64,000 nucleotides of DNA from Ostreococcus lucimarinus (lineage: Eukaryota), in assembly GCA_000092065.1 (NCBI GenBank), contig CP000590.1, one strand, 5' to 3'. Under the pieces are notes generated by a model. That model was not told the origin of the DNA and made no database searches. It saw nothing but the letters and a program-made list of their open reading frames with translations. Position numbers and translations under genes: made by a program. Positions 1-64,000 of the stretch are shown here, piece after piece. How positions within the stretch are numbered: position 1 is the stretch's first letter; every line of letters begins with the position of its first letter.

Positions 1-990
1 CAGATCACTGCGCCACTTTTCATCCTCGATCGAGCGGCTTCCACGCTTGATGCCCCCGCCTCCACCGCCTTCTATGTCCATGTCGGTGATATATTTAGCA
101 TCCGGCGAGTCGCCGTCGCCTCGCTCCGAAGATGCCGATGAGGATTCCACGCTCTCGAGCGCACCGGCTAAAGCGCTACCGAAGCGAAATCTATTGATGA
201 GCGAGCTTTTACCCACACCACTGGGGCCCGCCAAGACGGTGGTCTTGCCTCGCAGCGCCTCCTCGAGCTCCTCCACGCCTTGACCCGTGGCGACGGAGAT
301 GACCTTGGCGTCGTATCCCCAACTCTCTAACCGCGCGCGCCAATCCGCGACTTCGACTTCGCTCAACAATTCGCATTTATTCAATACCAAAGTAAACGGC
401 ACCTTGGTCGCCTCCATGCTCACTAAGAACCGCGTCAATTGTTTCACCTCGAGAGGCGGCTGCTCGAGCGCGAAGACCAAAAGCGCCTGGTCAACGTTCG
501 CAATCGGCGGTTCAACGAGTTCACTTCGCCGCCCAACGACGTCATCAATCATACCCCGACTTTGCACCCAATCTACACCGCTCAGCACGACCTCGTCACC
601 AACGAGCACACGCTTTTTAATCTTCTTCAACAGCGCTCGAGCGACGCACAACAGCTCCGTCGTTCGATCCTCCTCGGCTAGCATCGCCTCCAATCGCTCC
701 ACGTCTTCCCTCGCCCCCGCTTCGCTCGCCCGCATTTTCGCCTCTTCGAGCTGTCGCTTCCTATCTTCATCGTGCGCACCGACGACGACGTCACCATCGA
801 CGACGACGCGCAGAAAGTTGGCTTGCGCCGTCACCACCGTCCCCGTCAGCGGCGTCCCGTCCGCGTCTCCGGCGCTCGACGCCGTCGTCAGCGCGCGCGC
901 GCCGTGCGCAGCGTGTCTCACGAATGCACTCGCCGTCCGCGCCGTCCGCACGCGCGCGCGCATCGCTCGCGCGAGCCGCACCGACGCCAT
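1..990 (-). CDS. rsgA: RsgA/YjeQ-like circularly permuted ribosome-biogenesis GTPase, likely organellar (3' end runs off window start)
   Basis: Own reverse-strand translation; absent from ORF track because no stop lies inside the window. It reads ...GTVVTAQANFLRVVV...VLSGVDWVQSRGMIDDVVGRRSELVEPPIANVDQALLVFALEQPPLE...VLNKCELL...GYDAKVISVATGQGVEELEEALRGKTTVLAGPSGVGKSSLIN. The NKxD box precedes the P-loop GPSGVGKSS, as in RsgA. R/A-rich presequence; candidate ATG at 961-963 or 988-990. The + strand ORFs 287..1270, 439..681 and 772..1140 are antisense artefacts. Confidence 0.7.
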   Translation of the reverse strand, partial: MASVRLARAMRARVRTARTASAFVRHAAHGARALTTASSAGDADGTPLTGTVVTAQANFLRVVVDGDVVVGAHDEDRKRQLEEAKMRASEAGAREDVERLEAMLAEEDRTTELLCVARALLKKIKKRVLVGDEVVLSGVDWVQSRGMIDDVVGRRSELVEPPIANVDQALLVFALEQPPLEVKQLTRFLVSMEATKVPFTLVLNKCELLSEVEVADWRARLESWGYDAKVISVATGQGVEELEEALRGKTTVLAGPSGVGKSSLINRFRFGSALAGALESVESSSASSERGDGDSPDAKYITDMDIEGGGGGGIKRGSRSIEDEKWRSDL

Positions 991-1401
991 TTCGCTCGCG
1001 AAGCGCCGCATGCTCGACTCACTTTTAGAGCGACGTCGACGCGGCTGGCGTCGCCGCACGCGCGAAATCGCGCGTCACACGACGCGCACGCGCGACGCGA
1101 ACACCCGCGCGTCGTTCGAAGCGGCCTCCCTCGACGGTGATGGTCGACGCGCGCGGAGGAGTGCGGTGCGGGTCGCGCGTCGACGAACGCGCGTCGGCGG
1201 GCGGCGAGCGGCGCGAACCGTCCCGCGCGGAGGCGAAGCGATGCGCGACGCGACGCGCGAAATGTACTGATGATCGTTGTTAAACGCTACTATTCTTCTT
1301 CTCAACTCAGCTTTAAATGTAATTTAATGTGGTGGGTTCGTGAATAATGCGAGCGAGCGTCTCGACTCGCGCCGCCGCGCGCCTCTGGAGTCTTCGCTTA
1401 T

Positions 1402-2460
1402 TTAAAATCCGTTCTTTTTTTGGAACTTTTGGATCGCGTCGAGCGCCATCAGAGTGAGCATGGCGTGCGGAGCGATTCGAACGTAATACGTCGGGAAACC
1501 GGTGTAAAACTTGAGCGGACCGCCGCTCGCCATGGTTTTCCCGCAGCAGTCCATGAAGCCTTTGAACGGCATCGTGCCATCCGGGTTCGGCTTTTGCTTT
1601 TGCAATTGCGTCTTGACGTAATCGAACGGCAAAGAGAAGAAGGAGGCGAAGAAACCGGCGATAGAGGCCGCGCCGAGCGTGGCCGGGAAACCGGTGATCT
1701 GGTTCGCCGCCATCATTTCCTTGGCTTGGTCGTTCGACGCGAGCATGCCCATGTTCAACGCCATCGCGCGAATGCTCGTCGTCCCGGCGCCGGTGAATAA
1801 TCCGCCGACACCATCCTTCTTCACGATGTCCACCAAAGCGTGCGCGACGCCTTTATAGTTGCGACGCTGATCCGGCGGCAACGTACCGTCCGCTTGCATG
1901 CGAATGAGCGACAAATCCGCCGGCGAACCGACGATGGCGCCCAAACCGCCCGCCGCCAGCCCCGCGCCCGCCTTTTGCGCCAGCGACAAGTTCTCACCCT
2001 TATTCGATTCCTTCAGCGCGTTGACGAATTGCGAGTGCAACCCCAATCGCGCCGTCGTGTACGTCGCCTGTCTCAGCAAGCCCGCGGACAATCCGGTGTA
2101 CAGCGCGCCGAAGCCTTCGTTCTTCACGATCGCCGCCGCCGTCCCGATCGGTCCCCCCGTCGACCCGAGTTGCAATCGAACCTTGATGACTGTCGTCCCA
2201 CCGCGTCGCTCGCCTCTCCGTCAGTCTTTCCCGCGTCCCTCTCGCGCCGCGCCGCGTCTCGTCCTTCGTTTTCCATCGTCTTCTCGCGCCCATCGTCATC
2301 ATCAATCATCATCGCGCGTCGTCCCATCGCCAGGTCTTCGTCGCGCGCGTCGCGTCGCCGACGCACTGTCTAACGGCTGAATCACGCACGTGGCGCCCAT
2401 GCCGGACAAACCACCGTTCATGTACGGCTTCACCGCGCGCCACACCGCGTTATCCGACAT
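1402..2460 (-). CDS. Mitochondrial 2-oxoglutarate/malate (dicarboxylate-tricarboxylate) carrier, SLC25 family; two exons (2367..2460 and 1402..2189)
   Basis: ORF 1402..2175 carries carrier repeats 2 and 3 (PADLSLIRMQADGTLPPDQRRNYKGVAHALVDIVKKDGVGGLFTGAGTTSIRAMALNMGMLASNDQAKE) but lacks repeat 1. A separate same-frame ORF supplies MSDNAVWRAVKPYMNGGLSGMGATCVIQPLD. Joining them through a GTGCGT..CAG intron at 2190..2366 gives ...QPLDIIKVRLQLGSTGG..., about 294 aa. Confidence 0.8.
2190..2366 (-). other. Spliceosomal intron (177 nt, GTGCGT...AG) in the mitochondrial carrier gene
   Basis: Donor gtgcgtcggcg lies right after the codons for QPLD. Acceptor gggacgacag lies right before tcatcaaggttcgattg. 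Length is a multiple of 3 and the intron contains an in-frame stop, which explains the two separate ORFs. Confidence 0.65.
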
Positions 2461-2709
2461 CGTCGTCGTCGTCGCGTCGCGCGATGGCGTCGTCGCCGCC
2501 TCAGCGCGCGACTCGTGGCTGGCAGACAGAGTAGGGTTTAGGGTTGATCTCGACGGGTCGTGACTCGCGCGGGGGGGTCGGTGTTCCAAACTGAGACTAA
2601 AAGAGACACACGGACACAGACGCGCGACGCGAGGGATCGCGCGCGCGCGACGCGCGGCGGTCACGCGCGGACGCGCGCGGATCGAGACGCGCGCCGACGG
2701 ACGCGCGCG

Positions 2710-4251
2710 ATGGTGCTGAATGACCTCGGGAATAAAATCGCGAGCGCGCTGCGATCGCTGAACGCGCACGTCGTCGTGGATGAGGAATTACTCGACGCGT
2801 GCCTGAAGGACATCACGAACGCGCTGCTCGCGAGCGACGTCGCGGTGCCGCTCGTGGTGCGAATGAAGAAGAACATCGTGCGAGAGGTGGATTTGGATAA
2901 CATGGCGAGCGGGATGAACGCGAAAAAGGTGCTGGAGCGGGCGGTGTTCAAGGAGCTGACGGCGCTGCTGAACGGGGGCGGGGACGCGAGCGGGACGAAG
3001 ACGAGCGGGACGAAGACGAGCGGGACGTGGACGCCGAAGAAAGGGAAACGGAACGTGGTGATGTTCGTCGGATTGCAGGGGGCGGGGAAGACGACGACGT
3101 GCACGAAGTTTGCGCATTATTACGCGAAGAAGGGGTTTAAACCATCGTTGGTGTGCGCGGATACGTTTCGAGCGGGGGCGTTTGACCAGTTAAAACAAAA
3201 CGCGACCAAGGCGAAGATTCCGTTTTACGGGAGCTACACCGAGAGCGATCCGGCGACGATCGCGGCGGCTGGGGTGAAGCGGTTTGAAGAGGAAAAATCG
3301 GACCTCATCATCGTCGATACGTCGGGGAGACATAAACAAGAAGAGGCGTTGTTCGAGGAGATGCGAGAAATCGCGAGCGTCACGGAACCGACGATGACGA
3401 TTTTCGTGATGGATAGTTCCATAGGTCAGTCAGCGTCGGATCAAGCGAAAGCGTTCGCGAGCACGGTTGACGTCGGTGGAGTGATTATGACCAAACTTGA
3501 CGGTCACGCCAAGGGCGGGGGCGCGATCTCGGCGGTGAGCGAAACCAAGGCGCCGATTTTATTCATCGGTACTGGAGAACACATCGGCGAGCTCGAAGCG
3601 TTCGAGACGACGTCTTTCGTCAGTAAATTGTTAGGAATGGGAGATATCAAAGGTTTAGTCGAAAAGATGAACGAAATCGTCCCCGAAGAGAGCGCGGAGA
3701 AGCTTATGGAGGCGTTCGGGAGCGGCACGTTTACGATGCGCCTTCTTTACGAACAGTTTCAAAACTTGCAAAACATGGGTCCCATTTCGTCCATCATGAG
3801 CATGGTGCCCGGAATGGCGGACATGATTCCCAAGGGCGGCGAAGAGCAAGGCACGAAGCGCATGAAGTCGATGATGGTGTTGATGGATTCGATGACGGAT
3901 GCCGAGCTCGACGCCCCCAACGCTTCCAAAATTTTCAACGTCAAGCGCATGGAGCGCGTCTGTCGCGGCGCTGGTCGCTTACCGTCAGAGATGATCACCC
4001 TGCTCGAAGAACATAAACGTTTGGGTAAGATGATGGGCAAGATGAAAGGCATCAAAATGCCCGGCGCCGGCGGCGCGCGCGGACGAGGCAACCCCCAAGC
4101 GATGCAACAACAAATGTCCCAAATGGCCAACGCGCTTCCGCCCGACATGCTTCGCATGATGGGTGGACAGCAAGGCATGATGAACATGATGAAACAATTC
4201 GAGGGCATGGATCCGAAGGCGATGCAGGGCATGATGAAAGGAATGATGTAA
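2710..4251 (+). CDS. SRP54: Signal recognition particle 54 kDa protein (SRP54 GTPase)
   Basis: Starts MVLNDLGNKIASALRSL (canonical SRP54 N-terminus). NG domain has GLQGAGKTTTCTKFA, DTFRAGAFDQL, DTSGRH and TKLDGHAKGGGA. The Met-rich M-domain tail reads GMMNMMKQFEGMDPKAMQGMMKGMM. The ORF-track start at 2560 is an upstream in-frame extension. Confidence 0.93.
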   Translation: MVLNDLGNKIASALRSLNAHVVVDEELLDACLKDITNALLASDVAVPLVVRMKKNIVREVDLDNMASGMNAKKVLERAVFKELTALLNGGGDASGTKTSGTKTSGTWTPKKGKRNVVMFVGLQGAGKTTTCTKFAHYYAKKGFKPSLVCADTFRAGAFDQLKQNATKAKIPFYGSYTESDPATIAAAGVKRFEEEKSDLIIVDTSGRHKQEEALFEEMREIASVTEPTMTIFVMDSSIGQSASDQAKAFASTVDVGGVIMTKLDGHAKGGGAISAVSETKAPILFIGTGEHIGELEAFETTSFVSKLLGMGDIKGLVEKMNEIVPEESAEKLMEAFGSGTFTMRLLYEQFQNLQNMGPISSIMSMVPGMADMIPKGGEEQGTKRMKSMMVLMDSMTDAELDAPNASKIFNVKRMERVCRGAGRLPSEMITLLEEHKRLGKMMGKMKGIKMPGAGGARGRGNPQAMQQQMSQMANALPPDMLRMMGGQQGMMNMMKQFEGMDPKAMQGMMKGMM

Positions 4252-4311
4252 TCCGATTGACAATTCTTGTAGTTTCCGCGTCGCCGACGCCACAACGCGT
4301 CCCGAAGCGCC

Positions 4312-5394
4312 ATGCTCGCCCCTGCCCATCGCGCTCTGGCGCGCGCCATCCGCGACGCGCGGCGACCGTTCGTTCGCGCCTTCGCCACCGGTGAGAAATC
4401 CGCGATCGCGTCGGCGATCAACGAGATAACGAGCCCGCGCGAACTCGACGAAATCGTCCCCGCGTCCCACACCACCGCCATCGTCTTCGACTTTTACGCC
4501 GACTGGTGCGGGCCCTGCAAGCAGCTCACGCCCACGCTCGAGCGCATCATCAAAGAGCGATACCCGAAGGTGGCGCTGGTGAAGTTGAACGCCGATGCGC
4601 CCGCGCTGGCGCCGGTGATGGAACAATTGAGAATCAGCTCGCTGCCGACGGTGATGGGGCTGTCGCGCGGACGCTTCGTCGATCAATTTAAAGGCGCGAT
4701 CGGCGAGAGCGACGTGGTGAAGTTCGTCGATGGATTGATTCGTGACTTAGAGCTCGACGATGGGGCGACGGGGGAAGACGAGGAGGTGGGAGAGGAAGAC
4801 GGGGACGCGGCGGCGACGCGAGAGGACGCGGTGGCGGCGACGTTCGCGGCGACGTTCGCGGCTGACGCGACGACGAGAGAACGCATCGCGAAGACGTTGA
4901 GTGAAGTGATAAATGCGAAAGAAAATATCGGACCGGAGTTAAAGTGTCGAGCGCTCGCGGCGAGCGCGATGTTGGCGATACGAGGGGACGCGCCGGACGA
5001 GGAGGGAGCGAGACGACTCGTCGACGCCGGAAGAGGATTAGTCAAGGGATTCGCGGAGCCGCGAGAGTTGGCGTGCGCCGAGGCGTGGATTGGGTTGGTG
5101 AGCGACATCAAAATGTTCGGCGTGTCGACCGATGTCGGCGCTCTCGAAGCCGTGCACGAGGCTGAACCGAAGAATTTTGACGCCGTGCGCGCGCTCGCGT
5201 TGGCTCGCTTCGCAAGCGGCGACCAATCGGGCGCGTTCGACGTCGCTTTGCTCGCGGTGAAAGCTGGATTCGGAGCGAACGAGATCAGAGAGGAGGGTAA
5301 AAAATTAGTCGTCCAGCTCATCAGCGCGTGCGCGCCCGGTGACCCGCTCGCGGAGGCTACTCGCAAGCGACTCGCGAGCGCCTGGTTCATTTAA
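4312..5394 (+). CDS. Thioredoxin-domain protein with C-terminal TPR-like helical domain (YbbN/CnoX-like architecture), organellar presequence
   Basis: N-terminal thioredoxin fold with WCGPC active site (VFDFYADWCGPCKQLTPTLERI...KVALVKLNADAP). About 200 aa of Ala/Leu-rich helical repeats follow. Presequence MLAPAHRALARAIRDARRPFVRAFATG. Confidence 0.6.
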   Translation: MLAPAHRALARAIRDARRPFVRAFATGEKSAIASAINEITSPRELDEIVPASHTTAIVFDFYADWCGPCKQLTPTLERIIKERYPKVALVKLNADAPALAPVMEQLRISSLPTVMGLSRGRFVDQFKGAIGESDVVKFVDGLIRDLELDDGATGEDEEVGEEDGDAAATREDAVAATFAATFAADATTRERIAKTLSEVINAKENIGPELKCRALAASAMLAIRGDAPDEEGARRLVDAGRGLVKGFAEPRELACAEAWIGLVSDIKMFGVSTDVGALEAVHEAEPKNFDAVRALALARFASGDQSGAFDVALLAVKAGFGANEIREEGKKLVVQLISACAPGDPLAEATRKRLASAWFI

Positions 5395-5434
5395 ATTTGT
5401 TACACTTCAATTCATCATTTTTTTACAACACTCA

Positions 5435-7093
5435 TCAAGCCTCTGCGACGCGAAGGCGCGCGTCGTTTCTTCGTCCAACCATCGGACCTTCGTTCAACCA
5501 CTTCTCGACTTGCCCAACGATGATGGCGCGCGCCTCGACGAGGGCATCCGTGTCGGTGTCCTTGGGTGGATGCGTCCAAGCGTGATGACTGGCGCCCTTG
5601 ACGATCAACGCGGGTTCAAATCTCGGTGCAAACGTATCGGAAACGAAACTGTTTGCGATCCAAGGGTCGATACTTCCAGATGGAAACATGATGCGCGTGC
5701 CACCTGGGGTGATGCTCCCGTAGCGCGCGTTCGAACGCTCCACCGCCAGCCTTGTTTGTTCGGCGCTGACGCCGAAGACGTCGGCGCAAATTTTGTGATA
5801 CGCCTCTAAAGGCATGGTCGGAGGATCGAGCTTAAATGGGCACTTCGAACTTTTTTCGCACGTTTGGAAGAAGGCGAACTCGGTGCACGTCTGCCAAGTC
5901 CACTGTCGCTCACCCTCGCCCTTCGGATTTGGAATTTCACTCTTCAATTCGCGCATATACGCTTCAGAATCGAGCGACACGCATTCGCCGCGAAACACCG
6001 CGGCAACGTGCGCGGCGAGCGCAGCGAGTTTGTCCTCTCCGTGAGACGTCATGATTGTGCACGCCTTGGCGATGTTAAAGCACGAATCATCGTCGGCTAA
6101 GCACGACGGATCGTTATTTTGCGCGGGAAACATCGCTCGGAGGACGTCGGCGAAATCGTCCCTCGCGCCGACGCCGTCCAACGCCTCGTCGCCGCACACA
6201 TTGAACTGCTTTTCTAATGCCCGACGACCGCTCGATGTTTTCAAAGCCTCGTTCAAACGTACGGTAAACGCGTTCTCTACCGCGGTGTAACACGCGTCGC
6301 TCCCGCCCACGTCCTTTTCTCGCAACGCGTCGCCGACGACTTCGTAGTATCCGCGCATGTCAATTTGCGCTCGCACCGGCGCCGAACTCGCGACAGCGGC
6401 GTGAAATACGTGAGGAAACTTCACCCGCGACCAAGCGGCGAGCATGCCCGGATACGATCCCCCGAAAGCGATCACCTTACTGTACTTCCTCCCGTCGTTC
6501 CGCGGTTCGATTTCCAATCCGTACGCCGCCGCCGCGAACCTCGTAAACGTCACCAAATCCTCCAACGCCTGCGCGCTGCTCAAAAACCGCAGCGACTCGA
6601 CGCTTAAATCCCCCGTCGGTTGACTTTTCCCATAAAATCGATGTTCCAGCGCGAAGAACAACCCTCGATGCTTCTTCGCGAGCGCCGTCGCGATGGCGCA
6701 GTGCTCGCCCCCGTCCACCGCGACGTCGACGTCCAACGCCGGTCCTTCGCCGCCGACGCACACGAACACCGGCGCGCCGCGTTCCGCGCTCGCGTACGCA
6801 TCGTTCACGAAGTAACGCTGCGTCCAGCTCGCGTTCAGCGCGTTATCAAAGTGATCGAGTCGTTGTTCGGCGAACCAGCGCTCGTGCGCGCCGATCGATG
6901 TTCGCGCCGATGCGTCGTGACCACCGCCTATTCCGCGTCGAATCGCGCGCGCGCGCAGCGCGTCGACGCGCCATCGCGCGTTGACCGATATCGCGTCGCA
7001 CGACGCCGCGGAAAGCGCGAGCGCGAGCGACAGCGCGGCGACGACGCGCATGATTTGACGCGATCGAACGACGCGTCGTCGAGTGACGCGCAC
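5435..7093 (-). CDS. Serine carboxypeptidase S28 family (prolylcarboxypeptidase-like), secreted
   Basis: S28 hallmarks: RYFVNDAY..., GEGP, and a GGSYPG nucleophile elbow (KVIAFGGSYPGMLAAWSRVKFPHVFHAAVASSAPV). Signal peptide MRVVAALSLALALSAASC. Likely true start is the internal Met at 7049-7051. Confidence 0.75.
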   Translation of the reverse strand: MRVTRRRVVRSRQIMRVVAALSLALALSAASCDAISVNARWRVDALRARAIRRGIGGGHDASARTSIGAHERWFAEQRLDHFDNALNASWTQRYFVNDAYASAERGAPVFVCVGGEGPALDVDVAVDGGEHCAIATALAKKHRGLFFALEHRFYGKSQPTGDLSVESLRFLSSAQALEDLVTFTRFAAAAYGLEIEPRNDGRKYSKVIAFGGSYPGMLAAWSRVKFPHVFHAAVASSAPVRAQIDMRGYYEVVGDALREKDVGGSDACYTAVENAFTVRLNEALKTSSGRRALEKQFNVCGDEALDGVGARDDFADVLRAMFPAQNNDPSCLADDDSCFNIAKACTIMTSHGEDKLAALAAHVAAVFRGECVSLDSEAYMRELKSEIPNPKGEGERQWTWQTCTEFAFFQTCEKSSKCPFKLDPPTMPLEAYHKICADVFGVSAEQTRLAVERSNARYGSITPGGTRIMFPSGSIDPWIANSFVSDTFAPRFEPALIVKGASHHAWTHPPKDTDTDALVEARAIIVGQVEKWLNEGPMVGRRNDARLRVAEA

Positions 7094-7173
7094 AACCCGA
7101 CGCGCGCGTCGCCGCGTCGACGTCGAAGGACCGGCGGAAGGGTGGAAAATAATTTACGCGCGCGCGCGCGACG

Positions 7174-7911
7174 ATGTCGAGGCGAAGAGGCGCGGGCGCG
7201 AGGACGCGGACGAAGGATGGTGAAGCCGACGCGAGAAAAACGCTCACGGGAAAAACGCTCACGGGACAGACGATGGAATCGCTCACGGATCGCGCGTTCG
7301 CGTACGGGTTCGTCCCGCCGGTGGTGGAGGAATACTTTTTCCGCGGTGGACACCGCAGGGCGCGGTGCGCGCCGCTCGACGCGGGAGTGACGGCGGATGC
7401 GGACGGCGCGAACGCCGGCGAGGAGGCGCCGGAGGAGGACGCGGCGACGCGCGCGGCGATTCGGAGGTTGAATCGAGCGATCATGGCGAGTTGGCGAGAC
7501 GATGGCGACGGTGCTTACGAACCTGATGTTAAGGATGAGTGGACTCGGGTGAAATACGAGTTCGGGGAAGCGTGTGAGGCGGATGACGGTGGAGAGGAGG
7601 AGGATCCCGAGAGCGAGACGGCGCGAGAGCGTCGGTGCGCAAACCGATTGATGGATATGGTGGAAAAGGATGTGCACGCGTGCGTGCCGGCGCTGGAGAT
7701 GATGCAAAGGATGGATCAAAATATAGATGCGTTTGAGGCGTTCGTGGACGATATGGAGCGACGGTTCGCGCTCGGGACGTTACCTAAAAGAGACGTGCTC
7801 GGGGACAAGTATTTGTTTCGATGGCGCTTCTTCGTGCTGAGCGTCTTCGTCCTCTGCATCGCAATCGCGGTCGGTGTCGCGCGTTCGCTCGCTCGGTTGA
7901 TTTTCGGTTGA
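7174..7911 (+). CDS. Hypothetical protein, acidic with C-terminal tail-anchor TM helix
   Basis: Strong G/C third-position bias. Single C-terminal hydrophobic segment FFVLSVFVLCIAIAVGVA. Acidic middle region. No family recognised. A later Met (MESLTDRAF..., about 7273) may be the real start. Confidence 0.45.
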   Translation: MSRRRGAGARTRTKDGEADARKTLTGKTLTGQTMESLTDRAFAYGFVPPVVEEYFFRGGHRRARCAPLDAGVTADADGANAGEEAPEEDAATRAAIRRLNRAIMASWRDDGDGAYEPDVKDEWTRVKYEFGEACEADDGGEEEDPESETARERRCANRLMDMVEKDVHACVPALEMMQRMDQNIDAFEAFVDDMERRFALGTLPKRDVLGDKYLFRWRFFVLSVFVLCIAIAVGVARSLARLIFG

Positions 7912-7984
7912 TTTTGTGAGCGCGTAAATTTTTCATGCGTAACTTTTTCGTAACAATTTCATCGTTTAATTAAAGTCGTTTCGT

Positions 7985-10750
7985 TCAGCCCTTAATCGCC
8001 TTCGAGATGATTTCAAAGAGATTCGGCGACAACTTTTGCGCAAGCAATCGTTCGAGTTGCGCCTTCATCAGGTTTTGGCGATTTTCGTCGTACAACCGCC
8101 ACTTCGTGAATGGTGAAGCCATTCTCGAAGATGCCTGCGGGTTAATGGCGTCGGTTTGCAGCAAAACATCGGCGACGAATTCGTATCCGCTGCCGTCGGC
8201 GGCGTGGAAACCTTCGATGTTGCCGCCGGCGAAGCCGCCAATGAGGGAGTAAAATTTGTTCGGATTCTTCGCGTCGTATACGTCACTCGCCATGAGTCGC
8301 TTCATTTCGTCGATGGCGTTGGCGCCTCCTTTACCGGCATCAGAAGCAACCATGCGAAGCCAAGTGCAACTGACGTTGTTGTCATCCTTCCACTTGTTCA
8401 AAAAGTCATCAAACGCCTTCTTCTTCGCGGCGGAAGAATCGTCGTGTCCGCACAGACCAGTGAGCGCGGAGACGGTATCTGTCATGTTCTTCGCGCTCGA
8501 GTACGCGCTTGCGATGGAGCTAGACACGTCATCACCACCGATAGAGCCCAACATACGAATCGCGTATCCACGCAAGGCACGTCGCGAGACCTGCGGTCCG
8601 TCCACGTCGTACGCCAAACCGGCGGCTTCGGCATCGCAAGTCGCCAACGCCGCCTCGAGCTCGACGCGAGATTCCTTGGCAAACGCGCGAGCAAATGCCT
8701 TGCACACCCTATACGTATTCACCGGATTCACACCAGGGGCGAGATCTTGAATCAACTGGCTAGGTCCAGGAAAATTCAGTGCTTCCTCGACCCACGCACG
8801 ATCGAGGCGATTGGCGGTCGCGTCCTTCACGATCAGACAGCAAGCCGCGGAGTATATCGCCCATGACGGATCCGAAGTAACATCCACATCTTCAATTTTG
8901 AGCGCTTTGTCATCGTTGTGCTTTTTGCACAAGCGAATCAAAATACTCGTCGCAATCTTCTGCGCCGCTTCCCATCGGTTGAATTCATCGCTATCGTTGG
9001 CGAGCAAGAACAACAACTCATCCGTGGTGAGTTCTGGAGTCATCGTGAGCTTGACTGGCGCAGAGAACCCGCGCAAAACGCTCGGCACTGGCTTGGACGT
9101 TATGTTGGTGAAGGTAAACGTCTGTTTGAACTCAGTCAACCGACACACCGCCGTCGTCTTCGTTTCGTCCAAAGTCGCCTCGGCGTCGCCTTCACACTTG
9201 ATATCGCCATCAAGCACCATATCTTTGCCATCTTCGCCGAGCAAACCGACAGCGACGGGAATGAGCTGCGGTAGTTTCTTATCCGCCGCGCCCTTCACAT
9301 CATTCGTCTGTGGTAACGTTTGCGTTAAAGTCAACGCGTACGTTTTCGTGACGGCGTCGTACGTGCCTTCGGCGTTGAGCGCCGGCGTGCCCGCTTGAGA
9401 GTACCAACGCTTGAGCTTTTCAATGTTCGTCGAGTTTGCGTCCGACATGGCTTGGAAAAAGTCCTCCGTCGTCACCGCTTGACCGTCGTGACGCTGAAAG
9501 TACAAGTCCATGCCCTTGCGAAACCCGTCCTTGCCCAAGAGCGTCGAGTACATTCTAATGAGCTCCGAACCCTTCTCGTATACAGTGAGGGTGTAGAAGT
9601 TGTCAATTTTTTGATACGCCTCGGGTCGAACTGGATGCGCGAGCGGCGACGCATCCTCCGCAAACTGCGCCGCACGCAAGTATCTCACGTCTGCGATACG
9701 CTTGACCGCGCGAGAGTGCAAATCGGACGTAAACTCATGGTCTCGGAACACAGTCAGACCTTCCTTGAGCGACAGTTGAAACCAGTCGCGGCAGGTGACG
9801 CGGTTGCCCGTGTAGTTGTGAAAATATTCGTGACCAATGACTCCTTCGATGCGCTCAAACGTCGCATCTGTCGCGCTCTCTTCCGACGCCAACACCAAGC
9901 GAGAATTAAAAATGTTCAAAGACTTGTTTTCCATCGCGCCCATGTTGAAGTCGTCCACGGCGACGATGTTGAACAGATCCAAATCGTACTCCAAACCAAA
10001 GCGATCCTCGTCCCACTTCATCGCTCGCTTCAAGCTTGCCATGGCGAAATCGCATCGATCGATGTTCTTTGCCTGCGCGTAAATCTTGAGCGCCACTTCG
10101 CGACCACTCATGGTCGTGAACGTGTCCTCGACCACCGCTAAATCGCCCGCGACGAGCGCGAACAAGTAGCACGGCTTTCGCCAAGGGTCTTTCCACGTCG
10201 CAAAGTGCGCGCCGTTCGCCGCGTCGCCTGAATCAATCAAATTTCCATTCGAAAGCAACACCGGATACTTGGCCTTATCCGCCGTGATCTTCGTCGTAAA
10301 CACGCTCATGACGTCCGGACGATCGGGATAGAACGTGATGGACCGAAATCCCTCAGCCTCGCACTGCGTGCAAAACGTTCCGCTCGATTTGTACAACCCA
10401 CTCAGTTCCGTGTTATCCTGCGGCTTAAACTTCGTCGTGATCTCCAACTCAAACCTCACGTCGGGCGTGTCTTTGATTATCATCAGCGTGTCGTCCCCAT
10501 CCGCCTCAATCGAGTACCGATCCGCGGGTAACGTCTCGCCGTTCACGCGCGCGCCGAGCAGCTCAAAGAACGGCATCTTCCCGTTCAGCACCAGCCCTCG
10601 CGTGCGGTCGCGTCCTTCGATCGGCGTAATCACCGACATCGCCGTGACGGTGGCGTACTCACCATCGAGCGCGAAATCGAGCGTTACCTGCGCGCGCGCG
10701 CGCGTCAGTCGTCGGTTTTCTTTAATATTTCTCAGAGTTTCAGATCGCAT
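7985..10750 (-). CDS. pepN: Aminopeptidase N, M1 family, bacterial PepN type
   Basis: GAMENKSLNIFN exopeptidase motif. HEYFHNYTGNRVTCRDWFQLSLKEGLTVFRDHEF gives the HExxH-(18)-E zinc site. Near-colinear with E. coli PepN as I remember it, from N-terminus (LDFALDGEYATVTAMSV) to C-terminus. Confidence 0.92.
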   Translation of the reverse strand: MRSETLRNIKENRRLTRARAQVTLDFALDGEYATVTAMSVITPIEGRDRTRGLVLNGKMPFFELLGARVNGETLPADRYSIEADGDDTLMIIKDTPDVRFELEITTKFKPQDNTELSGLYKSSGTFCTQCEAEGFRSITFYPDRPDVMSVFTTKITADKAKYPVLLSNGNLIDSGDAANGAHFATWKDPWRKPCYLFALVAGDLAVVEDTFTTMSGREVALKIYAQAKNIDRCDFAMASLKRAMKWDEDRFGLEYDLDLFNIVAVDDFNMGAMENKSLNIFNSRLVLASEESATDATFERIEGVIGHEYFHNYTGNRVTCRDWFQLSLKEGLTVFRDHEFTSDLHSRAVKRIADVRYLRAAQFAEDASPLAHPVRPEAYQKIDNFYTLTVYEKGSELIRMYSTLLGKDGFRKGMDLYFQRHDGQAVTTEDFFQAMSDANSTNIEKLKRWYSQAGTPALNAEGTYDAVTKTYALTLTQTLPQTNDVKGAADKKLPQLIPVAVGLLGEDGKDMVLDGDIKCEGDAEATLDETKTTAVCRLTEFKQTFTFTNITSKPVPSVLRGFSAPVKLTMTPELTTDELLFLLANDSDEFNRWEAAQKIATSILIRLCKKHNDDKALKIEDVDVTSDPSWAIYSAACCLIVKDATANRLDRAWVEEALNFPGPSQLIQDLAPGVNPVNTYRVCKAFARAFAKESRVELEAALATCDAEAAGLAYDVDGPQVSRRALRGYAIRMLGSIGGDDVSSSIASAYSSAKNMTDTVSALTGLCGHDDSSAAKKKAFDDFLNKWKDDNNVSCTWLRMVASDAGKGGANAIDEMKRLMASDVYDAKNPNKFYSLIGGFAGGNIEGFHAADGSGYEFVADVLLQTDAINPQASSRMASPFTKWRLYDENRQNLMKAQLERLLAQKLSPNLFEIISKAIKG

Positions 10751-10780
10751 CGCGTCGCGTCGCGTCGCGTCGCGTCGCGT
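10751..10780. repeat. (CGCGT)6 pentanucleotide microsatellite abutting the PepN start codon (5'UTR)
   Basis: Direct reading gives cgcgtcgcgtcgcgtcgcgtcgcgtcgcgt, immediately upstream (in gene orientation) of the ATG at 10748-10750. Confidence 0.8.
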
Positions 10781-10981
10781 CGGCGCCGCACCTCATCGTA
10801 CGCGTACGGGAACGGGGCGTAATCACTGAGCCTGATTTCTTTGGGTTCGGCGGTGGCCGTCATCGCGTCGGGTCGCCGAGTGTGGACGCGGCGGCTGCGG
10901 TCCAACTGTCTCGTCGTTTCCAGATGGTACTACGCGCCGGTACGCGCGTCGGTACGCGCGGGCAATGGGCAATCGTCGTTA

Positions 10982-12022
10982 TTACAGCGCATCGTCGAGA
11001 AGCAGCGCGCGAAGGGGCGCGCGCTCGACGTTTTTATTCTTGAGCGCACCTCGAAGGACGCACGGGATGGGAAGCGCTCGCTCGCGCGCGCGCGACACGT
11101 CCGCGCGAGCGCCGCTCGAGAGGCACGTCAAACCGCCGGCGGCGGACGCTAAACGCAACGCGTCCGCACACGTCGCGTCGCTCGCCATCGCGGCGCAGAA
11201 GGCACCGACAAACGCATCTCCCGCACCGACGGTATCGATGACGGTTTCGTCGTCGCCGAAACGCATCGCTTCGACGCGCGCTTCGTCTTGGGAATTTCCA
11301 TCGCCGTCGCGAACAAACGCCTCGCGAAACGTCAGATCTCGCGTCATCACCAATCGCGCACCAGCCGCGCCCATGGTGTACACAATCGCTCGATTCCGCT
11401 GCGGTCGATCGCTCGCCCGCGTCGGCTCGTCGAGAATCTCGTACGCCTCTGAGATTGCTCGAGCTTCGCTTTCGTTGACGACGACGCAATCCACCTCCTC
11501 TATCAATTCCAACGATATCTCCGTCGCTGGCGCGTAATTCAACACCACGACGCACCGAGGGTTCACCGTTCGCATCATCCGCACCGCGTCTAAGTTTGCG
11601 CTCACCGGAACTTCTCCCTGAAGCGCCAAAACCGCGCTCTCGTCGCCCTCTCTAAAGCGCGCGCGCGCCGCGTCGTTCGCGCCGGCGCACACGACGATCA
11701 TGTTTTCCCCCGACGCGCGCTCGCACAGCACGCACGCGGACCCAGTGGGCAACGCATCGTCGCGCGTGACTTCCCGCGCGATCACGCCCGCGCGCTCGAG
11801 CTGCGCGACGCTAAAATCGTCGTCTCTTCCGACGCGTCCCCAAAAGTGCACTTCGACTTCGACGCCCGCGCGCGCCGCCGCGCACGCCTGATTCGCCCCT
11901 TTCCCGCCCGCGAGCCTGGCGTACGCGCTATCGCCCCCCACGGTCTCGCCCGGGCGCGGAAACGCGTCGACCGCGAACGCGTGGTCGACGTTCACGGAAC
12001 CGAAGACGGAGAGTCGCGGCAT
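10982..12022 (-). CDS. rbsK: Ribokinase (PfkB carbohydrate kinase family)
   Basis: Starts MPRLSVFGSVNVDHAF. GGKGANQA motif. C-terminal DTVGAGDAFVGAF anion hole/catalytic Asp motif. The ORF track extends it to 12955 through R-rich low complexity that overlaps the divergent neighbour. Confidence 0.85.
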   Translation of the reverse strand: MPRLSVFGSVNVDHAFAVDAFPRPGETVGGDSAYARLAGGKGANQACAAARAGVEVEVHFWGRVGRDDDFSVAQLERAGVIAREVTRDDALPTGSACVLCERASGENMIVVCAGANDAARARFREGDESAVLALQGEVPVSANLDAVRMMRTVNPRCVVVLNYAPATEISLELIEEVDCVVVNESEARAISEAYEILDEPTRASDRPQRNRAIVYTMGAAGARLVMTRDLTFREAFVRDGDGNSQDEARVEAMRFGDDETVIDTVGAGDAFVGAFCAAMASDATCADALRLASAAGGLTCLSSGARADVSRARERALPIPCVLRGALKNKNVERAPLRALLLDDAL

Positions 12023-12058
12023 TGTGACGCTCGGGACAGCGCGCGCCGAGCGTTCGCG
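12023..12058. promoter_or_regulatory. About 36 bp divergent intergenic spacer between the ribokinase and ESF2/ABT1 start codons (putative bidirectional promoter)
   Basis: Start codons of opposite-strand genes sit at 12020-12022 (-) and 12059-12061 (+). Inference only; no motif identified. Confidence 0.3.
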
Positions 12059-12919
12059 ATGGGCGCGCGCGCGCGCGCGTCGCGCGACGCGCGCGACGAC
12101 GACGACGCGAACGACGCCGACGTCGACGCGCGCGCGGCGCCGGCGCGGCGCGCGCGCGAAGAAGACGAAGAGACGACCGCCGCCGGGAGCGCAAAGAAAC
12201 CGACGCTCGACGCGAAGGCGCTCGAGCGCGTGCGCGCCGATCACGCGCGACGAGGGGTGGTGTTCCTCGGGACGATCCCGCCGTTCATGAAACCGACGAA
12301 ACTGCGACAGTTGCTGAGCGTGTACGGGGAGACGGATCGAATGTACTTGGCCGCGGAGGACCCGGCGACGCGGGCCAAGCGGAAAAAGTTTGGAGGAAAC
12401 ACGGGGAAGAAATACGTGGAGGGATGGGTGGAATTTCGGAATAAGAAGGATGCGAAACGCGCGGCGGAGATGTTGCACGGGCGGGAGGTCGGAGGGAAGC
12501 GCAGGAGCGCGCATTATTACGATTTGTGGAACATTAAATACCTGCCAAAGTTCAAGTGGGACAACTTGACGGAGGAGATGGAATATCAAAAAGCGCTTCG
12601 AGAGAAGAAGCTGCAGCTCGAGCTGTCGGTGGCGAAGAAGGAGCGAGACTTTTATCTGGCCAAGTTGGATCAAGGCAAGGCGTTGGAGGCGATGAAGGAA
12701 CGGCGGGCAAAACGGCGAGCGGAAGCGGGCGCCGAGGATGGCGAAACCGAGGAGCAGGCCTTGGCGAGATACGAGCGAGAGAAGGCCGAGGAAGACAAGG
12801 CGGAGAGGAAGAAAATTATTCGCACGTTCAAGCAAAAGGCCGTGGAAAACCCGACGTTCGTGGATACGAGTAAGGAACTCGCAAATATGGATTTGCTGAA
12901 GAGCATTTTCACATCGTAA
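12059..12919 (+). CDS. ESF2: ESF2/ABT1-family nucleolar RNA-binding protein (pre-rRNA processing)
   Basis: Conserved ABT1/ESF2 RRM-like core: VVFLGTIPPFMKPTKLRQLLSVYGETDRMYLAAED...KKYVEGWVEFRNKKDAKRAAEMLHGREVGGKRRSAHYYDLWNIKYLPKFKWDNLTEEMEY. Lys/Glu-rich C-terminal tail. Confidence 0.75.
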   Translation: MGARARASRDARDDDDANDADVDARAAPARRAREEDEETTAAGSAKKPTLDAKALERVRADHARRGVVFLGTIPPFMKPTKLRQLLSVYGETDRMYLAAEDPATRAKRKKFGGNTGKKYVEGWVEFRNKKDAKRAAEMLHGREVGGKRRSAHYYDLWNIKYLPKFKWDNLTEEMEYQKALREKKLQLELSVAKKERDFYLAKLDQGKALEAMKERRAKRRAEAGAEDGETEEQALARYEREKAEEDKAERKKIIRTFKQKAVENPTFVDTSKELANMDLLKSIFTS

Positions 12920-13009
12920 TCGCGTCGATCGATCGATCGACGTCGCGTGTAACACAAGAAGATAGCTAAAACCCTACAGACCCTACAAGACTAAAGACTA
13001 GCTAAGCAG

Positions 13010-14002
13010 TCACGCGCCCGGCGCCGCCGCTGCCGACGTTATGCGAAAGATGACAATTTCTTTGCCTTCGTCTTCGCTGCGTTGCCGATGGAGCGCCTCC
13101 ACCGAGCAACCGGTGCTCTCAAACTCTCGCACGACTTCATTCGTGTGCGGGAAAGCCTTACCGCTCGACGCATCTTCGGTCGAGCTACGGTCGCGCACGC
13201 TTAGGATGAGTTCGCGGACGCCGCTGCGGAGCAACGTCGAGGACGTCGTCACGAATGGAAGCAAAAGCTCTCGCAACCACACGCACTCAGCCGCGATCAA
13301 AATATCGGCGTCTCGAAACGTGAGCGCCGAATTTTGAAACGGATCACTCGGAATTTCATCCATCCAATTTAGCGTCGCGCGCGACGCGCTTCCCGATCCA
13401 ATCCTCGTCGCGTTCGGCCACGCGCCGAGAAGCTCCGTCGCCGGTCCCGCTCCATTCTGTTCGATATTCCTTCGTATCACGTTCTCGCACACCGCGCGCA
13501 CGTCCGTCAAAAGAACGTGCGCACCGAGCGCCGCGCACGCGAGTCCGCATTCCCCCACGCCCGCGCCCAGCTCCAAGACGCGCTCGCCCCTCCCGAGTCC
13601 CGTTCGCTCCAGGTGCGCCGTCAGCGCCTCCGCGCCCTCCCACACCCTCGCGAACCCAGTCGACGCCGCGACGTCGTACCCATCGTCGAAGAAAAACGGA
13701 TCCACCTCCACGTCCTCGTCCTCGTCCCCGTCGTCGTTCGGCTCGACGTCCTTCATCCCGATGCGCAGTTCGTGCACTTTATGCGACTCCGAACCATCCG
13801 CCGCCCGCTCCCGCACGCGCACGCGCTTCGTCCTGTGCCTGTGTCCGCACCCCGCCCACGCGTCTCGCGCGTCCACCGCCGCGCGCGCGGCGTCGCGCGC
13901 CATCGCGTCGCGCCCTGCGGTCGACGCTTCGAGGATTATCCAACCGCGCGAGGTTTTGTCCCGCGCGCGCCGCGCGTCGTCACTCACGCGCGCGCTCGGC
14001 AT
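13010..14002 (-). CDS. Class I SAM-dependent methyltransferase, Methyltransf_16-like (putative protein-lysine methyltransferase)
   Basis: FARVWEGAEALTAHLERTGLGRGERVLELGAGVGECGLACAALGAHVLLTDV (motif I GxGxG plus acidic residue at end of beta2). The start is uncertain: the ORF-track end at 14002 is an alternative start whose ATG shares the CATG tetranucleotide with the ATG of the divergent bioB. Confidence 0.6.
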   Translation of the reverse strand: MPSARVSDDARRARDKTSRGWIILEASTAGRDAMARDAARAAVDARDAWAGCGHRHRTKRVRVRERAADGSESHKVHELRIGMKDVEPNDDGDEDEDVEVDPFFFDDGYDVAASTGFARVWEGAEALTAHLERTGLGRGERVLELGAGVGECGLACAALGAHVLLTDVRAVCENVIRRNIEQNGAGPATELLGAWPNATRIGSGSASRATLNWMDEIPSDPFQNSALTFRDADILIAAECVWLRELLLPFVTTSSTLLRSGVRELILSVRDRSSTEDASSGKAFPHTNEVVREFESTGCSVEALHRQRSEDEGKEIVIFRITSAAAAPGA

Positions 14003-15212
14003 GCGTCGCGCGCTCGCGGCGATCGCGCGCGGCGGTCGCGCGCGCGCCGTCGCATCGCCGCGCGCCGACGACGTCGCGCTCCTCCGCGCGCGCGATGCGC
14101 CGACGCCGACGCGGACGCCGACGCGACCCTACGCCGCGGCCGCGGACGCCGCGCGCGCGACGGCGCCGCGGCGCGAGCTCGGCGCGGTGTACAACGATTG
14201 GACCAAGGACGAGGTGCGGGCGCTGTACGCGCGACCGCTGCTGGAGCTGGTGTTCGACGCGGCGAAGACGCATCGCATGCACCACGACCCGAGGCAGGTG
14301 CAGCAGTGCACGCTGCTGAGCATCAAGACGGGAGGGTGCCCGGAGACGTGTAATTACTGCGCGCAGAGCTCGTCGTGGAAGGGGGAGACGAAATTGAAGG
14401 CGGAAAAACTGATGGGCGTCGAAGAGGTGATCGAGGCGGCGAAGAGGGCGAAGGAGGCGGGGAGCACGAGGTTTTGCATGGGGACGGCGTGGCGAGGGCC
14501 GAGTCAAGTCGGCGCGGGACAGTTTGAACGCGTCCTGGAGATGACGAAGGAGGTGAGGGACATGGGGATGGAGGTGTGCGCGACGCTGGGGATGTTGACC
14601 CCGGAACAAGCGCTGAAGCTCAAGGATGCGGGGTTGACGGCGTATAATCATAACTTGGATACGAGTCCGGAATATTACGACAAGGTGACCTCGAGCCGCA
14701 AGTACGAGGATCGGTTGAACACGATCGCCGCCGTGCGCGAGGCTGGTATTTCCGTCTGCTGCGGTGGAATTCTTGGTTTGGGCGAAGAGGAGTCGGATCG
14801 GGCGAGTCTGATGACGGTGTTGGCGACGCTTCCCGAGCATCCGGAGAGCGTTCCCATCAACGCGCTGGTGCCCGTGGAGGGAACGCCGTTCAAGGACATG
14901 ACTCCGCCCAGCGGTCTCGAGATGGTGCGCGCCATCGCCGTGGCGCGCATTTTAATGCCCGCCACCGTCGTTCGATTGAGCGCCGGGCGTGTGAACATGA
15001 GCCCGGAGACGCAAGCGTTGTGCTTCATGGCTGGCGCCAACAGCGTCTTCACGGGCGATAAACTCTTGACCACGCCGAATAACGAAAAGAGCGAAGATTC
15101 TTTCTTGTTCGAAGAGCTCGGTCTCGAGGGCCGTCCGGCTTTCGTGCCGTACGCAGCGGGCGCGGCTTCGAGCGATGGAAGCGAGTGGAAACACATGAAA
15201 CACGAGTTGTAA
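14001..15212 (+). CDS. bioB: Biotin synthase (radical SAM), organellar presequence
   Basis: CPETCNYCAQSS gives the CxxxCxxC radical-SAM cluster. BioB-type downstream core (TRFCMGTAWRGP, GMEVCATLGMLT, YNHNLDTSPEYY). Presequence MRRALAAIARGGRARAVASPRADD. The ORF track starts at 13761, but that region overlaps the neighbouring gene. Confidence 0.9.
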   Translation: MRRALAAIARGGRARAVASPRADDVALLRARDAPTPTRTPTRPYAAAADAARATAPRRELGAVYNDWTKDEVRALYARPLLELVFDAAKTHRMHHDPRQVQQCTLLSIKTGGCPETCNYCAQSSSWKGETKLKAEKLMGVEEVIEAAKRAKEAGSTRFCMGTAWRGPSQVGAGQFERVLEMTKEVRDMGMEVCATLGMLTPEQALKLKDAGLTAYNHNLDTSPEYYDKVTSSRKYEDRLNTIAAVREAGISVCCGGILGLGEEESDRASLMTVLATLPEHPESVPINALVPVEGTPFKDMTPPSGLEMVRAIAVARILMPATVVRLSAGRVNMSPETQALCFMAGANSVFTGDKLLTTPNNEKSEDSFLFEELGLEGRPAFVPYAAGAASSDGSEWKHMKHEL

Positions 15213-15248
15213 TTTTCTGAATTTCTATCTGAGAGTTCATACATCCTC

Positions 15249-16079
15249 CTATCGACCTAACCAACGCGCGAAACGCCTAAAGCGAGCGGCGAAATAATAT
15301 AATTCCTCGTACGCGAACAGCACGACCGGCAAGGTGTAATACGTCGTTCTGTACATCACCAACGCCGAGAGGGACGCAAAAAAACTGCCTTGGATTCCGG
15401 TCAAGTATTGGAAACCGTCCTTCATAAAGTCCAACGCGCTCAGCGCCCAATCACCAGCGCCTACGAGTTTTGCAAACAGCACAAAACCAATCATTCCAAA
15501 CACACTCACGCACATGCACGCCGCGTACGACGAGCAACACGCCAACACAAACATCGCCGCAAACGGGGCGCCGTAAAACCGGATGAAGAATTTCACGACT
15601 TCAAATTTGTTACTATACAGCTCCGCGAACGCCAGCTTCTTGCTGAACGTCCGTCTCCATCGCTCTCGCATCGTGCTCCCGAACGTCTCGTCCGCCCGCG
15701 ACCTGTGGCTGCGATGGAAAGTTCTAAACTCCAGCCCCGCGAGCGCGGCCAACTCTTCCACCGTCGCCGCGCCCCTCGCCGCGAGCGGGACGTCCACCTC
15801 CGCGTCGTCACCGCTCGTCGACGCCCGCGCGCTTTCCCGCTTCTCGCGCGTTCCGACGTCACCGCCTCGGTCACCGTTCCCCACCGCGCGCGTCGTCGAC
15901 GCCGCGAACGCGCGCGCATCCGCGACGCGTCGCCGCGCGTTCGGGACGCTTTGCGCCGCGACTGGAGCTCGCGCGGCGAGCGCGCCGCCGCCGCGCCACG
16001 CGCGCGCGCTCGTCGTCGCGCTCGTTTCGCGCGCGAATCGGGCGAGCGCGCGCGCGAGACGACGCGACGCGGCGGACAT
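15249..16079 (-). CDS. Hypothetical membrane protein with presequence (about 3 C-terminal TM helices)
   Basis: Coding-like third-position bias. C-terminal hydrophobic helices (FAAMFVLACCSSYAACMCVSVFGMIGFVLFAKLVGAG, FFASLSALVMYRTTYYTLPVVLFAY). The first ATG is MSAASRRL at 16077-16079. The ORF-track start at 16145 is a GTG codon. Confidence 0.45.
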   Translation of the reverse strand: MSAASRRLARALARFARETSATTSARAWRGGGALAARAPVAAQSVPNARRRVADARAFAASTTRAVGNGDRGGDVGTREKRESARASTSGDDAEVDVPLAARGAATVEELAALAGLEFRTFHRSHRSRADETFGSTMRERWRRTFSKKLAFAELYSNKFEVVKFFIRFYGAPFAAMFVLACCSSYAACMCVSVFGMIGFVLFAKLVGAGDWALSALDFMKDGFQYLTGIQGSFFASLSALVMYRTTYYTLPVVLFAYEELYYFAARFRRFARWLGR

Positions 16080-16134
16080 CGCGCAGTGACGCGCGCCGAG
16101 CGTTACTTTATGGTACCAAAGGCGCGGAGTTGGA

Positions 16135-17136
16135 TTAAAAGTCACGCGCGCGCTTCTTCTTGCGCGCCTTCGCCTTGGCGGGATCGAAATAAACCCCCGT
16201 CGTGGTCGTCGTGGACTTTTGCGCGCCTTTGAGCATGGCGCGGACTTTGGGATTCGGGCGCTTTTGCAGGCGCTGTTGTTGAGGCAGCGCCTCGTCGAGC
16301 GCGGGGACGGAGCACGACGAGTGCGCGGCGTACTTTTTAAGCCACCACGCGCGCTGCTGCTGCGCGTCCAGGACGCCCGCGAACTCGATGTACCAAAACG
16401 TCTCGAACGGCGTCGTGCCTTTGGCGCGAATCTCGTGACCCTGACGTCCGGGCGCCCAATACCGGTACGGCTTGGCGTCGTCGGGAATGAGAAACAGCGG
16501 TTTCGCCGCGTCGCCGATGGACGGGGCGTAGTACGATTTCCTGCACACGAAATTCGGCAAAAGCAAAAGCCACGGTTTATTACTGTCGCGACAATACGAC
16601 AAAATTCGCTTGAAATGATCGCCAGAGTACGGAGGATTGGTCACCAGCACGTCGAACTCTGGCGTCGATTTCGTCGCCACCTTTTCGTAAAAGTCCTCAT
16701 TCCGATTGTACACGTTCTCGAACCCGAGGGCGTTGAGGTGGGCCACCATGGAGCCTTCGCAATAATACGGATCGTATATTCGCAGCGTCTTCTTTTCTTT
16801 CTTCATCGCTTTCGCCAGATTAAACAAAAACGGTTCCACGTCGCGGTACGCTCTAAACGGCGTCTCGCAGTGGTCCGCCTCATCCGCGTCCGCGAACGCC
16901 AGCGCCGCCTTCGTCGCCGGCGTGACGACCCCGCTCGACTTCACCGACAGGTGCGCGAGCACTCTCTCGCGCTTCGCGCGCTTCGTCGACTTCGCGCGTC
17001 GCTTCGGTTCCGCCGAGCGCTTTTCGCCCTCGCGCGCGCCGTCGCCCTCGCGCGTCGCGCCGCCCTCGCGCGACGTCGACGACGCCCCACCGCGATTGTG
17101 AGATTTCACGCGCGCGTCCTCGTCGCGCGCGGGCAT
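16135..17136 (-). CDS. NPPY-motif amino-methyltransferase (TaqI/HemK-like gamma-class order: DPxCxGS motif I then NPPY motif IV); putative N6-adenine MTase with basic NLS-like N-terminus
   Basis: RIYDPYYCEGSMVAHLNALGF (motif I-like), then about 50 aa later FDVLVTNPPYS (motif IV). The N-terminal 70 aa are Lys/Arg-rich (KRRAKSTKRAKRER). The substrate (DNA, RNA or protein glutamine) cannot be decided from sequence. Confidence 0.55.
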   Translation of the reverse strand: MPARDEDARVKSHNRGGASSTSREGGATREGDGAREGEKRSAEPKRRAKSTKRAKRERVLAHLSVKSSGVVTPATKAALAFADADEADHCETPFRAYRDVEPFLFNLAKAMKKEKKTLRIYDPYYCEGSMVAHLNALGFENVYNRNEDFYEKVATKSTPEFDVLVTNPPYSGDHFKRILSYCRDSNKPWLLLLPNFVCRKSYYAPSIGDAAKPLFLIPDDAKPYRYWAPGRQGHEIRAKGTTPFETFWYIEFAGVLDAQQQRAWWLKKYAAHSSCSVPALDEALPQQQRLQKRPNPKVRAMLKGAQKSTTTTTGVYFDPAKAKARKKKRARDF

Positions 17137-17264
17137 GCCGCGCGCGCGCGCGACGCCGCGCGCGTCGTTTTAAAGTAAAGTCCCGAGCGCGGCCGAGCAA
17201 CCGTCGACGCACATCGCGCCGCCGCGCGCGCCGCGCGCCGTCGATTCCGCCGACGTCGCGCGCG

Positions 17265-18173
17265 ATGGTGGACTACTCAAAGTTCGATCGCATCGTCGCC
17301 GACGCGAGCGACGACGAGGACGAGGCGCGAACGCGCGCGACGCCGAACGTGACGAGACTGGATGCTGGGACGAAAATCACATTCGGAAACGGACGCGCGA
17401 CGATCGCGACGCGCGCGGACGCGGACGACGACGACGACGGCGATCGCCGGGAGCGCGACGCGGACGCGCGCGGCGCGAACGAGGGCGCGGAGGGGACGAT
17501 GAGCGAACGGGAGCTGCGCGCGGCGCTCGAGGCTCGGGACGCGGCGGCGGCGCGGGACGCGGCGCGAGCGACGCCGAGCGCGCGCGGCGACGACGTCGCC
17601 GGCGCGCGAGGCGCGAATCGGGAGACGTGTTTGACGAAGATGACGCGGAACGGTGGGGTGGTTCTGGACGCCGGGACGAAGGAGGAGCGGTATTATTGGC
17701 GGCAGGACGCGAGCGAGGCGACGCTGAGCGTCGTCGTGGCGCCCGGGACCAAGGCGAAGGACGCGCGCGTGCGCGTGACGGCGACGGAGGTGGAGATCAG
17801 TGTGCTGAATCGCGAGACCGGGGCGAGTGAGGTGGTCTTACGAGGTGAGTGGGCGCATGAGATCGACCCCGAGCCGCGCGACGAGGACGACGAGTACGCG
17901 CCGACGACGTTCGGCGACTGGGAAATCACAGATTTTGAAGGCGCGGACGCGCGTCGCGTCGTGCGCGTCACCGTGCGCAAAAAAGCTTCCCAAATGTTGA
18001 CGCACTGGTGGCGCTCGTGCATCAAAGGCGCGCCCGAGGAGGATCCCTCGACGTTTGAGGATCGAAATTCGTCTCGCGCGGAAGCCGGGCGTCGCGCGTG
18101 GGAGGAAGCGCAGGAAATGTTTCGCGAGCGCGTGAAAACCCGGGAAAAAGTCGAAATCGACGCGCACGATTAA
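17265..18173 (+). CDS. CS (p23/HSP20-like) domain protein with acidic N-terminal region
   Basis: Beta-sandwich CS-domain-like segment RYYWRQDASEATLSVVVAPGTKAKDARVRVTATEVEISVLNRETGASEVVLRGEWAHEIDPE...DWEI. Asp/Glu/Arg-rich N-terminus. Good codon bias. Confidence 0.5.
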   Translation: MVDYSKFDRIVADASDDEDEARTRATPNVTRLDAGTKITFGNGRATIATRADADDDDDGDRRERDADARGANEGAEGTMSERELRAALEARDAAAARDAARATPSARGDDVAGARGANRETCLTKMTRNGGVVLDAGTKEERYYWRQDASEATLSVVVAPGTKAKDARVRVTATEVEISVLNRETGASEVVLRGEWAHEIDPEPRDEDDEYAPTTFGDWEITDFEGADARRVVRVTVRKKASQMLTHWWRSCIKGAPEEDPSTFEDRNSSRAEAGRRAWEEAQEMFRERVKTREKVEIDAHD

Positions 18174-18280
18174 CCGCGCGCGTCACCGTTCGATTCGTCA
18201 CCGTTCAAAATCTCATTTCTTGTTCTACAACGCTATCGTCGCGTCGCGCCGTCGCCGCGACCCGCGGCTCGCGTCCGCGC

Positions 18281-18502
18281 TCACTTCTTCCCCAGTTCCA
18301 CCTCGAGCCCGTTATACGGAAACGTCTTCGGCGCAAACGGCGTCGTCGACGGTTTATCCACCATCGTCGCTAATCCGTACACGCCGCCCAAGAACGCGAA
18401 CGCGCTCGCCAGGTACGTCGCCGCCCGCGCCTTCGTCACGATGCGCGCCGGCACGTCGTCCAGCGCCGGCTCCGGGTGCGCGTCTCCCGCGTCCCACGTC
18501 AA
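18281..18502 (-). CDS. Small (73 aa) single-pass membrane protein, unassigned
   Basis: MTWDAGDAHPEPALDDVPARIVTKARAATYLASAFAFLGGVYGLATMVDKPSTTPFAPKTFPYNGLEVELGKK. One TM helix with a GGxxG motif. Strong G/C third-position bias typical of genuine genes here. It lies in the spacer between the CS-domain gene and VPS4. Confidence 0.45.
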   Translation of the reverse strand: MTWDAGDAHPEPALDDVPARIVTKARAATYLASAFAFLGGVYGLATMVDKPSTTPFAPKTFPYNGLEVELGKK

Positions 18503-18539
18503 CTCCGCCTCCTCGGGTATCTATCTCGCGTCATCGCGC

Positions 18540-19200
18540 CCCCGTCGTCGTCGTCGTCAGTCTTCGCGCGTCGCCTTCGTCGGTCGCCTTCGTCTTCGTC
18601 GTAGGGCTCCGCGATCGCCCCCGTCCGTCCCGCGTCTCCCCTCGCTCGCGCGTCGTCGTCGTCGCGCGTCGCGTCGCGCCGTCTCGCCCCCGTCGTCGTC
18701 GCGCGTCGTCGTCGCGCGCGCGTCGCGTCTCGTCGCCCTCGCGCACCTCCCGCACCGGCGCGCGCGTCGGTTCGATCGCCGGTCCCACGCCCGCGCGAGC
18801 GCGCGCGCTCGTCGCGACGCCGCGCGTCTTCGCGCCCGCGCGCGCGAGCCGCGTCGCGAGCTCGATCGCGCGTCCGCGCGGCATGCGTCGTCGCGCGTCG
18901 TCGTGTGGCGTCGAGACGACCGACGCCGCGGATTCGCGCGACGCGACACGTCGACGCTCGACGCGACGCGACGCGACGCGACGCGCGACGCGGGACGCGC
19001 GTCGATCGCGCGCGAGGCGACGTCGGACGCGCGCGTCGAGCGCCGCGCGCGTCGCGATCGAGCGCGCGCGCGCGGCTCGCGAGATTCGAACGCGCGAGAT
19101 TCGATCGCGTCGGTTCGGCACCGCGCGACGCGCGCGGCGACGCGCGACGAGCGGCGCGGCGAGGGACGTCGGGACGTCGGGACGTCGACGGAGGCGAACG
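18540..19200. repeat. Extremely GC-rich low-complexity block with CGTCGTCG/CGCGAC runs
   Basis: Six-frame translation gives only poly-Arg/Ala/Asp/Ser low-complexity peptides on both strands. Contains cgacgcgacgcgacgcgacgcgacgcg and cgtcgtcgtcgtcgtc runs. Lies immediately upstream of the VPS4 ATG at 19201. Confidence 0.6.
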
Positions 19201-20529
19201 ATGGAGGGCGGCGCGTCGATACGCGATAAGGCGATCGCGTTCGTGCGAGAGGCGGTGAGGGAGGACCAGGCTGGGGCGTACGAGGCGGCGTTTAAGTTGT
19301 ACTTGGTCGCGCTGGAGCACTTTGGGGTGTATTTAAAGTACGAAAAGAACCCGCGGATGGCGGAGACGGTGCGAGGGAAGTATAAGGAGTATTTGGTGCG
19401 AGCGGAGGAGCTGCAGAAGATCGTGCAGGGGCGGAAGAACGCGAAGGAGGTGAGCGGGACGGGGGCGAGCGGGGCGCAGAGAGAGAAGAGCGGCGACGCG
19501 GACGGGGACGCGGAGTTGGCGAAGATGAAGGGCCAACTCGGTGGAGCGATCGTGACGGAAAAACCGAACGTGAAGTGGGATGACGTCGCGGGGTTGCAAC
19601 TCGCGAAGGAGGCGCTCAAGGAGGCGGTGGTGTTGCCGGTGAAGTTTCCGCAGTTTTTCACCGGGAAGCGCAAGGCGTGGAGCGGGTTCTTGTTGTACGG
19701 ACCCCCGGGGACGGGGAAGAGCTATCTCGCCAAAGCCGTGGCCACGGAAGCGGATTCGACGTTCTTCTCCATCTCGTCGAGCGATTTGGTGAGTAAATGG
19801 ATGGGGGAGAGCGAAAAGTTGGTTTCCCAACTGTTCAGTTTGGCGCGCGAGCAGGCGCCGTCCATCATCTTCATAGACGAGATCGACGCTTTGTGTGGCG
19901 CGAGAGGGGAAAACGGCGAGTCTGAAGCGTCTAGACGCATCAAGACGGAGATTCTAGTTCAAATGCAAGGCGTCGGTAACTCGTCTGGAAAGGTGTTAGT
20001 GCTCGCGGCGACGAACACGCCGTACGCGCTGGATCAAGCCGTGCGACGTCGGTTCGACAAGAGAATCTACATCCCACTTCCAGACGAAGCCGCGCGCGCG
20101 CATATTTTTCGCGTGCACGTCGGGGAAACCCCAAACGATCTCACGGATGAGGATTACCACGCCCTCGGCGCCGCCACGGAGGGCTTCAGCGGTTCCGACA
20201 TCGACCACGTCGTCAAGGATGTCCTGTACGAACCCGTGCGCAAGGTCCAAGAGGCGACACACTTCATCACCGTCCAGAATCCACCCAACGCCCCCTCCGA
20301 GGACGCCCCCGAGACTGAGTACTACATTCCATGCTCTCCCGGCGCCGCCGGCGCGTGGCCGTCTTCGCTCGAGGAGCTCGCTCGACTCGGCTACGCCGCT
20401 CGCGTCCTCCCGCCCCCGATCACCGCAAACGATTTCCGCAAGGTGCTCTTACGCGCGCGACCCACCGTCGCCGCCGCAGATCTCGAGCTTCACGAAAAGT
20501 TCACCCGTGAATTCGGCGAGGAGGGCTAG
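19201..20529 (+). CDS. VPS4: Vacuolar protein sorting 4 (VPS4/SKD1) AAA ATPase, ESCRT-III disassembly
   Basis: N-terminal MIT domain (MEGGASIRDKAIAFVREAVREDQAGAYEAAFKLYLVALEHFGVYLKYEKNPRMAETVRGKYKEYLVRAEELQKIV). AAA Walker A (GPPGTGKSYLAKAVA) and Walker B (IIFIDEIDAL). VPS4-type C-terminal helix. The ORF track starts at 18220, which falls inside the low-complexity block. Confidence 0.92.
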   Translation: MEGGASIRDKAIAFVREAVREDQAGAYEAAFKLYLVALEHFGVYLKYEKNPRMAETVRGKYKEYLVRAEELQKIVQGRKNAKEVSGTGASGAQREKSGDADGDAELAKMKGQLGGAIVTEKPNVKWDDVAGLQLAKEALKEAVVLPVKFPQFFTGKRKAWSGFLLYGPPGTGKSYLAKAVATEADSTFFSISSSDLVSKWMGESEKLVSQLFSLAREQAPSIIFIDEIDALCGARGENGESEASRRIKTEILVQMQGVGNSSGKVLVLAATNTPYALDQAVRRRFDKRIYIPLPDEAARAHIFRVHVGETPNDLTDEDYHALGAATEGFSGSDIDHVVKDVLYEPVRKVQEATHFITVQNPPNAPSEDAPETEYYIPCSPGAAGAWPSSLEELARLGYAARVLPPPITANDFRKVLLRARPTVAAADLELHEKFTREFGEEG

Positions 20530-20667
20530 TTCCTCTCCTTCGCTCGCTTGTTGTAACAAAACATCCATCCGTCGCGACGCGTCGTTCGCCTCCCAAATTT
20601 GAAAATTTCGACAGCTCGCGCCCATCGATCGAACGTTCCGCCGCACACTCGCGCGCGCCCGCGCGCG

Positions 20668-23175
20668 ATGGCGCCGAGCAACAAACAACAGACACTAGCC
20701 GGGTTCTTCGGCCTGCCCAACGTCCCGAAAGTCGTCGACGAGGCGTCGCCGGGGAAGTCGAGCGATGAGAATGAGATTCAAACTCAAACGAAATCGCCGA
20801 TGAAGAGCGACGCCGCGTCGCCGATGGCGAAGAAACAGCGCGTCGACGACGCGACTGCGGTGGCGAACGCCGTCGCGGATGATGCGGTGCGAGCGAAGGC
20901 GGGAGATGGCGGCGCGGTGGAGGCGACGAAGGAGGCGGAGGCGCGAGCGGCGCGCGAGGACGACGGCGAGGACGACGACGCGATTGAAATGGATGAGGAT
21001 GAGGATGAGGATGAGGATGAAGACGAGATGGCGAACGTGGGAGAGCGACGACGAAAACGGGCGGGCGGCGGTGGTCGGGCGTTGCCGGATGATTACGAAG
21101 AAGAGTCGGAAGAGGAGTCGGGCGAGGAGGAGGAGGACGACATCGAAGACGTTGAAATCGGATCGCCGAAGACTGGGAAGATGCCCAAGGCGAAGGCGAA
21201 GGCGAAGACCAAGGCGAAGAAGGAAGAACCGGCCACGGCTGGGCTCGGAGACAAGTCCGTGGAGGCGGCGGAGCGGTATTTGGAGTATGATCCGGTGTCG
21301 AAGGTGACGTGGAAGCTCGGCGACGCGACGCCGTATTTGTATCTCGCGAATATTTTCGAGTCCATCGCGGAAACGACGAAAAGATTGGAGATCGCGGAGC
21401 TGCTGACAAATGCTTTCCGGACGATTTTAGCGAGTAAACCGACTGATCTCTTGGCGGCGGTGTACTTGGCGTCGAACACCATTCATCCGCAGCACGAAGG
21501 TATCGACCTCGGCATCGGGGATGCGACGCTCATCAAGGCGCTCGCTGAGGCCACGGGGCGGAAAGACGAATCGATTAAGAATGACTATAAGGAAGCTGGC
21601 GATCTTGGAAGCGTGGCCATGGCGAGTCGTTCGACGCAGCGCATGATGTTCCCGCCGCCACCGTTGACGGTGACGGGCGTGCTCAAGGAGTTTAGAGCCA
21701 TCGCCACGACCGATGGCGAAAAGAGCGTCGATCGCAAGAAAGGTATGATCAAGAAGCTCCTCGTCTCCGCGCGCGAGTGCGAGGCGGGTTACGTCATTCG
21801 CTCGCTCCAAGGTAAACTACGAATCGGCCTCGCTCAACAGACGGTGACGCAAAGTCTCGCGCACGCCATCGTCTTGCACGGCGACGCCGGAAAGAAGAAG
21901 AAGGGCGCCGAGCTCGCCGATGCCTTGGGTGCAGCATTCGACGTGCTCAAGCAAGTATTTAGCGAATGTCCGACTTTTGATCAAATCGTCCCGGCGCTAC
22001 TTGAGGTTGGTATCGAAGGCTTGCAAGAGCGTTGCAAATTCACCCCGGGTGTCCCCGTCAAGCCGATGTTAGCCAAGCCTACGACTGGGGTGTCTGAAGT
22101 GTTGAAGCGCTTCGAAGACATCGCGTTTACGTGTGAATACAAGTACGATGGAGAGCGCGCGCAGATTCACCTCCAAGAAAATGGCAAGGTGTCCATCTTC
22201 TCCCGCAACCAAGAGGACAACACGGCCAAGTTTCCCGATCTCATAAACGGTCTCAAGCGATACATCAAGCCTCATGTGAAGTCTGTCGTCATCGACTGCG
22301 AAGCCGTTGCATACGATAGAGAACAAAACAAGATCTTGCCGTTCCAGATTTTGAGCACGCGAGGAAAGAAAAACATCGTTGAATCGGAGATCAAAGTCAA
22401 AGTCGCTCTCTACGCGTTTGACTGCCTGTACCTCAACGGCGAACCGCTGTTGCGCGAGCCGATGCACAAGCGCCGCGAAGCACTTTACAGCGCATTCCAA
22501 GAAGTTCCCGGCGAATTCTTCTTCGTCACCGAGAAGACATCTCGCGATATCGATGAACTGCAAGGATTTTTGGACGAATCTATCGCAGAGAACACCGAAG
22601 GTTTGATTGTCAAGACGCTCGACGCGACGTACGAACCGTCCAAGCGCTCCCTCAACTGGCTTAAGCTCAAGAAGGATTACATGGAAGGCTGCGGTGACTC
22701 ATTAGATTTAGTTCCAATCGGCGCTTGGCTCGGACGCGGTAAGCGTACGGGCGTTTATGGCGCGTACTTACTCGCCTGTTTCGACGAAGACGGCGAAGAG
22801 TACCAATCCATCTGTAAAATAGGCACCGGCTTCAGCGAAGTCATCCTCGAGGAATTGGCCAACGCCATGAACCCACACGTCATAGACGGTCCGCGTTCGT
22901 ACTACAAGGTATCCGACGCCATGAAACCCGACGTGTGGTTCGAACCGAAGCAAGTGTGGGAAGTCAAAGCCGCCGACTTGTCAATCTCTCCGGTTCACCA
23001 AGCCGCGTGTGGATTGGTCGATCCGCAAAAGGGCATCGCGCTGCGCTTTCCTCGCTTCTTACGTCGCCGCGACGACAAAGAGCCCGAGATGGCGACCAAC
23101 TCCGAGCAAGTCGCCGAGTTTTACAACGCCCAGGCCAACAAGCAAGAGTTTAACGCCAACGGAGATGACGATTAA
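20668..23175 (+). CDS. LIG1: ATP-dependent DNA ligase I
   Basis: N-terminal PIP box MAPSNKQQTLAGFFG (QxxLxxFF). Adenylation motif CEYKYDGERAQIH (KxDGxR). Motifs EGLIVK and DLVPIGAW. Conserved OB-fold C-terminus. Acidic (DE)n stretch encoded by a GATGAG repeat at about 20985-21030. Confidence 0.93.
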   Translation: MAPSNKQQTLAGFFGLPNVPKVVDEASPGKSSDENEIQTQTKSPMKSDAASPMAKKQRVDDATAVANAVADDAVRAKAGDGGAVEATKEAEARAAREDDGEDDDAIEMDEDEDEDEDEDEMANVGERRRKRAGGGGRALPDDYEEESEEESGEEEEDDIEDVEIGSPKTGKMPKAKAKAKTKAKKEEPATAGLGDKSVEAAERYLEYDPVSKVTWKLGDATPYLYLANIFESIAETTKRLEIAELLTNAFRTILASKPTDLLAAVYLASNTIHPQHEGIDLGIGDATLIKALAEATGRKDESIKNDYKEAGDLGSVAMASRSTQRMMFPPPPLTVTGVLKEFRAIATTDGEKSVDRKKGMIKKLLVSARECEAGYVIRSLQGKLRIGLAQQTVTQSLAHAIVLHGDAGKKKKGAELADALGAAFDVLKQVFSECPTFDQIVPALLEVGIEGLQERCKFTPGVPVKPMLAKPTTGVSEVLKRFEDIAFTCEYKYDGERAQIHLQENGKVSIFSRNQEDNTAKFPDLINGLKRYIKPHVKSVVIDCEAVAYDREQNKILPFQILSTRGKKNIVESEIKVKVALYAFDCLYLNGEPLLREPMHKRREALYSAFQEVPGEFFFVTEKTSRDIDELQGFLDESIAENTEGLIVKTLDATYEPSKRSLNWLKLKKDYMEGCGDSLDLVPIGAWLGRGKRTGVYGAYLLACFDEDGEEYQSICKIGTGFSEVILEELANAMNPHVIDGPRSYYKVSDAMKPDVWFEPKQVWEVKAADLSISPVHQAACGLVDPQKGIALRFPRFLRRRDDKEPEMATNSEQVAEFYNAQANKQEFNANGDDD

Positions 23176-23277
23176 TAGAACGCGCGCCGCGAACGTTGTC
23201 AACGCAAAAACCAACCGTTCCTCAGATGCCGCCGCGCCGCGCCCGCGCGCTCGCGCGCCGCGTCGTTCGCACCGCCC

Positions 23278-25134
23278 ATGGCGAACAACGCCGTCACTAA
23301 CTTCCACGCGAACAGCCGTCTGCACTTCATAGGCTCATGGCGCGCGCGTTACGATGTGTTTCTCGACGCCAAGCTCGCCCAAAAGCAGCACGATTCCGCG
23401 ACGAATCGCACGCGCGACGTCGCGTCGACGTCGCGCGCGACGCCGCGCACGATTTTTCACGTCGACATGGACTGTTTCTTCGCGAGCGTCGCGATGCGCG
23501 CGCGACCGGAGCTGTCGACGGAGACGCCGCTGGCGGTGTCGTGGGGGACGAGCGCGAGCAAAAGAGGCGAAGTGTCGAGCGCGAATTACGCGGCGCGCGC
23601 GTTCGGCGTGAAAGCCGGCATGTGGCTCGACGAGGCGCTGCGACTGTGTCCAGAATTAGTGCTCGCGCCGTATGATTTCGCAGAGTACGAAAAAGTGGCG
23701 CTGGAGGTGTATGAAATTTTGTTTGAAGCGTCGCGAGGAGAGTGCGTCGGGATTTCGTGCGACGAAGCTTTCATCGACGTCACGAGTCGATGCGAGTCCG
23801 AGGACGCCGTGGCCGTGGCGGAGCAGATTCGCAGGGATGTTTACGCGAAGACGAAGTGCGCGTGCTCGATAGGGATCGGGTCTAATATGTTGTTAGCGAG
23901 GTTGGCGACGCGAAGAGCTAAGCCAGATGGCGCGTTTCGAGTCGAGCCGAAGGATGAGCGCGAATTCATCGCGAAGACGCGATTGGCGGATTTACCGGGA
24001 TTCGGACGACACGCGGGTGAGAAGTTGCAAAAGTCCACCAAAATTCGCGTCACGGATACGTGTGAAACGCTCCTGAAAGTTCCAGTGGCGACGCTGAAGA
24101 GCGCACTAGGCGCACAGAAAACCGAAAAACTCCTCGAAGCGGCGCGAGGCATCGACAAGACGCCGTGGTGCGTGCGACCACAGCGCAAGAGCATCGGCGC
24201 GCAAATGTCTTGGGGCGTCCGGTGTGCATCAAATGAAGTAGCGATGGACTACGTTAAACAACTCGTGAGAGAGGTAGCGTACCGCATGCAACGCTTGAAA
24301 ATTCGCGGTCGCGCGCTCAACTTAAAGCTTTGGCGGGCTATTCCAGACGTGAACACGATGCGAGATTATCAAGGTCACGGCGCATGCGATGTGCTGACGC
24401 GCACAAAAGCGATGCGGGAGTTGAGTAACGACACCGAACTTATCATCAGCGAGGCTCTAACGATATTGCGAGAGTTGAACGTCGAAGCGACGTCGATACG
24501 CGGGTTAGGTGTTTCGATTACAAAGTTGGAACACGGCGCGGAGACGGCGACGTCTCCGGGCGCAAAACAACCAACTCTTTCGCAAATGTTTGCCAAACGC
24601 ACAGCGGAGAAAGCAACACACGAGGAAGAAACATGTGTACTTGCGGCGAGCGATGAAGAGTTGGCGGAGACGGAGTCTGAGGGCGACGACGACGTCGCGG
24701 ACACGCAGTCGCAGCTGACGCAAAACGATTGCGACTTTACGTTGTTCAACTCGCAGGCGGAAATAGATAGCGACAGGGAAAGATCGATACGCGACGCATT
24801 CGAAGCCGCAGCGCGGGCGTATGCATGGCAAAGATTCGAGCTCGGACGCTTAAAACTTAGCAAGCGAAGACGCGACACGTTGAGCGAGGACGAGTACGCG
24901 AGACGCGCTTGCGCTCGAGCTGCCGATGTCATCGCGACGCAAGCGCGGAGATCATACGCTCAGGATGGTGAAACCGGTCTGAACGCCTTACTCAACGACG
25001 CTCGAGCGCTGTGTCGATCGCAAGAGCTATTACACGAAACGTACTCATCACAGGGCGCCGCGTTCATCGCCGCCTGGCTCGATCGAGTCGACTCTGTGGG
25101 CAAAACAATCGTCATCGGGTCTAGCAGTCTTTAG
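23278..25134 (+). CDS. REV1: Y-family translesion DNA polymerase, REV1-like catalytic core (no BRCT domain)
   Basis: IFHVDMDCFFASVAMRARPEL (catalytic DxD). SSANYAARAFGVKAGMWLDEALRLCPELVLAPYDFAEYEKVALEVYEIL...ISCDEAFIDVT is closest to the REV1 pattern (VPYDF..Y, SCDEA.IDIT). N-terminal NSRLHFIGSWRARY resembles the REV1 N-digit. The ORF begins with only about 60 aa before the palm domain, so no BRCT is present. Confidence 0.75.
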   Translation: MANNAVTNFHANSRLHFIGSWRARYDVFLDAKLAQKQHDSATNRTRDVASTSRATPRTIFHVDMDCFFASVAMRARPELSTETPLAVSWGTSASKRGEVSSANYAARAFGVKAGMWLDEALRLCPELVLAPYDFAEYEKVALEVYEILFEASRGECVGISCDEAFIDVTSRCESEDAVAVAEQIRRDVYAKTKCACSIGIGSNMLLARLATRRAKPDGAFRVEPKDEREFIAKTRLADLPGFGRHAGEKLQKSTKIRVTDTCETLLKVPVATLKSALGAQKTEKLLEAARGIDKTPWCVRPQRKSIGAQMSWGVRCASNEVAMDYVKQLVREVAYRMQRLKIRGRALNLKLWRAIPDVNTMRDYQGHGACDVLTRTKAMRELSNDTELIISEALTILRELNVEATSIRGLGVSITKLEHGAETATSPGAKQPTLSQMFAKRTAEKATHEEETCVLAASDEELAETESEGDDDVADTQSQLTQNDCDFTLFNSQAEIDSDRERSIRDAFEAAARAYAWQRFELGRLKLSKRRRDTLSEDEYARRACARAADVIATQARRSYAQDGETGLNALLNDARALCRSQELLHETYSSQGAAFIAAWLDRVDSVGKTIVIGSSSL

Positions 25135-25166
25135 TTCAAATTAAGTAAATGCGCTAACATTCCTGA

Positions 25167-25955
25167 CTAACAATCCATCTCTACGACCTTTGGCTTGGAC
25201 GCACAACACACGAACATCGAGACCCGAACGGATTTCTTCTCCATCGCCGGCTCGCCGTCCAAATCCTCCGCGTACGCGTCGTCCCGCAGCGCCGTTTCCG
25301 TAGCGGTGTGAAACGAAGCCCCCCCGAGCGTCGACCCGCTCCCAGATCGCTTCACCGACGACCTATTCGTCACCGGGAACGCCTGCGTCTTCACCGGCGC
25401 GATCTCTCCCGACGCCACCTTGGCCTTATACTCGATCCACTCGCGCGTGATTTCCGGCAGCAACTCGTACGCCTTTCGAATCCCGTCCACGACGATGTTT
25501 TCAATAATCCCTCCGATCCCTCGCAGCGCCACCTGACACTCACCCTCCACCTCCACCACGCACGCGCGCGCTCCCATCTCCCTCACCGTGATCGTTCCCC
25601 TCACCACCGAGTGTTTCGTGATGTTATTCACCGTCGTGAACGCCTGCGCGAACGGCGTCGTCTTCTCCGCCCCGTTCAAATACTTCCTCGTGTCCACGAA
25701 CTCCACCTTCCCGTTCGGCACCACGCGCGCCACCAACCGCGGCAGTTTTATCCCCGGCACCGTCCGTATCACGATCGTCCGCTCGTTCGTCTCCCGCTCT
25801 AAATCATCGCGCACTATCTCCAACTCTCGCGTCCCCACGCGCTGCATGTGAAAGCTTCGATACGCATCCGTGTCCTTGTCGTCGATGAACTCGCGCGCGC
25901 TCACGCACAGTTCGCTCGTGAATTTAAACTTCTTGCACTTTTTCTTCTCCCGCAT
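25167..25955 (-). CDS. Hypothetical soluble protein (about 262 aa), unassigned fold
   Basis: Coding-biased region MREKKKCKKFKFTSELCVSAREFIDDKD...CVVEVEGECQVALRGIGGIIENIVVDGIRKAYELLPEITREWIEY.... The ORF track extends it to 26558 through a Pro/Ser-rich low-complexity segment that overlaps the Wee1 5' region. The internal Met at 25953-25955 is preferred as the start. Confidence 0.4.
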   Translation of the reverse strand: MREKKKCKKFKFTSELCVSAREFIDDKDTDAYRSFHMQRVGTRELEIVRDDLERETNERTIVIRTVPGIKLPRLVARVVPNGKVEFVDTRKYLNGAEKTTPFAQAFTTVNNITKHSVVRGTITVREMGARACVVEVEGECQVALRGIGGIIENIVVDGIRKAYELLPEITREWIEYKAKVASGEIAPVKTQAFPVTNRSSVKRSGSGSTLGGASFHTATETALRDDAYAEDLDGEPAMEKKSVRVSMFVCCASKPKVVEMDC

Positions 25956-26061
25956 CGCGCGCGATCCGCGCGCGCGCGGGAATCGCGTCGAGAAGTCGCG
26001 ATCGGGACGCTTCGAGTCAACGCGTTTCAAACTGCGTCGCCTCACATCGCGGCGCGTCGCG

Positions 26062-27543
26062 ATGCAGACGCCGCGAACGCGCGCGCGCGGGCGCGAGACG
26101 ATCGATACGAACACGCCGGACGGGTCGATCGCGCGCGGGGGCGCGCGCGGCGCGAGTAAGGGCGCGCAGACGTCGCCGTTGTCGGTGCTGCTGCTGCCGT
26201 TGAGCCCGGCGAGCGCGTCGCCGGCGAGCGCGCGCGGGATCGGCGCGAGCGGCGAAGGGACGAATCCGGCGCACGTCGTCGGGGCATTCGCGCGGGAGGA
26301 CGAGGACGGCGAGCCGCGGACGCCGCGGGGAGAGGATGCGGACTTTGGACCGTTCGCGAACGAAAACGACGGCGCGGCGCGATGGGCGCCGACGTCGAAG
26401 AGCGTCGAGGTCGAGCGACGGCGCGCGAAGACGCGAAGCGTAGATTTGGATTTTGATTTTAGGAGCGATGGACGCGATGGGGACGCGGGTGAACCGATGT
26501 TTCGGGTGTTCGGGAGGGATATCGGGAAACCGCCGCGGGGCGGCGGCGGATTGTTCAACTCGTTCGGCTCGCAGAGAGAGGGATCGGGGAGCGAAGGGAT
26601 GAACGATCTATCGTCGTCGTGGGGATCGAGGAATGAACGCGAATTCGGGTCGTCGCTGTCGCGGATGAACTCGTTGGCGGAGACGAAGGTGTTGACGTCG
26701 ACGCTGTTGGTGCGCCAGACGAGTGTTTCGAGCGACGCGGTGTTTGAATTTGACGAGCATTTTCAGTACGAGCAGCAAATTGGCAGCTCGCAAAACTCTG
26801 AGGTATGGTTGGTCACGAGTAAGACGAGCGGGCGCGCGTTCGTGGTGAAGAAGTGCTTGCACGCCTTCACGACTGACGCGCAACGGGCCAAGTTGCGGCG
26901 AGAAGTCGAGGCGGCGGCGTTGCTCCCAGAACATCCAAACATAGTGAGGTACTTCAGAAGTTGGCAAAAAGAGCAACTCTTTTACATACAAATGGAGCAC
27001 TGCGCGTGTGGGTCGCTTTCGAGCGTGCTTGCGCGCTTGCCCCAGGGAAATTTGATCGCCGAGTTGGACGTCTGGCGTCTCGCCGCGCAAGTCGCGAGCG
27101 GCTTGGCGTTCATGCATGCGCACAAGATTATCCATCTAGACATCAAGCCGGACAACATTTACATCGATGTTCATGGTACGTGTAAGATTGGCGACCTCGG
27201 TTTGGCGTACGTGCAAGACGCGGGATGGGATTGGGAAGAAGGCGATGGAGGTTACGTCGCGCCAGAATTGCTCAATATGCTTGGAAGCGACGCGCCGGCG
27301 CCAAGCGCCGACGTCTTCTCTTTAGGTGTCACGTTGTACGAAGCCGCCAGCGGATTGCGATTCCCGAGAGGTGCGACGCCGCGCGCGTCCCTCCCGCCGC
27401 TCCCGGAAGGGAGATCGGCCGAGCTTGCTCGCCTTGTCGACGGTTGTCTGGCGACGGATCCAGACCAGCGCGCGACGGCGCAAGACGTCGCGACGTTTGC
27501 GCAAGAAACAGTCGCGCTGCTTGAACAAAACGCGGCTCGATGA
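26062..27543 (+). CDS. WEE1: Wee1/Myt1-family protein kinase
   Basis: Kinase subdomains VVKK, HLDIKPDNIYI, KIGDLGLA and EGDGGYVAPELL (Wee1-type activation segment). Long disordered N-terminus. The ORF track starts at 25870; the Met at 26062 avoids overlap with the upstream gene. Confidence 0.85.
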   Translation: MQTPRTRARGRETIDTNTPDGSIARGGARGASKGAQTSPLSVLLLPLSPASASPASARGIGASGEGTNPAHVVGAFAREDEDGEPRTPRGEDADFGPFANENDGAARWAPTSKSVEVERRRAKTRSVDLDFDFRSDGRDGDAGEPMFRVFGRDIGKPPRGGGGLFNSFGSQREGSGSEGMNDLSSSWGSRNEREFGSSLSRMNSLAETKVLTSTLLVRQTSVSSDAVFEFDEHFQYEQQIGSSQNSEVWLVTSKTSGRAFVVKKCLHAFTTDAQRAKLRREVEAAALLPEHPNIVRYFRSWQKEQLFYIQMEHCACGSLSSVLARLPQGNLIAELDVWRLAAQVASGLAFMHAHKIIHLDIKPDNIYIDVHGTCKIGDLGLAYVQDAGWDWEEGDGGYVAPELLNMLGSDAPAPSADVFSLGVTLYEAASGLRFPRGATPRASLPPLPEGRSAELARLVDGCLATDPDQRATAQDVATFAQETVALLEQNAAR

Positions 27544-27679
27544 CTTGTACGATATCATTGTAACTAGCTTGTGTGTTATAAAAATCACTTGACTTTATCA
27601 AGATGTGGTGCTACAACGCGGCGCGATGCCGCGTGACGCTCGACGTATACCATTCATGTGTTCATTCGCGACAGCTGGT

Positions 27680-30600
27680 TCATTTTTTCGTTTTCGACGA
27701 CGGGGCGCTTTTCAGCGCACAGGAATTCACCTTAGCCGCGAATCGCAAAGAACATATGGTCTCCTGAGCGCTTTCTAGAGACGGCGAGACGTTGACCAAC
27801 ATCAACGTTTTACAATCGCCGCCGAGTGAATTTTTGAGCAAATACGTCAACTTTGAGTTGCGGAACGGAATGTGCTTTTCCTTGCTCGCCAAGGCAAAGA
27901 TGACGTCACCAAGACTTGAGAGAGATTTATTGATGGCTTGCGCTTCTTTGAGACGATCACCCGTGGCGCCCGTGCGGCTTAATCGTTCGCTCCCGGCCAA
28001 ATCAACCAAATTGAGCGCGCCGTGGATTGGTTCACCCGCTTCGTTGACGCCGTCCAAGCAAAGTCGCATAACCATGTGCGATCGCGAGCTTCGATCGTTC
28101 ATATTCGTCTTCGCTACAGCGCGAGCAGCGTTGGCTTGTTGCATCAATGACTCAACCTCCGCCGCAGAAAAAACCTCAACTTCGCACAAGTTCGTCACGC
28201 GAGTGTTTCCGTCGTCGTCGTGCTTAATCTTGTACTCAATCTTCGCACCCGGCGACGACGCGAGCAAATCTCGAATGTCTTCGTTGTAAATCTCAAGCAG
28301 TGTGGCGGTGATGGACACTTTCAAGCCTTTGGACTCGAGCAAAGATTGTGAGGCGAAAATTTGTTCCATGGACCTCGGAATCAACCCACGCTCTTCGCCC
28401 TTACCGCCCAACATCGTGTACGTTTTACCGCTACCCGTTTGACCGTAAGTGAAGATGCAAACTTTGTAACCGTCCAACGCGCTTTGCACGAGCAAAGAAA
28501 CTTCATCGAAAACGTGCTTTTGACTGTCTTTCTTTGCGAAAACGCGATCGAACGTGAAATCATATTTTTTCGGCGCATCCGGAGGCGTGATTTCGAGTCG
28601 TCGGCCGGCAAATTCACCCTTGCGATCGATCGCGAGATTGGAATCGTCAAACGCACTCTCGTCTTCGGAAGACGGTCGAATGCGGCAGAACACTCGAATG
28701 TTGCCCTTCAACTCTTGAATGGTGTTGTGCAAGTGTCGGCGGGTCACCATGGCATGTAGAAGTTCTTCTTCGCGCGCGGCTAGCTGATCTTTCACCTCTT
28801 GCAGTCGAGCGATGAGCTGAGATGTGCTTCGCTCATCATTCACGATGTTGGCGAGCTGCATTTTGCACTTTGCCATCTCGTTTCCTTGCGCGGTGTGCGC
28901 GCGTTGAAGCGCGTCGAGCTGCTGTCTTACCGAGTTGGCGTCGTCGATAGCGTCTTGTGCCGCCATGGCTCTCGCGCGCTCATCCGCGGCACTTTGGTTT
29001 GCTTTTGCCAAAATTTTCTTCGCTTGACGCAGTTCTTCCTCCATCTCCCGTCGAGCTTCGACTTCCGAGCGCAATCGTTCGTCCAAGGTGGACTTTTCGA
29101 GGTTCAGCGTCTCAACTTTAGATTTGAAGCTCAACTTTTCTCCCTCCACGGTTTGAATGAAGTGCTTGAGCGATGATATTTCGTTTTCCATTTGCTCCTT
29201 ATGATGCTTCAACTGTCGCGCCTCCGCTTGAGCATCGGCGAGCTCGCTACCAAGTTTTGACAACTTGGGATCAAGCGCGTCTTTGCTCGCGCGAGTGGCG
29301 ATTAATTCTGCGTTCAAACGCGTAGATTCAAGCTCGGATGCGTTGGCGCGTTCGGTTTGCGTGGCAACCTTGTGCTCGGCCACGCGCAAAGATTCGGTGA
29401 GCTTGACGATTTTCGCATCAAGCGACTCTTTTGAAGTCGTCATCGATCGCAGTTCGCGCTCTGTCGTCTCGACGCGTTTCGCGCTCGCCTTGAGCTTCTC
29501 TTCCACCGCCGCGAGCTGCGGCTTCAACTGTTCAATCTCAGCAGTCAGGGTATTAAACTGCTCCTGCGCGGTGTTTCGTTCGACGCGTGCGCGTTGTAAA
29601 TCAGCTGTTGCGTGATTATGTGCGTCCTCTGCTCGACGCGCGCGTTCCTCCGCGGCTTCGGCTTCGCTCGCGCTTTTGGCGGCTTTTGATCGCGCGTCGA
29701 CGGCGTCCTCGAGCGCTCGCGTCATCGCCTGAGAACTCCCATCTTTCTCCGCGCGCGTTTTCGCGAGTTCATTGTGCAGACGATCAGTCTTCTCGCGCAT
29801 ACTCTCCCGCTCCGTCGCGTGTTCGTTCGCTTGCTGCTGCAAAGCCTCGACTTGCATCTCTAATCCACTCTTTTCCCCTCGAAGGGTGCCGATGTCTGTC
29901 GTTAACTTTGACTTATCCTCTTGCAACATCGCATTCGACGTTTTCATCTCTTCCATCTCCGCATTCGTCTCGCTCAATGTCTTCTTTAACACCGCAATTT
30001 CCTGCTCCAAGCGCTCGACCTCTTCTTGCAATCTATCCGCTCTCTCCACCGCGGCTTCGGCTTCGACGCGCGCGCGCTCCGCCGCCTCCTGCGCGTCTTT
30101 CCGTTCACGCTCAGCCTCTCCTTTCGCCCGCTCGCTCGATCTTACCCCCTCGTTCGCCTTCTTTGCCCGTTCTTCCAACCGTTCCTGTTCCTCGATCGCC
30201 TCTCGCAACCGTATCTCAACGTTCGCCTTCCCCTCCTCCGCGACGCGCAACGACTCTCGAATCGCCGCCGCCGCGCGTTCGTGCTTGGCGTCGCAATTCG
30301 CCAGCTCCACCCGCGCATCCATCATCCGTCCCATCAGTTCCCGCACCGCCGGTTTCAACTCCCCCAAGTACGCATCACACGCCTTCGCCTTACCGACCTT
30401 ATCAAACTTATCCTTCCCTCGCGGATTCTTTCCCAGCAGCGCCTCCAGCGCCTCGTCTCGCGCGTCCGCCGTCACTCGCACCGCCACCTCCTCCCCGCCT
30501 CCCACCGATCGGCACGACGCCGTCGATCGCGCGCACGACTGCAACACCATCCCTCCCCGCGTCGTCGCGCTCACCTCGCGTTTCGTTCGCTTCGGCGTCG

Positions 30601-30775
30601 TCTGTTCCGTCGTCGTTTCGTTTACTCGTTTCGTCGTCATCGTCCCATCTCCATCGCTCTCGACGCCCGTTCGCGCGTCGTTCTCCTTCCCGCGTCGTTC
30701 GCGCGCGTCCAAAACGTGCGTCTGCGGGCGCGGGATGCGCGTGCGGAAGCCGCGGTCGCGCCGCCGGTCGTCCAT
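27680..30775 (-). CDS. Kinesin-14 (C-terminal motor, minus-end directed)
   Basis: About 600 aa N-terminal coiled-coil (E/K/R/A/L-rich heptads). C-terminal motor has NIRVFCRIRP, GQTGSGKTYTM (P-loop), SSRSHMV (switch I) and VDLAGSERL (switch II). Confidence 0.92.
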   Translation of the reverse strand: MDDRRRDRGFRTRIPRPQTHVLDARERRGKENDARTGVESDGDGTMTTKRVNETTTEQTTPKRTKREVSATTRGGMVLQSCARSTASCRSVGGGEEVAVRVTADARDEALEALLGKNPRGKDKFDKVGKAKACDAYLGELKPAVRELMGRMMDARVELANCDAKHERAAAAIRESLRVAEEGKANVEIRLREAIEEQERLEERAKKANEGVRSSERAKGEAERERKDAQEAAERARVEAEAAVERADRLQEEVERLEQEIAVLKKTLSETNAEMEEMKTSNAMLQEDKSKLTTDIGTLRGEKSGLEMQVEALQQQANEHATERESMREKTDRLHNELAKTRAEKDGSSQAMTRALEDAVDARSKAAKSASEAEAAEERARRAEDAHNHATADLQRARVERNTAQEQFNTLTAEIEQLKPQLAAVEEKLKASAKRVETTERELRSMTTSKESLDAKIVKLTESLRVAEHKVATQTERANASELESTRLNAELIATRASKDALDPKLSKLGSELADAQAEARQLKHHKEQMENEISSLKHFIQTVEGEKLSFKSKVETLNLEKSTLDERLRSEVEARREMEEELRQAKKILAKANQSAADERARAMAAQDAIDDANSVRQQLDALQRAHTAQGNEMAKCKMQLANIVNDERSTSQLIARLQEVKDQLAAREEELLHAMVTRRHLHNTIQELKGNIRVFCRIRPSSEDESAFDDSNLAIDRKGEFAGRRLEITPPDAPKKYDFTFDRVFAKKDSQKHVFDEVSLLVQSALDGYKVCIFTYGQTGSGKTYTMLGGKGEERGLIPRSMEQIFASQSLLESKGLKVSITATLLEIYNEDIRDLLASSPGAKIEYKIKHDDDGNTRVTNLCEVEVFSAAEVESLMQQANAARAVAKTNMNDRSSRSHMVMRLCLDGVNEAGEPIHGALNLVDLAGSERLSRTGATGDRLKEAQAINKSLSSLGDVIFALASKEKHIPFRNSKLTYLLKNSLGGDCKTLMLVNVSPSLESAQETICSLRFAAKVNSCALKSAPSSKTKK

Positions 30776-30844
30776 GCGTCGACTTTTGGCGACGATTCGT
30801 CGTTTGAAGAGAATGTCGCTTTAGTTCCCCCTCACTGACGCGCG

Positions 30845-32103
30845 ATGTGCGCGCGCGCGAATCGTCCGCGCGTCGCGCGGACGCGCGCCGCGAGCGACGC
30901 GCGCGCGAGCGATGACGCGCGCGGCGCGCGCGCGCGAGCGACGGCGCGCGCGGCGCGGTCGACGCGGCGGGAGGTTTTGATCGGGACCGGCGCGGGCGCG
31001 ATCGGCGCGGCGACGAGGGACGCGCGCGCGGCGCCGAGCGCGCGGCTCGCGAGCGTCGGCGAACTGGGAATAGGGACGTGGAGTTGGGGAAACACCGCGG
31101 TGTGGGTGCGTCGCGACGACGCGACGACGCGATGACGCGGGAGCGATGAGTGATGGACGACGCGACTGACGAAGCGCGAGGGCGCGACGCGTAGGATTAC
31201 GACGAGTCCATGGATCCCGAACTCGAACGCGTGTTTAATCGCGCGGTCGAGGCGGGGGTGAAACTTTTCGATACGGCGGATTCGTACGGAACCGGGGCGG
31301 GATTCGACGGGCGAAGCGAGACGCTGCTCGGGCGGTTTCTGAAAAACTGCCCGAGCGATGAGGCGAAGGATGTCATCCTGGCGACGAAGCTGGCGCCGTT
31401 TCCGTGGCGGGTGACGAGTGGAAGCTTTGTGAAGGCGGCGAGGGAAAGCGCGGCGCGGTTGCAGTTGGAGAAGATTCCGCTCGGGCAGTTGCACTGGTCG
31501 ACGGGAAACTACCAACCGTTGCAGGAGGGGGCGCTGTGGGCGGGGATCGCCGACGCGTACGATGAGGGCGTCATCGGTGCCGTGGGGTTGTCGAATTACG
31601 GACCGAAACAATTAAGGAAGATTCACAAGTACATGAGCGCGCGAGGGGTGCCGATTTCGACGTTGCAGGTGCAATATCATTTGCTGAGTCGATTTCCAGA
31701 GCTGAACGGCACCAAGGAGACGTGCGACGAACTGGGCATTAAGCTCATCGCGTACAGCCCGCTCGCCTTGGGGTTACTCACCGGAAAGTATAGCGTAGAA
31801 AATCCACCACCAGGGATTCGTGGGGTGGCGTACAAAGGGGTGCTACCGCCGCTCCCGACGCTTTTAGAAACCATGCGAGAAGTCGGCGATGCGCACGGCG
31901 GCAAGACGCTTCCGCAAGTCGCTCTCAACTGGTGCATGTGCAAGGACACTGTGCCTATTCCGGGCGCGAAAAATATGCGTCAACTCGAAGACAACCTCGG
32001 TTCGCTCGGATGGCGCTTGAGTGCGAGCGAAATCGAAGAGCTCGATCGCGCGGCGGTCAAGGTTGGTAAGTCGACGTCGCAAAACATATTTCAAACGTCT
32101 TAG
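30845..32103 (+). CDS. Aldo-keto reductase; two exons (30845..31105, 31195..32103) with Tat-like (RR) presequence
   Basis: Exon 1 ends ...SVGELGIGTWSWGNTAVW (AKR N-terminal GxW motif). Exon 2 gives DYDESMDPELERVFNRAVEAGVKLFDTADSYG... and the rest of the AKR barrel. The intron 31106..31194 runs gtgcgt...gtag, 89 nt, and accounts for the frame change between ORFs 30845..31135 and 31210..32103. Presequence contains STRREVLIGTGAGAIGAATRDARAAPSA. Confidence 0.8.
31106..31194 (+). other. Spliceosomal intron (89 nt, GTGCGT...AG) in the aldo-keto reductase gene
   Basis: Donor gtgcgt lies directly after the TGG (Trp) codon at 31103-31105. Acceptor ...gcgtag precedes gattacgacgag. Length mod 3 = 2 matches the frame offset between the two ORFs. 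Confidence 0.65.
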
Positions 32104-32157
32104 TTTTAGCACACTGTAATCAATACAAACAATGCGTGCGCGCATGATTCGATTTCA

Positions 32158-33069
32158 TCATTCGATTTCGTCGAGACCCGTGCGCTTGAAAGCGTTCTCG
32201 ACGGGATCGGTCTCGCCGGCGACTTTGCACCTGAACGGCACAAAGGTGCCGGGTCCTTCCACGTTCTCGTTTGCGAATCGAGATTTGTTGGCCTCCCCGC
32301 TTTGAACGTCTTCGAAGCGTTGAACCAGCATCGATTCAAATTCCGCTTCTTCCTCCTTCTTGATTTCGTCGTACGATGAACCACCGGCGGCGAAATCCTG
32401 ATTCACCGCGTGCTCGGGGTCACGAAGTGGATCCGTTTTCGCTGGATCGAAACCGTAGAATTCTCCTTCGTCGTTCACTTCAGGATGGATTCCTAGCTTC
32501 TCCGTCAGGTATCGCGCGTGCGCGCTCCACAACACGCCGACGTTTTGTCGATATGATTTTCCTTTCGTGCTCTCATCATCGCCCCCGGTAATCCTGCAAA
32601 AATGCACTAGTCTTGCGGCCTTGCGACGCGCTGCGACGACGTACGGATTCCTGGGCGGGTACTCTTTTCTCAGGGAACCATCGGGCCAGCGGAACATTTG
32701 CTCGAGCGGATTGAAACCAGCCACGCGAGGCGCATCCGGGACTTTGATGGTACCGTCATTATTGAAACCGGTTTCGGCTTCGGTCAAGCGTGGCATGTGC
32801 ACGTGGTTGCTCGACTTGCGCTCCCATTTTGGTTCTTCGTCTTCATCGGTCGTGTACAGTCTGTGGAAATTCTTCTCGCGTGTTCGGGTCGGTGTGGGTG
32901 AATCTACGGGTGCGGCGACTGGTGTCGTCGCATCGTTCTTTAGCGCCGACGTCGTCGACGTGGACAAGCGAGGCATCGCGTCGAGAAGTGGCGCAAAAAT
33001 CGAGGCGCGACGACGGGACATGCTCGTCGCGACGGCGATGGAAACAACAACACCTTTGGTCGCTAACAT
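32158..33069 (-). CDS. Hypothetical protein with mitochondrial-type presequence
   Basis: MLATKGVVVSIAVATSMSRRRASIFAPLL presequence. Well-biased codons throughout. Conserved-looking core HFCRITGGDDESTKGKSYRQNVGVLWSAHARYLTEKLGIHPEV. Family not recognised. Confidence 0.5.
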   Translation of the reverse strand: MLATKGVVVSIAVATSMSRRRASIFAPLLDAMPRLSTSTTSALKNDATTPVAAPVDSPTPTRTREKNFHRLYTTDEDEEPKWERKSSNHVHMPRLTEAETGFNNDGTIKVPDAPRVAGFNPLEQMFRWPDGSLRKEYPPRNPYVVAARRKAARLVHFCRITGGDDESTKGKSYRQNVGVLWSAHARYLTEKLGIHPEVNDEGEFYGFDPAKTDPLRDPEHAVNQDFAAGGSSYDEIKKEEEAEFESMLVQRFEDVQSGEANKSRFANENVEGPGTFVPFRCKVAGETDPVENAFKRTGLDEIE

Positions 33070-33109
33070 GACTACGCTGTTGCTGGCTAGGTTACTAATT
33101 TCTGAACAT

Positions 33110-33820
33110 CTAACTCATCGGTCTTTTCCTCGGTGATTGCGTCTCCCACTTTGAGATCCCGGTGTACTTGCCAATCTTTATCGGTTTCGGCGCGTCGAGC
33201 CGGCGCAAGCACCCGTGCGTCACTAGAAACGCCATCGTGAGCAACATCGTCGTCGACATCGCCGCCGACGCCTTGGTGTACATCATCACAAACCAAGAAA
33301 TGATCGTCCCGATCATCTTCAACGCCTGCATTTCGCTCGTCGCCGCGATGTTTCGATCCATCCACGCGTACAACTTTGCGCTCGCGTACGCGCCGACGAC
33401 AGCCGTCGGATTCCTATACAACATCACCCCCCCGAACACCAGCGCCATGCGCGCGTAATTCCCCACGTACTCGAACGCATTCCCGTCTAATCGTATCTTG
33501 CACTCCAGCATCGTCTTCGGCACGGAATACGACCGTCGAAGGTGATCCGTGCACAGAAACTCGCGCCACGGCTTGGGCGGCTTTTTCAGATCATCCACCG
33601 TCATGTACGGCGTCTTGAACCGCACGCTCGCGCGCCCTCCCGAATCGCTCCCGCGCCGATCGGGGACGTCGGCGCGTCGGTCGCGGTCGCGCGAGCTCGT
33701 CGCGGGCGCGCTATCGCCGTTTTTTCGGTGCTTGACCCACTGAGTGAAATCATCTCGACCGAGGGACAGGGAGAGTGGATTACCGCTGAACACGCCGTTC
33801 GCGGCGCCGTTCGAGGCCAT
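33110..33820 (-). CDS. PRA1 (prenylated Rab acceptor / Yip3) family protein
   Basis: KPPKPWREFLCTDHLRRSYSVPKTMLECKIRLDGNAFEYVGNYARMALVFGGVMLYRNP. Two hydrophobic hairpins, as expected for a PRA1-family topology. Confidence 0.7.
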   Translation of the reverse strand: MASNGAANGVFSGNPLSLSLGRDDFTQWVKHRKNGDSAPATSSRDRDRRADVPDRRGSDSGGRASVRFKTPYMTVDDLKKPPKPWREFLCTDHLRRSYSVPKTMLECKIRLDGNAFEYVGNYARMALVFGGVMLYRNPTAVVGAYASAKLYAWMDRNIAATSEMQALKMIGTIISWFVMMYTKASAAMSTTMLLTMAFLVTHGCLRRLDAPKPIKIGKYTGISKWETQSPRKRPMS

Positions 33821-34040
33821 GACGGACGCGCGCGACGTCGCTCGCGCCGCGCGTCGATTCGGCGATGGCGCGCGCGGAAGAATGACGAGTGGTCAGCGGT
33901 CGCGACGGCGGTTCGCGCTCGAGTCGGCGGCGAGCGCGAAACGGGACGGTCGCGCGCGCGTGAGCGATTCGTGCAAGCTATGGCACTCGTGATGATACAT
34001 GATTCACGGCGAACGCACCGCGATGGGGTGATTGAGGCTA

Positions 34041-34910
34041 CTATAACGGACGCTTCTTCGCCATGCCCGCGCGACGCGGATACTTGTCCGGCGTCGGCGA
34101 TAATTTCTCGCACACCACCGCCGTGCGCTTGTTTCCGTCGGGTCCGATGGAATCCACGCTCTCCGCGCACATCGCACCACCGCCCAAAATCGTCACCGCG
34201 TTCACGGCGTCCCGAATCTCATCCGCCACCGCCGCGTTTTTCGGAGAAATCCAATACCCACCGACGCGCGCCAGCGGAACGCAAAACTCCGCCAAGACCC
34301 TCAACTCCGCCACCGCGCGCGCCGTGACGACGTCAAAACTCTCTCTCCACTTCTCATCTCGTCCTAAATCCTCCGCCCGTCCCCAGACGACGTCCACGTT
34401 CGTCAATCCGATTTCCCGCGTCGTCGCCTCCAGAAAATTCGTCCGCTTTCGCAGCGTGTCCAACAGCGTGAACCGCCATCCCGGTCGCGCGATCGCGAGC
34501 GGGATCCCCGGCAGTCCCGCGCCGCTGCCGACGTCCAACACGCGCGTCGCATCGCTTCCGATCGTCTCGCTCGCGTCGTCGAAGACTTTCAGCAGCGCCA
34601 ACGCGTCGCTCGCGTGCGACTCGAGCACCTCCTCCGCGCTCGTCGCGCCCGTGAGCATCCCGTGCTCGCCCTTGTTCTCGCGAATCAGCGCGCGCGCGTA
34701 GGCGAGCATCTGTTCGCGCTGTTTCGCGTCGAGCGTCGCGGCGAGCGCGTCGTAGGGCGACGCCGCGCTTCGCGCCGTCGCGAGCGGTCGCGCGTGGAAA
34801 TCGACGCACCGTCGCGCGAGCGGACGACGCGCGGCGCGCGGGCGCGCGGGCGCGACGCGCGCGATGCGCGCGACGACGCGGATCGCGCGCGCGGTGCGCG
34901 CGGGCGTCAT
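34041..34910 (-). CDS. rsmG: 16S rRNA (guanine527-N7)-methyltransferase RsmG/GidB, organellar
   Basis: VLDVGSGAGLPGIPLAIARPGWRFTLLDTLRKRTNFLEATTREIGLTNVDVVWGRAEDLG...FDVVTARAVAELRVLAEFCVPLARVGGYW is the GidB signature. R-rich presequence. The ORF-track start at 35102 would overlap the divergent neighbour, so the Met at 34908-34910 is preferred. Confidence 0.8.
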   Translation of the reverse strand: MTPARTARAIRVVARIARVAPARPRAARRPLARRCVDFHARPLATARSAASPYDALAATLDAKQREQMLAYARALIRENKGEHGMLTGATSAEEVLESHASDALALLKVFDDASETIGSDATRVLDVGSGAGLPGIPLAIARPGWRFTLLDTLRKRTNFLEATTREIGLTNVDVVWGRAEDLGRDEKWRESFDVVTARAVAELRVLAEFCVPLARVGGYWISPKNAAVADEIRDAVNAVTILGGGAMCAESVDSIGPDGNKRTAVVCEKLSPTPDKYPRRAGMAKKRPL

Positions 34911-35107
34911 CGCGCGCGCGCGCGGGTGTGTGCGGTCGCGTCGTGCGCGTCGATGTCGACACGCACCGCGGCAGAAGCGCGCGCGCGCGGCGCGCGATGC
35001 GCGTTCGCGACGCGAGAGTCGACGCCGACGGCGCCGACGCACCGCCTGGGGCGGTGTACGCGCCGCGCAGACGCGCGAGGACGGCGGAAACGTCGAAGTC
35101 AACGCGG

Positions 35108-36577
35108 ATGGAGATTTTGAAAGATTTCAAAGCGTCGACTTTAACGCGACATTTACGCGTCGTCGAGGGCGACGGCGCGGACGACGCGCGCGCGTGGGAC
35201 GATAAATCGTCGTACTTTTCATCGGCGCGCGAACGAGGGAAGGAGAACGATCGCGTGGCGCGCGGGGGCGGTGATGTTGCGAAAGTAGTTGGGACGGTTG
35301 ACGCGCCGGCGCCGGCGCCGGCGCGAACGCCGCGAAGGAAAAGTTCGGCGCGGTTGGCGCTGGTGGCGATCGAACAGTGGCGATGGGTGGTGCGTCACGG
35401 GAAAGGGGCGCGTTCGACACGCGCGCGCGAGCACAGGGAGGTGCGGTTGATGAAGACGGCGTTCACGGCGATGCGCGCGCGGAGGCGAGAGGGCTCGCAT
35501 CGAGCGCTGCGGGCGAAGATTTATTGGCGTCTCGGGGCGACGCAGCGCGCGTTCGCGAGTTGGCGCGGAGAGGTTGAGCGCGCGCGTGATAGTGTAATGC
35601 AGGCGCGCGTACGGCGTTGCGTGCGGAAGTGGCGGGAGACGACCGAGGCGAGAGCGGAGGCGCGCTCTGCGCGCGCGCGAACGTCGGAGCAAATCGCGTG
35701 GTATCACGATTGCGTGACCTCGATGCGTCGAGCGTTCGGGACGTGGCGACGCGCGTGCGAACCCGAGGCGCGCGGCGCGCGCGCCCGGATGGAGTTCTAC
35801 GATCGATACGCGAGGAAGACGCTGTTGAAACGCGCCATCGACGGATGGAGGGACGCCGCGCGCAGGCAAATGGACGAGCGAACGAATGCGCTCATCGCAA
35901 CGTCTTTCGACGAAGTGAAGACGCTTTCGCGAGCGATGCGAGCGTGGAAAAGCGCACACGCCGATTCATCAAACAGCGACGCTGACGACGATAAGGTGGA
36001 GACGTTTCGCGCGTTTCAAGCGGTAAACGCTCTGTCGAGCGTGTTTTCGGCGTGGGTTGACCAAGCGCGCGAAACAAGCGAACGAGCGCGCGCGTCACAG
36101 GCGACGCCGGCAAAAACGCGCGCGGGCCGTACGAAGCACGCGTTATACGCGTGGCTCTTCGACCGCTCGAAAGCGAACGATTATGAAGAGGAGGTGCTGG
36201 ATTTTTTAGAGACGCGCGAGGCTGCCGCCGCGATGGAACAGGATAAATTAGACTTAGAAGATTTCGAACAAGCCGTGGACGAATACGAGGAGCTACGCGA
36301 AGAGGCAAAGCGATTGATCGCGGAGGCGAAAACGTTGAAAAACGCGAGCACGAAAAAGGCGATCGCTCGACGTAGAGTGTTAAAGGCGACTGCGGCGTAT
36401 CTGAGCCAACGCCGCGAAGAACTTTTGCCAGTGATTCGCCGAGCCGCGGGCGCCGAGAAATGGCGCTCGCGCTCGGTGGGCACGAGTTCGTTAGGATTCT
36501 CCATTCTTGATGACGCCGACGCCGCCGACGATGCCGCCGACGATGCCGACGACGCGTTCTTGCGACGCAAATATTGA
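35108..36577 (+). CDS. Trp-repeat protein, Sfi1-like (putative centrin-binding repeats)
   Basis: Recurring A-[FIML]-x-x-W-[RK] units spaced about 23-35 aa apart: RAFASWRGE, CVRKWRET, RAFGTWRRA, RAIDGWRDA, RAMRAWKSA, SVFSAWVDQ, HALYAWLFD. Acidic C-terminal tail. The ORF track starts at 34928. Confidence 0.4.
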   Translation: MEILKDFKASTLTRHLRVVEGDGADDARAWDDKSSYFSSARERGKENDRVARGGGDVAKVVGTVDAPAPAPARTPRRKSSARLALVAIEQWRWVVRHGKGARSTRAREHREVRLMKTAFTAMRARRREGSHRALRAKIYWRLGATQRAFASWRGEVERARDSVMQARVRRCVRKWRETTEARAEARSARARTSEQIAWYHDCVTSMRRAFGTWRRACEPEARGARARMEFYDRYARKTLLKRAIDGWRDAARRQMDERTNALIATSFDEVKTLSRAMRAWKSAHADSSNSDADDDKVETFRAFQAVNALSSVFSAWVDQARETSERARASQATPAKTRAGRTKHALYAWLFDRSKANDYEEEVLDFLETREAAAAMEQDKLDLEDFEQAVDEYEELREEAKRLIAEAKTLKNASTKKAIARRRVLKATAAYLSQRREELLPVIRRAAGAEKWRSRSVGTSSLGFSILDDADAADDAADDADDAFLRRKY

Positions 36578-36626
36578 ACGCGCACTTAGACGATTATTGT
36601 GACTAAAAACCGTGATACCGCGAATG

Positions 36627-37907
36627 CTAACGTCTCTTCGCAGGCTGTTTCCTACCTCCTCCGGCTCCTCCGCTCGACGACGGTGGAGGTTTCTTCTTCT
36701 TCTTCTTCGCTCTCGCCTCCGCCGCTGATTTTCTTTTCAGACTTCGCTTGAAAACTATGCTCGCGCGAGGCGCGTCGTTACCGTCGCCCTCTGCTGTCAT
36801 CACGCAATGCTCGAAGTCGTCTTGACAATTCGCGAACATCCAAATCGCGTCGCCATCGAGCGTTCGGATCCAATGCGACTCCGCGTCGGTCGAACCTAGA
36901 GGCCTAAAACTAAATCGCCTGGTCTCACCTACGGAGACGATGATGCTATCCGTGGCGTACCCGATGCCCATGAACGGATCGGTATGATACGCGCACGCCG
37001 CCGTTTCGCTCGGGTACAAATTAATCAAGCAGCAATCGAACCTCTCGCCCGTCTTCTCTTCCAATGCATCGCGCACTCTCGCCACCGCCGGGCACATCGG
37101 CACGGGTTGCATAATTTTCCCACTGTACGCGTACGAACCAACGTGTTCTTCGCCCATCCAACACGTCTCGCGGCGCTCGTCCACGCGCCTGCCGTCCCGA
37201 GTCGTCAACTGTTCGCGCTTGAACGGCACTTCGCGTTTCAAAGTCTCCAAATCAATCAATCCCGCCGTTAGATAGGGTTGAAAACGAAACGGAACCCCAC
37301 GCATAGCGATGTCGACTTCGTTCGGCACCGCGCTCCCGCACCGCGCGAGCGCCCACGCGACCACCGTCGCGCAGCGCGGCGGCAGCGTCGCCGCCGCCGC
37401 CGTCGCGTAAAAATTCACTCTCGCCGCTTCCTCCATCTCAAACGGCGCCAAGCTCCCGAGCGCGCGCGCGGTTTCGGTAAACAACACACCAGCCTCCGGG
37501 TCGTTCCTCGTCTCGTCGTCGTCGTCGATCCACAGCGCGCCCGCGACCAACCTCGCGAACTGCGTCGCGCTCGTCGCCTCCCGCCGCGCGTCCTCCCGTC
37601 GCGTCCCGACCAGCATTTTCGCCAGCCTTTGGAGCGCCCGCGAGCACGTCTTTTTGCGTTTCCTTCGGTGGTGCAGCTGGGACTCGTGCGGCGCGAGCGA
37701 CGCGTCCGTCGGCAGCGGCAACGAATCCGCGGCGGTTAAAATATCCAGCGCACTTTTCGCGTCGTTGACGAGCTGCGCGGCGCTCGGCGCGGCGGCGGTT
37801 TCGCGATCGCTCGCGTCGGCGCGACGCGCGACGACGCGTCGTCGTCGCGCGATGCGGTGCGCGCGCGCGGTACATCGCGCGGGATGGTGGCCGCGCGCGG
37901 CGCGCAT
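36627..37907 (-). CDS. 2OG-Fe(II) oxygenase, AlkB-like
   Basis: LINLYPSETAACAYHTDPF (HxD) ... FEHCV (second His) within a DSBH-like segment. R-rich presequence. Confidence 0.6.
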   Translation of the reverse strand: MRAARGHHPARCTARAHRIARRRRVVARRADASDRETAAAPSAAQLVNDAKSALDILTAADSLPLPTDASLAPHESQLHHRRKRKKTCSRALQRLAKMLVGTRREDARREATSATQFARLVAGALWIDDDDETRNDPEAGVLFTETARALGSLAPFEMEEAARVNFYATAAAATLPPRCATVVAWALARCGSAVPNEVDIAMRGVPFRFQPYLTAGLIDLETLKREVPFKREQLTTRDGRRVDERRETCWMGEEHVGSYAYSGKIMQPVPMCPAVARVRDALEEKTGERFDCCLINLYPSETAACAYHTDPFMGIGYATDSIIVSVGETRRFSFRPLGSTDAESHWIRTLDGDAIWMFANCQDDFEHCVMTAEGDGNDAPRASIVFKRSLKRKSAAEARAKKKKKKPPPSSSGGAGGGRKQPAKRR

Positions 37908-38007
37908 GGCGCGTTTTGAGGCGACGCGGCGACGGTCGAGGCTTTACCTACTGCTGAGTGTCGGTTCTCACAACGGCTAAGTGATGATGACGCGAGCGCG
38001 ATGATTG

Positions 38008-39045
38008 TTAAATCGACCACTCGGCGGTCTTCTTGAACTGTCCCGCGAAGGCGTCGAGCCAACGCGCGGCGTCGGCTTCGTCGACGACGCGTCTGTCGAC
38101 GCTCACCGTCGCCGTCATCGTCTGTACGGTTGACGGTTGGCCTTCGACCAAGACGACGCGATCCTTCCCGGCACCGATGGCTAAGATGGCACCTTGCGGC
38201 GGGTTCAAGATTGCCGAAAACGCGTCGACGCCGAACATGCCGAGATTCGACACGGAGAAGGAACCGCCCATAAACTCGTGCGGCTTCAACGCGCCCTCGC
38301 GCGCCTTCTTCGCCAATCCCTTCACGTCCGCCCCGATCTCCGTCAGCGTCTTCTCATCCGCTCGCGTGACGATCGGCGTGATGAGCCCATCGTCTGTGGC
38401 CACCGCCACGCACACGTCCACGCTCTCGTACGCCCGCCTTCCGCCCGTCGCATCGTCCCATCCCGCGTTCAACTCCGGCACCTCCCTCAACGCCCGTCCC
38501 ACCGCGTACATCACGCAATCGTTCACGCTCACCTTCACCCCACTCGCGTCCATCACCCGTCTCCTCAGCGCCGCGACCTCGCTCAGATCGACGTCCGCGC
38601 TCGCGTACGCGTGCGGCGTCCTCGTCTTGCTCTCCGTCAACCGACTCGCGATCGTCCGTCGCATCTTCGTCGTCGCCGCGTCCTCCGCGCGCTGTCCTCG
38701 CGCCAGCCCGTACTCGTAGTCCTCCAGCAGCGTTTTCGGCCGCTCGTCCCTCGCGATCGCCGGCGGTCGCAGTCCTAATTTTTCCAGCGTCGCCGCGTCG
38801 ACGGCGCCGACGCGCCGCAGGACGTCCGCCGCGATCAGATGCCCCCCCGGTCCGCTCCCCGGCACCAGCGTCTCCGGGTCCACGCCGTGCTCCTCGCACA
38901 GGCGACGAACGCTGGGCCAGAGCTTCAGCGCCCCGATCGCGCGCGTCGCGTGCGCGCGCCGCGCCGCGCGGTCGAGAGATCTTTCGAGATTTCGCGAAAT
39001 TCTCTTCGTCGCGATTCCGACGACGCGCGCCGTCGCGCGACGCAT
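38008..39045 (-). CDS. 2-oxoacid dehydrogenase E2-like protein with E3-binding (PSBD) and acyltransferase domains, but no lipoyl domain, and catalytic DHRxxDG degenerated to DRRVVDE
   Basis: PSBD: LWPSVRRLCEEHGVDPETLVPGSGPGGHLIAADVLRRV. Catalytic domain: ...GGSFSVSNLGMFGVDAFSAILNPPQGAILAIGA...TATVSVDRRVVDEADAARWL. The ORF-track extension to 39570 is pure Arg/Ala low complexity with no lipoyl-Lys motif. The Met at 39043-39045 is preferred. Confidence 0.65.
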   Translation of the reverse strand: MRRATARVVGIATKRISRNLERSLDRAARRAHATRAIGALKLWPSVRRLCEEHGVDPETLVPGSGPGGHLIAADVLRRVGAVDAATLEKLGLRPPAIARDERPKTLLEDYEYGLARGQRAEDAATTKMRRTIASRLTESKTRTPHAYASADVDLSEVAALRRRVMDASGVKVSVNDCVMYAVGRALREVPELNAGWDDATGGRRAYESVDVCVAVATDDGLITPIVTRADEKTLTEIGADVKGLAKKAREGALKPHEFMGGSFSVSNLGMFGVDAFSAILNPPQGAILAIGAGKDRVVLVEGQPSTVQTMTATVSVDRRVVDEADAARWLDAFAGQFKKTAEWSI

Positions 39046-39168
39046 CGCGCGCGCGCGACGCGCGTCCGAGCGCGCGTCGCGCCCGCGCTCTCGCGCGCGG
39101 CGCGCTCCGCGGCGCGATCTCTCGCGCGCGGCGCGTTTTGACGTTCGATCGCGATTCCCGGCACCGCA

Positions 39169-40191
39169 TTGATTCGCGCGCGCCGCCCGCGTCTCGCGCG
39201 CGCGACGCCCGCTGACGCGCGCGCGACGTCGGCGCGCGCGCGCGCGACCTCGCGCCGCGCGCGCGTCGCGCGAGACGCCGCGCGGGCGTCGCGCGCGCGC
39301 GAGATGTCGCGCGAACGCGACGGCGCGCCGGAACCTCTGTTCGCGCGTCGCGTCGTCGACCGCGCGCTCGATCGCGCGCGCACGCGCAATCCGAGCGAAC
39401 GCGCGTGCGTGCGCGCGCCGGGGGCGATCGCGCGCGCGCTGGATCGATGCGCGAGGGCGTTCGCGGAGGAGAGCGCGCGGGCGGCGGCGCTGCGAGACGC
39501 GCGAGCGCGCGCGAAGAGAGCGGCGACGGCGCGACCGGACGCGCGCGCGCTGACGGTGCTGCTGGGACAAGCGATCGAGACGACGGATCGACGACGGCGC
39601 GGGACGCTGGCGGCGATCGCGGAGTGCGTGAGGGAGGGAAGGCGAACGGCGGAACGATTGCGGGCGTTCGCGGAGGCGAACGAGTGGACGGCGACGGAGC
39701 TGGAGAGTTCGCGCGCGGAGGAAGCGCGGGCGATCGGCGCGACGAAAAAGGCGCTGGCGAAGTCAGAGCGCGAAGCGTCGGCGGCGCTCGAGACGATCGT
39801 CGGTGGAAAACGCGGAGGGAAGAGGAAAACGGACGCGGCGTCGGCGGACGCGGACGCGGCGCCGCGAACGCCGGGAGGGAAACGGCGCGCGCGAGCGGGA
39901 CCGAGAATCGTCGCGTCGAAACCGGCGGCGAGCGAGGAAACAGCGGATGATTCGGACGAGGAACCGATGATGACCGCGGAAGGGCCGCCCGAGGAGGAAT
40001 CGCCGGCGGCGACCGAGGTGACGCAACCGACGCAGCCGGCGAGCGACGAAGACTCCGACGGCGAACGCGCGTTGGAGACGCTCACGTCGCCGACGACGAA
40101 AAATGTCGTGCAAATTCTCATGGAGATGGATCTGCCGAATCACGGCGTTTCCATCAGCGAGAGCCCGGAGAAGGACGAGGATGAAAATTGA
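39169..40191 (+). CDS. Hypothetical nuclear-type protein (basic patch plus acidic Ser/Asp/Glu-rich C-terminus)
   Basis: Consistent G/C3 codon bias. KRGGKRKTD...GGKRRARAG basic clusters. Acidic tail DDSDEEPMMTAEGPPEEESP...SDEDSDGE. Alternative start MSRERDG at 39304. Confidence 0.45.
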   Translation: MIRARRPRLARATPADARATSARARATSRRARVARDAARASRAREMSRERDGAPEPLFARRVVDRALDRARTRNPSERACVRAPGAIARALDRCARAFAEESARAAALRDARARAKRAATARPDARALTVLLGQAIETTDRRRRGTLAAIAECVREGRRTAERLRAFAEANEWTATELESSRAEEARAIGATKKALAKSEREASAALETIVGGKRGGKRKTDAASADADAAPRTPGGKRRARAGPRIVASKPAASEETADDSDEEPMMTAEGPPEEESPAATEVTQPTQPASDEDSDGERALETLTSPTTKNVVQILMEMDLPNHGVSISESPEKDEDEN

Positions 40192-40202
40192 TGCTCGCGT
40201 CG

Positions 40203-40916
40203 TCATTGCAAATTCTTCGCGTTTTCGAGCGCCCAAGCTAGCGTGTACAATCCAGCGAAGACTTTGATCCCTTGCGCGCTGAACTCATCGAGCGTTCGCA
40301 ACAAATCCTTCTTTGGACATCGAATCACCGTGATAAACTCCGAGCCCTCCAATCGCTGCGACGGATTCGCGTTTTCCGCCGCGTCCAAATCGACGTCCAC
40401 GGTCACCAAGACCACCGATTCGTCCGACAACCCGGGCGACAGCACGACCGCCGGCGTCACGTTCGTCACTCGCCCGACGTACCCACACTCCTCGTGTAAT
40501 TCTCTCAGCGCGCTCGTCTCGGCCTTTTCGCCGTCATCGATCAGTCCCGCCGGCAACTCGATCGTCTCCGTCCCGCACGCCGGTCGAAACTGTCTCACTA
40601 AGAGCACCTCATCCTCCTTCGCATCACCGCCTCGTAAGGTCGCGAACACGCACACCGCGTCCGCTTCCGCTTCTTTCGTCGTCGTCGTTCGTCGCACCGC
40701 GTCCCAGGTTCTCGCCGCGCCGGTCGGGTCGACGTAATCTAGCCGCACGAGTTTAATCCACTTCGCCGCGTGCACGTCCGTTTCGCCCGTGACGCGGCTC
40801 GCGCTCGAGCACGGTCTGTCCGAGGACGACACCACCGGCATTTGTCCACGAAGATTCGTCGCGCGCGCGCGAGCGCTCGGGAGGAGTCTCGGGAGCGTTC
40901 GCGTCGCCGCGCGCAT
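40203..40916 (-). CDS. Nudix hydrolase (ADP-ribose/ADP-sugar pyrophosphatase type) with presequence
   Basis: Nudix box IELPAGLIDDGEKAETSALRELHEECGY (GX5EX7REUXEEXGU). N-terminal beta-strands KWIKLVRLDYVDPTGAARTWDAVRR typical of NUDT5/ADPRase. Confidence 0.8.
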   Translation of the reverse strand: MRAATRTLPRLLPSARARATNLRGQMPVVSSSDRPCSSASRVTGETDVHAAKWIKLVRLDYVDPTGAARTWDAVRRTTTTKEAEADAVCVFATLRGGDAKEDEVLLVRQFRPACGTETIELPAGLIDDGEKAETSALRELHEECGYVGRVTNVTPAVVLSPGLSDESVVLVTVDVDLDAAENANPSQRLEGSEFITVIRCPKKDLLRTLDEFSAQGIKVFAGLYTLAWALENAKNLQ

Positions 40917-41316
40917 CGATTTGTGACGCCCTCGCGCGTCGCCGGACTTCGGCGTACGCGCACGCGAGACATTTCCCCGCCTCGCGCGCCTCGCGAAGGG
41001 TCTCCAGGCTCACGCCGTGGCGCGCGGAGAGATTCACGAGCTCGAGAAGGTCGTTCTCTCGAACGAGCAGCGCTCGAACGTCGCGTTCGATCGTCTCCAC
41101 GATGTCCAGAGGTAAGTCTCGCAGGGCGAACAGACGCAGCGAGATGCCGCGTTGGTCGAAAAAGCGCGCTCGAAGGAGCCCGCGCGACGTCTCGGGCGCG
41201 ACGGGCGCGTCGTCGGCGCTGAAAGGGTCTTTCGAAACGTTCATCGAGCGCGGCGTCGCGGAGTGCGCGGCGACGCTGAGACGTCGACATTGGGACGCTC
41301 GGACGCGAAGAGACAT
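40753..41316 (-). CDS. Candidate small protein gene overlapping the Nudix 5' end (unassigned)
   Basis: Good G/C3 bias. Non-low-complexity segment FFDQRGISLRLFALRDLPLDIVETIERDVRALLVRENDLLELVNLSARHGVSLETLREAREAGKCLACAYAEV. Its 3' portion (40753-40916) overlaps the Nudix N-terminus in another frame, so the true 3' end or splicing is unresolved. Confidence 0.3.
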   Translation of the reverse strand: MSLRVRASQCRRLSVAAHSATPRSMNVSKDPFSADDAPVAPETSRGLLRARFFDQRGISLRLFALRDLPLDIVETIERDVRALLVRENDLLELVNLSARHGVSLETLREAREAGKCLACAYAEVRRRARASQIDARGDANAPETPPERSRARDESSWTNAGGVVLGQTVLEREPRHGRNGRARGEVD

Positions 41317-41363
41317 TTCGCGTCGACGCTCTACAACTAATGTTTACGACGGCGATGCGGGCG

Positions 41364-42725
41364 TTAGAGCCTCGATCGCGGCGGTTTTACGGCGCGTTCG
41401 AGCGCACCGACTAATTCATCGATGTCCTCGTCTCGATGCGACGCGCTGAGCGCGACGCGGAGTCGACACGTTCCCGCGGGCACCGTCGGCGGGCGAATCG
41501 CCGGGACGTGGAATCCTTGGCGTAAGAGCTCTGCAGACGCCGCGAGCGCGGCTTCGGGCGCGCCGACGACGATCGACCCGATCGGACTCACCAACGGTTG
41601 CGTCATCGTCGCGAGCGTGGGCGACTTCGCGAGCGCGGCGTTGAGGCGATCGACGTTGCGCCAGAGCTTGACTCGAATCGACGGGTCGTCGGCGAAGACG
41701 CGCAAGCTCTCGAGCGCCGCCGCGATCACGGGCGCGGGGAGCGCCGTGCTAAACATGTGACCACGCGCGCGCGAGACCAAGAAACGCTTCATCTCGCGCG
41801 AGCACGCGACGAATCCACCGTGCGCACCGACGGCTTTGCTCAGCGTTCCGACGTGCACGTCGACGTCGGCGCATCGCCCACGCGCCTGCGCCACGCCCCC
41901 GCCGCGCTCACCGCACACCAAGGTCGCGTGCGCCTCGTCGAGAATCAACAAGAAACCGTACTTGCGCTTCAACGACGCCAAACGCTCGACGTCGGCGTAA
42001 TCACCATCCATGCTGAATAAACTATCGCTCACCACCGCCGTGCGCTTCGCCGAACACGTCTTCAACTCGCGCTCCAACTCGTCGTAATCCCTGTGCGCGA
42101 ACGTCCGCACCGTCGCACCGCCCTGTCGCGCTAATCGACACCCATCCACGATCGACGCGTGATTCAACGCGTCGCTAAATATACAACAATCCTCCGATCC
42201 GCACGCCGCCGGCAGCGTCGTCGCGTTCGCGGCGAACCCGCTCGGGAACAACACGCACTCTTCCGTCTCGCAAATCCTCGCCAGCTCGCGTTCGAGCGCC
42301 CTGTGCATGTCCGTGTATCCACACACGAGCGCGCTGCTCCGCGGTCCGCACCCGTACGCCGCCGCCGCGTTCGCCGCCGCGCGACGCGTCCGCGCGTGCT
42401 CGCCCAATCCCAAATAATCGTTCCCACTGAACACGCGCAGCGCGCGCGACGTCCCCGCGCCGTCGCACGACTCCCCGAGATCATCATCGTTCGTTCGCCA
42501 CCGCTCGAGCGTGCTCTCGCGCGCGTCGCACGTCGCCGCGGCGTCGTTCGCGTCGCTTTGGTCGATTCGCCGCCGGCGCGGTTGAACCGGTCGCAGGGCG
42601 CGCGCGACGCCCTCGCGCGCGAGTTCGGCGTTCGCGACGGTGAGCCATCGCGTCCAAGCGTCGGGCGTGGACGTGGACGGCGCGCGGGACGAAGGGCTCG
42701 GGTCGTCGTCGGGCTCGGCGCGCAT
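41364..42725 (-). CDS. bioF: 8-amino-7-oxononanoate (KAPA) synthase, BioF/KBL class-II aminotransferase
   Basis: Fold-type I PLP enzyme of the AONS family: FSGNDYLGL, SGFAANATTLPA, SDALNHASIVDG, DEAHATLVCGERGGG and GTLSKAVGAHGGF (PLP-Lys in TLSKA). Confidence 0.8.
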   Translation of the reverse strand: MRAEPDDDPSPSSRAPSTSTPDAWTRWLTVANAELAREGVARALRPVQPRRRRIDQSDANDAAATCDARESTLERWRTNDDDLGESCDGAGTSRALRVFSGNDYLGLGEHARTRRAAANAAAAYGCGPRSSALVCGYTDMHRALERELARICETEECVLFPSGFAANATTLPAACGSEDCCIFSDALNHASIVDGCRLARQGGATVRTFAHRDYDELERELKTCSAKRTAVVSDSLFSMDGDYADVERLASLKRKYGFLLILDEAHATLVCGERGGGVAQARGRCADVDVHVGTLSKAVGAHGGFVACSREMKRFLVSRARGHMFSTALPAPVIAAALESLRVFADDPSIRVKLWRNVDRLNAALAKSPTLATMTQPLVSPIGSIVVGAPEAALAASAELLRQGFHVPAIRPPTVPAGTCRLRVALSASHRDEDIDELVGALERAVKPPRSRL

Positions 42726-42795
42726 GGCGAGGCGACGTCTGCGGCGCGAGGCGTCGACGAATGAATGATGATTTGGATTAAGAATTAATGCGCGC

Positions 42796-44331
42796 TCACG
42801 CGCCGCCCATGGCGTACCAAGCGATCTTTCTGCGAACTGGACCCGTGGCGTTCACCGCGGCGAGACCGAGCGAGCGCGCGAGGGCGACGGGGTAGGTGTC
42901 GTTGGCGAAGAGCTTTTGTAAACCGTCGAGCGCCGCCATCATCGGCGCGTTGGCGGCGACGCTCGCGCGAGCGTACGGATTCAAAGCGTTCACGCTGCCG
43001 ATGTCTTGTCCGAGCGCGCGGGCGTCGGCGATCGCGTTCGCTAAGAGCTCGGCGTCGCGTAAGCCGAGGTTTAAGCCCTGACCGCCGAGCGGGTGGACGA
43101 CGTGCGCGGCGTCGCCGATGAGCGCCAGACGAGGCTTGATCAGGCGCGTCGCGTGGTGCGTGGACAGCGGGAAAGATCCACGCTTGGTGCCTTCGCCCGC
43201 GGGCAATACATCGGGCGGGTAACGAAACGGAGGCGCGAAATCGAGCCGCGCCGCTTCGTCCGCGCCCTCAATCGCGGGGACGCCGACGACTTTGCTCATC
43301 GTCGTCCTCGCCGCGCGCGCGAGCGGCTTAAACACCTGATTCGCCACGTCTTCCACGAAACGCAGCGTCGCGAATCGATTGAAATCTTCTTGGTACTGCG
43401 ACTTGTACGCCCCCTGCCCTTGCAACGCGTCGTGCACCGCCTGCGCGAACTCGGCGTCGCTCGCGTCCTCGGCTAAGCGTTTCGCCTCGCTCGGCGTCGT
43501 CGTCCAAACCACGTTCGAGTACGTCCCGTCTCCGATCGGCAGCAGCGCGATCGGTCCCGTCGGCAAGAATCTTTGCCACGCCGTCGAGTGCGCGCGATCG
43601 GTCCTCACCGTCCCCACCACCGCGCGTTGCCCGTACCCCCACCCCCCGACTTTTATCCCCGCCGCCGTCCGCGTCGCGCTCTTCGGCCCATCCGCCGCGA
43701 CGATCAACCGCGCGTCGATCTCCATCGTCCGCTCGCTCGCTTCACCACCTCCCGCCCCCCCCTCGCGCGTCGTCGTCGCCTTCCCGCCCTTCCCCGCGTC
43801 CTCGACGACGACGGTCGCCCGCGCCGGCGTCCCGCTCGCGTCCTCCTCCGGCGTCTTCGTCGCCGTCACCCGCGCCCTCGCGACGCGTTCGACCCCCAGT
43901 CGCTCGCCCGCGCGCTCCAGCGCCCACAGCACGACCCGATTCTCCGCCACCGTCCCCAGGGACGCCGCGCCGAGCTCCCGCGCGTCGTACGTCGCGTGTC
44001 CGCCGCCGACGCCGTCCCACGCCTGCATCGCGTCGAACGCCCTCGCCCGTCCCGCGCGCTCGATCTCGTCCCACGCCCCCCCGCACTCGTGCGCCAGAAA
44101 CGCCCTCGACCGCGGCGTCAGCGCGACGCACCGCGCGTCGATCGCGTCGTCGCGCTTCGGCGCCGGATTCGCGTCCCCACCGTCGACGACGACGACGCGC
44201 AGATCTTTCGTCGCGTCGCGCGCGCGGAGCGCGCACGCGAGCGCGGCGCCGGCGACGCCGCCGCCGACGACGAGGACGTCCGCGACGTCCGCGCGCGCGC
44301 GCGTCGCGACGCCGCGCTGAATCGCGCGCAT
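42796..44331 (-). CDS. COQ6: FAD-dependent monooxygenase of the UbiH/COQ6 family (ubiquinone biosynthesis)
   Basis: N-terminal Rossmann DVLVVGGGVAGAALACAL. DG and GD(A)AH motifs (LALIGDAAHVVHPLGGQGLNLGLRD). The ORF track extends it to 45123 through R-rich low complexity. The ATG at 44329-44331 is in frame. Confidence 0.8.
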   Translation of the reverse strand: MRAIQRGVATRARADVADVLVVGGGVAGAALACALRARDATKDLRVVVVDGGDANPAPKRDDAIDARCVALTPRSRAFLAHECGGAWDEIERAGRARAFDAMQAWDGVGGGHATYDARELGAASLGTVAENRVVLWALERAGERLGVERVARARVTATKTPEEDASGTPARATVVVEDAGKGGKATTTREGGAGGGEASERTMEIDARLIVAADGPKSATRTAAGIKVGGWGYGQRAVVGTVRTDRAHSTAWQRFLPTGPIALLPIGDGTYSNVVWTTTPSEAKRLAEDASDAEFAQAVHDALQGQGAYKSQYQEDFNRFATLRFVEDVANQVFKPLARAARTTMSKVVGVPAIEGADEAARLDFAPPFRYPPDVLPAGEGTKRGSFPLSTHHATRLIKPRLALIGDAAHVVHPLGGQGLNLGLRDAELLANAIADARALGQDIGSVNALNPYARASVAANAPMMAALDGLQKLFANDTYPVALARSLGLAAVNATGPVRRKIAWYAMGGA

Positions 44332-44403
44332 GATTCGATTCGATTCGATTTCGCGCGCGCGAGTGACGACGCGAATCCGCGACGCGCGCGCGCGACGACC
44401 GCG
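44332..44403. promoter_or_regulatory. About 70 bp divergent spacer between COQ6-like and MFS transporter start codons, containing a (GATTC)n short repeat
   Basis: catgattcgattcgattcgatttcgcg lies directly between the two opposing ATGs. Putative bidirectional promoter; inference only. Confidence 0.3.
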
Positions 44404-45984
44404 ATGGCGCTCGCGCGCGCGCGCGCGAGCGCGACGCATGATCCGCGCGCGCCGTCGCGGCGGCGCGACCGCGCGACGGCGCGACGACGCGCGACGACGC
44501 GACGACGCGACGGCGCGACGGCGACGGCGACGGCGACGACGAGAGACGCGGCGACGGCGACGGCGACGGCGCGACGACCGTCGGCGCGCGCGCGCGGACG
44601 CGCGACGACGCAACGGACGCGCGCGTCGACGGAGGACGACGGCGACGTCGGGGCGTCGGCGCGCGGCGACGGCGCGCGCGCGGCGACGACGCTCGGGCTG
44701 CCGCGAGACGTCTACGAGCCCCTGCGCACGCTGCTCGCGTCGCAGTTCGTGCTGTTCCTGGGCGTCGGGGCGCTGCTGCCGGCGCTGCCGCTGTACGCGC
44801 AGTCGATCGGGCTGTCGAGCTCGGCGAACGGGGTGGTGATCAGCGCGCCGGCGCTGGCGATGCTGACGCTGAACCTGCCGCTGGGGCGGGCGACGGATCG
44901 ATACGGAAGGAAACCGCTGATGATGGGAGGGATGGTGGTGATGGCGCTCGCGGACGTGGGAACGGCGATGTCGAGGAGCGTCGCGGCGCTGGTGCCGATG
45001 CGGATGCTGCTGGGAGTCGGACGCGCGGGGTGCGAGTGCGGAGACAGGGCGTATCTGGCGGATTTGTGCGCGCGGGTGCCGGAGAAGCGAGGAATCATCG
45101 TCGCGGGACAGAGCACGGTGCACGCGGTTGGGTTGGTGATAGGACCGTTGTTAGGAGGGAGATTGATGGAGGCGTACGGTGCGCCCGCGGCGTTTTATTA
45201 CGTCGCCGCGGCGGCGGTCGGGACGGCGATCGGGTATTCGTTTTTGCCCGAGACGCTCACGGAGGAGACGCGCGAGGCGGCGGAATTAAAGGCGACGATG
45301 GACGAGGAGGACGGAGGAATGTTTGAAGGGCTTAACCCTTTCATGTCGAGCGACGAGCGCGAAGAGTTGCGGGAACGCAAGAGTCAGCGCGAGTCGAGCA
45401 GTTGGTTGACGCTGTTGGCGAATCGCGAGCAGCGCGTGTTGTTGTTGTGTGCGTCGGCGAATTCCCTGGGTTTCGTCGCCAAGCTCACCGTGATTCCGCT
45501 CTACGCCTCCGGGCACCTGGACGCGTCGCCCGCGGAGGTTGGAAACTTGTTCTCCATCACCGCGTTGTTAGGTCTGGCGACCGCCCCGCTGAGCGGTTTG
45601 GCGGCGGATAAATTTGGCAAAAAAGTCGTCGTCGGCGCCGCGCTCGCCGCGTGCGCCACGGGTTTGTTCTTCGGCGCCCAGTCGCAGACGCAATCTGAGT
45701 TGATATTTTTCATCGGCGCGTGGGGCATCGGGACCGCCGCGGCCGGTCCCGCGATCAACGCCCTCGCGCAAGAGCTCGCCCCCAAGGGTGGCGAAGGCGA
45801 AGCCCTGACGCTTCCGAAATCCGCCGCCGATTTCATCTTCCTCATCGGACCTCTCGTCCTCGGCGTATTGGACGATTTCATCGGTACCGACAACGCCGGC
45901 ATGATCTTATGTTCCTCCGCCGCCGCCATCGCCGCCGCGAGTTGTTTCTTTCTCCCCGCCGCCGTCGAGCGCGTCGACCGTTGA
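44404..45984 (+). CDS. Major facilitator superfamily transporter (DHA/tetracycline-resistance-like)
   Basis: MFS motif A GRATDRYGRKPLMM between TM2 and TM3. Twelve predicted hydrophobic spans. About 100 aa R/T/A-rich N-terminal extension. The ORF track starts at 43573 inside the neighbouring gene. Confidence 0.8.
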   Translation: MALARARASATHDPRAPSRRRDRATARRRATTRRRDGATATATATTRDAATATATARRPSARARGRATTQRTRASTEDDGDVGASARGDGARAATTLGLPRDVYEPLRTLLASQFVLFLGVGALLPALPLYAQSIGLSSSANGVVISAPALAMLTLNLPLGRATDRYGRKPLMMGGMVVMALADVGTAMSRSVAALVPMRMLLGVGRAGCECGDRAYLADLCARVPEKRGIIVAGQSTVHAVGLVIGPLLGGRLMEAYGAPAAFYYVAAAAVGTAIGYSFLPETLTEETREAAELKATMDEEDGGMFEGLNPFMSSDEREELRERKSQRESSSWLTLLANREQRVLLLCASANSLGFVAKLTVIPLYASGHLDASPAEVGNLFSITALLGLATAPLSGLAADKFGKKVVVGAALAACATGLFFGAQSQTQSELIFFIGAWGIGTAAAGPAINALAQELAPKGGEGEALTLPKSAADFIFLIGPLVLGVLDDFIGTDNAGMILCSSAAAIAAASCFFLPAAVERVDR

Positions 45985-46372
45985 GCCCGTCTTCGCGTCT
46001 TCGCGTCTTCCCATCCCTCCCCTCGCGCCCCGCGCCCGCGCGCGTCGCGCGCTGCGTATTTTTCCTAGTTTATTCCCGCCTTTTTCCGTCGCGTCATCGC
46101 GTTTCGCGTCGTGTAAAAGATTCGAGACTTTGTTCGTTCGCCTCGCGCGCGCGTCCCGGTCGGCTGGACAGTCTCCGGGTCGCCCGACGCATCGTTCGTT
46201 CGCGCGCCGCACACCACCGCGCGCGGTGGCGCCACCGCGCGCGCACGTTCGCGCGCGAGAGCGATCGTCGATCGTCGCGCGCCCGCGCTCGCGCGCTCGC
46301 GCGCTCGCGACGCCGCGCGCGCCGTAAAAGCGACGCATTCAATCAAAGTCGTTAATTCCAATCGGCGCGGAG

Positions 46373-47422
46373 ATGACGCCCTCGCGCCGCGCCGCGCGCG
46401 TGTTCGCGAACGCCGCGGCGGTGGCGCGCGCGTCGGGAACGCTCGCGGCGCGGGACGGCGCGCCGGGGACGCGCGCGGCGACGCTGACGACGTGGGCGAA
46501 GGTTGGACGCGCGAGCGGGACGCGCGGGACGACGCGGGCGGACGCGACGAGCGCCGCGCGAGCGACGCGAGCGTGGATCGGACGGACGCTGACGTCGGCG
46601 AGCGATGCGACGTGGAAGAGAAACGGCGGTAACGATAATCAGAGAGCCGGGGGAGGCGCGGGTGGGGTCGGGGGCGGGAACGACGGCGCGGCGGCGGCGA
46701 GGAACGGCGCGACCGGGGACGCGGCGCCGGGCGACGGGAAGGATAAGAACATCTTGGATAACTTGTTAAAGTCGCACGATATCGTGCAGATGCTGGAGGC
46801 GCTCGAGGACATGGGGACGACGAAGGATACGATCTCGTTGGGCGAGCTCGAGGCGTTCGTGCGCGATCAAACGTCGCCGCCGCGGTCGGCGGAGGAGACG
46901 GCGATCAAAGTTAAACTGCTCGAAGAGTGCGGCGCGGTGCTCATTCTCGAAGATATGGTATATTTGCACCCACGAGACGTCACGAGCGCGGTATTGCGCG
47001 TGCTGCCGGGCGTTCCCTCGAAAGTATACGGCATCACCGACGCCGATTTGCAAGCCATGACGAACGAGTTTGAGACGATGAAGGAAAATTACAAAGTCGC
47101 TCGACGACGCGCCGAGGCGCGCTCGCGAACGATCATATCGAGCGGATTAATCGTTCTGTGCCTACAGCTCGCCACATTCGTGCGATTGACGTATTATGAA
47201 TTCTCGTGGGACGTCATGGAGCCGTTGTCGTACTTTGTCGGCCTCTGCAACGCGATCCTGGTGTACGTGTACTACTTATGGAACCGCCGAGACTTCTCCT
47301 TCGAGACTTGGCAAAACTCCCTCGCGGGTAAATACGCGGACAGTCATCTCAGACGAAGCGGCTTCGATCTCGACCGTTACGTCGCCCTGAGCAAACGTCT
47401 CCGCCGCTCCGCTCGCAAGTGA
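46373..47422 (+). CDS. MCU: Mitochondrial calcium uniporter (MCU) pore subunit homolog
   Basis: Two TM helices flank the selectivity motif: LIVLCLQLATFVRLTYYEFSWDVMEPLSYFVGLCNAILVYVYYLW (W-D-V-M-E-P, DIME-type). Coiled-coil before TM1. Presequence. Confidence 0.75.
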   Translation: MTPSRRAARVFANAAAVARASGTLAARDGAPGTRAATLTTWAKVGRASGTRGTTRADATSAARATRAWIGRTLTSASDATWKRNGGNDNQRAGGGAGGVGGGNDGAAAARNGATGDAAPGDGKDKNILDNLLKSHDIVQMLEALEDMGTTKDTISLGELEAFVRDQTSPPRSAEETAIKVKLLEECGAVLILEDMVYLHPRDVTSAVLRVLPGVPSKVYGITDADLQAMTNEFETMKENYKVARRRAEARSRTIISSGLIVLCLQLATFVRLTYYEFSWDVMEPLSYFVGLCNAILVYVYYLWNRRDFSFETWQNSLAGKYADSHLRRSGFDLDRYVALSKRLRRSARK

Positions 47423-47716
47423 CGGACGCCCTCGTCGACGCGTCGGGGAATCGACGACCCCGCCTCATCGCCTCGCGCGCGTCTCCGCGCGCTCTCGACC
47501 GCGCTCGACCGTATTTTTTAATACCAACGATATTTCGAGCCGCGCGCACGATTCCCGCGTCGCGCGTCGCGCGCTCGGTCGCGTCGTCTCGCCTCGCCTC
47601 GCCGCCGCGCGCCTCGTCCGGGTTTCCGGGACGATCTGAGCCTCACTTTTCCGCGCGCGCGTCCACGCGCACGCCGCGCCCACGACGCCCGCTCGCGCCG
47701 CGCGCGCGCACGAACC

Positions 47717-48616
47717 ATGCCCCAAGTCCCTCTGGTGTGCCACGGGCACTCTCGACCGATCGTCGCGCTGGAATACTCGCGCGTGACGCCGGACGGGGTG
47801 TTTTTGATTTCCAGCTCCAAGGATGGCCAACCGATGCTGCGCTGCGGCGACAGCGGAGACTGGGTCGGCACGTTCCAGGGACACAAAGGATGCGTGTGGG
47901 ACGCCACGCTGAACGGAGAGGCGACGCACGCGGCGACGGCGAGCGCGGATTTCAGCGCGCGGCTGTGGAACGCGATCACGGGGGACGAGTTGCGAACGTT
48001 TCAACATAAACACATCGTGAAGAGCGTGAATTTTTCGAACGATGGCGGAAGGTTGTTGACCGGGGGAAGCGAAAAGTTACTGCGGATATACGATTTGAAT
48101 AAACCGGAAGCGGAGCCGTACGCGATGGCGGGGAGCGCGTCGCAGATTAAGACGGCGAGTTTCATCGCGAACGACGAGCTGATTTTGAGTTCGTGCGCGG
48201 AGGATAAGGGGATTCGCGTGTGGGACGTGCGCACGAATACGGTGGTGACGACGCTGAGCACGGAATCGCCCGTGATGTCGATCGAGGTGAGCGCGGATGG
48301 GAAGAACATGACGACGGCGGACGGAAAGGACGTGACTTTTTGGGATTTGCAAAACTTTTCCAAGGTGCAAAAGTGGACAATGGAGTACGAGGTCGAGAGC
48401 GCTTCGGTGAGTTTGAAGCACAAAAAGTTTGTCGCGGGAGGTCCGGACATGTGGGTGCACTTGCACGACATGGAGACCGGCGCGGAGGAACAGACAAACA
48501 AGGGGCACCACGGGCCCGTGCACTGCGTGAGGTTCGCCCCCGATCAAAACAGCTACTGCAGCGGGTCCGAGGACGGTACGATTCGTATTTGGCAAACGAT
48601 CGAGCCTAAAGATTGA
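47717..48616 (+). CDS. STRAP: STRAP/UNRIP WD40 protein (serine-threonine kinase receptor-associated protein)
   Basis: Colinear with remembered STRAP: MPQVPLVCHGHSRPIVALEYS...KDGQPMLR.GD.GDW.GTF.GHKG.VW...LLRIYDLNKPEAEP...GHHGPVHCVRFAPD...SGSEDGTIRIWQT. Confidence 0.9.
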   Translation: MPQVPLVCHGHSRPIVALEYSRVTPDGVFLISSSKDGQPMLRCGDSGDWVGTFQGHKGCVWDATLNGEATHAATASADFSARLWNAITGDELRTFQHKHIVKSVNFSNDGGRLLTGGSEKLLRIYDLNKPEAEPYAMAGSASQIKTASFIANDELILSSCAEDKGIRVWDVRTNTVVTTLSTESPVMSIEVSADGKNMTTADGKDVTFWDLQNFSKVQKWTMEYEVESASVSLKHKKFVAGGPDMWVHLHDMETGAEEQTNKGHHGPVHCVRFAPDQNSYCSGSEDGTIRIWQTIEPKD

Positions 48617-48718
48617 GTCCGGTCGTGTTGTCCTTCTATTAAATTAGTTCTAGTTCTCTAGTGGATTTTGTGAATTGTTGAATCGGAGGTAGACGAACCA
48701 CCCGACGAACCACGCTCG

Positions 48719-49546
48719 TCACGCAAATTTCTTCTTGATGTTTTTCACGATCGTCTCCACCCAATCGAGCGCGGAAAACGCGAACCAACCGATGGCGATG
48801 ATCAGCGCCGAATGTAGCACGCTCAGCATACTCGGCTCAGCCTTGAGAAACGGCTCAACGTACCTCAAGCCGACGAAGAACCACGTGAGCGCGGTGGTTG
48901 ACCCCACGGCGTAACCCACGATGACTTGCGGTGGCGTGTGATACCCCGTACTCACGCGCAAATAACTCAAAAACATCCCCATTATCACTAAAACAAAGCT
49001 CGCCACGAGCTGTCCCGCGTATCCGAGCGCCGGCGCCGCGTCTCGAAAGTACGCCAACGCCGTCGCCGCGTACACGCTCAAATACGACAACGACGTCGCG
49101 TGCGAGCTCGGCATCCCGGGATCAGCCTTGATCGCCCCATCCGGTCGCTCGTGATTCAAGACGCGTTTCAAAATCTTCCCATTGACGCTGTTCACGACGC
49201 TTCCGAGCAGCGCCCAGCACGTCCCCGCGCTCGGGTCGCGCAGCAAGACCCCCAGCGCCGCGCACGAGACGACGAATTTCGTGCTCTCGTTCACGTACGC
49301 CAGGACGGGCGTTTTTTTCGACGAGGGATTTCGCGGCGACGCGCGCGCGTCAGCCGCGTCGTGGGCGCCCGCGCGTGGCGTCGCCGCGCGTCTTCTGGAC
49401 ATCGACATTGGGGACAGTTTAGGAGCGGTCGTCGCGTCGACGACGCGCGAACGGTGGCGAACGAAGGCCGCGCGTGAGCGGAAACGCGTCGTGGATGACG
49501 CCCGTACGAGAACCGCGGATGGCGCGCGGACGCGGGCGATTGACAT
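48719..49546 (-). CDS. PAP2-family lipid phosphate phosphatase with presequence
   Basis: PAP2 motifs KILKRVLNHERPDG (KxxxxxxRP), MPSSHAT (PSGH-like) and SYLRVSTGYHTPPQVIVG (SRxxxxxHxxxD-like). Multiple TM helices. Confidence 0.75.
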   Translation of the reverse strand: MSIARVRAPSAVLVRASSTTRFRSRAAFVRHRSRVVDATTAPKLSPMSMSRRRAATPRAGAHDAADARASPRNPSSKKTPVLAYVNESTKFVVSCAALGVLLRDPSAGTCWALLGSVVNSVNGKILKRVLNHERPDGAIKADPGMPSSHATSLSYLSVYAATALAYFRDAAPALGYAGQLVASFVLVIMGMFLSYLRVSTGYHTPPQVIVGYAVGSTTALTWFFVGLRYVEPFLKAEPSMLSVLHSALIIAIGWFAFSALDWVETIVKNIKKKFA

Positions 49547-49669
49547 GCACGCGTGGTTATGCCGCGATATCGACGCCGAGGCGCGCTTTATCCGCTTTCG
49601 CGTCGGTTGAATTAAATGGTGTAGTGATCGCTAATGACGTCTCGCCTCGTGTTTCGTGTGTCTTGGATC

Positions 49670-51187
49670 TCAAGCCGCGCGGTCGTAGTATCGATCGAGC
49701 GTCTTGGCGGGAATGCGCTTCAAGAGCTCGCGCGGGAAAATTCTAAGCAGCGACCACGCGAGGTCCAAGGCGTCGTAAATGTTCCGTCCTTCGTTACCCT
49801 GATTGATGAACTTGCGCTCGAATTTGTCCAAGAACTCGAGGTAAAGCAAATCATCGGAGCTCAACGCTTCTTCGCCGACGACGGCTTTCATAGCCAAGGT
49901 GTCTTTGCCGATGGCGTAGTTGGCGTAGAGCTGGTTGGAGACTTCGCCGTGGTCGCGACGCGTCATGCCTTCGCCAATCGCAGACTTCATCAAACGACTG
50001 AGCGATGGCAAAACGTTGATGGGTGGGTAGATTTGTCGGTTATGCAACTGGCGGTCGATGTAAATCTGCCCTTCGGTGATGTATCCCGTCAAATCTGGAA
50101 TCGGGTGCGTGATGTCGTCGTTCGGCATGGTTAAAATCGGCAACTGCGTGATTGAACCTTTTCGTCCTTTGATTCGACCCGCTCGCTCGTAAATCGTAGC
50201 TAAATCGGTGTACATATAACCAGGATAACCTCTTCGCCCCGGGACTTCCTCGCGCGCCGCGCTGACCTCGCGCAAAGCGTCGGCATAGGAAGACATGTCG
50301 GTTAAAATCACCAAGACGTGCTTCCCGCACTCGTACGCCAGGTATTCCGCCGTCGTCAAAGCGATGCGCGGAGTGATGATTCGCTCAATCGTGGGATCAT
50401 TCGCGAGGTTCAGGAACAAAACAACTTTCTCCAAACTTCCAGTCCGTTCGAAATCACGACGGAAAAAGTTTGCCGTCTCCAGGTTGACCCCCATCGCCGC
50501 GAAGACGATGGCGAAGTCGTCTTCGCCCGCCGACGTGCCCGCGTCTCCCCCCTCCACCTCTCGCCCCTCATCGTCCCGCCGTTTCACCAATCCAGCTTGT
50601 CGACAAATCTGCGCCGCAATCTCGTTATGCGGCAAACCCGCCGCACTAAACAATGGAATCTTTTGTCCTCGAGCGATGGAATTCATCACGTCAATGGTCG
50701 ATATTCCCGTCTGTATCATCTCCTCCGGGTACGTCCTTTCGCTCGGATTGATGCTCGCCCCTTGGATATCCAAATATTTCTCCGCCATCACCGGCGGTCC
50801 ACCGTCGATGGGATTCCCAGATCCGTTAAAGATCCGTCCCAACATATCCTCGCTCACCGGCGTCTTCAGCACTTCCCCCGTAAACTCCAACTCGGTCCTT
50901 TTCCCATCGATCCCGCTCGTGCCTTCGAATATCTGCACCACCGCGCGTTCACCATCGACCTCGAGCACTTGTCCGCGCCTGAGCGTGCCGTCGCCGAGCT
51001 TCACGTTGACGATTTCGGCGTACTTTGCGTTCGAAACTTGATCTAAAATCACCAGCGGACCCGCGACGGCGCGCACGGTTCGATACGTCAGCTTCGGGTC
51101 GATCGCATCGATCGCGTCGATCGTCGCCTTCGCGGCGGCGATCTGCGTGCGCGCGAAATCGCTCGCGAGCGCGTCCGCGGGCGACAT
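49670..51187 (-). CDS. VHA-B: V-type H+-ATPase subunit B
   Basis: [17 protein letters not shown]...[19 protein letters not shown]-terminal barrel. Non-catalytic nucleotide-binding region. Conserved C-terminus ...[22 protein letters not shown]. The ATG at 51185-51187 is preferred over the upstream R-rich extension. Confidence 0.92.
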
Positions 51188-51413
51188 GACGTCGGTTCGC
51201 GCGCGCTTCGCGGTGTGAGGTCGACGTCGCGCGCGCCGCGCTCGACGCGTCCGACCGACGACGCGCCGCGCGCGCCGCGCGCCGCCGAATCGCGTCGACC
51301 GAATCGCGCGCATCTTCTACGTCGATATTATTACAACGATCGCGCGCGATCGTTCCCTCGCGCGTCGCCTCGCCCGCGTCCCGCGTCCCGCGTCCCGCGT
51401 CTCGCGCCCGCCC

Positions 51414-51704
51414 CTAGTTAAAGTACAGCTCCAGATTCATCCCGTCGTGAATCTCGTAATCGTCCAGCGTGATGTGATCCTTATAAATCGTGTACCACTT
51501 CTGTATCCGTATCTTCTCCGGCCGCGTCCCCGTCTGCGCGGCGACGAGTTTCTTTAAATCACCGATGGTGTCGTCCTCGCTGCGCCGTCGAAACAAACCG
51601 CGCGCGCGTCAGTCGCGCGTCGCGCGCCCCGTCGGATCGTCGACGCACTTGCACTTGACGCGTATCTTCTTCCCGAGTCGGTCGTTCAGCGTGATCTCGA
51701 TCAT
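51414..51704 (-). CDS. UBL5: Ubiquitin-like protein 5 (UBL5/Hub1); two exons (51649..51704, 51414..51579)
   Basis: Exon 2 encodes (N)[54 protein letters not shown]. Exon 1 encodes [19 protein letters not shown]. They join through a 69-nt GTGCGT..CAG intron (51580..51648) into a 73-aa protein colinear with UBL5. Confidence 0.85.
51580..51648 (-). other. Spliceosomal intron (69 nt, GTGCGT...AG) in the UBL5 gene
   Basis: Donor aa|gtgcgtcgacg lies after the codons for VKC plus the first two bases of N. Acceptor ...gacggcgcag|c completes the AAC codon. The ORF-track M at 51596 is a TTG inside the intron. Confidence 0.65.
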
Positions 51705-51722
51705 CGTCGCGCGCGCGAGTGT

Positions 51723-51758
51723 CGTTCGTTCGTTCGTTCGTTCGTTCGTTCGTTCGTT
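51723..51758. repeat. (CGTT)9 tetranucleotide microsatellite in the UBL5 / Nudix-like divergent promoter
   Basis: Direct reading gives cgttcgttcgttcgttcgttcgttcgttcgttcgtt, between the opposing start codons at 51702-51704 (-) and 51811 (+). Confidence 0.85.
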
Positions 51759-51810
51759 CGGCGTCGCGTCACGTCGCGACGCGGCCGTCGCGCGCGTCGC
51801 GCGTCGCGCG

Positions 51811-52761
51811 ATGTCCGGCGCGTTCCAGGCGTACGAGCGCGTCGTCGCGTGCGCCCGCGGCGGCGGTCTGCGCTGGGACGAGATCGCGTTCGTCGCGCGC
51901 GGGTCGGGCGAGCGCGCGCGCGTCCCGGCGCGCGACGACGTCGAGGCGACGATCGACGCGACGTGGGCGCGCCGCGGCGCGACGGTGTACGACGCGGCGA
52001 AGTTTCGATTCGCGAGCGCGACGACGCGCGACGCCGACGCGACGGACGGCGCGATCGCGCGCGTCGAGTGCGGGCTGACGGATTACAAGACGCTGCAGGG
52101 GACGAATTTGGCGGCGAACTGGGACGCGTTCGCGGCGACGAAGACGAGCGACGACGCGACGACGCGGACGACGTCTGGGTGCGGACGAGCGAGCGCGGCG
52201 ATTGGAACGGCGGCGCGGTTCGCGCACTACGGCATGGCGCTGGGGAATTGCGTGTGCCTGCGGGCGAGCGATGGGAAATTTTTGGCGTTGCGTCGATCGC
52301 GAGACGTCGGCGAGGCGCCGGGGGCGTTGGTGTTTCCGGGAGGACACCCCGAGCCGAAGGACGTCGGCTTCGACGGCGACACCGACGCGATGGATGTGTC
52401 GAGGTACATGTTCGAGAGCGCGCTGTCGGAACTTCGCGAAGAACTCGGGGTGGACGAGGAGCGCGTGCGGCGTCTGCGATGTCTCGGCGTGACGCTTCGC
52501 GTCGTCAACGCGAGGCCGTGCGTCGTGTTTTACGCTCGAACGGCGTTATCGTCGGACGAAATACTGCGGGATTTTTATCCGAACGCAGAGCACGCGTTCG
52601 AGAGCACGCGCGCCGTGGCGCTCGCGATCGATGAGTTTGATCGTTCCGCTATGCCGGGCGACCACGTCGGCGCGCTCGATTTCGTCGCCGTCGCGCTCGC
52701 GCACGACGACGGCGCCGTCGCGCTCGCCGACGACGACCCGCCCTGGCGCCGTAGTTCATAG
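51811..52761 (+). CDS. Nudix-like hydrolase with degenerate Nudix box (NUDT22-like?), low-confidence family call
   Basis: LVFPGGHPEPKDVGFDGDTDAMDVSRYMFESALSELREELGVDE gives a partial GGx..E..REL.EE.G pattern. An N-terminal domain precedes it. The ORF track starts at 51490, but the Met at 51811 lies beyond the UBL5 gene. Confidence 0.45.
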   Translation: MSGAFQAYERVVACARGGGLRWDEIAFVARGSGERARVPARDDVEATIDATWARRGATVYDAAKFRFASATTRDADATDGAIARVECGLTDYKTLQGTNLAANWDAFAATKTSDDATTRTTSGCGRASAAIGTAARFAHYGMALGNCVCLRASDGKFLALRRSRDVGEAPGALVFPGGHPEPKDVGFDGDTDAMDVSRYMFESALSELREELGVDEERVRRLRCLGVTLRVVNARPCVVFYARTALSSDEILRDFYPNAEHAFESTRAVALAIDEFDRSAMPGDHVGALDFVAVALAHDDGAVALADDDPPWRRSS

Positions 52762-52914
52762 AATATATTGTTTGCGTTTCAGTCGTAGTCTCTTTCATCG
52801 CGCGCGCGCCGTTCAGCGCGCGTCGAACCGCTTCCGCGTCGTCGTCGCTCGTCGCGCGCGCGCTCGATCCTCGGGCTTCGCGCCGGACCTCGAGCGCCAT
52901 CGCCGCACTCCTCG

Positions 52915-54954
52915 ATGTCTCCCGGCGCCGGAGCCGCCGCGCCCGCGCGAACGCCGACCAAGCGTTACGCGCAAGACGGTCTGCTACCCCTGAACCACGC
53001 GCGACCGCCGAAGACGCCGCAAAACGCGGAAGATGGCGCGCGATCCAACACCGCCGCGGACGATCAAAATCTAAAGTCGCCCGCGGATGACGCGACGAAC
53101 GAACCGAGCGTGCGCGACATCGTGCGCGCGAACGCGGAAAGAGCGGGGGCGCGGCTGCGCGCGGAAATGCAGGCGAATGCGCGAAGGGAGGCGGCGAGCT
53201 CGAGCCAGACGCTGGAGGAACAGCACGCGCGGGTGACGGCGTTCTTGGCGACGCACCCACACGCGGGACCGTCATTAGACGCGCACAAGCGCATATATCA
53301 ATTGATAGAGGGATTTCCGACCGTGAAAAAGATGATGGATCGCTCGCCAGGGTTGCGCGGGATGCTCGGGAGCGAACGAGGATTGGCGGAACTGACGCGC
53401 GTGTTGTCCAACGGAGGCGAAGGCTTGGCCGAATTGGCGCAAAGTTTCGGGAGCTTGGATGCGAACGAGAACGGGCACGCGAAGAGTGCGGATGATTACA
53501 TCGCGGATTTAAAGATTCTGGAGCAGGCAAAGATTGAGTTGAGGACGTTTCGCGAGCGACAGGAGAATTACATCACCACCGGTATGGCCGCGCCGGTGGT
53601 GGCGCCGAGCGCCGACGACGACGAGCAGTATTTATTAAGTATCGCGAGACGCGGGACGAACGAAGAAACACCGTCTTATATCGACGTGCATCTTCGCGCA
53701 CAAGCGACGAACATGGATACCGCGGTTCCTTTCGTCATCGCGATTGTAGGCTCGACGCTCGCCGCATTGGGCTTAAATCTATTTTATTTCTTGGTGTCTT
53801 TTGTCACGATCACGGCGTTGATACTCGTGGCGCACCGACATGCGAGTTCGCAAGTGACGTACATGTACGGCAAACGAAGGATAGGTACGTCGGCCGCGAT
53901 GACTGTGCATGCCATAGTGCTCGCGTGTGCGTTGCAGTTTTTCTTTGTGTACGTGCCGTTGTTCTTCGGCGTCGCACCGATGACGTGTTTGATCACTACT
54001 TTTGAGTTTGTTTTCACGCCCTGGTTGTTTTACAAAACATATGTTATCGGTCCGGGCTTCGTGCCCACCGGTGTGAGTGATTTTGCGTCGTGGGCGGCGA
54101 CGATGGAACGCGTGAGCGCGACGCAGGGTGGATCCTCGGTCGCGGAGAACGCATCAAAGATGATGATCAACAACCGATATTGCAAGACTTGTCACTGCGC
54201 CAGGCCGCTGCGGTCGAAGCACTGTCCCTTCTGCAATCGTTGCGTGGAAAAGATGGATCACCACTGCCCGATTACGATGACGTGCATTGGTGCGAGGAAT
54301 CAGCGCTGGTTCTTCATGGCAGTACTCTCGATGTTCATCGGTCAGTGTGGATTTCTGCACGTGAGCCACCTGTTTTACAGGATGCTCGTTGATATCGAAG
54401 CTCCGCGCGTCGGTGGCACTGGATTTATGCCCACAGTCGTGACACATTTTTACGTCGTGTTCAACCGCCCGTTCGGCATGATTTTGTACGCGATTGCTTT
54501 CTTGTTCACGATTTACTGCGCCGGCATCCTCGTACGCATGTTCATCGGCGTCTGCGTGAATCTCACAGTGAACGAGATGGAAAACGCGGCAAGATATGAA
54601 TATCTCCAATCGGGCGATCCTGATCGTCCGTATCGCAACGTCTTCGATGCCGGGCCGCGGATCAATTGCATTCAGTTTTGGCGCGACACCGATAAAAAAC
54701 GCGACTGGGACGGATTTTACGTCGCCGCCAAGGAGAAAAAGGCCGACTTACCCGTGGCGCCAAAATTTAGCTATTCTTGGTTTCACAGCACCGCACCAAG
54801 ATTCTTGCGCGCGGTGTTTCAATTTCACTCCGATACCGTGCGATCGCACGGTCACGGTCACTCGCACGGCCACGGTCACTCGCACGGCCACGGCGACGAA
54901 TGTCAACACGACCATCCGCACTCACTGAACCACCCGGGCGACAGCGCGGTGTGA
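52915..54954 (+). CDS. DHHC-type protein S-acyltransferase with long N-terminal domain and C-terminal (HGHS)n His-rich tail
   Basis: CKTCHCARPLRSKHCPFCNRCVEKMDHHCPITMTCIG (DHHC-CRD). Four or more TM helices. C-terminus HGHGHSHGHGHSHGHGDECQHDHPH. Confidence 0.85.
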   Translation: MSPGAGAAAPARTPTKRYAQDGLLPLNHARPPKTPQNAEDGARSNTAADDQNLKSPADDATNEPSVRDIVRANAERAGARLRAEMQANARREAASSSQTLEEQHARVTAFLATHPHAGPSLDAHKRIYQLIEGFPTVKKMMDRSPGLRGMLGSERGLAELTRVLSNGGEGLAELAQSFGSLDANENGHAKSADDYIADLKILEQAKIELRTFRERQENYITTGMAAPVVAPSADDDEQYLLSIARRGTNEETPSYIDVHLRAQATNMDTAVPFVIAIVGSTLAALGLNLFYFLVSFVTITALILVAHRHASSQVTYMYGKRRIGTSAAMTVHAIVLACALQFFFVYVPLFFGVAPMTCLITTFEFVFTPWLFYKTYVIGPGFVPTGVSDFASWAATMERVSATQGGSSVAENASKMMINNRYCKTCHCARPLRSKHCPFCNRCVEKMDHHCPITMTCIGARNQRWFFMAVLSMFIGQCGFLHVSHLFYRMLVDIEAPRVGGTGFMPTVVTHFYVVFNRPFGMILYAIAFLFTIYCAGILVRMFIGVCVNLTVNEMENAARYEYLQSGDPDRPYRNVFDAGPRINCIQFWRDTDKKRDWDGFYVAAKEKKADLPVAPKFSYSWFHSTAPRFLRAVFQFHSDTVRSHGHGHSHGHGHSHGHGDECQHDHPHSLNHPGDSAV

Positions 54955-55112
54955 GTGCGCCAATAGAAACTGATAGCGGGCATAATAAAAAGAGATTGTG
55001 TAATGACGACCTAATACGTCGCGCACGATTCACTCGATTCACTCGATTCGCTCGATTCCCCGCCGCGCTCTGCTTTGCTGTATCCGCTCGTCTCGTACGC
55101 GCGCGGCCGCAC

Positions 55113-57266
55113 ATGTCGGCTTCGAAACGTCCCGGCGCGCGTCCGCGTGCGCACGCGCGCCTCGACGATCGCACCGCCTTCGCTTACGACCTTGAGGCTG
55201 CCAATTACGACGACGACGCGAGTAAGTACGGCAAACGTCGTCGTTCCAGTCGCCATGGATTTGCCAACTGTAATCAGTTTTTGAACACTCTGCGCGCGCT
55301 ATTCGCGCCCACGAGTCGCGTCAACGTCGCACGTTTATGCTGCGCGATCGCAGTGACTGTATTGCTCGCGCAAGTGGCGTCGAAATCGTCGGAGACGGCG
55401 TCGCCGACGCGCGTGGGTACGGAATTAGATTTGGGTTTGCTGCAGGTTGAACCTCCAAAGGGACGCCGAGGCGAAGCCTTGGCGCCGAGCGCGACGAAAC
55501 GATACGCGAAGAGCGCGGATGATTTGCGACGAACGAACGGAGGGTACAGTAGTGGTGCTCCGCGGAACAGGGCGAAGCTGATCCCGCGAATCGTGCATCA
55601 GACGTTCAAGTCGCGCGGGACGCTCACGGAGAAGGACAAGGCGATGATGCAGACGTGGCGAGCGCAGAATCCAGAGTGGGAGATACGGTTCTACGACGAC
55701 GAGGACTGCACGCGGTTCGTGCAGGAGCATTTTCCGGATTATTACGATGCGTATGCGGCGTTGGTGAAGAAGGTAGAACGGAGCGATTTCTTTCGGTATT
55801 TGGTGATTTTGAAGCACGGCGGCGTGTACGCGGACATCGACACTGAGTGTCGAAAGCCTTTGGATGATATGATCGATGCGAAGGACACACTGATCGTCGG
55901 CTGGGAGAACGAGTTCGAATCAGACGCAAAGGCGTACTCGAGACACTTCGTGCGAAGACGACAAGTGTTGAATTGGGCGTTCGCGGGCGCGCCAGGGCAT
56001 CCCGCGCTCCTCGCCGTCGCCGAACACATCAACGCTGGTGCGAAGCGAGTGTTCACCAAGGCTTCGAATCGTAACACGCTAGAGCGTACGGGACCGGGTG
56101 CGTTTACTGATACCATCATGTCGCACTTTGAAGGGCTTCGTACGGGTGGGAAGACGTTTTGGAACGTTCGAGTGTTGCCGAAAGTCGTGCTCGGCACGCA
56201 TCCGCTCGGCGAGGAGGGCGTGAGCCAAAAACACCCAGACGTCGTCATCGCGCACAGATACTCGGGTGGGTGGAAGAAAAAAACTGGCTGGAATGGGAAG
56301 AGGCGCTGGTATGACCACATCGCGATTCTCTGGCACTCGATCATGAGCGATCTTCCGGCGTACCGCGAGAAGCTTGCGGCGCGAGACGAGCACTTTCAAA
56401 TGCCCTTGGTCGATCCGAAGAGGGAGTACCCGGTGACAGCGCTCTGGGAGCCCGCGTTCGATCTCATGACGCCATTGGTTGGCACGATGGAGGAAAACGA
56501 CGCGTCATCAAAAAGCGAGCATCGCAGCGCGGAAGGGTACTGGTTGACACTGTACGGTAGACCGAAAGTGGTGACGCACAGCCCTCTGCGCGCCGGGCAA
56601 AATCCGGCGGAAATCCTTTTTGCCGGTTTGGAGCGACACGCAGGGAAACACATTCCTGAGCGCGCCGTCTTTATTGATATTGGTGCCGGTTTAGGGTATT
56701 ATTCCAACGCAGCCGCATCCCACGGGGACGACGTGTACTCGTACGAGTGGGATGAGACGTTATTAGCAAACTTTAAGACGTCAGTTGAGTACAACAACTT
56801 TGGCGACCATGTGAAAATCAGCGCGGATTTGGGCGAATTGAAGAGCGGCGAGGCGTTTAGGGATATGCTTCTCAAGACGAAAAAGATAGACGCCATGCGT
56901 ATCGCAGGTCGAGGGTATGAGATGGACATTTTAGACGGTTTCAAGATGTTTGTGGCGGCGGGTGATTTTCCTATGGCGTTACTTTTGGAGATGCGCCCGG
57001 CGCTCATTGAGGCGTCAACAAAGCATTCGACCGAGGACATCATCGCCATGTTTCAGTACTTGTGGAGCAATGGCTACACTGATATTGGGCACGTGGGTCC
57101 GGCGTGTGATGGGCGGGGCGTGCGCAAAATCAAGACAAAAGGGCTTAAAAGTCAGTTTGAGAACACGGCGTGGTGCAGAATCGACATTGCGAGCGTCAAA
57201 GGCGTCCTCAGCGCCATGAGCGAGGATGAGTTTGAAACCATCATCATGTTCTCAGATAGACATTGA
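55113..57266 (+). CDS. Type-II membrane glycosyltransferase (GT32 / Och1-like, Gly_transf_sug) fused to a C-terminal FkbM-family methyltransferase domain
   Basis: Signal-anchor VARLCCAIAVTVLLAQVA. GT32 core IPRIVHQTFKS...WEIRFYDDEDC...RSDFFRYLVILKHGGVYADIDTEC (DxD-like). C-terminal half VFIDIGAGLGYYSNAAASHGDDVYSYEWDE...MRIAGRGYEMDILDG resembles Methyltransf_21/FkbM. The ORF-track start at 54777 overlaps the DHHC gene, so the Met at 55113 is preferred. Confidence 0.7.
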   Translation: MSASKRPGARPRAHARLDDRTAFAYDLEAANYDDDASKYGKRRRSSRHGFANCNQFLNTLRALFAPTSRVNVARLCCAIAVTVLLAQVASKSSETASPTRVGTELDLGLLQVEPPKGRRGEALAPSATKRYAKSADDLRRTNGGYSSGAPRNRAKLIPRIVHQTFKSRGTLTEKDKAMMQTWRAQNPEWEIRFYDDEDCTRFVQEHFPDYYDAYAALVKKVERSDFFRYLVILKHGGVYADIDTECRKPLDDMIDAKDTLIVGWENEFESDAKAYSRHFVRRRQVLNWAFAGAPGHPALLAVAEHINAGAKRVFTKASNRNTLERTGPGAFTDTIMSHFEGLRTGGKTFWNVRVLPKVVLGTHPLGEEGVSQKHPDVVIAHRYSGGWKKKTGWNGKRRWYDHIAILWHSIMSDLPAYREKLAARDEHFQMPLVDPKREYPVTALWEPAFDLMTPLVGTMEENDASSKSEHRSAEGYWLTLYGRPKVVTHSPLRAGQNPAEILFAGLERHAGKHIPERAVFIDIGAGLGYYSNAAASHGDDVYSYEWDETLLANFKTSVEYNNFGDHVKISADLGELKSGEAFRDMLLKTKKIDAMRIAGRGYEMDILDGFKMFVAAGDFPMALLLEMRPALIEASTKHSTEDIIAMFQYLWSNGYTDIGHVGPACDGRGVRKIKTKGLKSQFENTAWCRIDIASVKGVLSAMSEDEFETIIMFSDRH

Positions 57267-57271
57267 ATCGT

Positions 57272-58063
57272 TTATTTATTTATTCGCGTTGGACTATTGA
57301 GATAAGTCGTGCGCGCCTTCGCCGCGCGTCGTTTGAAACTCACCTCACGGCGTTCGGCGTCCTCCATCGCGCGTCGCCGCCCCTCCTCCGCGCGCGCGTC
57401 CGCTTTAAGTCTGCGCGATCTTGCGAGTTCTATCTCGTTTCGACGCTGCTTTCTGACCTTGTTTTCGACTACCACCTTGTGTGGCGCGATCGGAAGTGCG
57501 ACGATCGCGTCGGACATCTTCTCTGGGGGGCGCAGCGTTCGTGCGGCTTCGCGAAGTTGATCGTCGGCGACCAGGCGCAACGTCTGATACACCTCTTCCT
57601 CCCACGAGCGTCCTCGCCGACGTGCACAATCGAACGTGCGCGCGCACTCTGACTTGACGTGTGCGCACGTCGCATCGCGATCGTCCGAACACTCGCTCTC
57701 AATGCGCGCGAAGACGATGGCTTTGAGCGTCAACGTCGCGAGCCCACTCGCTGGCGCGCAGTCGAGCTCGACGAATCCTCGCAACAAGCGAAACAATCCA
57801 CCGCGAGCGAGGCGCGCGACACTCGGGGCTGGATCGCGACACACGCGCGCGCATACTCTGATGACGTCTCGAACGACAGTTTCGTCGTCACCCGCGACCG
57901 TTGCAGACGCTACGCACGCGCACGCCGCCTCGAGAGCCGCGGTCAACGCCGCGAGGCGAACAGCGATGGGTCCGTCAAGGTAGCGCGTCGCACTTTGCAC
58001 GCGCTCCGCCAACGACGCATCACATTTGTCAATTCCTGTAATCGCTAAGATGGCACCATGCAT
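57272..58063 (-). CDS. Hypothetical protein with basic coiled-coil C-terminus
   Basis: Biased codons. C-terminal KVVVENKVRKQRRNEIELARSRRLKADARAEEGRRRAMEDAERRE. Its stop lies only 6 bp from the stop of the convergent GT32 gene. Family not recognised. Confidence 0.4.
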   Translation of the reverse strand: MHGAILAITGIDKCDASLAERVQSATRYLDGPIAVRLAALTAALEAACACVASATVAGDDETVVRDVIRVCARVCRDPAPSVARLARGGLFRLLRGFVELDCAPASGLATLTLKAIVFARIESECSDDRDATCAHVKSECARTFDCARRRGRSWEEEVYQTLRLVADDQLREAARTLRPPEKMSDAIVALPIAPHKVVVENKVRKQRRNEIELARSRRLKADARAEEGRRRAMEDAERREVSFKRRAAKARTTYLNSPTRINK

Positions 58064-58165
58064 ACGAAGACGCGCGGACGCGTCGCGTTGTGCCGCACAA
58101 CTAAATCTTCACACCGCTGCGTTTATTTTTACATGCGTCGTCGTCGTCTCAATCGTCTATCCATG

Positions 58166-58924
58166 TCATTCGTTCCTGATATCGCTCAGGATGTTTTCGA
58201 TATCATCCTTCGTAACGACGCCATCGGCGCCCTTTTGCGCAGCCAAACCGGACAGTCTCTGCATGAGCTTATCCTTGAACCCGGCGAACGCGCTCGCCAT
58301 GTTCATCTGCTGATTCATCGGAAGCGTGGCGAACGCCGCCATCGAGGCGTTTTCCAAACTCTCTCCACTCGCCGCATCGAGCGCACCTTGCGCCTCCAAT
58401 ATCTCCCGCATCGTCGTCGGTACGTCCGCGCCGCACCCATCGCCCTCGCACTCGTCGTCATCGTCATCGTCGTCGCCCTCGCGTCGCCAACGAAACACCC
58501 CGTCCTCGTCGGCGTGCGTCAGCTCGCGCGCCTCTCCGCTCAGAAACGACACCTTCCGCAATTCCGCCTCGAACCCATCCCGCGCGTCGTACAACAACGC
58601 GAACGCCGTCCCCGCCTTCGCCTCCCCCTCCGCGTCCCCTTCGCACACGACGCACGGCCACCACGTCACCGCGACTTCGGTTTCGTCCTCGTCTCGCGCC
58701 TCGCCGTCCTCGCCCCCCTCCCCCCGTCCCGGTTCCACCTCCCACTGCACCTCCAACCGATCGCCCGCGCGCACGCGCCTCCCGAACCGATCCACCGCCA
58801 CCTCGACCGCCGCGCGTCCGTCGCTCGCCGCGTCGTCCGCCCTCGCGCGCTTCACCGCCGCCCCGTCGTCCCTCGTCGCGTCTTCGCCATCCTCGCGTTC
58901 GCGTCGCACCGTCGCGCTCGACAT
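58166..58924 (-). CDS. Hypothetical acidic nuclear-type protein (possible Tudor/Agenet-like barrel)
   Basis: RFGRRVRAGDRLEVQWEVEPG...VAVTWWPCVVCEGD...AFALLYDARDGFEAELRKVSFL beta-rich segment. Poly-Asp run. Conserved-looking C-terminus ...KDDIENILSDIRNE. Unassigned. Confidence 0.4.
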   Translation of the reverse strand: MSSATVRREREDGEDATRDDGAAVKRARADDAASDGRAAVEVAVDRFGRRVRAGDRLEVQWEVEPGRGEGGEDGEARDEDETEVAVTWWPCVVCEGDAEGEAKAGTAFALLYDARDGFEAELRKVSFLSGEARELTHADEDGVFRWRREGDDDDDDDECEGDGCGADVPTTMREILEAQGALDAASGESLENASMAAFATLPMNQQMNMASAFAGFKDKLMQRLSGLAAQKGADGVVTKDDIENILSDIRNE

Positions 58925-59172
58925 CCTCGCGCGGTCCTATCGCTCGCGCGTCGCGCTTCGGTCGTCGCGTCCGTCCGCGTCGCCGTCGCCGTCGTCGCGC
59001 GTCCGCGTGTCGCGCCGCGCGCGCCGCGCAACCATCCGTCGCGTCGTTCGAATCGCGTTTTGAAATTTGAATTCAAACCGTCGGTGCGAATGCGAAAAAA
59101 ACGCGATACGAACCGTCGCACCCCTATTTTTTTAGGGTCGCGCGAAACGACGCTTCGCGACGCTTTGCCGCT

Positions 59173-60192
59173 TTGCCGCGCGTCGACCGCGACGCGCGAC
59201 ACACGACGACGACGACGACGATGATGACGACGACGACGACGACGACGACGCTGACGACGCTGACGACGGCGACGCGAGGGACGGCGCGACGCGCGACGCG
59301 AACGGTCGCGCGCGTCGCGCGACCGACTTTCGCGAGGGCGACCGCGGTCGGCGGGGCGTCGCGGACGCGAACGACGCGCGCGCGACGGGGCGGCGCGGTG
59401 GTGACGCGCGCGGACGCGCTGGCGCCGCCGGCGGTGTTCGACGCGGCGTGCGCGGCGAGCGAGAAGAAGAGCGCGCAGGCGCCGACGACGACGCTGACGC
59501 TGGGGTTCGCGGCGGGGGCGTTGATTGGCTTGGGCGCGCTGCTCATGACGTGCGTGGGGGGGGCGTCGCCGGCGTTGGCGGCGAATAATCCCGGGTTGAG
59601 CGCGTTCGTGAAAGGCGCGATCGGGCTCCCGGCGGGGCTGACGATGGTGATTCTGACGGGCGCGGAGCTGTTCACGGGGAACGTCTTCGTGATGCTGAGC
59701 GGGGCGCTGAACGGCGTCGCGAACGAGCGTCAAGTGGCGCGGTCGTGGGCGCTTTCGTACGCTGGGAACTTTGCGGGCTCGGTGTTCATGGCGTACATGG
59801 CGTACACGGCGATGACGGCGGCGTCGCCGGCGGCGAGCGCGGCGGCGGTGGGGATCGCCACGGCGAAGGCGTCGCTGCCGTTTGTCGCGGCGTTCACCAA
59901 GGGCGTGTTGTGCAACTGGCTCGTGTGTCTCGCTGTTTGGGGAACGATGGCGACGACGTCGGTGGCGGGGAAGATTTTGGCGATCTTTTGGCCCATCACC
60001 ATGTTCGTCGCGCTCGGTTTCGAGCACAGCGTGGCGAACATGTTTTTGATTCCGCACGGGATGCTCCTCGGCGCAAACGTTTCGTGGGCGCAGATGATGA
60101 CGGGCAACATCATTCCGGTGACGCTAGGGAACATCGTCGGCGCCGCAGTCTTCGTCGCGGGCGTGCACTGGCTCGCGTACGGTAAGAAGTGA
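59173..60192 (+). CDS. NAR1: Formate/nitrite transporter (FNT) family, NAR1-type putative chloroplast nitrite channel
   Basis: FNT signature regions LTMVILTGAELFTGNVFVM and LCNWLVCLAVWG...GFEHSVANMF. Six TM helices. N-terminal transit-peptide-like region including a poly-Thr tract encoded by an (ACG)n repeat at about 59203-59262. Confidence 0.85.
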   Translation: MPRVDRDARHTTTTTTMMTTTTTTTTLTTLTTATRGTARRATRTVARVARPTFARATAVGGASRTRTTRARRGGAVVTRADALAPPAVFDAACAASEKKSAQAPTTTLTLGFAAGALIGLGALLMTCVGGASPALAANNPGLSAFVKGAIGLPAGLTMVILTGAELFTGNVFVMLSGALNGVANERQVARSWALSYAGNFAGSVFMAYMAYTAMTAASPAASAAAVGIATAKASLPFVAAFTKGVLCNWLVCLAVWGTMATTSVAGKILAIFWPITMFVALGFEHSVANMFLIPHGMLLGANVSWAQMMTGNIIPVTLGNIVGAAVFVAGVHWLAYGKK

Positions 60193-60285
60193 AAGATATT
60201 TTGATCGTTCGATTCGATTCGCAAGTAACCCCTGGTGTAATTAATTTCAACGACGACGATTTCTATGACTGTACGAGGCGCTCTT

Positions 60286-63189
60286 CTAATAGCGGATGAT
60301 GGCGTCTTCGGGATAACCGAGCGCTTTCAGCGCTGGAATGCACGTGTCTTCCTCGAACGCAGGTGGCCCACACATCACGGCGATGTGCGACGAACCGTTG
60401 GACGGGAAGCCGTGTTGTTGGATGATGGGCAAACTTATGCGCCCGTACGTGACGCGATCCGAGCTCCACTCCGGGCCAGTCTTCCTGTCCGCCGCCCACG
60501 TCTCCTTGGAAATCATGTAGTGCACTTTAAACCGCCCCTTATGCTCGCGCTCGAGACGATCGAGGGTATACTTCAATAGCACATCGTCTTCCGTTTTGTT
60601 GGCGTAAATGAAGGAAAGTTCCGTTTCGTCCTTCTCGTCCGCGAGAACGGCGACGATGAGTTGCAACATCGGCGCGACGCCCGTGCCGCCGCCCAAGAGC
60701 GTCATCTTCTTCACCGGCGGCAAGTCTTTTTTGTCGATGCTAAACAATCCCTGACCGAGATACTTGATGTGACCAACTGGGCCTTTGACGTCAATCTTGT
60801 CACCCTCGTTGAGATGGTGAAGGTATTGTGTCAACGCCCCGCCCTCGGGGTACGCTTCGTGGACGTCGGAATAATAAATCTTAATCACCAGTTCCACAGC
60901 CCCAAGGGTGCCGTTGAGCGAGGAAGGCGTGTACGCGCGCATCACCTTCTTGCCATTCCACTCGCCTCGTAAATATACATGATAACCCACGGGCATACCA
61001 CACTGATGCTCGTCGCTTTCGAGCTTCAAACGCAAAAGAATGGAATCGTGCGACAGCGGAATTTTGTTTTCAATCTTGAGCTGTAACCATTTCTTCGGGT
61101 TCAGCCCGAGTGGAGCGTTTTCGGGCACGATATGCTTTGCACCCGCCCACATGCGATCGAAAGCCGCCGCTTCCGCGGCTTCACCGAGTAACATCTGGCC
61201 GAACGCCTCCTTGTGTTCTTCGTAAAACTTGACGAGATGCACCGGGCCACGTTTGGGCATCGCCGGGAACTCACGCCTGGGCTCGGTTTCGACTCGCTCA
61301 ATTTCGACCGACACATCACTTGAAGCCGCCTGATCTTCCGCACTTCCGACGTCGCCGATATAAAAAGGTTCGAGCTGCTTCCAAGCCTTGGCGCTGTGCA
61401 CGGCTTCGAAATCCTCCGTGGTGTCTTCGCCCGCATTCATGGTAATACTCGCATTACCTCCCGGATGCAGACCTTCCTTCAAGTACGCGTTGACGTCATA
61501 CACCTTACCTTTAACGACAATCCAGCAGTCGTCTTCAGTGTTGTGTTTCTCCACCTCCTCCATGGTGATGTATCTGACATTTTTCTTCGGCGCGGCGGCG
61601 ACGACGGGCGCTTCGTCGGCGGCGTCATTCTTCTGCGAAACTTCTACTTTCTCCGTGTTTACGATCGTCACTTGCACTTCTGAGGCACTCGCACCCACAT
61701 GCCGTTCTTCACCCGCTCGCGCGGCTTCGAGCGCTTCGATCACTGGCTTCCATCCGCCGGCTTCGTTACCCATCCAGCCACCCTTGAGCGCGCCCGGCTC
61801 CGTCGGATGTTCGCATCGAATGTACTTTTGTGCTCTATCGCTCAGCGCCGCGACCGACAGCTTCACGCGGAAGTAGCAATTATTGCCCATACCCATGAGA
61901 TTCCACGTAAAATCTCGCGGCTGCGTGTTGTTCGCTTCGTCCCACGCCCGACACATCACCTCCTTGGCGCTCGCGAGTTCGACGGTGGCGACGTCCAAAT
62001 CCCAAAAGATCCAGCACCAGTGCTTGCCGTACATCGTCGGTGCGAATGGACGACGAATGTTGGCCAATCTCCAGGTGTAACCACCGTCAAGGCTCACCTC
62101 AACGCGCGTGATCGCGCGTCCTCCGCCCGTGTACGCGTACCCTTTCACTTCGTACCGCTCGCGGTCGAGCGGCACGCACTCGTCGTGCGCGGGCGACGCG
62201 ATGGCGCTGTTGATGTTGAGCTCGTTGAAAATGTACTCCGGCTTCTCCCACCAGTTTTGCTTATCCGCCATCGCCGCGTCCACGCCTGGAGGCATGATGC
62301 GGTTATCGCGGAAATGATAAAAGTTGTCGCTCGGATGCTCCGTGACGCGAATCGTCGTGAGGTACTTGATCATTCTGCCGCCGATGTAGCCGGGGATGAT
62401 CAAGCGCACGGGAAACCCGTGATCGGGTCGAAGTGCCTCACCGTTTTGCGCGTAACACACCATGACATCTTGCGCCGGGTCGAGCGCCTTGCTCAAGGGA
62501 ATGCTCGTTCCGTACGTTCCATCCTTACCCTTCGGCAGCTCCCCCTTCGGTCCCTCAAAGCACACAAAGCGTCGCTTCGCCGTCACCTCGGTCACCCCGC
62601 ACTCGGCGAGCAAAATCCGCAGCGGCACCCCGGTCCAGAGCGAGTTCGACAATCCAGCCGCGCCCCATCCGAATCCAATCGTCTTTTCATACATATTCTG
62701 CTCCTTTCTCCGATTTCCCGCGCACACGAGCAAGCACGGCATCGTCATCGCCGGCTTGCGCAACAACGCGTCCATCCCGTACGTCCTCCCCTTGCCCGAG
62801 TCGCTCACCTCCACCCTCACCTCGTGCGCGTCCCACGCGATGTTCTGCGCCGCCCCGTGATTCCTGACGAAGTGCAGCTCCGCCGGCGTCACGCTCCCCG
62901 CCTCCATCAGCGCTCGCAGCGGAGGCTCGCAGTTGAACGGGTGCGTCCCCGTCAGGCGCACCAGGCTCGGGTGTCTCGCCACCCAGTGATCGGGCGTGTT
63001 CAGGTCGCGTCCGTCCGCGCGCGCGCCCTCCGCTTTGGCCCTCGTCAGCGCGCCGCGATGTCCATCGCACGCCAGCAGCGCGCGCTGCACGTCGACGTCG
63101 TCCATCGGCAGCGCGCGCGGTCCCGCGCGCGCGCATCGCCCGTCCTCGTTTCCCTTGACGCGCGCGCCGCGCGCGCCGAACGCGCCCAT
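60286..63189 (-). CDS. NIA: Assimilatory nitrate reductase [NAD(P)H] (Mo-cofactor, cytochrome b5 heme and FAD/NAD(P)H domains)
   Basis: Moco/dimerisation domain (HFVRNHGAAQ...CAGNRRKE...). Cyt b5 heme domain (DDCWIVVKGKVYDVNAYLKEGLHPGGNASITMNAGEDTTEDFEAVHS). Ferredoxin-reductase-type FAD/NADH domain (RAYTPSS, GGTGVAP, CGPP) at the C-terminus. About 967 aa. Confidence 0.93.
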   Translation of the reverse strand: MGAFGARGARVKGNEDGRCARAGPRALPMDDVDVQRALLACDGHRGALTRAKAEGARADGRDLNTPDHWVARHPSLVRLTGTHPFNCEPPLRALMEAGSVTPAELHFVRNHGAAQNIAWDAHEVRVEVSDSGKGRTYGMDALLRKPAMTMPCLLVCAGNRRKEQNMYEKTIGFGWGAAGLSNSLWTGVPLRILLAECGVTEVTAKRRFVCFEGPKGELPKGKDGTYGTSIPLSKALDPAQDVMVCYAQNGEALRPDHGFPVRLIIPGYIGGRMIKYLTTIRVTEHPSDNFYHFRDNRIMPPGVDAAMADKQNWWEKPEYIFNELNINSAIASPAHDECVPLDRERYEVKGYAYTGGGRAITRVEVSLDGGYTWRLANIRRPFAPTMYGKHWCWIFWDLDVATVELASAKEVMCRAWDEANNTQPRDFTWNLMGMGNNCYFRVKLSVAALSDRAQKYIRCEHPTEPGALKGGWMGNEAGGWKPVIEALEAARAGEERHVGASASEVQVTIVNTEKVEVSQKNDAADEAPVVAAAPKKNVRYITMEEVEKHNTEDDCWIVVKGKVYDVNAYLKEGLHPGGNASITMNAGEDTTEDFEAVHSAKAWKQLEPFYIGDVGSAEDQAASSDVSVEIERVETEPRREFPAMPKRGPVHLVKFYEEHKEAFGQMLLGEAAEAAAFDRMWAGAKHIVPENAPLGLNPKKWLQLKIENKIPLSHDSILLRLKLESDEHQCGMPVGYHVYLRGEWNGKKVMRAYTPSSLNGTLGAVELVIKIYYSDVHEAYPEGGALTQYLHHLNEGDKIDVKGPVGHIKYLGQGLFSIDKKDLPPVKKMTLLGGGTGVAPMLQLIVAVLADEKDETELSFIYANKTEDDVLLKYTLDRLEREHKGRFKVHYMISKETWAADRKTGPEWSSDRVTYGRISLPIIQQHGFPSNGSSHIAVMCGPPAFEEDTCIPALKALGYPEDAIIRY

Positions 63190-63780
63190 CGCGACTCGCG
63201 CGCGACGCTCGACGCCTCGAAACGCTCGACGCTCGACGCGCGTCCTCGCGCGTCGTCCGTCGTCGTCGCGTCGCGTCGGAATCTGCCGCCGCGCGCGTCG
63301 TCGCGTCGTCGACTCGACGTCGTCGACGTCCCGCCGCGCCGGTTCGACTCCGCCGACGTCGCGACGTCGCGGTCGGCGCGACCCCGACGCGCGCGCGCCG
63401 ACCCGACGGCGCGATCGCGCGAGTCACGATTCGTCGCGCGCGTCGTTTTTTTTTTTCTCGCCGGCGTCGCGTCCCGCCGCGCCGCGCGATCGGTCGACGC
63501 CCCGGCGACGGGTCGCGCGACAAAGCGTCGCGAAGCGTCGCGACCGCCGACGCTTCGCGTCGCTTTGACCTCGTATGGGCAAACAGTCACACGCGTGTGT
63601 CGACCGCGCGTCCGACGCGCGTCGGCGCCGCACACCGCGACGCTCGGTCGCGAGCGCGCGCGCGTCGACCTCCGGACGCGAGCGAACGCGCTCGAGCGCG
63701 CGGCGCGTCGAGCGACGCGAGGGCGCGTCGAGCGACGCGAGGACGCGGCGCGAGGGATCGCGGGACGACGACGACGACGA

Positions 63781-64000
63781 TGGACGCGGCGCGAGGGACG
63801 GCGACGACGGCGACGACGGTGAGGCGCGCGGTGCGGGCGCGCGGAGGACGCGCGGTGCGCGAGACGCGCGGCGCGCGGGCGCGGGACGCGCGACGAGGGA
63901 CGCCGCGGGCGGTGGTGGAGCCGGAGGGGGCGTCGGCGGGCGACGCGTCGGCGTCGGCGTCGGCGGGCGACGCGTTGAAGTGGCAGGCCGAGGACGCGGC
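63781..64000 (+). CDS. Possible 5' end of a further gene divergent from nitrate reductase (runs off window end)
   Basis: An ATG at 63781 opens a frame with no stop before the window end: MDAARGTATTATTVRRAVRARGGRAVRETRGARARDARRGTPRAVVEPEGASAGDASASASAGDALKWQAEDA. It looks like a transit peptide, but the region is GC-rich low complexity, so confidence is low. Confidence 0.2.

Follow-up and report, generated by a model that had tools for sequence, protein, structure and literature searches.

We identified a gene on the minus strand of Ostreococcus lucimarinus contig CP000590.1 (16135..17136 of the window, by which we mean the whole 64,000-nucleotide stretch analyzed) whose product we tentatively read as a nuclear N6-adenine nucleic-acid methyltransferase of the gamma class, an algal offshoot of the M.EcoRI/phrog_799 branch, with RNA favored over DNA as its substrate. 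Judging from the sequence, the protein is probably catalytically active, and adenine in a nuclear nucleic acid is its likely target. The family to which it belongs is found in ecologically dominant marine algae and carries an intact predicted N6-adenine methyltransferase active site. At 50% identity the family forms no fewer than 2,698 clusters (E ≤ 1e-3), of which 944 reach E ≤ 1e-30; none of its members has been characterized, and Pfam has no model for it.

A native single-exon gene

The gene is a complete single-exon coding sequence that runs from ATG to stop and encodes 333 amino acids plus the stop. The product is identical to O. lucimarinus XP_001420081.1 (ABO98374.1, UniProt A4S3E5), which is annotated as “predicted protein”; a search of the literature turned up no mention of XP_001420081, A4S3E5 or ABO98374. 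Contigs from 882 blocks of public assemblies carry a called gene that matches this product exactly, and XP_001420081.1 is a member of its 90% cluster. The GC3 of the gene (0.78) lies within the range of its neighbors (0.76–0.81), and the flanking genes are housekeeping genes. We therefore consider the gene native and reject a recent viral or bacterial insertion in Ostreococcus. No second paralog was found within the 64-kb window, and synteny with the more distant Mamiellales ortholog P0251 was not conserved.

Motif order and predicted structure

A first-pass annotation made from the sequence alone had proposed an NPPY methyltransferase with gamma-class motif order and a strongly basic N-terminus. 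The three segments on which it relied, DPYYCEGS, TNPPYS and KRRAKSTKRAKRER, are located as claimed (aa 122-129, 166-171 and 45-58), and the order it described holds, although the spacing of “about 50” residues between motifs I and IV measures 45 (D122 to N167). Overall, the arrangement is the unpermuted gamma-class one (X, I, II/III, IV, VI, VIII), with DHCETP at aa 88-93, YDPYYCEGS at 121-129, NEDFY at 146-150, NPPY at 167-170 and TTPFETFWY at 241-249. The annotation was also right to set the protein apart from MT-A70, since NPPY lies downstream of motif I and no MT-A70 Pfam match appeared at E ≤ 10.

All features described below lie on the minus strand. The protein begins with a net-neutral, Gly/Arg/Glu-rich tail (aa 1-44; 17005..17136) that is predicted to be disordered (pLDDT below 50). 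The basic cluster KRRAKSTKRAKRER follows (aa 45-58; 16963..17004), a candidate nuclear localization signal and/or nucleic-acid-binding arm that is predicted as the start of a helix (residues 48-61); the net charge over aa 45-60 is +8. The catalytic Rossmann-fold methyltransferase core (aa 86-252; 16381..16881) has pLDDT values mostly above 90. It opens with motif X, DHCETPFRAY (aa 88-97; 16846..16875), at the start of the N-terminal helix, where D88 and E91 are invariant in a 28-sequence alignment and at least 90% of sequences retain T92, A96 and Y97. DSSP analysis of the AF2 model places this helix at residues 94-110, after D88, E91 and T92. EFFTP/EFYTP is the aligned segment in HsdM-type proteins, and the motif is equivalent to DEFYT of M.EcoRI and (F/Y)(F/Y)TP of HsdM.

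Strand 1 and motif I, the predicted AdoMet loop, form RIYDPYYCEGS (aa 119-129; 16750..16782), with Y121, D122, P123 and C126 invariant. The end of strand 2 and motif II/III form VYNRNEDFY (aa 142-150; 16687..16713), which aligns with GDGDFRS of the EcoRI family and in which N144, D148 and Y150 are invariant. Strand 4 carries catalytic motif IV, DVLVTNPPYS (aa 162-171; 16624..16653), with D162, T166, N167, P168 and P169 invariant; a hand check of the reverse complement of 16624-16653 gave the same translation. For strand 5 and the motif VI region, KPWLLLLPNFVCRK (aa 187-200; 16537..16578), the aligned segments are KKFLIIGNxNxITYK in the EcoRI family and KPFxLLMP in viral mini-methyltransferases; P194 is additionally invariant in the 28-sequence alignment. 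The core closes with strand 7 and a motif VIII-like aromatic cluster, TTPFETFWY (aa 241-249; 16390..16416), which has an invariant F244 and conserves T241, P243 and W248 in at least 90% of sequences. The viral proteins have WFDTxW at the aligned position, and the EcoRI family has CWFTNLD.

The remaining residues constitute a eukaryote-specific C-terminal extension (aa 253-333; 16138..16380), with a helix at 258-268 (WWLKKY), a conserved P285, a KRPNPKVR motif (aa 292-299; 16240-16263) and a terminal basic cluster (aa 321-333; 16138-16176). The first-pass annotation had made no mention of this second basic region, which carries a net charge of +13 over aa 286-333 and ends in KAKARKKKRARDF. The C-terminal 80 residues are short, partly disordered and basic; they contain no Pfam domain, and no target-recognition module was found after motif VIII.

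In the AF2 model, most residues in the ranges 91-230 and 251-280 have a pLDDT above 90, and the topology is that of a seven-stranded methyltransferase without strand 3. Between strand 2 (142-143) and strand 4 (163-166), DSSP assigns one six-residue helix (149-154) and no strand; compared with the helix degeneration around strand 3 that marks Group-2 enzymes, this is a likeness of a predicted model. Fold matches were weak, both against the PDB with Foldseek (best RlmJ, TM about 0.3) and against BFVD viral structures.

An algal family with basic tails

In a taxonomy assembled from cluster members, every named taxon of the family is an alga. Guillardia theta, Ectocarpus and a diatom genus are among them, the named members are scattered patchily among algae, and no Chlamydomonas or core-chlorophyte names occurred among the search matches. 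The catalytic tetrapeptide is NPPY in 210 and NPPF in 29 members, together 239 of 246. Among chlorophyte, haptophyte, cryptophyte and ochrophyte members, which share 35-55% identity, the AdoMet and catalytic motifs do not vary; judged by these alignments, the motifs are not chance matches.

K/R-rich tails flank the core family-wide, and in 91% of 327 members a K[KR]x[KR] pattern precedes the domain, which bears out the basic N-terminus proposed earlier. By sequence, this family-wide tail is compatible with nuclear localization. Plastid or secretory targeting was rejected, as a hydrophobic, signal-peptide-like N-terminus occurs in 2% of the same 327 members and the ochrophyte members lack signal peptides.

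Additional domains are rare. CCCH zinc fingers were detected in 3 of 448 members, namely P0138, P0148 and Pterosperma P0103; the N-terminal fingers of the first two exceed the Pfam cut-off and that of P0103 falls just below it. A Pfam scan of the 118 longest members revealed no KH or other recurrent domain, and no recurring chromatin-reader or DNA-binding domain. One gene model, P0155, fuses the methyltransferase domain to SDE2 and an Fpg DNA glycosylase. We rejected it as a link to DNA repair, since this is a lone multi-exon prediction in which neighboring genes may have been merged.

Nearest relatives and alternative enzyme classes

Direct searches against Pfam, NCBIfam, PADLOC and PDB sequences returned sub-threshold matches local to motif IV. 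For example, Pfam PF13651 (EcoRI_methylase) scored 12.1 bits (E 0.12) over aa 142-189 only, below its gathering threshold of 26.4 bits, and comparable sub-threshold matches occurred in 4 of 28 family members. The models that the first-pass annotation had suggested searching, MTS, N6_Mtase, Eco57I and HemK, did match, but locally and below threshold, and none at the level of a family.

Profile–profile comparisons with hhalign were more informative. The algal family aligned with the M.EcoRI family at 88% probability (E 3e-6) over 109 columns spanning motifs III-VIII, and with a set of viral mini-methyltransferases at 99.8% (E 4.6e-30) over 142 columns; the viral proteins in turn aligned with the EcoRI family at 96% (E 3e-9) and thus bridge the two. 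The viral proteins also match phrog_799, “DNA methyltransferase”, at 1e-13 to 1e-19, and the Ostreococcus protein does so at 2.1e-6. In a PDB profile search, motifs X and I aligned with HsdM of EcoR124. On the evidence of sequence and model, we assign the protein to the gamma-class EcoKI/TaqI-like amino-methyltransferases, with the M.EcoRI family and phrog_799 as nearest relatives. A pattern scan of GTDB, with degenerate patterns too family-specific to recover distant bacterial cognates, yielded a single relative from bacteria: a decayed fragment of the EcoRI family, which in Streptobacillus adjoins a C5 methyltransferase. A literature search found nothing on PF13651 in eukaryotic cells.

The same searches bear on two other enzyme classes. 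An RNA guanine-N2 methyltransferase (RsmC/RsmD/Trm11-like) acting on rRNA, tRNA or snRNA would explain the sub-threshold local matches to RsmD (TIGR00095, E 0.013), Cons_hypoth95 and MTS, as well as the best match of the PDB profile search, RsmD-like HI0767 (E 0.0047). However, these matches are confined to the neighborhood of motif IV, and the full-length homology is to the EcoRI/phrog_799 adenine methyltransferases. Enzymes that form m2G normally have THUMP, PUA or duplicated domains, and none of these was present in the 118 longest members scanned. We consider this identity highly improbable. A protein methyltransferase, with the NPPY pocket accepting a glutamine amide (HemK/Mtq2-like) or a lysine or N-terminal amine of, for example, a ribosomal or nuclear protein, would fit a small enzyme without a nucleic-acid recognition domain. 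NPPY is common to HemK, PrmC and PrmB, NCBIfam gave a weak local match to PrmC (E 0.017), and the PDB profile search reached HemK at E 2.5. Against it, the protein shows marks of the nucleic-acid branch, namely the ETP helix of motif X and its relationship to M.EcoRI, HsdM and phrog_799, and the CCCH fusions point to RNA; this alternative, too, appears very unlikely.

Orthology to HemK2/N6AMT1 or to a tRNA/rRNA N2-G methyltransferase, either of which the first-pass annotation had named as an outcome that would contradict it, was not found, because the protein scores 14.6 bits against a cut-off of 199.1 for PrmC (TIGR03534) and 15.2 bits against 117.5 for RsmD (TIGR00095). With these family cut-offs missed, and with neither DPPW nor a circular permutation, we rejected the HemK2, RsmD and MT-A70 identities.

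Viral mini-methyltransferases

The viral relatives are proteins of 165-170 amino acids encoded on AT-rich IMG/VR contigs with virophage- or polinton-like neighbors. They align end to end with the algal catalytic core at 25-38% identity and share the motifs DDDYETP, IYDPFYCxG, NExEDxF, SNPPFS, KPFxLLMP, IIPxKRYxF and WFDTxW. They differ from the algal proteins in lacking the N- and C-terminal extensions and the 10-residue extension of the helix after motif X, and they stop directly after motif VIII; in some of them, N-I-P-F or N-R-P-F replaces NPPF. The link to virophage/PLV-like contigs suggests how the enzyme may have reached the genomes of algae.

Given such relatives, the algal proteins might be domesticated remnants of a viral or mobile-element methyltransferase with no consequential host substrate, or inactive scaffolds. 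The closest non-cellular relatives are the virophage/PLV-like mini-methyltransferases and methyltransferases of restriction-modification (R-M) systems and plasmids, and the patchy distribution of named members would agree with this. We nevertheless give it almost no credence: the catalytic and AdoMet motifs have stayed invariant across four divergent algal groups, the composition and genomic context are those of a native housekeeping neighborhood, and conserved eukaryote-specific extensions have been added. A more ambitious interpretation, which we hold to be quite unlikely, is that the family is a previously unrecognized eukaryotic m6A writer, domesticated from a virophage or polinton-like-virus mini-methyltransferase and supplying N6-adenine methylation of RNA (or DNA) in algae from which the MT-A70 enzymes have been lost. 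Such an enzyme would have no recognition domain and would depend on its basic tails instead, or on a CCCH finger in the few members that have one.

Relation to 6mA and AMT1

The first-pass annotation proposed the protein as a candidate 6mA writer and stated that the writer in green algae is unresolved. This statement is outdated: robust 6mA has been reported solely in AMT1-encoding species, and the mark tracks AMT1 (Romero Charria et al. 2025, PMC12695648). It consists of symmetric ApT methylation downstream of the transcription start site (TSS), including in O. tauri and Micromonas pusilla, both of which encode AMT1 (PMC12695648). As ApT 6mA is linked to AMT1, no orphan DNA signal is left for the algal enzyme, which is probably not the writer of TSS-proximal ApT 6mA in Ostreococcus. 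Guillardia theta and Ectocarpus, scored as lacking all six MT-A70 families, both carry the algal family, whose distribution therefore does not follow the 6mA pathway. P. tricornutum, the sole diatom sequenced for 6mA, shows none, and neither do C. paradoxa and D. discoideum, which like it are without AMT1.

These data also weigh on the alternative that the protein is a nuclear N6-adenine methyltransferase of DNA. It would then be a low-specificity enzyme, or else a second 6mA writer whose targets are non-ApT or single-stranded DNA or DNA in replication or repair; like its viral cousins, it would methylate DNA without a dedicated recognition domain. DNA is the phylogenetically conservative guess, because M.EcoRI, the closest characterized relative, is a DNA methyltransferase and phrog_799 is annotated as one; on virophage/PLV-like contigs, DNA modification is the obvious role. 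The basic tails and probable nuclear localization signal are consistent with such a role, the P0155 model joins the domain to a DNA glycosylase, and AA-context 6mA at an “appreciable level” in AMT1-encoding species was presumed to be AMT1 off-target (PMC12695648). The published analysis would have missed DNA methylation that is low-level, outside ApT, organellar or directed at viruses. On the other hand, robust 6mA is ApT-symmetric and restricted to AMT1-encoding species, and the family is also found in a diatom genus and in two algae scored as free of MT-A70, Guillardia and Ectocarpus. No target-recognition domain was seen, the 118 longest members include no fusion to a chromatin reader or a DNA-binding domain, and the sole recurrent fusion is an RNA-type CCCH finger; the P0155 fusion may be an artifact of merged genes. 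We thus regard a DNA substrate as a serious but somewhat unlikely alternative.

Proposed mechanism and substrate

Returning to the N6-adenine nucleic-acid methyltransferase with RNA favored, we borrow the mechanism from the established chemistry of [DNSH]PP[YFW] enzymes. AdoMet would be bound by the Y-D-P-Y-Y-C-x-G loop after strand 1, by N144 at the end of strand 2 and by D148-F149, and the N-terminal helix (ETPxxAY) would brace N167. A flipped-out adenine may then be sandwiched by Y170 of NPPY on one side and the aromatics of the TxPFxxFWY strand on the other, and would receive the methyl at its N6 amino group. The K/R-rich tails around the core of ~165 residues probably provide nuclear import and non-specific nucleic-acid affinity. 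The target may be RNA, or another single-stranded or structured target, in preference to bulk genomic DNA. We favor RNA because of the CCCH fusions, rare as they are, the lack of chromatin-reader fusions among the longest members and the lack of a target-recognition domain. Against this reading, the CCCH fusions are indeed rare and no KH fusion was seen.

METTL3, METTL14 and METTL4 are absent from Ostreococcus and Micromonas. Several carrier lineages have been scored as free of MT-A70, and the METTL3/METTL14 mRNA writer is missing from Ostreococcus, which makes the family a candidate source of any RNA m6A or non-AMT1 DNA 6mA in these organisms. Should it prove an ordinary modifier of rRNA or snRNA, it would be a routine addition to the RNA-modification catalog. 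Ostreococcus tauri is said to allow targeted gene knockout.

Comparison with known systems

Two eukaryotic RNA enzymes, METTL5/PH1948, the 18S rRNA m6A1832 methyltransferase, and PCIF1/CAPAM, which forms cap m6Am, show no sequence-family match to the algal protein, which differs from them in that its motif I is not glycine-rich and it has no WW domain. The AMT1/MTA1 complex, of the MT-A70 type, resembles the algal enzyme as a predicted nuclear N6-adenine methyltransferase present in Ostreococcus. However, AMT1 is a circularly permuted, beta-class Group-1 enzyme with DPPW and partner subunits and accounts for ApT 6mA, whereas the algal enzyme is of the unpermuted Group-2 type, and their phyletic distributions differ. 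M.TaqI and type I HsdM own large C-terminal or separate target-recognition modules, which the algal protein lacks; as above, the matches to their Pfam families (N6_Mtase and Eco57I) are local and sub-threshold.

Clade 3 of the Group-2 (M.EcoKI/M.TaqI-type) enzymes, typified by Chlamydomonas CHLREDRAFT_205675, gi 159485216, spans diverse microbial eukaryotes, with frequent CCCH and KH RNA-binding fusions and often two paralogs per genome, and has bacterial cognates on mobile elements, sometimes beside a C5 methyltransferase (Iyer, Zhang & Aravind 2016, PMC4738411). Compared with this published description, the algal family is alike in its Group-2 type, N-terminal helix, occurrence in microbial eukaryotes and some CCCH fusions, and unlike it in the rarity of CCCH (3/448) and in that KH was not seen in the 118 longest members.

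The M.EcoRI family (Pfam PF13651; PADLOC MTase_II PDLC03297) shares the unpermuted gamma-class order with the algal protein. Its members methylate GAATTC DNA. In both, a short stretch (~18 aa for the EcoRI family, ~25 aa for the algal protein) separates an N-terminal D-x-x-(Y/E)-T from a motif I that is not glycine-rich and contains D-P (CNCDDP and YDPYYC, respectively). Further along the core, GDGDF corresponds to NEDFY, DIVVTNPPFS to DVLVTNPPYS, and KKFLIIxNxNxITYK to KPWLLLLPNFVCRK. The EcoRI family has an insertion of ~60 aa between motifs I and III and a C-terminal region of ~100 aa, both absent from the algal protein. Whereas the EcoRI family is located in R-M systems and plasmids, the algal enzyme is encoded by a stand-alone gene of the nuclear genome and carries basic tails.

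An intact NPPY methyltransferase gene in an ordinary nuclear setting

Translation of positions 16135..17136 on the minus strand of the window yielded an uninterrupted open reading frame of 333 codons, in which motif I, the AdoMet loop (DPYYCEGS), occupies residues 122-129 and the catalytic motif IV (TNPPYS) residues 166-171. This confirmed the frame and the motif order given by the first-pass annotation; the gap between the motifs measures 45 residues. The basic N-terminal stretch reported there was also present (KRRAKSTKRAKRER, residues 45-58), and the C-terminus, which had gone unmentioned, is strongly basic as well (net charge +13 over residues 286-333). Gene calls for the identical protein exist on contigs in 882 blocks of public assemblies, and its 90% cluster includes Ostreococcus lucimarinus CCE9901 XP_001420081.1 / ABO98374.1 / UniProt A4S3E5, annotated as “predicted protein” and nothing more. 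The gene is native to Ostreococcus. Its surroundings are ordinary nuclear genes (VPS4, biotin synthase, a Methyltransf_16 protein, ESF2, a PfkB kinase and aminopeptidase N), and its GC3 of 0.78 is indistinguishable from that of its neighbors.

Genes around the methyltransferase are packed very tightly (window 15249-16134 and 17137-18173). The gap from its stop codon (16135) to the ATG at 16079 that opens the following minus-strand gene, whose 276-aa product has a hydrophobic C-terminal half, is only 55 bp, and only 128 bp lie between its own ATG and a divergent open reading frame at 17265-18173, encoding an acidic protein of 302 aa; neither product matched Pfam. The methyltransferase gene and the divergent frame probably share a bidirectional promoter. 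About 2 kb away, at 13010-14002 on the minus strand, lies an unrelated methyltransferase gene of the protein-lysine methyltransferase family (Pfam Methyltransf_16), whose closeness is probably coincidental. Many further frames of 100-480 aa overlap real genes in other frames or on the opposite strand across both strands of 13500-20500; these were rejected as genes, being Arg/Ala-rich artefacts of 62-68% GC.

A large algal family with conserved catalytic motifs

Searches of Pfam, NCBIfam and PDB sequences gave no family assignment. The profile check proposed in the first-pass annotation did bring up Eco57I and N6_Mtase, together with EcoRI_methylase, RsmD and PrmC, but every match was sub-threshold and confined to the NPPY region. 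A word-indexed search recovered 510 related proteins, and a profile search of 1.84 billion cluster representatives recovered 2,698 at E<=1e-3 and 944 at E<=1e-30; none of the relatives found came with a precomputed Pfam domain, and none had an informative name. Every recorded taxon among them is an alga, including prasinophytes (Ostreococcus, Bathycoccus, Pterosperma), haptophytes (Diacronema, Pavlovales), the cryptophyte Guillardia and ochrophytes (Ectocarpus, Hapterophycus, Triparma, Chaetoceros, Heterosigma, Epipyxis). Three lists of the best 120 matches contained no animal, fungal, land-plant or Chlamydomonas names.

Across algal supergroups, identity is 35-55% over ~225 residues. Invariant or nearly so are D88-H-C-E91-T-P...A-Y, Y121-D-P-x-x-C126-x-G, N144 and D148-F-Y150, D162-x-x-x-T-N-P-P169, K-P-x-L-L-L-P194 and T-x-P-F244-x-x-x-W. 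The catalytic motif is NPPY in 210 of 246 members and NPPF in 29, and this retention, combined with the invariance of the other motifs, is typical of an enzyme whose catalytic function is maintained by purifying selection. We predict that the protein is probably an active N6-adenine methyltransferase working on nucleic acid; methylation of protein glutamine and formation of m2G are minor alternatives to that activity.

Kinship with M.EcoRI and with viral mini-methyltransferases

An AlphaFold2 model built from the family alignment was confident in its core, with pLDDT >90 for most of residues 91-230 and 251-280; the mean is only 78 because the tails are disordered. The predicted fold comprises an N-terminal helix (94-110) and the class-I methyltransferase strands 1, 2, 4, 5, 6 and 7, with strand 3 and its flanking helices replaced by one short helix. 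In this respect the model is consistent with the degenerate strand-3 region described for the EcoKI/TaqI-type Group 2 of Iyer et al. (PMC4738411). A combined algal and viral profile aligned motifs X and I with EFFTP...IYDPAAGSGS of EcoR124 HsdM.

Profile-profile comparison with the full-length EcoRI family, a set of plasmid genes that includes M.EcoRI itself beside the EcoRI endonuclease, gave 88% probability (E 3e-6) over motifs III to VIII. The EcoRI family possesses a specific insertion and a C-terminal region, whereas the algal protein has neither and scores below the Pfam threshold for PF13651, and we therefore do not file it there. A GTDB scan with the family motif patterns recovered a single locus, a decayed Streptobacillus gene that is a clear PF13651 EcoRI_methylase fragment (E 2.9e-41). 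This locus (L005:7700-9650, Streptobacillus notomytis LJRV01000101.1) resembles a decayed restriction-modification system, with the EcoRI-family methyltransferase truncated to 146 aa, a fragmented neighboring C5 cytosine methyltransferase bearing in-frame stops, and an AAA_21/SMC-like ATPase gene next in line. On Lactobacillales and Staphylococcaceae plasmids (L006, 1934-4106; L007, 1186-3281; L009, 802-2981), EcoRI-family adenine methyltransferases are partnered by a DUF262 gene that overlaps or abuts them downstream, in place of an EcoRI-type endonuclease, which suggests a different kind of methyltransferase-nuclease module.

IMG/VR contigs carry “mini” methyltransferases of 165-170 aa consisting of the catalytic core only (loci L010-L032, e.g., L010:729-1226, L018:5959-6468 and L023:5947-6444). 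These align along the full length of the algal core (99.8%, E 4.6e-30); they also match the EcoRI family at 96% (E 3e-9) and phrog_799, “DNA methyltransferase”, at 1e-13 to 1e-19, and the Ostreococcus protein itself matches phrog_799 at 2.1e-6. In a joint alignment, the N-terminal motif forms a gradient whose ends are DEFYT, seen in M.EcoRI and some viral proteins, and the algal DHCETP, with the viral DECYTP and DDDYETP in between. Remote homology to M.EcoRI, phrog_799 and HsdM bears out the gamma-class, TaqI-like assignment of the first-pass annotation; more finely, sequence comparison places the family as a putative eukaryotic offshoot of the M.EcoRI / phrog_799 branch. The viral contigs are AT-rich (27-40% GC) and look like candidate virophages or polinton-like viruses of protists, not phages. 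Neighboring genes encode an A32-like ATPase, a GIY-YIG nuclease, a DUF5906 primase-helicase, a collagen-repeat protein and an RNR small subunit; matches to the Sputnik V18/19 minor capsid (26.4 bits, cut-off 27) and to NCLDV-type Capsid_N are borderline and weak, respectively. Several mini-methyltransferases have SN-I-PFS or SN-R-PFS in place of NPPF, so that activity may be changed or lost in some of the set.

Basic tails and rare fusions

The algal proteins go beyond the viral core in three respects: the helix after motif X is longer by 10 residues, the strand 6-7 loop is longer, and both ends are extended, by an N-terminal tail with a median of 87-100 aa and by a C-terminal extension in which WWxKK, LP and KRxNPxxRxR elements are conserved. 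Family-wide, the N-terminal tail is basic: of 327 members, 91% show K[KR]x[KR], and in 80% some window of 15 residues contains at least 7 K/R. A hydrophobic N-terminus is limited to 2%, evidence against secretory or complex-plastid targeting. The C-terminal extension carries a basic motif in 221 of 250 members. No Pfam domain recurred among the 118 longest members, and no target-recognition domain was found in the family. CCCH zinc fingers occur in 3 of 448 members. Those of P0138 (22.3 bits) and P0148 (29.1 bits) are N-terminal and exceed the cut-off of 20.5 bits, whereas the one in the Pterosperma member P0103 is internal and scores 19.8 bits. One further member, P0155 (GCA_916048055.1, L035:3001-7226), is an 815-aa multi-exon model in which an SDE2 C-terminal domain and a complete Fpg/H2TH DNA glycosylase are joined to the methyltransferase domain; this lone prediction may represent a genuine fusion linked to DNA repair, or three adjacent genes merged into one.

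6mA, MT-A70 enzymes and the candidate substrate

The first-pass annotation took the writer of green-algal 6mA to be unresolved, but 6mA near transcription start sites has already been assigned to AMT1. Nanopore sequencing of 18 protists found robust 6mA, symmetric at ApT and just downstream of the start site, only in AMT1-encoding species; in Micromonas pusilla and Ostreococcus tauri, the first nucleosome linkers of active genes carry 6mA in place of 5mC (Romero Charria et al. 2025, PMC12695648). Supplementary Table 1 of that study (columns AMT1, AMT6/7, AMT2/5, METTL4, METTL3 and METTL14) scores these two algae for AMT1 only, without the AMT6/7 partner, METTL3, METTL14 or METTL4, and scores Guillardia theta, Ectocarpus siliculosus, Phaeodactylum and Thalassiosira without any MT-A70 enzyme; Phaeodactylum served as one of the AMT1-less controls without 6mA. 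The family is nevertheless present in Guillardia, Ectocarpus and one diatom genus (Chaetoceros). Since start-site 6mA has its writer, and the family occurs in lineages wholly without that pathway, the main motivation for a 6mA-writer interpretation is removed, although the family may still have a minor or specialized DNA role.

DNA as the substrate would fit both M.EcoRI, the nearest characterized relative, and the viral relatives, yet we consider it the less likely alternative. On indirect evidence, we tentatively favor RNA, or another single-stranded or structured nuclear substrate: CCCH fusions exist, fusions to chromatin or DNA readers are completely lacking, the recognition domain is missing, conservation across supergroups is strong, Ostreococcus shows no DNA 6mA signal that still needs explaining, and the family is present in MT-A70-less lineages, including a diatom genus. 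The family merits testing because several of its carriers are without the canonical mRNA m6A writer.

Comparison with known eukaryotic N6A methyltransferases

The catalogue of eukaryotic N6A methyltransferases by Iyer, Zhang and Aravind 2016 describes a Group-2 clade 3, typified by Chlamydomonas CHLREDRAFT_205675, that is widespread among microbial eukaryotes, often fused to CCCH and KH, and predicted to methylate RNA at least partly; its bacterial cognates reside in mobile elements and adjoin C5 methyltransferases (PMC4738411). Compared by description only, the algal family matches this clade in outline, but CCCH and KH are frequent in clade 3, whereas in the algal family CCCH is rare, KH is absent and no Chlamydomonas match was seen. 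Databases already list the gene as a hypothetical protein. Its kind is also known: gamma-class N6A methyltransferases that eukaryotes acquired from mobile elements, probably covered by the 2016 catalogue. New are the explicit tie to M.EcoRI / phrog_799 and to virophage- or PLV-like mini-methyltransferases, the size and algal distribution of the family, its family-wide basic tails, and its occurrence in MT-A70-less lineages.

Follow-up and report, generated by a model that had tools for sequence, protein, structure and literature searches.

The closest functional analogue of the protein described here comes from a virus of a green alga. A064R of chlorovirus PBCV-1 is a characterised fusion of two glycosyltransferase domains and a methyltransferase, and it methylates the sugar that it adds (PMC9614988). 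A064R comprises two rhamnosyltransferase domains followed by a methyltransferase domain of the SAM-dependent class I, and experiments have shown that it extends an N-glycan by sugars, the last of which it then O-methylates. In the algae themselves, O-methylated N-glycans are widespread among chlorophytes, and the responsible enzyme is uncharacterised (PMC7773692; PMC12507850). Chlamydomonas, for one, methylates the mannose of its N-glycans (PMC7773692). No enzyme is named in reviews of 2020 and 2025, and there have been explicit calls to identify the O-methyltransferase for knock-out (PMC7773692, PMC12507850). Methylated sugars, O-methylated mannose among them, are a hallmark of green-algal N-glycans and a concern for biopharmaceuticals produced in Chlorella or Chlamydomonas. 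The papers that we searched document no O-methylated glycan in Ostreococcus lucimarinus, the source of the gene analysed here.

This gene lies in a window of 64,000 nucleotides of the O. lucimarinus genome (contig CP000590.1). A single open reading frame on the plus strand begins with the ATG at 55113 and ends with the stop codon at 57264-57266 (complete CDS 55113..57266, stop included), and its 717 codons, with no internal stop, encode a 717-residue protein in which a GT32 glycosyltransferase domain is followed by an FkbM-like methyltransferase domain. Two homologues with a query coverage of 100%, namely, P0001 (99% identity, 717 aa) and P0002 (86% identity, 712 aa), support the start codon at 55113. 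An in-frame extension further upstream would enter the adjoining DHHC gene, which ends at 54954. The fusion gene has the same neighbourhood in L001. A sequence-only reading of this DNA had proposed that one type II membrane polypeptide carries both enzymes; the frame is indeed unbroken, and the motifs which that reading quoted are all found (HQTFKS at aa 162-167, SDFFRY at 224-229, DIDTE at 241-245 and FIDIGAGLGYYS at 520-531). It is extremely improbable either that the fusion is an artefact, with a pair of neighbouring genes or a missed intron read through as one frame, or that its C-terminal domain is a tRNA methyltransferase of the TRM5/TYW2 type, to which we return below. The former was rejected on account of the continuous frame and of the same collinear protein in 67 homologues, which come from independent assemblies and include transcriptome-derived sequences; moreover, the segment between the two domains is itself conserved.

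The fusion is a property of a family. Our searches found 102 homologues, at least 67 of them with a complete C-terminal domain behind the GT32 domain, and all those that are named belong to Chlorophyta. Their hosts include picoplankton with naked cells as well as trebouxiophytes with walls, and Bryopsis. As the earlier reading had suggested checking, the fusion recurs in Mamiellophyceae-like sequences, and it is also present in many other chlorophyte sequences, including transcript-derived ones (P0049, P0068 and P0134 each carry both domains). Precomputed annotation of the fused homologues lists PF04488 alone, except for P0073, which additionally has a TRM5/TYW2 model. There is no Chlamydomonas orthologue among the named homologue matches, which is weak evidence since few database entries carry a name. 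When the word-indexed homologue search was run a second time, with the alignment of the C-domain, it gave only 4 matches, probably because generic DIGAG words saturate the candidate list. Scanning IMG/VR viral contigs with the C-domain profile revealed no relative, and a tblastn search of phage genomes with the C-domain gave only a 58-residue match over motifs I-II to methyltransferases of Streptomyces phages.

The N-terminal region of the protein has the predicted layout of a type II membrane protein, as had been claimed. A predicted cytosolic tail with a net positive charge (aa 1-69, 55113..55319, plus strand; 14 K+R versus 7 D+E before the anchor) is followed by a single hydrophobic segment predicted to be a signal anchor (aa 70-90, 55320..55382, plus strand). 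The 19-residue Kyte-Doolittle maximum of 1.96, at aa 72-90, is the sole peak of such strength in the protein, and of 69 fused homologues, 60 have an equivalent hydrophobic segment ahead of GT32. The charge of the tail and the anchor are both consistent with a predicted N-terminus-in orientation, and the body of the protein would accordingly be expected in the lumen, presumably that of the Golgi. The stem that follows (aa 91-155, 55383..55577, plus strand) is weakly conserved, with few majority residues in the alignment, and tail and stem together evolve fast (dN/dS 0.37 for aa 1-155 relative to the 86%-identical orthologue, which serves as the reference for all dN/dS values given here).

Next comes the GT32 domain (aa 156-430, 55578..56402, plus strand). 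The assignment of the N-terminal half to GT32 (Gly_transf_sug) holds up well. PF04488 matches aa 173-256 (55629..55880) with a score of 60.6 bits (cut-off 23; E 2.4e-16), which, together with the 102 homologues, places the family match far above chance. The best solved structure is that of Och1 (9n3s), both by sequence (phmmer E 2.7e-12) and by fold (Foldseek E 5.6e-13), and the HQT, DFFR and GG-Y-D-D columns of the domain alignment are invariant. Och1, the fungal initiation-specific alpha-1,6-mannosyltransferase of CAZy family GT32, has in common with the algal protein the type II topology, the GT-A fold and a D-hydrophobic-D motif. However, the two are only ~18% identical over the structural alignment, and Och1 lacks a C-terminal methyltransferase domain. 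In the algal protein, the DxD motif is D241-I242-D243 (55833..55841, plus strand), a predicted metal/nucleotide-sugar site aligned to Och1 D187-M188-D189; the equivalents of D241 and D243 are both invariant in 26 sequences. Retaining enzymes typically have a hydrophobic residue in the middle of this motif. For the roles of Och1 residues in the donor and acceptor site, which are partly modelled, we relied on a published study (PMC12312940). According to our alignment, the Och1 residues that contact GDP-Man or the acceptor in that model (T103, D139, D171, R174, D187, D189, E243, Q260 and H463) all have conserved equivalents in the algal protein, whereas the position of Q263 is occupied by Asn in the query and by Gln in most orthologues. 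Since GT32 also includes galactosyl- and N-acetylglucosaminyltransferases and the inositol-phosphoceramide mannosyltransferases of the Sur1/Csg1 type, the donor sugar cannot be read from the sequence. Yet the donor-site residues modelled to contact GDP-mannose are kept, and therefore the domain is most likely a retaining enzyme that attaches alpha-linked mannose, or a different hexose, to an acceptor glycan.

The remainder of the protein had been assigned a methyltransferase fold, and this too proved to be right: it is a class I SAM methyltransferase with motif I and the acidic beta2 residue in place. Its core (aa 516-655, 56658..57077, plus strand) contains the SAM-binding motif I FIDIGAGLGYYS (aa 520-531, 56670..56705, plus strand), conserved in fusion-clade domains, and E545 at the end of strand beta2 in YSYEW (56736..56750, plus strand). 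Within the fusion clade, the motif I Asp is present in 67/67 domains and the glycines and alanine of G-A-G-x-G in 60-66/68, while Glu occupies its position in strand beta2 in 63/68 and that in beta5 in 66/68. A profile search of the PDB with the C-domain alignment retrieved class I methyltransferases of a generic kind, such as PRMT7 (1.8e-5), over profile positions ~49-141 only, which supports the fold, not the family. On either side, the core is extended. The N-terminal extension (aa 431-515, 56403..56657, plus strand) includes a beta-hairpin, YPVTALWEPAFD (profile positions ~1-41), that is found in the fusion clade alone. The model places strands at 8-12 and 20-24 in this extension, and P10 and P17 are invariant. 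The helices after the hairpin also align to the FkbM protein P0224, a single-domain relative from a diatom, while alignments with core-only FkbM relatives begin at profile positions 42-78, depending on the protein. At the other end, the alignment with FkbM relatives stops at a GYT motif, which is followed by a clade-specific C-terminal extension (aa 656-717, 57078..57263, plus strand). Here C665, W687, C688 and E708 are each present in 68/68 sequences, H660 in 67/68 and R668 in 64/68.

The more specific claim, that this domain belongs to the FkbM family, stood by profile and transitive evidence; it did not stand by direct models, and the motif after beta4 is degenerate. In the Pfam scan, PF05050 (Methyltransf_21), the very model proposed for verification, had no match on the protein at E <= 1. 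TIGR01444, with a cut-off of 37.7, scored only 13.5 bits (E 0.076), and no methyltransferase model of Pfam or NCBIfam reached its curated cut-off. Among 21 clade members PF05050 was seen in just three, with a best E of 0.0027. The sub-threshold matches in the Pfam and NCBIfam scans (TRM5-TYW2, Erm, KsgA, fkbM_fam) were confined to motifs I-II. The commonest of these weak matches was Pfam TRM5-TYW2 (16 of the 21 members, best 8.1e-6), and the Myrmecia bisecta orthologue bears the name of a wybutosine-pathway enzyme in UniRef. Nonetheless, we rejected TRM5/TYW2 (PF02475): the scores of 16.1-18.4 bits are below the cut-off of 28, with all matches short of the gathering score; the match to the query domain covers only motifs I-II (profile 35-103 of 164); and a tRNA substrate cannot be reconciled with the predicted lumenal position of a type II protein.

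The picture changes when the nearest relatives of the domain outside the fusion clade are considered. All ten tested were PF05050-positive over the same residues that match the C-domain profile. In the profile search, nine relatives had E-values of 4.5e-29 to 3e-76, and the remainder 2.5e-23 to 1.3e-25. P0216, P0224 and P0225 are the weakest of the non-fusion FkbM relatives. Alignment of the C-domain profile with FkbM by hhalign gave a probability of 99.86% (E 3.6e-31), and the top structural match in BFVD is likewise annotated as FkbM. Because the nearest non-fusion relatives are PF05050 domains, the C-domain is a divergent relative of FkbM. It shares with that family the class I SAM fold, the D-x-G-A-x-x-G motif I, the A-F-E of strand beta2, the helix Asn of N-G-F and the beta5 Glu; it differs in its own N-terminal beta-hairpin, in the Cys-containing C-terminal extension and in always being located behind GT32. 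By sequence, the core domain is closest to multi-domain FkbM proteins, in which FkbM domains are coupled to a glycosyltransferase (P0203, FkbM-GT2-FkbM) or to each other (P0126 and P0185, 4-5 in tandem). Unlike the fusion clade, these proteins keep the canonical FkbM signature, have GT2 or no partner, and are devoid of the clade-specific extensions.

The active site of class I methyltransferases is usually built just after strand beta4, and it is here that the FkbM signature K-x-D-x-E-G-x-E has become R-I-[GSA]-x-x-G-[WY]-E in the fusion clade (n=68). In the query, the counterpart is M-R-I-A-G-R-G-Y-E (aa 595-603, 56895..56921, plus strand), aligned to 'vKmDvEGyE' of the PF05050-positive relatives. 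The signature Lys is Arg in 68/68 sequences, the Asp position holds Gly, Ser or Ala (Asp in 0/68), and the first Glu position is variable, with Glu lost in most. As the signature is not matched, the protein is best filed as a member of a divergent sister clade of FkbM, not as a canonical member. In addition, the absence of the signature Asp throughout and the variability of the first Glu mean that catalysis would need other residues, or else that the domain may be inactive.

We regard the latter as unlikely. The domain would in that case be a pseudo-methyltransferase that kept its fold, and perhaps SAM or glycan binding, while serving GT32 as an acceptor-binding, regulatory or oligomerisation module. 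The loss of the acidic residues and the lack of any methyltransferase HMM match above threshold speak for it, and the predicted structure does not contradict it: the two-domain model (pTM 0.88) has the GT32 and methyltransferase domains packed as one rigid unit, and such tight packing would also suit a structural role. However, pseudoenzymes usually lose cofactor-binding motifs first, whereas the SAM residues given above (the motif I Asp, the G-x-G glycines and the beta2 Glu) are near-invariant here. Moreover, R596 (68/68) and E626 (66/68) are near-invariant polar residues located where the surroundings of the active site would be expected, and they are conserved along with H660 and R668. Selection argues in the same direction, as dN/dS of the methyltransferase core (0.11) equals that of the GT32 domain (0.10). 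For the methyltransferase domain as a whole it is 0.10, for the N-terminal extension 0.086 and for the C-terminal extension 0.064; thus, both halves of the protein are under purifying selection (dN/dS ~0.1).

Taken together, the single reading frame, the two domain identities and the conservation of the fusion lead us to favour, with moderate confidence, a bifunctional type II enzyme of the secretory pathway, probably of the Golgi, whose GT32 domain adds a sugar and whose divergent FkbM-type domain O-methylates the glycan. We infer both the activity of the methyltransferase domain and the glycan nature of its substrate. According to this model, a cytosolic tail, a single anchor and a flexible stem would hold both catalytic domains in the lumen. 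The GT32 domain would use a nucleotide sugar as donor and attach an alpha-linked mannose, or a different hexose, to an acceptor glycan, and the methyltransferase domain, having an intact SAM pocket, would O-methylate a sugar hydroxyl of the same glycan. Its target is plausibly the sugar just added, resulting in a methyl-capped glycan.

It is also conceivable, if rather improbable, that both domains are active on something other than protein N-glycans, such as a methylated glycolipid headgroup, a polysaccharide or a non-sugar group. This would be in line with the functional diversity of GT32, which extends to the mannosyl-inositol-phosphoceramide synthases, with the very different surfaces of the host algae, and with FkbM itself, which methylates a macrolide hydroxyl, not a sugar. 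On the other hand, Och1 is the best solved match, and the modelled donor residues are kept together with those of the N-glycan acceptor (E243, Q260, H463), even though this does not fix the acceptor.

Returning to the bifunctional secretory enzyme, the sequence-only reading held that no fused enzyme of this kind had been described. This was too strong, as A064R is just such a characterised glycosyltransferase-methyltransferase fusion (PMC9614988). The algal protein, too, has glycosyltransferase and SAM methyltransferase domains on one polypeptide, and it may add and methylate the same sugar in sequence. The two differ in several respects: A064R is a soluble viral protein, its glycosyltransferase domains are not GT32, and it acts on rhamnose as acceptor in a glycan of the viral capsid. 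Glycosyltransferase-methyltransferase fusions are therefore already known, and the pairing of GT32 with an FkbM-like domain is a further variant, itself undescribed in the open-access papers that we searched.

A bolder proposal, which we put forward tentatively, is that this family represents the missing glycan O-methyltransferase of chlorophytes, coupling the addition of alpha-mannose in the Golgi with immediate methyl-capping by a re-tooled FkbM-type active site. In such a site, Arg596, Glu626, His660 and Arg668 would functionally replace the Asp and Glu after beta4, and the C-terminal extension would contribute the invariant Cys665 and Cys688. Either way, the fusion family provides a concrete, conserved, single-gene candidate for glycan O-methylation, one in which standard Pfam annotation overlooks the methyltransferase half and one orthologue goes by the mistaken name of a tRNA enzyme. 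Should the domain be active, it would be an example of an FkbM fold working without its signature acidic residues and a cellular counterpart of the principle embodied by chlorovirus A064R, to add a sugar and then methylate it. If the bolder proposal is true, the methylated mannose on the glycans of green algae would come from a class of enzymes that present domain annotation fails to see.

The single open frame at 55113..57266 on the plus strand (717 codons from the ATG; stop at 57264-57266) encodes a GT32 (Och1-like) glycosyltransferase domain followed by a C-terminal domain (C-domain) that is a divergent relative of the FkbM methyltransferase family. The start at ATG 55113 agrees with the homologues (P0001, 717 aa, 99% identical; P0002, 712 aa, 86% identical; coverage 100% in both), and an alternative longer frame, from a TTG at 54777, runs into the 3′ end of the upstream DHHC gene. 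The motif strings listed in the sequence-only reading were all located: HQTFKS (aa 162-167), SDFFRY (224-229), DIDTE (241-245) and FIDIGAGLGYYS (520-531). Antisense ORFs inside the gene are unsupported and are expected at 56-60% G+C.

Upstream, only 158 bp away, ends a gene for a 679-aa DHHC palmitoyltransferase (52915..54954, +; PF01529, E 1.9e-25), whose C-terminal His-Gly/His-Ser repeat, HGHGHSHGHGHSHGHG, looks like a metal-binding tail. Downstream lie two minus-strand ORFs without a Pfam match, one of 263 aa (57272..58063), whose end and the fusion gene's stop codon are 5 bp apart, and one of 252 aa (58166..58924). They are followed by a formate/nitrite transporter gene (59173..60192, +; PF01226, E 3e-72) and a full-length assimilatory nitrate reductase with Mo-co, cytochrome b5, FAD and NAD domains (60286..63189, −), which belong to a nitrate-assimilation gene cluster lying 2-3 kb downstream. 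L001, a related locus holding an 86%-identical orthologue, has genes of like size on the same strand at the positions of both ORFs, and the same order throughout: DHHC, fusion gene, two unknown genes, nitrite-transporter-like gene, nitrate reductase. Compact gene spacing and nitrate-assimilation neighbours, both present here, are typical of Ostreococcus-like picoalgae. The closest homologues of the fusion protein come from marine metagenomes.

The GT32 assignment proposed for the N-terminal half is borne out by Pfam, Gly_transf_sug (PF04488) matching aa 173-256 well above the cut-off (E 2.4e-16; 60.6 bits versus 23). The yeast Och1 structure 9n3s (2025) is the top solved relative both by sequence (E 2.7e-12) and by fold (Foldseek E 5.6e-13, with a 568-residue model as query), followed by the GT-A toxin glycosyltransferases SetA, YeGT and PaToxG. 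When the HMMER alignment to 9n3s was mapped onto the residue roles described for Och1 (PMC12312940), the equivalents of T103 (HQT), D139 (YDD), D171 and R174 (SDFFRY), D187/D189 (DID), E243 (GWE), Q260 (RRQ) and H463 (AHRYSGGW) were all found to be kept, the majority being invariant among 26 orthologues; Q263, in contrast, is replaced by Asn in this protein, although most orthologues have Gln. Given this conservation, the domain seems to be functional as a retaining GT32 enzyme. GDP-mannose is most likely its donor, although we only infer this, since donors differ among GT32 members.

The FkbM assignment of the C-domain proved right, but by a different route: the direct Methyltransf_21 HMM test originally proposed fails, and it is the profile relatives that reveal the family. 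When 1.84 billion cluster representatives were searched exhaustively by HMMER with A1, the profile of the fusion-clade C-domain (homologues in which it stands behind GT32), 112 clusters passed E <= 1e-30 and 3633 passed E <= 1e-10. Full-length matches (profile ~4-320) have GT32 ahead wherever the protein is long enough to judge; no GT32 accompanies the core-only matches (~75-255, a few from ~42), many of which lie in tandem multi-domain proteins. In 10 of 10 core-only proteins tested, Methyltransf_21 scores above the gathering threshold (E 1e-9 to 3e-79), and it covers the residues that A1 matches. One core-only diatom protein, P0224, named 'Methyltransferase FkbM domain-containing protein' in UniRef, is found with the C-domain by BLASTP at E 8e-9. 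The hhalign comparison of A1 with an alignment of 16 FkbM-type domains gave a probability of 99.86% (E 3.6e-31, 206 columns); similarity to A1 guided the choice of these templates, and what counts as independent evidence is their Pfam assignment. Among viral structures (BFVD), the best match is a Fadolivirus 'Methyltransferase FkbM' (E 1.6e-9), with several FkbM_fam proteins next.

Outside the fusion clade, the methyltransferase core has its closest relatives in multi-domain proteins of unusual build: P0203 is FkbM-GT2-FkbM, and P0126 (1456 aa), P0185 (1438 aa), P0171 and P0179 have three to five tandem FkbM domains per chain, the last with a sub-threshold PAN-domain match. The fourth-ranked BFVD entry, A0A5J6VJR2, is a 1202-aa Megaviridae 'Capsular polysaccharide synthesis protein', in which one domain resembles the algal methyltransferase domain in structure (E 1.2e-6). 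Together with a weak Pfam Caps_synth match on the GT32 domain of the fusion protein, this suggests that giant viruses may have a comparable fusion of glycosyltransferase and methyltransferase.

Across 68 fusion-clade C-domains, the motif I Asp (67/67), the Gly/Ala positions of G-A-G-x-G (60-66/68), the β2-end Glu (63/68), the Asn of Y-N-G-F (68/68) and the β5-end Glu (66/68) are conserved, so that the SAM pocket looks intact. On the other hand, the K-x-D-x-E-G-x-E signature that follows β4 in FkbM relatives ('vKmDvEGyE') is changed: Lys is replaced by Arg and Asp by Gly/Ser/Ala in 68/68, the first Glu is variable (Asp 29, Arg 11, Asn 10, Thr 10), and 50 of 68 retain the last Glu. Unlike FkbM, the clade also has its own N-terminal β-hairpin (YPV..W.PPFD) and C-terminal extension (H660 67/68, C665 68/68, R668 64/68, W687-C688 68/68, E708 68/68), where the pair of invariant cysteines hints at a disulfide on the lumenal side. 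Loss of the signature residues could mean that the C-domain is a non-catalytic methyltransferase-like module. However, the SAM motifs are intact, polar residues are invariant and dN/dS is low, which makes this reading unlikely, if worth keeping in mind. In the one pair compared (Nei-Gojobori, against the L001 orthologue), dN/dS was 0.10 for both the GT32 domain and the whole methyltransferase region, 0.11 for the methyltransferase core and 0.064 for the C-terminal extension, versus 0.37 for tail and stem. It is tempting to speculate that an Arg/Glu/His/Arg set might catalytically replace the lost acidic residues. A large subgroup of fused homologues (P0011-P0045, 870-1080 aa) carries a 100-250-residue low-complexity charged insertion within the methyltransferase domain, between the β3 region and the strand with the R-I-S motif. 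The Ostreococcus protein has none; judging from this comparison, the loop tolerates very large inserts.

The fusion is widely shared: 67 of 102 homologues have a complete C-domain directly after GT32, those named all being Chlorophyta (Coccomyxa, Myrmecia, Apatococcus, Parachlorella, Auxenochlorella, Botryococcus, Nannochloris, Bryopsis, Tetraselmis, Cymbomonas, Pyramimonas and Dolichomastix). That both domains also occur within transcriptome-derived sequences (MMETSP P0049 and P0068; Trinity P0134) speaks for a single mRNA. With a pTM of 0.88, the two-domain model (568 residues, pLDDT 87.1) confidently predicts a fixed mutual arrangement of the domains. The protein's sole hydrophobic segment, aa 70-90 (Kyte-Doolittle 19-residue mean 1.96), is preceded by a tail with 14 K+R versus 7 D+E. 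Under the positive-inside rule, such a charge bias predicts type II anchoring with the remainder in the lumen, in agreement with the topology first proposed. An equivalent segment lies upstream of the catalytic domains in 60 of 69 fused homologues. Type II topology and the behaviour of GT32 enzymes make Golgi residence probable. One UniRef name, that of the Myrmecia bisecta orthologue P0047 (tRNA(Phe) 4-demethylwyosine-modifying enzyme), implies a TRM5/TYW2 tRNA methyltransferase instead; it is probably a propagated misannotation, likely caused by a weak TRM5/TYW2 match to motifs I-II. Such matches are partial and sub-threshold and the predicted topology contradicts a tRNA enzyme, while the continuous, conserved frame and the transcript-derived orthologues speak against an artefactual fusion; either explanation is scarcely credible.

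We propose that a lumenal glycan would first receive an α-linked hexose (most likely mannose, donated by GDP-Man) from the GT32 domain of the membrane-anchored enzyme, and would then be O-methylated at one of its hydroxyls by the neighbouring SAM-dependent domain, leaving a methyl cap. This add-then-methylate logic has been demonstrated for A064R, a GT-GT-methyltransferase fusion of chlorovirus PBCV-1 (PMC9614988). Mannose O-methylation is widespread on chlorophyte N-glycans, with no enzyme characterised as of a 2020 review (PMC7773692) and none named in a 2025 review (PMC12507850); the proposed mechanism would fit both observations. Its weak points include the degenerate FkbM signature, the lack of a Chlamydomonas orthologue among the named homologue matches, and the absence of any O-methylated glycan from the source alga in the open-access papers searched. 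That the target is rather a glycolipid or polysaccharide, or that a non-sugar group is methylated, seems to us fairly improbable.

Both domain families are known, and so are fusions of glycosyltransferases with sugar methyltransferases, A064R and the 993-aa P0203 (FkbM-GT2-FkbM) among them; the initial view that no fused enzyme had been described was therefore too broad. What does appear undescribed, with no account of a GT32/FkbM-like fusion found in the open-access literature, is a pairing conserved in Chlorophyta in which GT32 precedes a separate subfamily, derived from FkbM, that has extensions of its own and a changed motif at the active site. In precomputed annotation the fused homologues carry PF04488 alone (P0073 has PF02475 too), so this architecture is invisible there. 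As a putative bifunctional enzyme, the fusion protein offers algal glycobiology a candidate that can be tested directly against one of its open questions.

Follow-up and report, generated by a model that had tools for sequence, protein, structure and literature searches.

NAR1, nitrate reductase and the edge of the nuclear nitrate-assimilation cluster in Ostreococcus lucimarinus

At the 3' end of a 64,000-nt stretch of Ostreococcus lucimarinus DNA (contig CP000590.1 of GenBank assembly GCA_000092065.1; hereafter the window), a gene for a channel of the formate/nitrite transporter (FNT) family converges on the gene for assimilatory nitrate reductase (NIA). The locus raises the question of whether the two genes belong to a physical nitrate-assimilation cluster, as a first-pass annotation made from the window alone had proposed, and further of what the channel carries and whether the genes share regulatory sequence. 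The first part can be answered plainly: the 3' end of the window holds NAR1, NIA and the start of NII of the O. lucimarinus nuclear nitrate-assimilation cluster, an identification that is correct but ordinary. Taken as a whole, with the pathway, plastid targeting and co-regulation proposed below, the reading of this locus as the NAR1 end of that cluster is very probably right.

Genes of the locus and extent of the cluster

The features of the locus are collected in Table 1. The FNT gene matches profile positions 2-240 of 240 of its Pfam family (E=3e-72; 243.3 bits, cut-off 34.6). The mechanical open reading frame (59173-60192, +) opens at TTG 59173; the true start is ATG 59221, as in the RefSeq model, and the product read from there is identical to the RefSeq protein. 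Relative to bacterial FNT proteins, the N-terminal ~64 residues form an extension of transit-peptide-like composition, which contains 13 R, 22 T and 12 A but lacks D, E and K; Micromonas NAR1 has been predicted to be plastid-targeted (McDonald et al., 2010, PMC2944026). The (ACG)n-encoded poly-Thr tract noted in the first-pass annotation is borne out by TRF: six ACG units precede the ATG and eight directly follow ATG ATG, encoding MMTTTTTTTTLTTLTT, the poly-Thr start of the presequence. Length and sequence of the tract differ among population variants. Metagenomic variants P0002, P0009 and P0011 have a single CGCTTTGC copy, which is read through in frame; in the window the 8-bp duplication shifts the frame, so that the stretch is non-coding here. 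An N-terminally extended FNT of 364 aa, found among metagenome gene calls, was rejected on account of this break in frame and of the RefSeq start.

Table 1. Coordinates of features at the 3' end of the window
Feature	Position	Strand	Basis or remark
GACGCTT half-site pair, 10 bp apart (GACGCTTCGCGACGCTT)	59149..59165	+	56-72 bp upstream of NAR1 ATG; candidate shared cis-element
8-bp tandem duplication CGCTTTGC x2.4, NAR1 5' region	59161..59179	+	TRF
(ACG)n microsatellite spanning NAR1 start codon	59203..59274	+	TRF: period 3, 24 copies, 82% matches
NAR1, FNT-family channel, 323 aa	59221..60192	+	Pfam PF01226; identical to XP_001419919.1 (O. lucimarinus CCE9901)
AT-richer gap between convergent NAR1 and NIA 3' ends, 93 bp	60193..60285	.	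FNT stop TGA ends 60192; NIA stop (CTA on +) begins 60286
NIA, assimilatory NAD(P)H nitrate reductase, 967 aa, single exon	60286..63189	-	Five Pfam domains; exact protein on L001
Divergent NIA/NII intergenic region, presumed bidirectional promoter	63190..63779	.	Gene coordinates
Inverted repeat: two AAGCGTC facing NIA, 7-nt spacer, GACGCTT and GTCGCTT facing NII	63521..63567	.	Repeat search I16, TRF
Conserved non-coding block: motif pair, AAACAGTCA, GTCGACC, GCGCCGCACACCGCGACGC	63525..63642	.	Alignment with second Ostreococcus lineage (L011)
NII start, first 73 codons of nitrite reductase	63780..64000	+	Runs off window; L001 continuation

NIA is complete, with its domains in canonical order (Oxidored_molyb, Mo-co_dimer, Cyt-b5, FAD_binding_6 and NAD_binding_1; residues 111-950, E 5.8e-49 to 1.9e-18). 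That the FNT gene ends close to the convergent NIA 3' end was rightly noted at first, although the distance is 93 bp and not 94. The 3' UTRs and poly(A) sites of the two genes must fit within this gap; a terminator-like hairpin was sought within it and none was found, and an Rfam search of the window returned no match. The orthologous gaps at other Ostreococcus loci measure 123, 79 and 39 bp.

The first-pass annotation counted two visible cluster members, and FNT and NIA are indeed both complete, but a third is present in part. The open reading frame divergent from NIA, suspected there of being a further member with a transit peptide and a start at 63781, is the N-terminus of NII and starts at ATG 63780. 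On contig L001 the gene continues with the same N-terminal residues to a complete protein of 991 aa (L001 5045-8020), a fusion of nitrite reductase, rubredoxin and an FAD/NAD(P)H reductase, which scores 617 bits against the NCBIfam cut-off of 594 for ferredoxin-nitrite reductase and carries Pfam FAD_binding_6 and NAD_binding_1.

Read as its reverse complement, L001 matches window positions 59228-64000 (4,773 bp) at 100% identity and carries the locus 7.8 kb further, through NII, NAR2, NRT2 and MOT1; four more contigs (L002-L005), ~99.5% identical to the window, add CNX2 and CNX5. The MOT1 protein beyond the window is, like the FNT, identical to the O. lucimarinus CCE9901 RefSeq protein. These contigs establish that FNT and NIA belong to a physical cluster, and the order and orientation across window and contigs can be written NAR1 > < NIA, NII > < NAR2, NRT2 > < MOT1, CNX2, CNX5. 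Extension was anticipated on both sides of the pair and exists on one. In the 59 kb upstream of FNT, nitrogen-related genes were sought and none was found; unrelated housekeeping genes lie there (DHHC palmitoyltransferase, glycosyltransferase, V-ATPase subunit, PAP2, WD40 protein, MCU, MFS transporter, FAD monooxygenase, aminotransferase, kinesin, kinase, Y-family polymerase, DNA ligase, Vps4-like AAA ATPase, biotin synthase-like protein and M1 peptidase). The cluster therefore extends only past 64000, and NAR1 is its boundary.

A candidate promoter module

The one item at this locus that is possibly new is a promoter module that the genes appear to share, a candidate cis-element recognized post hoc. 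The 18-mer AAGCGTCGCGAAGCGTCG occurs three times in the window (0.12 expected), each time either ahead of NAR1 or between NIA and NII, and an independent repeat search recovers the match between the two as I5 (24 nt, 96%) and D14. Tandem half-sites with 10-bp spacing occur nowhere else in the 64 kb. The inverted repeat I16 in the NIA/NII region has 20-nt arms that are 95% complementary, and TRF finds AAGCGTCGCG x2.1.

There is an even chance that the GACGCTT repeats are not regulatory and belong to the low-complexity or microsatellite DNA, rich in CG, that is typical between Ostreococcus genes. By TRF, the 5.1 kb examined contain 44 overlapping arrays of low complexity, and the enrichment of the motif was measured largely against a coding background after the motif had been defined post hoc. 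An unbiased k-mer comparison with the whole window returned mostly generic CG-rich intergenic k-mers and ranked AAGCGTCG only fifth to sixth, so that such enrichment statistics are to be read cautiously. In M. commoda the motif is not enriched, and at the Ostreococcus locus L008 its enrichment is marginal (p = 0.02-0.06). JGI metagenome contigs contain AAGCGWCGCGAAGCGWCG in at least 120 stretches, and among the matches listed none is the window or an Ostreococcus locus.

Against low complexity speak a nearly identical 24-nt core in three transcription-facing copies and the scarcity of half-sites in the other intergenic DNA of the window (~2 in ~6.7 kb). At each of three other Ostreococcus loci, the sole exact 12-mer match falls within the same two promoters, those of NAR1 and NIA/NII. 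Alignment with the second Ostreococcus lineage further yields a footprint of 77-90% identity over the conserved block, whereas nearly all other 30-nt bins lie at 40-70%, with the exception of one bin (63385-63413) also at 80%.

It is possible, though doubtful, that the promoters share a module made up of GAC(G/C)CTT half-sites, as a rule two of them spaced by one turn of the helix, with GTCGAC(C) 25-45 bp further on. NAR1, NIA, NII, NAR2 and NRT2 would each be faced by a copy, and a related site lies before CNX2; none of the papers found describes such a module. GTCGACC elements stand at about 59182 and about 63599 and, on the minus strand, at about 63492. Equally tentative is the suggestion that the Ostreococcus nitrate-cluster promoters share this module as a binding site for an NLP-like RWP-RK factor. 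Circumstantially, O. lucimarinus has five RWP-RK genes including one NLP (PMC11291829), and the M. pusilla nitrate cluster contains an RWP-RK+PB1 gene. The plant nitrate-responsive element (NRE) bound by NLP/RWP-RK proteins, in the form in which PMC4091066 quotes it from Konishi and Yanagisawa, reads (t/c)GACcCTT-N10-AAG(a/g). With its 8-bp distal element, CGACGCTT of the NAR1 and NIA/NII promoters agrees at 7/8 positions, while the perfect TGACCCTT is confined to the NAR2/NRT2 promoter, past the end of the window, where the NRT2-facing site is a pseudo-palindrome, TGACCCTT-N7-AAGCGTCA. The spacer of that palindrome is thus 7 nt and not the 10 bp of the plant element, and the NAR1 and NIA/NII sites differ from CTT-N10-AAG in that they repeat directly every 10 bp or form an inverted AAG...CTT pair whose polarity is opposite.

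If the proposal is true, the land-plant NLP-NRE nitrate switch is older than the divergence of prasinophytes from the other green lineages, and that switch explains why the cluster stays together. The conserved module offers a concrete, mutable target for testing the co-regulation of a eukaryotic metabolic cluster, and the same mutation test would bear on whether green plants inherited NLP-type nitrate signalling from their common ancestor. Ostreococcus, which can be transformed and permits homologous recombination, is suited to such a test.

Family and substrate of the channel

Comparison of the FNT protein with NAR1, NirC and FocA, recommended in the first-pass annotation along with its assignment to the NAR1 type, points to the algal family. 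Among solved structures the best match is Chlamydomonas LCIA/NAR1.2 (PDB 9v2a; 196 bits, residues 59-321, 41% identity), followed by VcFocA (131), HSC (114) and NirC (101), with the lowest of the bacterial group at 96. The NCBIfam equivalog scores fall below their cut-offs (FocA 171 vs 290; NirC 114 vs 293), and FocA, NirC or HSC identity is ruled out by these cut-offs and by the PDB scores. Together with the name of the O. tauri orthologue, 'Nar, plastid nitrite transporter', these results support a channel of the green-algal NAR1 type. The pore residues GAELFTGN and GFEHSVANMF, which include the Thr and the central His, coincide in alignment with the corresponding motifs of LCIA, VcFocA and HSC, and the identity to the solved LCIA pentamer would imply a pentameric six-helix channel fold. 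A paper on the LCIA structure was sought in the literature and none was found.

The substrate is less readily assigned. A neighbor-joining tree places the FNT proteins of Mamiellales and Chloropicon in one clade (99% bootstrap) outside all volvocine NAR1 groups sampled, with deep nodes poorly supported. The three groups are LCIA/NAR1.2, a group in which a Chlamydomonas protein carries the annotation 'nitrite transporter', and the Volvox africanus gene beside NII; the Ostreococcus protein is 38-43% identical to each. Since it branches outside these paralogue groups, sequence alone does not settle between nitrite and bicarbonate.

It is rather unlikely that the FNT acts mainly as a plastid bicarbonate channel of the LCIA kind, within a carbon-concentrating mechanism, or carries both nitrite and bicarbonate, its place in the cluster then reflecting ancestry. 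The match to LCIA and the position in the tree would fit such a role, as would the single FNT of Ostreococcus compared with six NAR1 genes in Chlamydomonas, one of which is the low-CO2-induced bicarbonate transporter NAR1.2 (PMC4620153). Counter to this, linkage of the FNT to NIA/NII extends over four lineages of Ostreococcus and two species of Micromonas, the FNT shares with NIA/NII a promoter motif whose tandem arrangement is absent elsewhere in the 64 kb, and the FNT gene that adjoins NII in Volvox africanus is a paralogue other than LCIA. Chlamydomonas divides nitrite and bicarbonate import between NAR1.1 and LCIA, and the single Mamiellophyceae FNT is a natural test case for one channel doing both.

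The cluster among known systems

Gene order is identical in O. tauri (L006/L010) and in two further Ostreococcus lineages (loci including L007 and L008), and in both Micromonas genomes NAR1 adjoins NIA or NII, which argues that the adjacency of NAR1 and NIA is not due to chance. The cluster genes are arranged head-to-head or tail-to-tail, and the spacers between them are very short, namely the convergent gap and the 590-bp divergent promoter. That the adjacency is incidental to a very compact genome and without functional meaning is highly improbable: gene density is high across the window, most neighbors are functionally unrelated, and those on the 5' side of the FNT-NIA pair (DHHC, glycosyltransferase and two unknowns) keep their synteny across Ostreococcus to the same degree as the cluster, but nine genes of one pathway follow one another, with NAR1-NIA-NII-NAR2-NRT2-MOT1-CNX2-CNX5 contiguous in L001 and L002-L005, and linkage of nitrate genes persists between genera, Micromonas included, though their order is rearranged (PMC4620153).

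Gene identities, order, orientation, the conserved arrangement and the algal NAR1 affiliation of the FNT are direct results of these comparisons. The substrate, plastid targeting and co-regulation are inferred, and the pathway draws on what is established for the gene families. In the pathway so proposed, NRT2 and NAR2 would take nitrate into the cell, and cytosolic NIA, with molybdenum cofactor supplied via MOT1, CNX2 and CNX5, would turn it into nitrite. The Thr/Arg/Ala-rich presequence would bring NAR1 to the plastid envelope, where the channel would let nitrite into the plastid for conversion to ammonium by the NII fusion protein. Papers on nitrogen-response transcriptomes of Ostreococcus were sought in the literature, with none among the matches listed.

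The gene cluster itself is nothing new, its Ostreococcus version having been in the literature since 2006. It is a textbook case of metabolic gene clustering in a eukaryote, and published tables already include the genes of O. lucimarinus, listing a single gene for each of NAR1, NR and NiR (PMC4620153; PMC2944026). The published order in O. tauri is NAR1-NIA1-NII1-Cytb5R-NAR2-NRT2-MOT1-CNX2-CNX5 (Derelle 2006, as quoted in PMC4620153). In this chromosome-10 cluster (Derelle et al. 2006 in PMC4620153; McDonald et al. 2010, PMC2944026), genes, order and orientation are the same as in O. lucimarinus, which the orthologous locus L006/L010 of an O. tauri assembly bears out directly, and the FNT proteins are ~83% identical. 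A difference lies in 'Cytb5R', which the review of the O. tauri cluster lists separately after NII1, whereas the O. lucimarinus NII is an uninterrupted 991-aa open reading frame that includes the reductase domain. This architecture is that of NIRFU of Micromonas commoda, a NiR-rubredoxin-FNR fusion (PMC5344333).

For the channel, bacterial FocA, NirC and HSC share with the FNT the Pfam family and the positions of the central His and Thr, but they are weaker matches (96-131 bits) and, unlike it, have no presequence. LCIA/NAR1.2, the best structural match, has the ELFTGN and EHSVANMF pore motifs in common with it; it differs in being induced by low CO2, in being described as a bicarbonate transporter and in lying outside the nitrate cluster (PMC4620153). 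The volvocine NAR1 proteins are ~38-43% identical to the Ostreococcus FNT, and NAR1.1 was not identified with certainty among the sequences compared. As it is described by Rexach et al. (2000; as given in PMC2944026), Chlamydomonas NAR1.1, a plastid nitrite transporter whose gene adjoins NIA1, resembles the Ostreococcus channel in family, in linkage to NIA and, if the Ostreococcus extension is a transit peptide, in its plastid presequence.

The NAR1 end of the nitrate-assimilation cluster

As the first-pass annotation had recognized, a formate/nitrite transporter (FNT) gene, NAR1, and a nitrate reductase (NR) gene, NIA, occupy the final 4.8 kb of the window. NIA is complete and has the domains Oxidored_molyb, Mo-co_dimer, Cyt-b5, FAD_binding_6, and NAD_binding_1. 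The two genes are convergent, the FNT stop codon (TGA) ending at 60192 and that of NR beginning at 60286, which leaves 93 bp rather than the 94 bp first reported; orthologous gaps in the O. tauri assembly and two further Ostreococcus lineages measure 123, 79, and 39 bp. The divergent open reading frame (ORF) proposed as a further cluster member likewise moves by one base, to an ATG at 63780 instead of 63781, and is the N-terminal start of a 991-aa nitrite reductase (NII) that continues on the 12.6-kb Logan contig L001. In reverse complement, L001 matches window 59228-64000 with 100% identity over 4,773 bp, encodes the exact window NR protein, and runs on for 7.8 kb. After NII it carries NAR2 (-), NRT2 (+), and MOT1 (-), and four metagenome contigs ~99.5% identical to it (L002-L005) add CNX2 (radical SAM and Mob_synth_C domains) and CNX5 (ThiF and rhodanese domains), giving the combined order NAR1-NIA-NII-NAR2-NRT2-MOT1-CNX2-CNX5. 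The FNT and downstream MOT1 proteins are identical to those of Ostreococcus lucimarinus CCE9901. Apart from corrections of one base, the original observation is borne out, and its interpretation as part of a nitrate-assimilation cluster is supported.

Features of the NAR1-NIA-NII region (window coordinates unless stated)
Feature	Position	Strand	Remarks
Four genes upstream of NAR1	52915-58924		DHHC palmitoyltransferase, DXD glycosyltransferase with long C-terminal extension, two without Pfam match
GACGCTTCGCGACGCTT upstream of NAR1	59149-59165
8-bp unit CGCTTTGC, x2.4	59161-59179		TRF
FNT ORF, mechanical call	59173-60192	+	Whole-profile match to PF01226, E=3e-72, 243 bits
(ACG)24 array across FNT start	59203-59274		TRF
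NIA (NR)	60286-63189	-	967 aa, five domains in canonical order
Inverted-pair arm 1 between NIA and NII, AAGCGTCGCGAAGCGTC	63523-63539
Inverted-pair arm 2 between NIA and NII, GACGCTTCGCGTCGCTT	63549-63565
NII start ATG	63780	+	ORF continues past window end
NII, one uninterrupted 991-aa ORF	63780-64000, then L001 5045-8020		NIRFU architecture

The cluster published for O. tauri, as far as it is quoted in PMC4620153, shows the same order (Derelle et al., 2006), and O. lucimarinus has been tabulated with one copy each of NAR1, NR, and NiR (PMC4620153; PMC2944026). The finding is correct, then, but not new: the feature is the known Ostreococcus nitrate-assimilation cluster at its NAR1 end. Continuing experimental interest attaches only to a candidate NRE-like promoter module and to the substrate of the single FNT. 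No nitrogen-assimilation genes were found 5' of the FNT gene in the window, where its four neighbors give way to ordinary housekeeping genes. The series DHHC palmitoyltransferase, glycosyltransferase, two proteins without Pfam match, NAR1 (rightward), NIA (leftward), NII (rightward), and NAR2 (leftward) is kept in the O. tauri assembly and two further Ostreococcus lineages, their FNTs being 80-83% identical (BLASTP). Since four unrelated upstream genes retain the same order in four of four Ostreococcus lineages, synteny alone is no marker of cluster membership. Micromonas commoda and M. pusilla likewise have the FNT gene beside NIA and/or NII, within rearranged clusters, in agreement with McDonald et al. 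(2010; PMC2944026).

Nitrite reductase, flanking genes, and the predicted pathway

NII scores 617 bits against the NCBIfam ferredoxin-nitrite reductase model (cut-off 594), and its C-terminal part carries rubredoxin-like, FAD_binding_6, and NAD_binding_1 domains. This fusion architecture is the one described as NIRFU from Micromonas commoda, with the suggestion that its C-terminal domains supply electrons to the enzyme; O. lucimarinus is absent from the species listed in that paper (PMC5344333). A 2015 review gives Cytb5R as a cluster item of its own (PMC4620153), and the GenBank model of O. lucimarinus NII is a partial protein of 633 aa.

NRT2 (L001 3470-3661 and 1842-3275; L002 ~13221-13412) appears to have a short first exon, MAITKEFNVPVDR, followed by a ~200-bp intron. 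This layout is kept in L011, a locus of a further Ostreococcus lineage, and also in O. tauri, there with a different sequence; the gene as called automatically (477 aa) begins at an internal Met and is truncated N-terminally. NAR2 appears as two adjacent ORFs (L001 3923-4258 and 4368-4775), of 111 aa (signal-peptide-like) and 135 aa (with the NAR2 domain), which probably form a single intron-containing gene. Straight after CNX5 (L002 3372-6039, ~15-18 kb past the window end) come two more Mo/heme redox genes that border the cluster and are absent from the quoted cluster list: a small cytochrome-b5 gene and one for a sulfite-oxidase-like molybdoenzyme (Oxidored_molyb and Mo-co_dimer).

The analysis itself shows which genes these are, their order, orientation, and source organism, the conservation of their arrangement, and the family to which the FNT belongs. 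Judged by the established roles of these families, nitrate would be imported by NRT2/NAR2 and reduced in the cytosol by NR using Moco, supplied via MOT1, CNX2, and CNX5; nitrite would then cross the plastid envelope via NAR1 and be converted to ammonium by the NiR fusion protein.

Start and affiliation of the FNT protein

The FNT start is placed at ATG 59221, since the 323-aa product from there is identical to RefSeq XP_001419919.1; TTG 59173 is a mechanical start only. Metagenomic calls of 363-364 aa begin at an upstream ATG, an extension that needs a single 8-bp unit; the window has two, so that the extension is out of frame and this stretch is non-coding. The (ACG)n tract noted earlier at the FNT start is borne out by the TRF array. 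Natural O. lucimarinus-like populations differ in this poly-Thr tract and in the 8-bp unit next to it (e.g., MMTTTTTTTTTTLTT, MTTTTTTTTTTTLTT), and a similar GACGACGACGACGACG run lies directly 5' of the NII start codon (63765-63779). With 13 Arg, 22 Thr, 12 Ala, and no acidic residue, the N-terminal 64 residues fit a candidate plastid transit peptide by composition.

Grouping with formate or HS- channels, named beforehand as part of what would contradict the annotation, was not found. Compared with the full set of PDB sequences, the FNT scores highest with Chlamydomonas LCIA (NAR1.2; 9v2a) at 196 bits, ahead of Vibrio FocA (131), Clostridioides HSC (114), Salmonella NirC (101), E. coli FocA (96), and Plasmodium FNT (69); NCBIfam equivalog scores fall below cut-off for both FocA (171 vs 290) and NirC (114 vs 293). 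FocA and LCIA have counterparts of its pore motifs GAELFTGN and GFEHSVANMF at aligned positions. In a neighbor-joining tree, Ostreococcus, Micromonas, Mantoniella, and Chloropicon form one clade (99% bootstrap) outside the three volvocine groups sampled, deep nodes being without support; these groups comprise LCIA/NAR1.2, a set with a Chlamydomonas protein (XP_001694067) that carries the annotation 'nitrite transporter', and the Volvox africanus paralogue P0257, located beside NII (L013 3259-13209). By this placement, 'NAR1-type' denotes for the Ostreococcus FNT a position outside all volvocine paralogue groups sampled. Nitrite and bicarbonate transport are not separable from sequence alone; cluster membership favors nitrite as substrate, and the single FNT copy may be compatible with a dual role. 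P0140, a UniRef FNT from a transcript labeled Zooxanthella nutricula (a dinoflagellate), shares 61% identity with the window FNT and is placed with Mamiellales (65% bootstrap) inside the 99%-supported prasinophyte clade, which suggests transcriptome contamination or transfer.

A candidate shared promoter module

The NAR1-upstream sequence GACGCTTCGCGACGCTT recurs between NIA and NII as an inverted pair (within 63521-63567). All three window copies of the 18-mer lie in these two regions (0.12 expected), matches also being found by a separate repeat search (I5, 24 nt, 96%; I16, 20-nt arms, 95%; D14), and a half-site pair 10 bp apart has no other instance in the 64 kb. The copies facing NAR1, NIA, and NII share a near-identical 24-nt core, oriented by the gene faced, each with GTCGACC 25-45 bp downstream. 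In the NAR2/NRT2 intergenic region (L002 13476-13660), GACGCTT sites accompany a pseudo-palindrome, TGACCCTT-N7-AAGCGTCA (TGACTCTT-N7-AAACGTCG in a second lineage), which adjoins a TATA-like stretch and GTCGACC; a related site lies immediately 5' of CNX2 (L002 ~8448). The O. tauri locus and two further Ostreococcus loci (L007, L008), each of ~15 kb, contain one exact match apiece to the 12-mer CGCGAAGCGTCG, in every case either in the NAR1 upstream region or in the NIA/NII spacer. For the placement of half-sites, binomial tests gave p from 2e-5 to 6e-2 against a background of mostly coding sequence. Aligned with L011, the NIA/NII intergenic region reaches 77-90% identity over 63525-63642, compared with 40-70% in almost all remaining 30-nt bins and 80% in one. 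The motif was not found enriched in M. commoda, and scanning metagenomes for additional genomic copies gave no useful information.

The sequence AAACAGTCA has a single copy in each of three intergenic regions, NIA/NII of O. lucimarinus (63581-63589) and of L011 (14327) and NRT2/NAR2 of M. pusilla (L015 5052), two of the three reading GGCAAACAGTCA; the sequences concerned hold no other copy. Its recurrence may reflect a second conserved promoter element or chance.

The putative common module comprises GAC(G/C)CTT half-sites, often paired 10 bp apart, followed 25-45 bp downstream by GTCGAC(C), and is also present in three other Ostreococcus lineages. Defined post hoc in a region rich in CG-rich low-complexity repeats, it is a tentative and rather doubtful candidate for an NRE-like regulatory element. 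Five RWP-RK genes, one of them an NLP, are listed for O. lucimarinus (PMC11291829). In M. pusilla CCMP1545, an RWP-RK+PB1 gene (NLP architecture) lies within the nitrate cluster, divergent from CNX2 (L015 13482-15390); the Ostreococcus stretches covered here showed none. The plant nitrate-responsive element (NRE), (t/c)GACcCTT-N10-AAG(a/g), is bound by NLP (RWP-RK) factors (PMC4091066); the half-site of the Ostreococcus motif resembles the NRE distal element, and the motif differs from the NRE in spacing and polarity.
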